This document shows, one piece after another, positions 1 through 15,759 of a DNA stretch of 15,759 bases; position 1 is the first letter of the stretch; each line of letters begins with the position of its first letter. Source of the stretch: Nanobdellati archaeon (GTDB lineage Archaea > EX4484-52 > GLR71); contig JAHYJO010000022.1 of the NCBI GenBank assembly GCA_019429125.1, positions 1-15,759 of the forward strand. The letters run 5' to 3'. The translations under genes were made by a program, and so were the position numbers. The notes under the pieces were generated by a model that was given only the letters and a program-made list of their open reading frames with translations, was not told where the DNA came from and searched no databases.

Positions 1-127
1 TTAGAACTTGAAAAAATAAAGAAAGTTAAATTGCAGAATGGAGAAATGGTAACAACTGAAGTGACGAAAAAGCAAAGAGATATTTTGGATGCGTTAAAAC
101 TATGTGCCTAAATAATGGGAGGTCAGG
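1..127 (+). mobile_element. 3' end of a probable IS1634-family insertion sequence (transposase C-terminus 1..111 plus right end ...GGAGGTCAGG)
   Basis: Frame +1 reads LELEKIKKVKLQNGEMVTTEVTKKQRDILDALKLCA* (TAA 109-111), which resembles archaeal IS1634-type transposase C-termini (E-x-TKKQ-x2-IL). An end-like GGTCAGG follows 16 nt after the stop. Family assignment is from recall; the element is truncated by the window edge. Confidence 0.65.
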
Positions 128-129
128 TT

Positions 130-243
130 ATTGATGATGAGTTATTACAACCAGTGAGATTGCATCGATTGAATCAGATTGCAATACATCAAATGAGATT
201 GTTGACTGAGAATAAAGGAGTTAAACTGTTAGAGGGTAAGTGA
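130..243 (+). pseudogene. C-terminal fragment of a probable KilA-N-domain DNA-binding protein, interrupted by the IS
   Basis: Immediately after the IS end the frame reads IDDELLQPVRLHRLNQIAIHQMRLLTENKGVKLLEGK* with no start codon of its own. RL-x2-LNQIAI-x-QM-x2-L resembles the conserved tail of KilA-N-containing proteins (from recall). Confidence 0.5.
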
Positions 244-252
244 TTGATGATT

Positions 253-271
253 ATTAAAAAAAGAAAAAAAA
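253..271 (-). terminator. Oligo-T archaeal terminator candidate
   Basis: The minus strand reads TTTTTTTTCTTTTTTTAAT just downstream of the stop at 282, between convergent genes. Confidence 0.45.
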
Positions 272-281
272 GAGAATAATC

Positions 282-755
282 TTATTTTGTTGCGAGAATA
301 ACATCAATTATATGCTGATCTTTTTCAGAAACAACCTCACCATATTCAATATTAGATTCTGTAAATTTAGTTACAGATCTAGCTATTTCATCCCAATCAG
401 AAGATTTATCAATCCTATTCATAAAACCATAAATTACATAAGTAGGTACTTGTTTTATTATAGGTTTTGATAATCCTTCTTCAGTAGCACCAAGACCCCT
501 TAGTGTTGCAGAAAATTGACCAGTTGCTGAATACTCATCAAGTGCATCTATTGCAACTTTAGCATCAGACATTTGTTCTTTTCGGATTTCATTGGACCTG
601 TCTTTTTGGCTACCTGTTAAAATTTCTGGTTGAACATATTCTATAACTCGAGGTGTATAGACCTTAGGTTTTTGAACATCACCAATAGGAGTATTTGATC
701 CGAATATATTTTTTATTGCAACATCTGCAACATCAATAGAACTTAATTCTGCCAT
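282..755 (-). CDS. Hypothetical protein (~157 aa, soluble, acidic)
   Basis: ORF track gives 282..797 from a GTG. ATG at 755 (MAELSSID) is preceded by GTGA, and the extra upstream stretch contains a TATA-like TATAAAG. No recognisable domain. Confidence 0.75.
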   Translation of the reverse strand: MAELSSIDVADVAIKNIFGSNTPIGDVQKPKVYTPRVIEYVQPEILTGSQKDRSNEIRKEQMSDAKVAIDALDEYSATGQFSATLRGLGATEEGLSKPIIKQVPTYVIYGFMNRIDKSSDWDEIARSVTKFTESNIEYGEVVSEKDQHIIDVILATK

Positions 756-876
756 AATAATCACAATAAGTAATGAGTATAGTTTAACTTTATACACCTT
801 GTTGTTATAACTGAGTTACAACTGCAGTTTCTTGTCTTTTTCAAATATAAAAGAGAAGTTAAAAAAATAAAATAAA

Positions 877-1314
877 TCATTCAATTATGTCTATTATACC
901 TTTAAGTGAGTTTTTCTTAGGATCTCTTTCTAATTGTCCTTTCTTAATTCGTTCGGCCTCAATTAAAGTATCGACAACGCCAGTCTTTTCAAGTAACGTT
1001 TCATATTGACCAATTGGTATTGGCGTACCAGTACCAATTATCTTTTCGTTTTTAAGATAGGATCTTAATTGATTTTTTAAATTATCATTTGAATATTGTG
1101 TAAGATTAATACTTTCAAGATGTTTTTTACCTTCACGAATAACCGTATCATATTCAGAGGAACCCAATGCATTCTTTCCAGTTACACCTGCTTTCATAGT
1201 ATCTAGTCTAACTAGACAAGATTCATAAGTATCTTTTCGGTTTGAATAGCTCTTATCTTTTGCAGCAGCTTCCAATAGTTTATTTTCAAGTATAGCTTTT
1301 TCAATTTCATCCAT
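877..1314 (-). CDS. Hypothetical protein (~145 aa)
   Basis: ORF track gives 877..1323. ATG at 1314 follows GTGA next to the upstream stop codon, suggesting an operon. No recognisable domain. Confidence 0.75.
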   Translation of the reverse strand: MDEIEKAILENKLLEAAAKDKSYSNRKDTYESCLVRLDTMKAGVTGKNALGSSEYDTVIREGKKHLESINLTQYSNDNLKNQLRSYLKNEKIIGTGTPIPIGQYETLLEKTGVVDTLIEAERIKKGQLERDPKKNSLKGIIDIIE

Positions 1315-1323
1315 ATCAATCAC

Positions 1324-2871
1324 TTATTTTTTATTTTTTGATTTATTTGATTCTTTTAATTCCTCGTCTAAACCAGCTAATGCACTTTTAGGAGTTTCCA
1401 CGAAAAAATTATTTAGGCTATTTTTTATTAGATTTTTATGCTCATCTGAAACAAAAAGATCCGTAGTATTTTGTTCTTCATGAGCTTTATGTTCTGCTTC
1501 AGATTTATCAACTATTTTTAGCACATAGGATCGTACAGCATCAACAACCTGATCTTTATTATTAGACTGATTTAACCATTCTTTCAATACACCCACTTTT
1601 AGTTTCCCATCAAACTCTGTGTTTGTATTATGGATATCACTACATAAAGTACCTAATAATGACTTATTTACAACATGACCCATTAAATCTGCAGTCACCT
1701 CAAGAGTTAATGGACTTAAAAATGCCTCAGTTATTGAAATTTCATAATCCTCTTTATAACTAAGAGTATTTAGATTATTACCTAAAACCTTAAATATATC
1801 ATTAATCTTGTTTTCAATATATTTTTGATCAGTATCCTCTATTGTTTTTAATATAGTACCGAACATAGCAGGGATATTATGACGATTAGTTACTTCAGAT
1901 GTATCCTTAAGTGTATTATATACTGAGAAAATTCGGTCTCTGGAAAAAATATCTGCCTTTTTAGCCTCTTTTTCAAGGCGTTCAAGAATAAATTTAATAT
2001 CAATATTATAAGTATCAGCAACCCTTAAAGTTTCTTTGAAATCTTCAACAATGTTGTTATCTAAATCAGTCAAATCAGAATTAAGTTTATAGGTAATATC
2101 ATCAATAATCTTATCATAATCTTCTTTGTTTTTAATTTGAAATGATTTAAACTCTTTTGTAATATTTTGGCCTTTTGATTTTGCATCAGAGATTATATAT
2201 CCAACTTTATCTTTTTGTAATATTTTTTCAGTAAGTGCATCAGTTAAATTCTTATTAAGATGTTTTTTGAAAACAGTATTGTCTGACACAAGTTCATAGA
2301 CTGCTGAAAGGTGGTCTTTGTATTCTTTATCTGTTAGTTTTTCAGAATCTATAGGTTTTTGAGTTTCATCGTTTAGAAGTTGTTTTTCTTTTATGTCATA
2401 TTTAGTTTGGATCTCATCAAAATCATCGGGAAGATTCTTAAATAAATCAGTCTTATATTTTTGTTTTGCATCAGTTAAAGTATCTATATCTAAATTGTTA
2501 ATTTCAGCCCCCAACTTAGTTTTTAATCCGTCTACCTTATCTTCAAGAAGCGTATCACGTTCGTCTAAAAGCTTATTGAGTGTTTGATAATTGGATTCAT
2601 CTAGAGATTCCGTTTTATTCATTATCTTATTTGCTTGTTTGTTTGAGCCAGTATTTGCAGTGTATGTTTTTTTAATTTGTTGTTTTGCTTTTCCAAGAGG
2701 AGAATAAGAACCAACAACCGAATTAACAATCCCACCGATTTTAAGTTCATCATTTATTGCATTTACATATTTTTTACGTCCATCTTCAGAGATATTTTGA
2801 TCCCAAGACCCATAATCTGCTGACACAGCACCTTTAGACCCAATAGAAATCTCAGTGACAGGTCTATTCAA
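1324..2871 (-). CDS. Hypothetical large K/D/E-rich alpha-helical protein; may extend to 3081 with an N-terminal membrane anchor
   Basis: 515-aa ORF from TTG with no RBS. The frame stays open for 70 more codons to ATT at 3081, which is preceded by GGGTGA (see findings). Confidence 0.8.
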   Translation of the reverse strand: MNRPVTEISIGSKGAVSADYGSWDQNISEDGRKKYVNAINDELKIGGIVNSVVGSYSPLGKAKQQIKKTYTANTGSNKQANKIMNKTESLDESNYQTLNKLLDERDTLLEDKVDGLKTKLGAEINNLDIDTLTDAKQKYKTDLFKNLPDDFDEIQTKYDIKEKQLLNDETQKPIDSEKLTDKEYKDHLSAVYELVSDNTVFKKHLNKNLTDALTEKILQKDKVGYIISDAKSKGQNITKEFKSFQIKNKEDYDKIIDDITYKLNSDLTDLDNNIVEDFKETLRVADTYNIDIKFILERLEKEAKKADIFSRDRIFSVYNTLKDTSEVTNRHNIPAMFGTILKTIEDTDQKYIENKINDIFKVLGNNLNTLSYKEDYEISITEAFLSPLTLEVTADLMGHVVNKSLLGTLCSDIHNTNTEFDGKLKVGVLKEWLNQSNNKDQVVDAVRSYVLKIVDKSEAEHKAHEEQNTTDLFVSDEHKNLIKNSLNNFFVETPKSALAGLDEELKESNKSKNKK

Positions 2872-3096
2872 ACTGTGTACATCTAAAATTTTATTAATAA
2901 TATTATTTTTGTAAGGATTATCTTTAATGAATTGATTAAGATTTTTTAAATCAAGTGATGATGTTTTACCATCAAATTTAACTAATATATGTTGATTTGA
3001 ATAAGTATCATTTCTTTTTTTAAGAAACCCAAGAGTAAGTAAAGAAAAAATAATTAAAAAAAGAAAAAATATGGTTTGAATTTAGATCACCCGTGA

Positions 3097-3954
3097 TTAG
3101 ACATCCAAAGCATTTGAAACTGTTTCTTTAACGCCTAGTTGAGTTACATTAGCTCTTACTTTTTCAAGATTTTTTCTTTGTTCCACAATTGCATTATAGT
3201 CATTTTTACATTCATTAACTAAACTAGCTAATTCCACCATACCAGATCCAGTACCAGAAACCGTATTGAATGCGTTTTGGAGTTGAATTAAGTTCTCTTT
3301 TATGGGATTATCCCTGGATATTCCCTTTATATTTTTTTCTATTTCATCAAGGTTTTTTTTATTCATTTGTGATTTATTTTGACTTCCTGCTGCAAGGATG
3401 TTTAAACCATAGAAAACGATATTATGTAAATGTCCTTCATCCGCTAAAACTTTATTAAGTTCATCATTTACATAGGTCATTTCATTTTTATTAATTTGAT
3501 TTGCGATTTTATTTGCTTTTTGTTCAAATCCCGCAGTATCAGCTCCTTTTTGTCTATTTTTTACCCAACCATATGATGAAAAAAGAATTCCCAAGAATAA
3601 GAATATCAACATAGTTATTAATCCTAAACTCAATAAAGCTCCCATTAAATTAAATGTAACTAAGTTATACATTAAAATTAATGAACCACCTAAACCAATG
3701 CCCCACACTACTTTCGTATTTCCATCGAAAATCTTAAGGACTTCTAAAAATCCACCAATCATCAAAGCAAATGTAATCATGATGATGATACCTTCAAGAG
3801 AATCTAAACCAAAGGGTGTAAGCACACCAACAGAAAGACTTTTTAATGGTGCCAAGACACTACTAATCGAGGTTGCTGCAAAAGCAAATCCTGCAGATAA
3901 GATTAACATCAATGAAAAGCTTATCATCCCCAATAATACATTTTTATTTTTCAT
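3097..3954 (-). CDS. Membrane protein: signal peptide + multi-TM core (G-x7-F variant of the paralog motif) + C-terminal coiled coil
   Basis: GAGGT RBS. MKNKN-hydrophobic-AFA Sec-type signal; core GGFLEVLKIFD; Y-G-W-x-KN after the last TM, as in the two adjacent paralogs. Confidence 0.85.
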   Translation of the reverse strand: MKNKNVLLGMISFSLMLILSAGFAFAATSISSVLAPLKSLSVGVLTPFGLDSLEGIIIMITFALMIGGFLEVLKIFDGNTKVVWGIGLGGSLILMYNLVTFNLMGALLSLGLITMLIFLFLGILFSSYGWVKNRQKGADTAGFEQKANKIANQINKNEMTYVNDELNKVLADEGHLHNIVFYGLNILAAGSQNKSQMNKKNLDEIEKNIKGISRDNPIKENLIQLQNAFNTVSGTGSGMVELASLVNECKNDYNAIVEQRKNLEKVRANVTQLGVKETVSNALDV

Positions 3955-3995
3955 ATTTAAAACCTCTTATTTTATTAATTATTTTTTAACATCAT

Positions 3996-4853
3996 TTATC
4001 GACTTATAATCGCATGTAAATCTTTATGTGCTTCTTTCAGATATCTATCACGGTGACTAATCAATAATTCTATATGTTGTTTTATGACGTTCCTCTTTTC
4101 AGTTAAATTTAAATAGTATTTTCCTGTTTTAATATTATCTATATCATCCTTATAATTGCCATCATCATTAGTAATCAACTTATATATTTGATTATCAATT
4201 TTAGTCAGTTCACCTTTAGCTGAAGATATTTTTGTATCAATTTTTTTTGCAGTATCTTGAGATCGTTTCATACTATCAACATGTATATTCCCTATAGTTA
4301 TATGTTTTTGACCTTCAACATACATATTTTTATAACCCCAACCAATCATTAGGATGAACAAAAAGATATAAAGCAAAAATACAGTTGTTCCTGTCAAAAT
4401 AGACATTAACGATACAAACATGATTCGATATACACCTAAAGGTGCCATGAATAAAGATAAAACAAGTGCTATATATTTTTGTATTTTTGCATCAAAAAGA
4501 TTAACCTCCTTAAGTATTCCTAAAAACATAAGGAATGCTAAAGCAATTGGCATTATTACATAATATAAGAAATTCCCACCACGGAGACCATAACCTTTAC
4601 ACCGTGTATCTGCATCAGTAGATGAGATTTCACTTGCAGAATAAGTTGTGCCGTCTGCTTTTATATTACACACGCCGAATGTATCTAATATTAAGAAATA
4701 GATATCAGTAAATATACCTTCGCCACCAGTAACAATACCACTAACTTGATAATCCGATGGACCTGCTGCAGTAACACTATTACCTGCAAAAAATCCTGCG
4801 AATAAGATACCTAGCATTAATATTAATATCTGTTTTTTTGTTACCATGTTCAT
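3996..4853 (-). CDS. Membrane protein: signal peptide + P-x9-G-x7-F multi-TM core + C-terminal coiled coil
   Basis: ATGA start/stop overlap with the upstream gene at 4850-4853. Clear paralog of 4850..5626 (RGG, APLG-x-YR, LLYIFLF, GYKNM, GNI). A Cys pair flanks a short predicted external loop. Confidence 0.85.
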   Translation of the reverse strand: MNMVTKKQILILMLGILFAGFFAGNSVTAAGPSDYQVSGIVTGGEGIFTDIYFLILDTFGVCNIKADGTTYSASEISSTDADTRCKGYGLRGGNFLYYVIMPIALAFLMFLGILKEVNLFDAKIQKYIALVLSLFMAPLGVYRIMFVSLMSILTGTTVFLLYIFLFILMIGWGYKNMYVEGQKHITIGNIHVDSMKRSQDTAKKIDTKISSAKGELTKIDNQIYKLITNDDGNYKDDIDNIKTGKYYLNLTEKRNVIKQHIELLISHRDRYLKEAHKDLHAIISR

Positions 4854-5626
4854 CTACTTGCACCTATTGTATTCTTTAATCCTTTTATAATTTCTGCATT
4901 TCGGTTCTTTAAATGTTCACACAGAATCTCTCTGTGGTTATCTAAATTTTGTATTTTTAGTGATAACTTATCGTATTTTTTTAGATCATCCTTAGGTGAT
5001 ATTTCTGATTGCTTATTTCTTAAATGAGATAATTGATCTGAGATATCATCAATTTGCCTGATTAATTTTTTTGAACCGTTTTTTGCATCTTTCATATCCT
5101 TAATATAAATATTGCCTGCTGTAAAATCACCTAAACCTATTGAAAACATATTCTTATAACCATAACCTAATATCGCAACAAACAAAAATATGTACAATAA
5201 TGTTGCAGTCCCTGCTGTCATGAACCCAGTGACCATAAAGAAGAAACGCCTGTATAGACCAAGTGGTGCAAGCATCAATGCAAGCAAAAGTGGTATGCCT
5301 TTGTTTATCCAGTCCTCATCAAACAGCCGAAGCTTCATAATGATACCATAAAACATCATAAACGCTAAAAGAATAGGAATAAGTACAAAAGAGAATAGGT
5401 AACCACCACGAATCTGCATATCTTCCATAGGTATCCCAAAGAAGTCGGCAATCAACTGATAAGTCCAGGCAAGTATGCCATTTAAATCAAAATTTAATGA
5501 TGAAGAAGATGAAGAAAACCCAACCTGAGAGGAACCAGGTGTTGATATGTCAAAAGCATAGACTGATGAAGATAACATTAAGAGTACAGCTATAAATGCA
5601 AAAATAAGGATTTGTCTTGTTCTCAT
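4850..5626 (-). CDS. Membrane protein: signal peptide + P-x9-G-x7-F multi-TM core + C-terminal coiled coil
   Basis: ORF track starts at TTG 5638. ATG at 5626 (MRTRQILIF...SVYA) has a GGTG RBS. Ser-rich linker, core IPILLAFMMFYGIIMKLRLFDE and heptad-like C-terminus. Confidence 0.85.
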   Translation of the reverse strand: MRTRQILIFAFIAVLLMLSSSVYAFDISTPGSSQVGFSSSSSSLNFDLNGILAWTYQLIADFFGIPMEDMQIRGGYLFSFVLIPILLAFMMFYGIIMKLRLFDEDWINKGIPLLLALMLAPLGLYRRFFFMVTGFMTAGTATLLYIFLFVAILGYGYKNMFSIGLGDFTAGNIYIKDMKDAKNGSKKLIRQIDDISDQLSHLRNKQSEISPKDDLKKYDKLSLKIQNLDNHREILCEHLKNRNAEIIKGLKNTIGASR

Positions 5627-5655
5627 GTTCAACACCAATAGTTAGGCACCCTGTG

Positions 5656-5670
5656 TTTATATTCTTTTTT
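5656..5670 (-). promoter_or_regulatory. Putative BRE/TATA promoter of the minus-strand membrane-protein operon
   Basis: The minus strand reads AAAAAAGA-ATATAAA about 30 nt upstream of the ATG at 5626. Confidence 0.45.
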
Positions 5671-6027
5671 ATTTTTGATTCAGTTTTTATCAATTATTTA
5701 ACGAATCATGGGGATTTTTGCTACTTGAAATTAATAGAACTATTTGAGTATATATACGTTTCGGTTTTATTTTTTATTGAGAGGGCATTATTTATTTACA
5801 AAAGTTCATGCAGTACAAAAATGATATAAAATAGTATTATAACAGAATAATCCTAATCTTCAACTACCTATTTTGGAGGGATTGCTCTATTTTTGGCAGT
5901 AACTATAAAAACAAGCAGTTAACTTAACTGTTTTATATTATGATTTTTATTCAAATTTAGGTATAATAACTTAATTTGTCTGAATTTAATAATCTAAACA
6001 CCATTTTATATTTAAATATTCTATAAG

Positions 6028-6048
6028 CACTCCAACACCATTGGAGTG
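6028..6048. repeat. 8-bp inverted repeat with 5-nt spacer (CACTCCAA-cacca-TTGGAGTG)
   Basis: Perfect arms read directly from the sequence, followed by TTTT. Confidence 0.7.
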
Positions 6049-6164
6049 TTTTGACAATTTACCCCAATGGCAATGGAGACTTTAGTCAAGATGGTCTTAA
6101 AATTATTGTTAAACCAGTCTGGAAATGGATGCTTGAATGATTTTTCATCAAAACTGTGCATTTC

Positions 6165-6180
6165 GTGCAGTTAACTGCAC
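6165..6180. promoter_or_regulatory. Perfect 16-bp palindrome GTGCAGTTAACTGCAC, candidate operator
   Basis: Self-complementary, about 60 nt upstream of the TATA box at 6240. A related IR, CAGTTAA-C-TTAACTG, lies at 5916-5930. Function is inferred. Confidence 0.55.
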
Positions 6181-6231
6181 AAAAAACATATAAAGTTGTG
6201 CATTTGATGTTCGGACTGAGACCCCATAAAA

Positions 6232-6247
6232 CCGAAACATTTAAATA
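6232..6247 (+). promoter_or_regulatory. Archaeal BRE + TATA promoter (CCGAAA-ca-TTTAAATA)
   Basis: Near-consensus BRE/TATA 38 nt upstream of the ATG at 6285; GGTG RBS at 6276-6279. Confidence 0.7.
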
Positions 6248-6284
6248 TCGTTAATGTTAATAATTATATTAATAAGGTGTTAAT

Positions 6285-6863
6285 ATGAATCTTTATGACT
6301 TGATTGGGAACCTACAGGATGTAGGATTTTATGATATACTGTTGCCCTGGGCATTGTTTTTTGCAATAGTGTATGGACTTTTAACTAAGGTTGGACCGTT
6401 TAGTGGATCTGAACAGAAAAGTATAGTATCTATAATATCGATGGTTGTCGCATTCTTTATAGTTGGGTATACTCCGTTTGGTGCAACATTTGGTGTCTAT
6501 CTTGCCGAACTGTTTGGAAAGAGCGGAACAATACTTGCAGGTCTTCTTGTAGCATCATTATTCTTAGGTATGGCGGGATTAAAATTGCCTGACGGTTTTG
6601 GAAAAGATGATAGTAAAAAGACAATTAATTTTGCGATAATTGTATTATTAATTGTAGGTGTAATATATTTCACAACAGGTTTTGATAACATCATCAATTT
6701 CAGTTCACCAAGCATTGCAGAAGATACAATCGTTACATTGCTTGTGATACTTGCTCTTGCCGGTGGAATATTCATGATGATGAAAGGTAATGGGGAAAAT
6801 AATGGAAATGTTGCCAGTGATAATACAGACAATACCCCAACAAAACCTGCCCAACCACAATAA
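6285..6863 (+). CDS. Small polytopic membrane protein, paralog array copy 1
   Basis: About 5 hydrophobic segments; GFYDILLPWALFFAIVYGLLTKVGPF motif; RBS and promoter present. Confidence 0.9.
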   Translation: MNLYDLIGNLQDVGFYDILLPWALFFAIVYGLLTKVGPFSGSEQKSIVSIISMVVAFFIVGYTPFGATFGVYLAELFGKSGTILAGLLVASLFLGMAGLKLPDGFGKDDSKKTINFAIIVLLIVGVIYFTTGFDNIINFSSPSIAEDTIVTLLVILALAGGIFMMMKGNGENNGNVASDNTDNTPTKPAQPQ

Positions 6864-6889
6864 CTTAAAAGATAAAACGGTGATAATGA

Positions 6890-7408
6890 ATGAACCTATA
6901 TGATCTTATTGGGAACCTGAAAGATGTCGGATTTTATGACATACTACTGCCTTGGGCACTGTTTTTTGCCATGATATATGGTCTTCTGACAACTGTCGGA
7001 CCTTTCAAGACTAAAGCTGAAGAGGATGGTAAAGAAGATACACCACCGGGAATACCTGCAATGATTTCCATGGTTATCGCATTTTTTATAATCACATACA
7101 CGCCGTTCGGGCTCAATTTAGGTTCATATCTTGCAACTATTTTCGGACAAAGCGGTACAATTCTTGTCGGACTTTTGGTCATCCTAATATTTTTAGGTAT
7201 GGCTGGAATCAATATGGAAAATGAGACATTTAAAGATCATAAAACAAAAATTGCGTTCGCACTGATTGCAATTGTTGCAGTAATATATATAAGCACAAGT
7301 AATCTGTTGAGTTGGATTAACATACCAGGAATAAGTGAAGAGACAATTGCAACATTACTTATGCTTGCTGTAATTATAGGTGGAGTCGTTTGGCTCACTA
7401 AAAAATAA
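6890..7408 (+). CDS. Small polytopic membrane protein, paralog array copy 2
   Basis: N-terminus nearly identical in protein to copy 1; GGTGA RBS. Confidence 0.9.
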   Translation: MNLYDLIGNLKDVGFYDILLPWALFFAMIYGLLTTVGPFKTKAEEDGKEDTPPGIPAMISMVIAFFIITYTPFGLNLGSYLATIFGQSGTILVGLLVILIFLGMAGINMENETFKDHKTKIAFALIAIVAVIYISTSNLLSWINIPGISEETIATLLMLAVIIGGVVWLTKK

Positions 7409-7421
7409 GAGATGAATAATT

Positions 7422-7952
7422 ATGGTAGGGATGGAAGTACTCATAGGCAATATGAACACTATCGGGTTCTATGACTTTTTCCTACCATTTATATTATTTG
7501 TTGCAATCATATTCGGACTTCTGCAGAAAAATAAGGTTTTCGGAGAAACAGACACGAAAGGAATTGATGGTGTTGTCGCCATGAGTGTGTCGTTTTTTGT
7601 TATAAATTACACAGCAATAGGACTATATTTCTCTACACTTTTTGCAATAGGTGCAACTATAATCGGTGCAATACTTGTAGGGGTAATAATCTTAGGTATG
7701 GTAGGTATTGACATTGGAGGATTATTAGATGAAGAGAACAACAAGAAAATGAGATTGCCAATAGTTGCTGCCACAGGAGTTGTAGTCATTATCCTTTTCC
7801 TTTTTGCCAGCGGACTTTATGAAAAGCTTAGTGATTTCATACCACCAATTGGAGAAGATACGATTGTCACAATTGTTGCAGTATTATTCTTTATTGTGGT
7901 CTTTATGATGATTACAGGAACAGGTAAAAAGAATGGTGGCTCAGGCAACTGA
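7422..7952 (+). CDS. Small polytopic membrane protein, paralog array copy 3
   Basis: GFYDFFLPFILFVAIIFGLLQKNKVF motif; EDTIVT shared with copy 1. Confidence 0.9.
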   Translation: MVGMEVLIGNMNTIGFYDFFLPFILFVAIIFGLLQKNKVFGETDTKGIDGVVAMSVSFFVINYTAIGLYFSTLFAIGATIIGAILVGVIILGMVGIDIGGLLDEENNKKMRLPIVAATGVVVIILFLFASGLYEKLSDFIPPIGEDTIVTIVAVLFFIVVFMMITGTGKKNGGSGN

Positions 7953-7988
7953 ATAACAATATAGATATCAAATGATTATGTGATATAG

Positions 7989-8468
7989 ATGACATTTTAT
8001 TTCAGTACGCTTTTAGGGAACTTGAATGAAGTAGGGTTCTATGACTTTTTCTTACCTTTTGTGCTGTTTACAACTCTTACTTATGCACTCTTTCGAAAAA
8101 TCAAGCTGTTTGATGAAGGAGTGGCACTTGATGCTATGTTTGCAATGAGTATAGGGTTTTTCATTATAAATTACAGCACACTTGGGATCTATCTATCACA
8201 TCTTTTCTCAGTTGCAGGAGTGTTTATTGCACTTCTTGTCGCAATTGTGTTGATTACTGCAACACTTGGTGTTGACTTGCCAACATATATGTCAGAACAG
8301 CAGGGGACTGCTATTGCATTAGTCGTATTAATCGCAGTGTTTGTACTTCTTGAATCAGATATCGGGAATTTTTTAGGAAATATAGACGGAATTATTATAA
8401 AAGTAATAATACTTATCACAGTACTTATCGCAATGATGACACTTATGGCAAAAAAGGTAGTCACCTAA
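7989..8468 (+). CDS. Small polytopic membrane protein, paralog array copy 4
   Basis: GFYDFFLPFVLFTTLTYALFRKIKLFDE motif; closest to copy 3; GTGA RBS. Confidence 0.9.
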   Translation: MTFYFSTLLGNLNEVGFYDFFLPFVLFTTLTYALFRKIKLFDEGVALDAMFAMSIGFFIINYSTLGIYLSHLFSVAGVFIALLVAIVLITATLGVDLPTYMSEQQGTAIALVVLIAVFVLLESDIGNFLGNIDGIIIKVIILITVLIAMMTLMAKKVVT

Positions 8469-8504
8469 ATAATATAACTATAAAAAATAATGCCAGCATT
8501 AAGT

Positions 8505-9458
8505 CTAGAATGAATCTTTCTCTATAGAGTTAACATTAACAGTTTTATCTATTTTTGGTTCAGGAGCACTGCCAATATTTTTTTCAACATCAGATACGTC
8601 GTCTGAGTCAATACCCCCAGACATACCCAATTCAATAGAATCTGTATTTATCTTTTCAGAATGTATGTGTAGCTTGTCATTTACCTGAGAAATAGCATCA
8701 ACAAGGTTTGGGACCACATCTTTGAATGCGCGCTCAATGCTTGATACTTTAGGGCTCACTTCTGAAAAGTCATCACGCAAAATATCCATCTCCTTTTTTA
8801 TATCAGATACTCTGCTCTCAGTCCTTGTCTCAACTGATTTTAGAGAGGTATCTAAGTTATCAATCTCACCACGAATATCAACAATTGATGCATTAATATT
8901 ATCTATCAGAATCTTAAATGATGCTAACCGCTCTTCCACAATTGATTCAATCATAGCTTCTAGATTATCAGTTCTTGTTACATCTGTCTGGTTCTGCATC
9001 TGCTGGGAAAAATCAGATGATACATCTTGAAACGTAGCATCAAGGGATTGTGGTTGTTCAGCAACCATACCAGGTATAATGTTTGATAAGTTATCTCCTG
9101 AAACCCGCGACTTTATTGCCTGACCAAGCGCATTGTCTATCTCTTTGAAATTGTAACCTTTGTTTTTAAGCGCTTGGACCATCTCGGACTCAGGCATGCC
9201 TTTTGAAGCAAATTTGCTTATATCTGCCATTATGTTTAAAGAGGGAGACGAGGCTGGCTGAAATGAAGACATCTGTTGTATAGGAGCAATAGAAGGTAAT
9301 GAATTGTCTGAATATGACATTTGAGGAGGTAATGAAGATATGTTATCTTGCATAGAGTCTAATCCCGAATCAGACGATGCGTGAAATCCTTGTCCACCAG
9401 AGGTACTTACGCCTGACTTTTTTTTCAGATTGCCGAATAATTCAAATTTAAGTCCCAT
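8505..9458 (-). CDS. Cytoplasmic coiled-coil protein with low-complexity N-terminus and a small helical L-x2-KGY-x3-EI-x2-A module
   Basis: ORF track starts at TTG 9476. ATG at 9458 has a GAGGT RBS overlapping the upstream stop. Long heptad region from LEAMIESIVEER to VNDKL; no TM. Confidence 0.85.
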   Translation of the reverse strand: MGLKFELFGNLKKKSGVSTSGGQGFHASSDSGLDSMQDNISSLPPQMSYSDNSLPSIAPIQQMSSFQPASSPSLNIMADISKFASKGMPESEMVQALKNKGYNFKEIDNALGQAIKSRVSGDNLSNIIPGMVAEQPQSLDATFQDVSSDFSQQMQNQTDVTRTDNLEAMIESIVEERLASFKILIDNINASIVDIRGEIDNLDTSLKSVETRTESRVSDIKKEMDILRDDFSEVSPKVSSIERAFKDVVPNLVDAISQVNDKLHIHSEKINTDSIELGMSGGIDSDDVSDVEKNIGSAPEPKIDKTVNVNSIEKDSF

Positions 9459-9468
9459 AACAATTACC

Positions 9469-9849
9469 TCATTCAATCATACTTGTATTTTTACTTTTAC
9501 TCATACGGTTCGTTATTGATTTCATTAACTCCACATATTCCTGCATCTCGCGCAATTCCTGTCGTGTCACTAAGTTTTTTAAACGCGCATTTATCTTCTG
9601 GACGTCAACTGAAATGTTTGACACCTTGTCTGACAATTCGGTATTGTCTTCTGTTATGTGCTGAACTGACTGGTTCATCTCTTTTGTCGCATCCATTATG
9701 GTCTGTTCCATACTGTTAACTCTAGAGTCTAAGTTTTCAAGCTCATCCTCAATAAGACGGATACGGCGAGTATTATCATTAAGACGACGGGAAAGTTCAC
9801 CTATCAGAGGTGTGGTATCTACCTTTGGTGGAGGATTGTTGAAAACCAT
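9469..9849 (-). CDS. Small coiled-coil protein
   Basis: ORF track starts at TTG 9867. ATG at 9849 has GTGA upstream. Almost wholly heptad (LSRRLNDNTRRIRLIEDELENLDSRV). Confidence 0.85.
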   Translation of the reverse strand: MVFNNPPPKVDTTPLIGELSRRLNDNTRRIRLIEDELENLDSRVNSMEQTIMDATKEMNQSVQHITEDNTELSDKVSNISVDVQKINARLKNLVTRQELREMQEYVELMKSITNRMSKSKNTSMIE

Positions 9850-9875
9850 AGTATCACTAAATATCAAAAAATACG

Positions 9876-9885
9876 ATATATATAT
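9876..9885. promoter_or_regulatory. Palindromic ATATATATAT, candidate bidirectional TATA box
   Basis: Centred about 32 nt from ATG 9849 (-) and about 33 nt from ATG 9914 (+) in a 64-bp divergent spacer. Confidence 0.55.
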
Positions 9886-9913
9886 TTAATAGGTAGCTAC
9901 CCATATATAAATT

Positions 9914-12184
9914 ATGGTAGTCTGCAACTATGAATATGACAATGAGAACAATACTGTCAAGGTAAATTGCCTAAACTGCATATATGGATCATCTATTGAG
10001 GATTTTCCAATATGTATGGCGCGAACTATCGATAAGTTAGTAGAGTCAAAGAATGCAGCACGAGTAATATTGATGCAGACACGAGAATTCGAGTATGACA
10101 TGTACCAGACTCATCTCCTCAAACAGATTGCAAGCACTATAATATACCTGGTAAAACAGCAAAGGATACTTTCTATGGCAAACATCTCAACACCAGGGTG
10201 TGAGTCTTGCATACCACAGAGAACTGAATTCTTGCATCAACTTCTGACCACAGACATAAGAGAGGACCCAATAGGAACATATGTCAAAGTTAACAGAGAA
10301 ATCAGGCACACATATGAGAGGATGAAAATCGCAAATGAGATTTGGAAGACATGCTACCAGAATTATATAGATAATGTGCTCGGGAAAATAAAGTCAGCAC
10401 TTGAAGCTACAGAACTTATACACTTAGTCAAGACACGGCTCATAGGTCATGTTGACGGTGACAGGTCACTTTACAGAGAAATGTTCCACCCTATGATTAA
10501 ACCTAATTTCATGCTGACACGGTATATGCTTATACCACCTAAGAATGGGAAAAAGATAGATAGATATATGGTGGGTGCCAGTGAAGTCCAGATATTTAAG
10601 GTAGAAGACAAGTTGCAGAAAATATACCACATCATACCACCAGAATTTAGGCTGGGCGAGGAAGAGTACACAATCCTTGATGCAGCAAGAAGGTACATGG
10701 CTGCACACAAACCTACAAAGACAGAATTTGCTGACCCACAAAGGATGAGAGATATATTTTCTGATATAGGTCGTGACCTTATCTCCGAACTTGCAGACCA
10801 TGCAAACATAACGCTAACCACAAAGACACTTAACACGCTTGCAGACATCCTTACAAGATACACTGCAGGATACGGTGTTCTTGAAGTAATATTAGGCGAT
10901 GAGAATGTGCAGGACATATACCTTAATGCACCTATGGGTGACTCACCAATTTACCTATATCACGGAGACTATGAGGAATGCATAACAAACATTATACCTA
11001 CCAAAGAAGATGCAAATGCATGGGCTACAAGGTTCAGGATTGAATCGGGTAGACCACTGGATCAGGCAAATCCTGTCCTTGATACTGAAATTGTTTTGCC
11101 GAGCGGGCGAGCAAGAGTTGCGGCAATTACAAGGTCACTCAGCCCGGACGGGCTATCATTTGTGCTAAGACGACATAGAGACAAACCATGGACATATCCG
11201 CTTTTCATACAGTACAACATGATGACACCGCTCTCTGCAGGACTTCTATCATTTATGATAGACGGTGCGCGAACCATGATGTTTGCAGGCACAAGATCGG
11301 CAGGAAAGAGCAGTCTTTTAGGTGGGACACTTACTGAACTTATGAAAAAGGTAAGGATTATAACAGTTGAAGATACTCTTGAACTCCCAGTCAAGGCACT
11401 CAAAGACCTAGGGTATGACATCCAGTCATTGAAATCACGGTCAATCATTACTCATGTTGAATCTGAACTGTCGGCGGATGAGGCCATAAGGACATCTCTG
11501 CGTCTTGGAGACTCATCGTTGATAGTGGGTGAAGTAAGGTCTGTTGAAGCGAAGGCGCTTTATGAATCTATGCGTATCGGTGCACTTGCTAACCTTGTTG
11601 CAGGAACAATCCATGGTGATTCACCGTATGGTGTGTTTGATAGGGTGGTAAATGACCTTGGTGTGCCACCCACGTCGTTTAAGGCGACTGACATAATCAC
11701 TATTGTCAATAGGTTGAAAAGCGCTGACGGTCTCAAGACCTATCGTCGTATTATGGAGATTACGGAAGTCACAAAAGACTGGGATGATAACCCACAGAAA
11801 GAGCATGCTTTCCAGCCACTTATGATGTATGACTCTAAAACCGATCGGCTTGAACCCACTGACCGGTTCCTGAACGGTGAGAGCTATATACTGAATCAGA
11901 TTGCTGACCGTGTCAAGGACTGGAAGAACAACTGGGATGCAGTCTGGGAAAATATTCAGCTCAGGACAAAAATGAAAGAGGCACTGGTTCGGTATGCGCG
12001 CGATACCAATGATTTTTCTATACTTGAAGCTGATTTTACGACTATGGCAAACAGCAGGTTCCACCTGATATCTGAGGAAGTCAAAGAACAGTATGGTTCG
12101 CTTGATCCTGAAAGGATATATGGGCGTTGGGATGAATGGATTAAAAGAAAGATAAAAGAAAAACAAAGGCTGATGAAAGGTTGA
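9914..12184 (+). CDS. Archaeal type II/IV secretion system ATPase (VirB11/TadA/FlaI family) with Cys-rich N-terminal extension
   Basis: Walker A GTRSAGKS (11288-11311), Asp box TVEDTLEL, Walker B LIVGEVR, His box GTIHGDS, and GYGVLEVILGDENVQDIYLN typical of the family. Confidence 0.95.
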   Translation: MVVCNYEYDNENNTVKVNCLNCIYGSSIEDFPICMARTIDKLVESKNAARVILMQTREFEYDMYQTHLLKQIASTIIYLVKQQRILSMANISTPGCESCIPQRTEFLHQLLTTDIREDPIGTYVKVNREIRHTYERMKIANEIWKTCYQNYIDNVLGKIKSALEATELIHLVKTRLIGHVDGDRSLYREMFHPMIKPNFMLTRYMLIPPKNGKKIDRYMVGASEVQIFKVEDKLQKIYHIIPPEFRLGEEEYTILDAARRYMAAHKPTKTEFADPQRMRDIFSDIGRDLISELADHANITLTTKTLNTLADILTRYTAGYGVLEVILGDENVQDIYLNAPMGDSPIYLYHGDYEECITNIIPTKEDANAWATRFRIESGRPLDQANPVLDTEIVLPSGRARVAAITRSLSPDGLSFVLRRHRDKPWTYPLFIQYNMMTPLSAGLLSFMIDGARTMMFAGTRSAGKSSLLGGTLTELMKKVRIITVEDTLELPVKALKDLGYDIQSLKSRSIITHVESELSADEAIRTSLRLGDSSLIVGEVRSVEAKALYESMRIGALANLVAGTIHGDSPYGVFDRVVNDLGVPPTSFKATDIITIVNRLKSADGLKTYRRIMEITEVTKDWDDNPQKEHAFQPLMMYDSKTDRLEPTDRFLNGESYILNQIADRVKDWKNNWDAVWENIQLRTKMKEALVRYARDTNDFSILEADFTTMANSRFHLISEEVKEQYGSLDPERIYGRWDEWIKRKIKEKQRLMKG

Positions 12185-12186
12185 TT

Positions 12187-13280
12187 TAGTCTAATTCATA
12201 AACTGTTACTTTGCCATAGATAGTAAATACGATAAATACTTAGAAACTATATACACATTAAAAACTAAATATATAGTATGAAAAATATACCTTTTACCTC
12301 TGAAAATATTATTGATGCAATCAATAATGAACCTGATACATTTGCAAAAAAGAAGCTTCAATCAAGGGTATTGATTAAAGAAAATAATGCACCAATAACT
12401 GTTGCAAATAAACTTTCTGTAAGTTTAGCTACTGTTTATAATTGGATTAGTCAAATTAATTCTTAAGGTCTTAAAAATTTAAAAATCAAGAAAGGTAAAG
12501 GTCTAAAATCATTATTAACTAAAGAATAGTTAATTGAATTAAAATCAGATATAGAAATTCCAATAAAAACTGATGATGGTTATAATCGTGGTTGTCAAAC
12601 CAAAGATGTGTACAAACACATCTTAACAAAATATGTACTAAAATATTCGTTAAGACGAATACAAGAAATTCTTAATATAATGGGATTTAAAAAAATCGTA
12701 TGCAGACCACGAAGTACGCGTAGAAATGAGGCGTTAACTCAAGAATTTTTGATAACAGTTAAAAAAAAGAAATTTAGGGGGTGAAGAATACAAACTATTT
12801 TGTCATGATGAATGTTTAAAAAAATTAGAAATAGATAAAGCATGAGTTTGGGCAAAAATAGGTTCAAAACCAATAAAATACATATCGTGAACTCAAACTA
12901 AAATTAATATAGGTGGGTTTTATACTGAAAATAATACATTTTATCATTATGATTTAGGAGAAAAACAAAACACGATTTCATTTATAGACTCTTTAAAAAA
13001 ATTCAAAAAAGACATAAACCACAAAGTATTTTTAATAATTGACAAAGCACGTTTTCATACATCTAAAGATGCTAAAGAATACTTAGATGTAAATAAGGAT
13101 TAGTTAGAATATGAATATTTTTTAACAGCGTCACCTGATAAAAATCCAGTAGAATTTTGTTGGAAAAGAATAAGATAAGAATTATTACAACTTTATTCAT
13201 TCTCTAAAAAAACAGAGTTGTTGAGTAGTTTAAGTAAATTATGGGTTTTACAAAGCCAAAGTCAAATAATTTATATATAG
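12187..13280 (+). mobile_element. Degenerate IS630-family insertion sequence (boundaries approximate)
   Basis: AT-rich insert between two higher-GC genes containing a transposase pseudogene. Ends show only weak IR similarity (ATAAA...ACTTTG), with TA/TAG at both putative ends. Confidence 0.8.
12278..13280 (+). pseudogene. IS630 transposase pseudogene
   Basis: HTH (VANKLSVSLATVYNW), second HTH region (YSLRRIQEILNIMGF), frame change at the A8G run 12761-12769, then DDE motifs FCHDE, VWAKIGSKP, LIIDKARFH and SPDKNPVE. Premature stops at 12464, 12527, 12843, 12888, 13101 and 13176. Confidence 0.9.
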
Positions 13281-13312
13281 AAGCCACAGACAAATCAAAT
13301 AAGGCACATACT

Positions 13313-15424
13313 ATGAAATCAAATATTTCTGAAAAAGAAAAAGAACATTTTGCAGAAATAGAGAAAGCTCTAGAACAATATAACAAGGATATGGTAAACC
13401 CTATAGATTTTACATCAGAAACAAGTACAATATCGCGCGCATTCAAGGAATATAAAGAAGATGAGTCAAACCAGAAACTTGCAGGCACGTTCTATGAGAA
13501 GATGTGCGCACTGTCTGAAAAAATGTTCAAGATAGACCTCGACAAGAAAAGTAAGGATGCAATCAACATTGCTATTGATTTTACAGCTCTCAAAATTACA
13601 CCTGAAGGCGTTGCAGGATTCTCTGTCATGGCACTTCTTTTCTTCTTAGTCCTTGGTGTATTAACACTTTTTATACCACCGTTTATTGCACCAAATCTTA
13701 TCAAAATAATGATGTTTGCAATGGGTCCTATAACTGCTCTGTACATATTCAAATACCCAAATAACATGGCAACTAGTGTCAGAATTAAAAGTTCGGGAGA
13801 GCTTGTCATGGTTGTACTTTACATGATAGTCTACATGAAGACTACACCTAACCTTGAAGGTGCAGTACGGTTTGCAGCACAGAGCGCTACTGGTAAAGTC
13901 GGACGTGACCTGACTAGGATGTTATGGAGACTTGAGAATGGTGAGATACAGACTATTGACGAAGGCCTTATGGAATATGTAGTCCAATGGAAAAATTATA
14001 ACCGTGAATTTATGGATTCTATTGAATTTATTAGGGCTTCCATGCGCGAGACAAATCTGGCTCGTCGTGAAAATATGTTGGACAAGTCGGTCAACATGAT
14101 TCTTGAAGGCACAAATGAAAAAATGAAACATTACAGCCGTGAACTGCAGATGCCAATTACGGTAATACATGGACTTGGTATACTTTTGCCTATTATGGGA
14201 ATGATAATATTTCCTTTAGCATCTATCTTTCTGGGTGACTCGATACCGTATCTTGTCACGTATCTTATTTTTGGGTATGATATACTTATACCATTAGTAG
14301 TCTATGTGTTTATGAAAAATATACTTGACCGAAGACCTTCTACAAAGACTGTTGTTGACATATCTAATCATCCTGATGCCATGCCACTCAATAAGATGCG
14401 AATAGGTAAAACAATCGTACCTGTCTGGCCATTTGCACTCATCTCAGGAGGGATAATAGTATTTATAGGCATACTGATGCTTATCACATTCTATAATGTT
14501 GACAACACACTCATAGAAAATCCAATACAACGTTTAATCGTATCAAACCTATTCCATAGCCTGATTATTATAATAGGTATTGCAGTCGGGCTTATTGTGT
14601 ATTATTGGGGGACTAGCTTTCAGAAGATTAAGATTATTAAAGAGATACAAAAGATTGAGGAACAGTTTGAGTCTGCGCTTTTTGCATTAGGTAACCGTCT
14701 TGCAGGCGGGATGCCACTTGAACTGTCTCTCGCCAAGGCGAATGATGACACTAAAGACCTTGAAATATCAGGACTTTTGAGAGGGACAGTAAAAAACATG
14801 AGTCAGCTGAATATGACATTCCATCAGGCACTTTTTGATAAAAAATATGGTTCACTTTTTTATTACCCATCCAAATTGATACATACCATAATGCAGGCCA
14901 TAAGTGAGGCGGTTGACAAAGGAACAAAGGCAACATCTATGACTATGCTTGTTATTTCTGAATACTTGCGCAATATCAGAACCACACAGGAAAAGATTGA
15001 TGATATACTTTCTGAGACATCAAGCTCTATGAAATTTCAGGCATATGTATTAGTTCCTATGATATCAGGTGTTGTAGTATCGACATCACAGATTATCATG
15101 ACTATGATGTTCAAGATTGATTCAAGTATGAAGGATCTTGATGCTGCATCACTTGCAGGTTCAAATCCAATGGGGATGATGATTGATCTTGAATCGGCGA
15201 CACAGCCATGGATATTGCAGCTTTTGGTCGGTATCTATGTCATTGAGATACTTATTCTTCTTTCAATGTTTGTGATAAAGATTACAGACGGTGATGATAA
15301 AATAAAACAGAATGACCTCATCTGGCATGTAATAATCATCGGCATAATCATGTATGTAATTGTCCTTGCAATGGTGAGTGTAATCTTCGGTGGGTTGATA
15401 AGCACTGCGATGCAAGTTATGTGA
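13313..15424 (+). CDS. Type IV pilus/T2SS-F family membrane platform protein (TadB/TadC, FlaJ-like, two T2SSF repeats)
   Basis: Downstream of the ATPase; about 9 TM segments and two cytoplasmic T2SSF-like domains (LYMIVYMKTTPNLEGAVRFA; FESALFALGNRLAGGMPLELSL). The track start at 13241 lies inside the IS end, so ATG 13313 is preferred. Confidence 0.9.
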   Translation: MKSNISEKEKEHFAEIEKALEQYNKDMVNPIDFTSETSTISRAFKEYKEDESNQKLAGTFYEKMCALSEKMFKIDLDKKSKDAINIAIDFTALKITPEGVAGFSVMALLFFLVLGVLTLFIPPFIAPNLIKIMMFAMGPITALYIFKYPNNMATSVRIKSSGELVMVVLYMIVYMKTTPNLEGAVRFAAQSATGKVGRDLTRMLWRLENGEIQTIDEGLMEYVVQWKNYNREFMDSIEFIRASMRETNLARRENMLDKSVNMILEGTNEKMKHYSRELQMPITVIHGLGILLPIMGMIIFPLASIFLGDSIPYLVTYLIFGYDILIPLVVYVFMKNILDRRPSTKTVVDISNHPDAMPLNKMRIGKTIVPVWPFALISGGIIVFIGILMLITFYNVDNTLIENPIQRLIVSNLFHSLIIIIGIAVGLIVYYWGTSFQKIKIIKEIQKIEEQFESALFALGNRLAGGMPLELSLAKANDDTKDLEISGLLRGTVKNMSQLNMTFHQALFDKKYGSLFYYPSKLIHTIMQAISEAVDKGTKATSMTMLVISEYLRNIRTTQEKIDDILSETSSSMKFQAYVLVPMISGVVVSTSQIIMTMMFKIDSSMKDLDAASLAGSNPMGMMIDLESATQPWILQLLVGIYVIEILILLSMFVIKITDGDDKIKQNDLIWHVIIIGIIMYVIVLAMVSVIFGGLISTAMQVM

Positions 15425-15511
15425 TGACTTAGATATTATTAAAACTTTTGAACACTAATTATCTATTATCCTAAGTTTGACAGTTTAATGTCTATTTCAT
15501 TCTGAAAACCT

Positions 15512-15661
15512 ATTTGACAGTTGGCAATTATTGAGCATTTTTGCTTGATTAAATCATATAATTTCTTGATTTTTTACTAAAATATACTCATTTTGAAATA
15601 AAAATAAGACTAAATATCTCTTTTTTTATAAATTTTCTAAATTTTAGCCCAACTGTCAAAT
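15512..15661. repeat. 150-bp segment bounded by perfect 13-bp inverted repeats (ATTTGACAGTTGG), with a third partial copy at 15476-15485
   Basis: 15512-15524 ATTTGACAGTTGG and 15649-15661 CCAACTGTCAAAT; TTTGACAGTT also at 15476. Confidence 0.7.
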
Positions 15662-15759
15662 TTATTTGGCTAATTTTGGTGAATTTTTTTAATTTTTAGT
15701 TTAAATTAAATCTGAATTTCAATATAAATCAAACCATATAACTTATTTTAATTTTGGCA

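Follow-up and report, generated by a model that had tools for sequence, protein, structure and literature searches.

Here we present a locus from DPANN archaea that probably encodes the core machine with which these organisms assemble type IV filaments (T4F), and not a new machine that works without pilins. At the level of sequence, a catalytically intact secretion ATPase of the hexamer type and a two-repeat platform protein are shown to constitute a pair, and three undescribed accessory families, designated fam1, ccK and ccL and without a Pfam or NCBIfam name, belong to the same module. This reading is supported by the identity of the motor, the conservation of the module, its phyletic pattern, the retention of the peptidase and a precedent in Haloferax. 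Against it stand the lack of a pilin at the locus, the lack of Pfam pilins in five single-ATPase genomes and the unusual conservation of the ATPase.

Physical contact with a host is a necessity for DPANN archaea, and the machinery behind it is poorly defined. One ATPase, marked by a specific N-domain, occurs in 339 of 344 genomes over three phyla and is the sole T2SSE ATPase in those genomes that are most reduced. In the accessible part of a 2026 census of archaeal T4F systems, the identity of DPANN ATPase/platform pairs is given as ambiguous (PMC13705601), and the module provides a concrete, testable object for these pairs. Furthermore, its five genes can be named as targets in the few cultured DPANN co-cultures, and the family profiles could be added to system-detection tools.

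The window and its motor genes

The window, meaning the whole stretch of DNA analysed, is an entire 15.8-kb contig from a DPANN genome of 1.16 Mb. It encodes a FlaI/TadA-type ATPase, a divergent two-repeat T2SSF platform, ccK, ccL, and four fam1 and three fam2 membrane proteins. The gene set named in the first-pass annotation was borne out, gene by gene and position by position:

3097..3954, minus strand: fam2 paralogue, 285 aa, the furthest diverged of the three
3996..4853, minus strand: fam2 paralogue with a sub-threshold ArlX match, 285 aa
4850..5638, minus strand: fam2 paralogue, 262 aa
6285..6863, plus strand: fam1 paralogue 1, five transmembrane (TM) segments, 192 aa
6890..7408, plus strand: fam1 paralogue 2, 172 aa
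7422..7952, plus strand: fam1 paralogue 3, 176 aa
7989..8468, plus strand: fam1 paralogue 4, 159 aa
8505..9476, minus strand: ccK, cytoplasmic protein with a C-terminal coiled coil, 323 aa
9469..9867, minus strand: ccL, small cytoplasmic coiled-coil protein, 132 aa
9914..12184, plus strand: ATPase of the FlaI/TadA/VirB11 family, 756 aa (Pfam T2SSE, solved relatives, motifs)
12185..13240, no strand: AT-rich non-coding spacer between ATPase and platform, GC 0.28
13241..15424, plus strand: divergent platform of the T2SSF/TadC/FlaJ type, 727 aa (T2SSF in orthologues, profile comparison)

The ATPase matches Pfam T2SSE (E=1.2e-11), its closest solved relatives are A. fulgidus GspE 2oap (1.4e-22), CpaF (8e-19) and FlaI (4e-14), and its catalytic motifs are intact (Walker A at 459, Asp box at 485, Walker B at 536 and His box at 565). 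The N-terminal region of about 290 aa is specific to the clade, and its predicted model (pLDDT 83.9) has no clear fold relative. Six cysteines lie within the first 98 residues; a Cys-rich N-end is present in the window protein and in its phylum, and over the DPANN clade as a whole these residues are not conserved. Sequence identity of the ATPase is 55-94% inside the phylum and 40-50% between phyla, and the gene is single-copy and a repeated intein host. This conservation is stronger than we would expect of a pilus ATPase. FlaI is the top NCBIfam model for the protein, which nevertheless falls short of the FlaI equivalog model NF058587 (116.9 bits against a cut-off of 550). The four paralogous ATPases of the genome score 227-403 bits on this model, leaving the window ATPase the lowest of five; being such an outlier (117 bits against 227-403), it could have left its ancestral job.

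Taken alone, the platform is sub-threshold against T2SSF (E=0.0026, 18.1 bits against a cut-off of 25.2). T2SSF is matched by 7 of 26 platform orthologues (best 2e-6), and comparison of the family profile with the canonical TadC-like proteins of the genome gave 95.3% probability (E=2.1e-8). The protein has eight TM segments by hydropathy and two large K/R-rich cytoplasmic domains, and it is encoded by a single long gene here and in most loci. The spacer that divides it from the ATPase contains two short ORFs, each with a sub-threshold helix-turn-helix match. Because other families of the window's phylum have these genes adjoining or overlapping, and two sister genomes carry a 3.3-3.6-kb insert at the same junction, this spacer is likely a scar left by insertion.

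The accessory families and their conservation

Seven related hydrophobic proteins had been proposed for the window; the number stands, while the single family gives way to two, fam1 with four members and fam2 with three. The four fam1 genes, each with five TM segments, are arranged in tandem (6285-8468, plus strand), with 31-58% identity to the first, a conserved N-tail and first helix, and invariant G, D, P and L residues. The predicted topology places the N-tail outside and the C-terminus inside, with five helices between them, and a structure model of paralogue 2 (pLDDT 71.9) is all helical. No clear fold or family relative of fam1 was found. Wherever fam1 occurs it is multi-copy and in tandem, with 2-6 copies.

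Each of the three fam2 genes (3097-5638, minus strand) encodes a protein that starts with a signal-like helix and continues through an exposed stretch into three TM helices; it ends in a K/R-rich tail of 105-156 aa, for which the weak Pfam matches are to coiled-coil families. In the 262-aa paralogue the exposed stretch is 61 aa, the cytoplasmic tail of 105 aa is read as a coiled coil, and the three TM helices are related to the fam1 core. The paralogue at 3996..4853 matches ArlX below threshold over both TM and tail (E=0.0037, 17.2 bits, cut-off 28.7). Among the loci read, fam2 is confined to the genus of the window. Direct profile comparison of fam1 and fam2 is weak (46% and 22% probability); the two families are linked through one further paralogue, the eighth, encoded where contig C17 begins, which matches both the fam1 model (E=5e-14) and the fam2 profile (91.7% probability). 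By joining a membrane core to a putative coiled-coil tail, fam2 and the C17 protein would fit a working unit composed of fam1 plus a coiled coil.

The genes for ccK and ccL overlap by 8 nt, and ccL is divergent from the ATPase gene, with a 46-bp spacer between them. Neither protein has a TM segment, and both gave only generic coiled-coil matches. In ccK a short basic motif at the N-terminus is followed by a small helical domain that is conserved; a low-complexity P/Q/S linker then leads to the C-terminal coiled coil, which is conserved too. The window ccK weakly matches FlaC_arch (E=1.8e-5, sub-threshold), and across the ccK orthologues FlaC_arch is matched by 1 of 28, below the cut-off. A role as cytoplasmic scaffold is plausible for the two proteins. 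All of fam1, ccK and ccL remain below the cut-offs of the Pfam and NCBIfam models, and no description of them was found in the literature searched.

Conservation was assessed in sets of 42, 201 and 101 genomes from three DPANN phyla, with a 71-genome subset at least 85% complete. The ATPase N-domain is present in 41/42, 198/201 and 100/101 genomes respectively, almost always once, and in the 71-genome sample fam1 was found in 69, ccK in 70 and ccL in 68, ccK and ccL mostly as one copy. The module order fam1(xN)-ccK-ccL-ATPase-platform recurs in the three phyla. We also compared 54 loci seeded on fam1, 45 of which extend 3 kb or more past the fam1 array. The ATPase is encoded in 35 of the 54, which is 35 of these 45, and the platform adjoins it in 27 of the 54. 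The families common to more than 10 of the 54 loci are fam1, ccK (37), ATPase (35), ccL (28) and platform (27), with no others. Judged from the gene coordinates, fam1 lies at most 12 kb from the ATPase in 40 of 71 genomes. Where the module is split, ccL remains with the ATPase and ccK with fam1. Co-localisation of the accessory genes with this ATPase clade, as the first-pass annotation had anticipated, is thus seen as a conserved module across DPANN genomes, both in the fam1-seeded loci and in the genome sample.

Peptidase and candidate substrates encoded in trans

The reported absence of a class III signal from the window was confirmed by a regex scan of the true N-termini, and the same scan recovered canonical pilins at two other loci of the genome, which served as positive controls. 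Likewise, archaellin, KaiC-like ArlH and A24 peptidase, which had been described as missing, gave zero Pfam or NCBIfam family matches among the window proteins. Outside the window, the genome contains two A24 peptidase matches, on contigs C15 (above cut-off) and C25, and three canonical pilin-bearing T4P loci, on contigs C16, C25 and C32, with archaellin family matches on C16 and C32. Two TadC genes together with Flp-like or archaellin-like pilins are found at loci of this genome other than the module, and C4, C12 and C17 carry small orphan genes of class III-like type. The first-pass annotation had raised the possibility that pilins and a peptidase lie outside the window and that the accessory genes belong to described T4P components: the former are present, on other contigs of the genome, but the accessory genes stay below the Pfam and NCBIfam cut-offs. 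Its step from a window without pilins to paralogs that form a filament, ring or channel is not supported, these peptidases, pilin loci and orphan pilin-like genes counting against it.

The phyletic pattern bears on the same point. In a related phylum A24 peptidase is found in 197 of 201 genomes and is about as universal as the motor. There is a sole T2SSE match in 18 of the 71 genomes (at least 85% complete, one phylum), 17 of these 18 carry the N-domain, and all 18 have kept the peptidase. A peptidase that matches the motor in universality, and that is kept in each of these 18 single-T2SSE genomes, weakens the channel or non-canonical filament reading.

Genome G101 (661 kb in 5 contigs), one of those with a single ATPase, was examined in full: besides that ATPase it encodes one platform, ccL, ccK and three fam1 genes, and no canonical TadC was found in it. 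Five proteins that share a class III-like N-terminus, candidates from a regex search, are encoded away from the module; they are large (316-790 aa) and have no family name. What ties these candidates to the motor is solely that it is the only ATPase of the genome. No pilin gene was found in any of the 54 fam1-seeded loci, and the Pfam pilin families PF07790 and PF04021 matched 0/5 single-ATPase genomes, the PF04021 search being run at E<=0.05 with Methanocaldococcus jannaschii as a control that did match.

We propose that the motor would extract from the membrane class III-signal proteins that are encoded elsewhere in the genome and processed by the peptidase, and that these would be assembled into a pilus or a surface-anchored array for contact with hosts or surfaces. 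The rest of the basal body would be built by the three conserved partners: ccL and ccK, which are linked to the ATPase and to the membrane paralogs respectively, would form a cytoplasmic coiled-coil scaffold, and the 2-6 tandem fam1 proteins would surround the platform as a collar in the membrane or a docking site. Such an assembly may be functionally like ArlX/ArlCDE of the archaellum or PilM/N/O of bacterial pili.

Alternative readings and known systems

We consider it unlikely that a T4F-derived motor without a pilin filament drives or gates a hetero-oligomeric ring, channel or non-canonical fibre of fam1/fam2, with the coiled-coil proteins as scaffold and a role in host attachment or exchange. 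The 54 pilin-less loci are in keeping with such a device, as are the near-universal, always tandem and multi-copy fam1, its lack of a clear fold or family relative, the strong conservation of a single-copy ATPase that is an outlier among its paralogs, and the absence of Pfam pilin families from 5/5 single-ATPase genomes. However, a peptidase in all 18 single-T2SSE genomes is hard to explain without class III substrates, class III-like proteins do exist in G101, and fam1 is polytopic, with an N-tail predicted outside, the opposite of a pilin; moreover, motor loci that lack pilins and use pilins in trans are established, as the available part of PMC4858521 documents. It is also doubtful that two neighbouring systems have been taken for one, with the ATPase and platform, perhaps with ccL, as an ordinary pilus motor and fam1-ccK as an unrelated membrane or cytoskeletal module, for envelope shaping or division for example, and a divergent promoter region that the two share in many lineages. 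The module is indeed split in many genomes (e.g. G058, G085, G095, G104 and G106) into fam1 plus ccK and ccL plus ATPase plus platform, each set at a contig or site of its own, 10 of the 45 assessable fam1-seeded loci have no nearby ATPase, and hundreds of kb separate the parts in G045, a complete genome. Yet in most loci ccK and ccL, overlapping or directly adjoining, sit between fam1 and the ATPase, the arrangement is kept over three phyla of streamlined genomes in which other neighbours are not conserved, and a near-universal pattern is common to all five families.

A bolder proposal, which we advance only as a long shot, is that the T4F motor is coupled to a hetero-oligomeric 5-TM collar through a pair of dedicated coiled-coil adaptors, with ccL facing the ATPase and ccK the membrane, in a near-essential basal-body architecture that would be new and shared by at least three DPANN phyla; the whole may be an apparatus for symbiont-host contact or exchange rather than a simple adhesive pilus. 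If this were true, the module would possibly be the long-sought apparatus itself. Very improbable, finally, is a reduced rotary motor like that of the archaellum, with the coiled-coil proteins in place of ArlCDE/ArlX and stators formed by the membrane paralogs. It draws on the sub-threshold matches of ccK to FlaC_arch and of fam2 to ArlX and on FlaI as the best NCBIfam model for the ATPase, but that score is far below cut-off and the lowest among the genome's five ATPases, FlaC_arch is matched by a single ccK orthologue of the 28, and ArlH, ArlF/G and archaellin are absent from the window and from the families common to more than 10 of the 54 loci.

The archaellum motor is scaffolded by ArlX in Crenarchaeota and ArlC/D/E in Euryarchaeota, ArlX being laid out as a TM plus a cytoplasmic coiled coil. 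Like the module, the archaellum combines a FlaI-family ATPase (ArlI) and a FlaJ-type platform (ArlJ) with coiled-coil accessories, and the layout of ArlX as generally described is shared by fam2 and the C17 protein. Nevertheless, the similarity to the archaellum scaffold is sub-threshold and of coiled-coil type only, ArlH, ArlF/G and archaellins are missing from the module, and we know of no archaellum counterpart of the 5-TM fam1. In bacteria, PilM/PilN/PilO of the T4aP alignment subcomplex and GspL/GspM of the T2SS are membrane-anchored coiled-coil proteins that tie a cytoplasmic ATPase to a membrane platform. Their resemblance to fam1, ccK and ccL is one of analogy only, no homology having been detected, and PilN/O and GspL/M are bitopic whereas fam1 has five helices.

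For the reading of the locus as a core T4F machine, the nearest precedent is Haloferax volcanii PilB3-PilC3. In the available part of the source, this locus encodes an ATPase and a platform and no pilin, as the module does, with substrates and peptidase elsewhere, yet PilB3 is needed for pili made of trans-encoded PilA pilins (PMC4858521). The two belong to the same motor family; however, Pfam PilB3_N matches 0/28 of the N-domains, the only lead being a low-score one from a protein atlas (0.79), and fam1, ccK and ccL are not reported for the Haloferax locus in that part of PMC4858521. An intracellular coiled-coil protein is also encoded at the locus of T4P subclade or subsystem 4F, which has nanoarchaeal members whose cognate pilins could not be found, according to the available parts of both surveys (PMC4858521, Makarova, Koonin and Albers 2016; PMC13705601, Sivabalasarma and Albers 2026). 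On the side of likeness, the window ATPase has its six N-terminal cysteines, a feature that does not extend across the DPANN clade, and its two coiled-coil neighbours; ccK and ccL would be comparable to the 4F protein arCOG07564 in their coiled-coil character. By contrast, CetZ, CBS and adhesin, the 4F neighbours named in those parts, are absent among the families conserved around the module (54 loci).

System 1, or Epd pili, known from methanogens and Thermococcales, is reported also in Nanobdellati (PMC13705601, available part), and its pilins are mostly stand-alone, with extra membrane proteins in the loci (PMC4858521, available part). As far as these sources go, it resembles the module in its deep-branching divergent ATPase clade, mostly stand-alone pilins and extra membrane proteins. 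Unlike System 1, the single-ATPase genomes gave 0/5 matches to the Epd-type signal family PF04021; also, System 1 is defined by two platform genes, whereas the module has one two-repeat gene, with two copies in the G014 family alone.

The locus and its motor

Here we describe an intact type IV filament (T4F) motor which belongs to a module of five protein families, is near-universal and single-copy in the DPANN genomes sampled, and is retained together with a class III signal peptidase. The genome from which it comes (G000; 1.16 Mb, 34% G+C, 32 contigs) supplies the window as one entire contig, C7, which is occupied by 14 ORFs.

Features of contig C7
282-2871, minus strand: three genes of 171, 148 and 515 aa, no family match
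3097-5638, minus strand: fam2, three genes for paralogs with a signal-like helix, TM segments and a putative coiled coil
6285-8468, plus strand: fam1, four tandem genes for 5-TM membrane paralogs
8505-9867, minus strand: ccK and ccL, an overlapping pair of coiled-coil genes, ccL upstream of ccK
9914-12184, plus strand: ATPase, divergent from ccL with 46 bp between
12185-13240: AT-rich spacer between ATPase and platform, 1,056 bp, GC 0.28
13241-15424, plus strand: platform

The ATPase is a member of the T2SSE/VirB11 family, with intact catalytic motifs and with archaeal GspE, CpaF and FlaI as its nearest solved relatives. It is an outlier among the five such ATPases of G000, scoring 117 bits against the NCBI FlaI model, compared with 227-403 bits for the other four. 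Its first ~290 residues, designated as the N-domain, are specific to its clade and have a confidently predicted fold (pLDDT 83.9). None of 28 N-domains matched a Pfam family at E ≤ 0.01, the predicted model gave no Foldseek match at E ≤ 0.001, and a protein-atlas look-up returned only leads below 0.9. A likeness to helical parts of Dicer (best VIA-align Z 7.1, rmsd 3.1, 97 aligned) was rejected, the score lying in a range common for helical models. The idea of a conserved metal site at the N-end was also dropped, because the cysteines are kept in some lineages only.

The platform is so divergent that the Pfam T2SSF model is sub-threshold for the window protein; it matches 7 of 26 platform orthologues. 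When the platform family profile was compared with the canonical TadC-like proteins of G000, the match had 95.3% probability. Hydropathy gives eight TM segments and two large basic cytoplasmic domains, and we read the protein as the two-repeat type, a layout which we take to be like that of FlaJ or PilC. A family of the window's phylum, represented by genome G014, has the ATPase flanked on contig C23 by a pair of platform paralogs (L014:7478-9700 and L014:12118-14253), which share 40% and 30% identity with the window platform; neither ccK, ccL nor fam1 adjoins the ATPase there.

Membrane and coiled-coil partner families

Scans of all window proteins against Pfam and NCBIfam gave names to the ATPase and, weakly, to the platform only. 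The fam1 proteins are 159-192 aa long and have five hydropathy helices; the N-tail and the first helix are conserved, with G, D, P and L invariant, and from the distribution of K and R we infer that the N-tail is outside and the C-end inside. A search of 1.84 billion proteins with the fam1 profile gave 2,185 cluster representatives with E ≤ 0.001; for the members looked up, no source supplied a functional family name. The protein-atlas look-up returned unnamed archaeal clusters only (0.92), the profile matched solved chains only through a permease stretch at E = 0.004, and Foldseek gave nothing at E ≤ 0.001 for the predicted model (pLDDT 71.9). Export-gate proteins of the T3SS, which filled the top Foldseek rows, were discarded as meaningless (E 0.6-3, TM-score ~0.2).

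Neither ccK nor ccL has a TM segment; profile scans led to generic coiled-coil families only, and the solved chains that they matched were mostly trimeric coiled coils. ccK starts with a short basic N-motif and a small helical domain, which is conserved; a low-complexity linker then leads to a C-terminal coiled coil, also conserved. Its assignment as FlaC_arch was rejected, the match being found in one of 28 orthologues.

The fam2 proteins begin with a signal-like helix and also comprise three helices and a basic tail of 105-156 aa, which we read as a coiled coil from weak Pfam matches; two of the three paralogs also have an exposed stretch of 61-73 aa. Direct comparison of fam1 with fam2 showed weak likeness only. 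An eighth paralogue, of 251 aa, is encoded at L101:1714-2469, at the start of G000 contig C17; by synteny with contig C43 of genome G006, that end of C17 is probably continuous with the left end of C7. The protein comprises the N-end and 5-TM core of fam1 (fam1 model match, 5e-14) followed by a cytoplasmic, K/R-rich tail of 94 aa, read as a coiled coil, and it matches the fam2 profile with 91.7% probability. Since it matches both families, the first-pass description of seven related hydrophobic proteins is defensible; the true count in G000 is eight.

Conservation across DPANN genomes

Full-length orthologues of the ATPase, at 55-94% identity, were found in all 41 genomes of the window's group (41/41), and the N-domain alone in 41 of 42, the single miss being a gene cut by a contig end. 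Of 201 genomes with a completeness of 70% or more in the phylum reached via a complete genome titled Woesearchaeota, 198 have the N-domain, as do 100 of 101 genomes of a third phylum; across the sampled genomes there is nearly always one copy. The partners are equally widespread. In a set of 71 genomes with a completeness of 85% or more, 69 contain fam1, usually as two or three tandem copies, 70 contain ccK and 68 contain ccL.

The families are also linked by position. The distance between fam1 and the ATPase, as read by eye from the coordinates, is no more than 12 kb in 40 of the 71 genomes. A further set of 54 loci, not independent of one another, was gathered from species-representative genomes with fam1 as the seed. 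The ATPase is present in 35 of them; of the other 19, nine end less than 3 kb past the fam1 array and ten are truly without an ATPase nearby. The only families common to more than ten of the 54 loci are fam1, ccK (37), the ATPase (35), ccL (28) and the platform (27). Where the module is split between sites or contigs (for example in G058, G085, G095 and G106), ccK stands beside the fam1 array and ccL beside the ATPase, a pairing that hints at which partner binds which; in the split module of G104, ccL too is found beside ccK and fam1, on contig C11.

Some contigs that bear the module belong to records titled as Campylobacterales, Bathyarchaeota, Methanosarcinales, Euryarchaeota or Patescibacteria (L045, L052, L063, L071, L083, L086 and L092). 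Four of the genomes behind them, of 0.9-1.5 Mb, were checked; three (behind L063, L071 and L083) have the DPANN-type ATPase, and G250 (behind L052) had no match to the ATPase N-domain. These non-DPANN titles look like mislabels or mis-binning.

Pilins, peptidase and the reading of the locus

ORF calls, Pfam and NCBIfam scans and a class III signal scan confirmed what had first been noticed in the window, namely the genes that were named and the lack of a pilin among them. The locus was filed as a T4F assembly system because three of the defining features of such systems are present. As to the fourth, a cognate pilin, there is none in the window, and class III-like candidates lie elsewhere in G000 and in a second genome, G101. 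The locus is not an archaellum, since the defining features of archaella for which we tested were absent from it. Possibly it is a DPANN branch of 4F, a subclade of the archaeal T4P.

The claim that the system lacks a pilin holds for the window but not for the genome. G000 has two A24 peptidase matches, several orphan small proteins with class III-like N-ends, and four further T2SSE ATPase loci. Three of these, L097 (C16), L098 (C25) and L100 (C32), each combine a pair of TadC-like genes with clear class III pilins, whose N-ends are archaellin-like (G-x-S/T-P-L/I-I-A) on C16 and C32 and Flp-like (G-Q-S-A-T-E-Y) on C25; the fourth, L099 (C14), has a small ATPase of 381 aa and two short TadB/C-like genes. 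Three results from across genomes carry more weight. In the Woesearchaeota-containing phylum, the peptidase was found in 197 of 201 genomes. Of the 71 near-complete genomes, 18 have a single T2SSE match, which in 17 of the 18 coincides with the N-domain match, and all 18 retain the peptidase. One of the 18, G101 (661 kb), was read whole: besides a single ATPase and a single platform it encodes ccL, ccK and three fam1 proteins, but no protein resembling a canonical TadC. Five of its proteins share a basic leader, G/A and then a hydrophobic N-end starting Q-L/V-T. What speaks against a motor with class III substrates is that these five class III-like proteins were found with a home-made pattern, range in length from 316 to 790 aa and lack a family name, and that two Pfam pilin families had no match in any of five single-ATPase genomes. 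Even so, the simplest explanation for the keeping of a class III peptidase next to a sole T4F motor is that this motor handles the substrates of the peptidase.

The Haloferax PilB3 locus provides a direct precedent for a pilin-less motor locus served in trans: neither it nor its Halobacterium orthologue encodes a pilin, but both are required for pili made of pilins encoded elsewhere (PMC4858521). The same 2016 census, in which nanoarchaea were the only DPANN, describes 4F loci as having an intracellular coiled-coil protein and N-terminal cysteine-rich domains that vary (PMC4858521). According to a 2026 census, system identity is ambiguous for most genomes (PMC13705601). The available text of both mentions neither a tandem 5-TM family nor the ccK/ccL pair (PMC4858521, PMC13705601), and no description of the accessory families was found in literature searches or in the available text of PMC6393860, PMC5898192, PMC4858521, PMC13705601 and PMC9258230, although supplementary tables of the censuses may list the loci or arCOGs. 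The initial interpretation is supported in part. A T4F motor does come with a set of accessory proteins that is conserved and undescribed, but to conclude from the lack of a pilin that the filament or channel is of a novel type is not the reading that we favour.

For a motor that handles peptidase substrates, we propose that the ATPase hexamer would act on the platform, such that processed class III proteins are lifted out of the membrane. The coiled-coil proteins would form a scaffold in which ccL faces the ATPase and ccK the membrane, and the fam1 paralogs could serve as a membrane collar or docking site. The genus-specific fam2 and C17 proteins may combine membrane core and coiled coil in a single chain, to which fam2 would add an exposed stretch. 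Near-universal in three DPANN phyla, and with three nameless partner families, the module is a good experimental target.

In the spacer at 12185-13240, two short ORFs have sub-threshold helix-turn-helix matches (HTH_22, E = 0.0025; HTH_33, E = 3.6e-5) and are possibly transposase remnants. Elsewhere in the window's phylum, in other families, the ATPase gene adjoins or overlaps that of the platform, and in the sister genomes G001 and G005 the junction holds an insert of 3.3-3.6 kb; the one that was read, in G001, encodes an Lrp/AsnC regulator and five unnamed genes. At the left of the window (282-2871), the 515-aa protein has a high content of K, D, E and N, and a single hydrophobic helix is found at the N-terminus of the 171-aa protein. 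Relatives of the first and third of these genes occupy the corresponding position in sister genomes alone (L043 and L044), so these genes could represent an extension of the locus at genus level.

Many ATPase orthologues carry inteins (for example, L093:4140-7955, L089:12690-16535 and L079:13235-17047). In two of the intein-bearing orthologues, the insert directly follows the catalytic Asp box (window residue 487) and ends in HN, then T. Intein or homing-endonuclease Pfam domains occur in 7 of the 120 ATPase relatives listed, and open frames longer than 1,200 aa in 8 of the 150 N-domain matches listed for the Woesearchaeota-containing phylum and 11 of the 103 listed for the third phylum.
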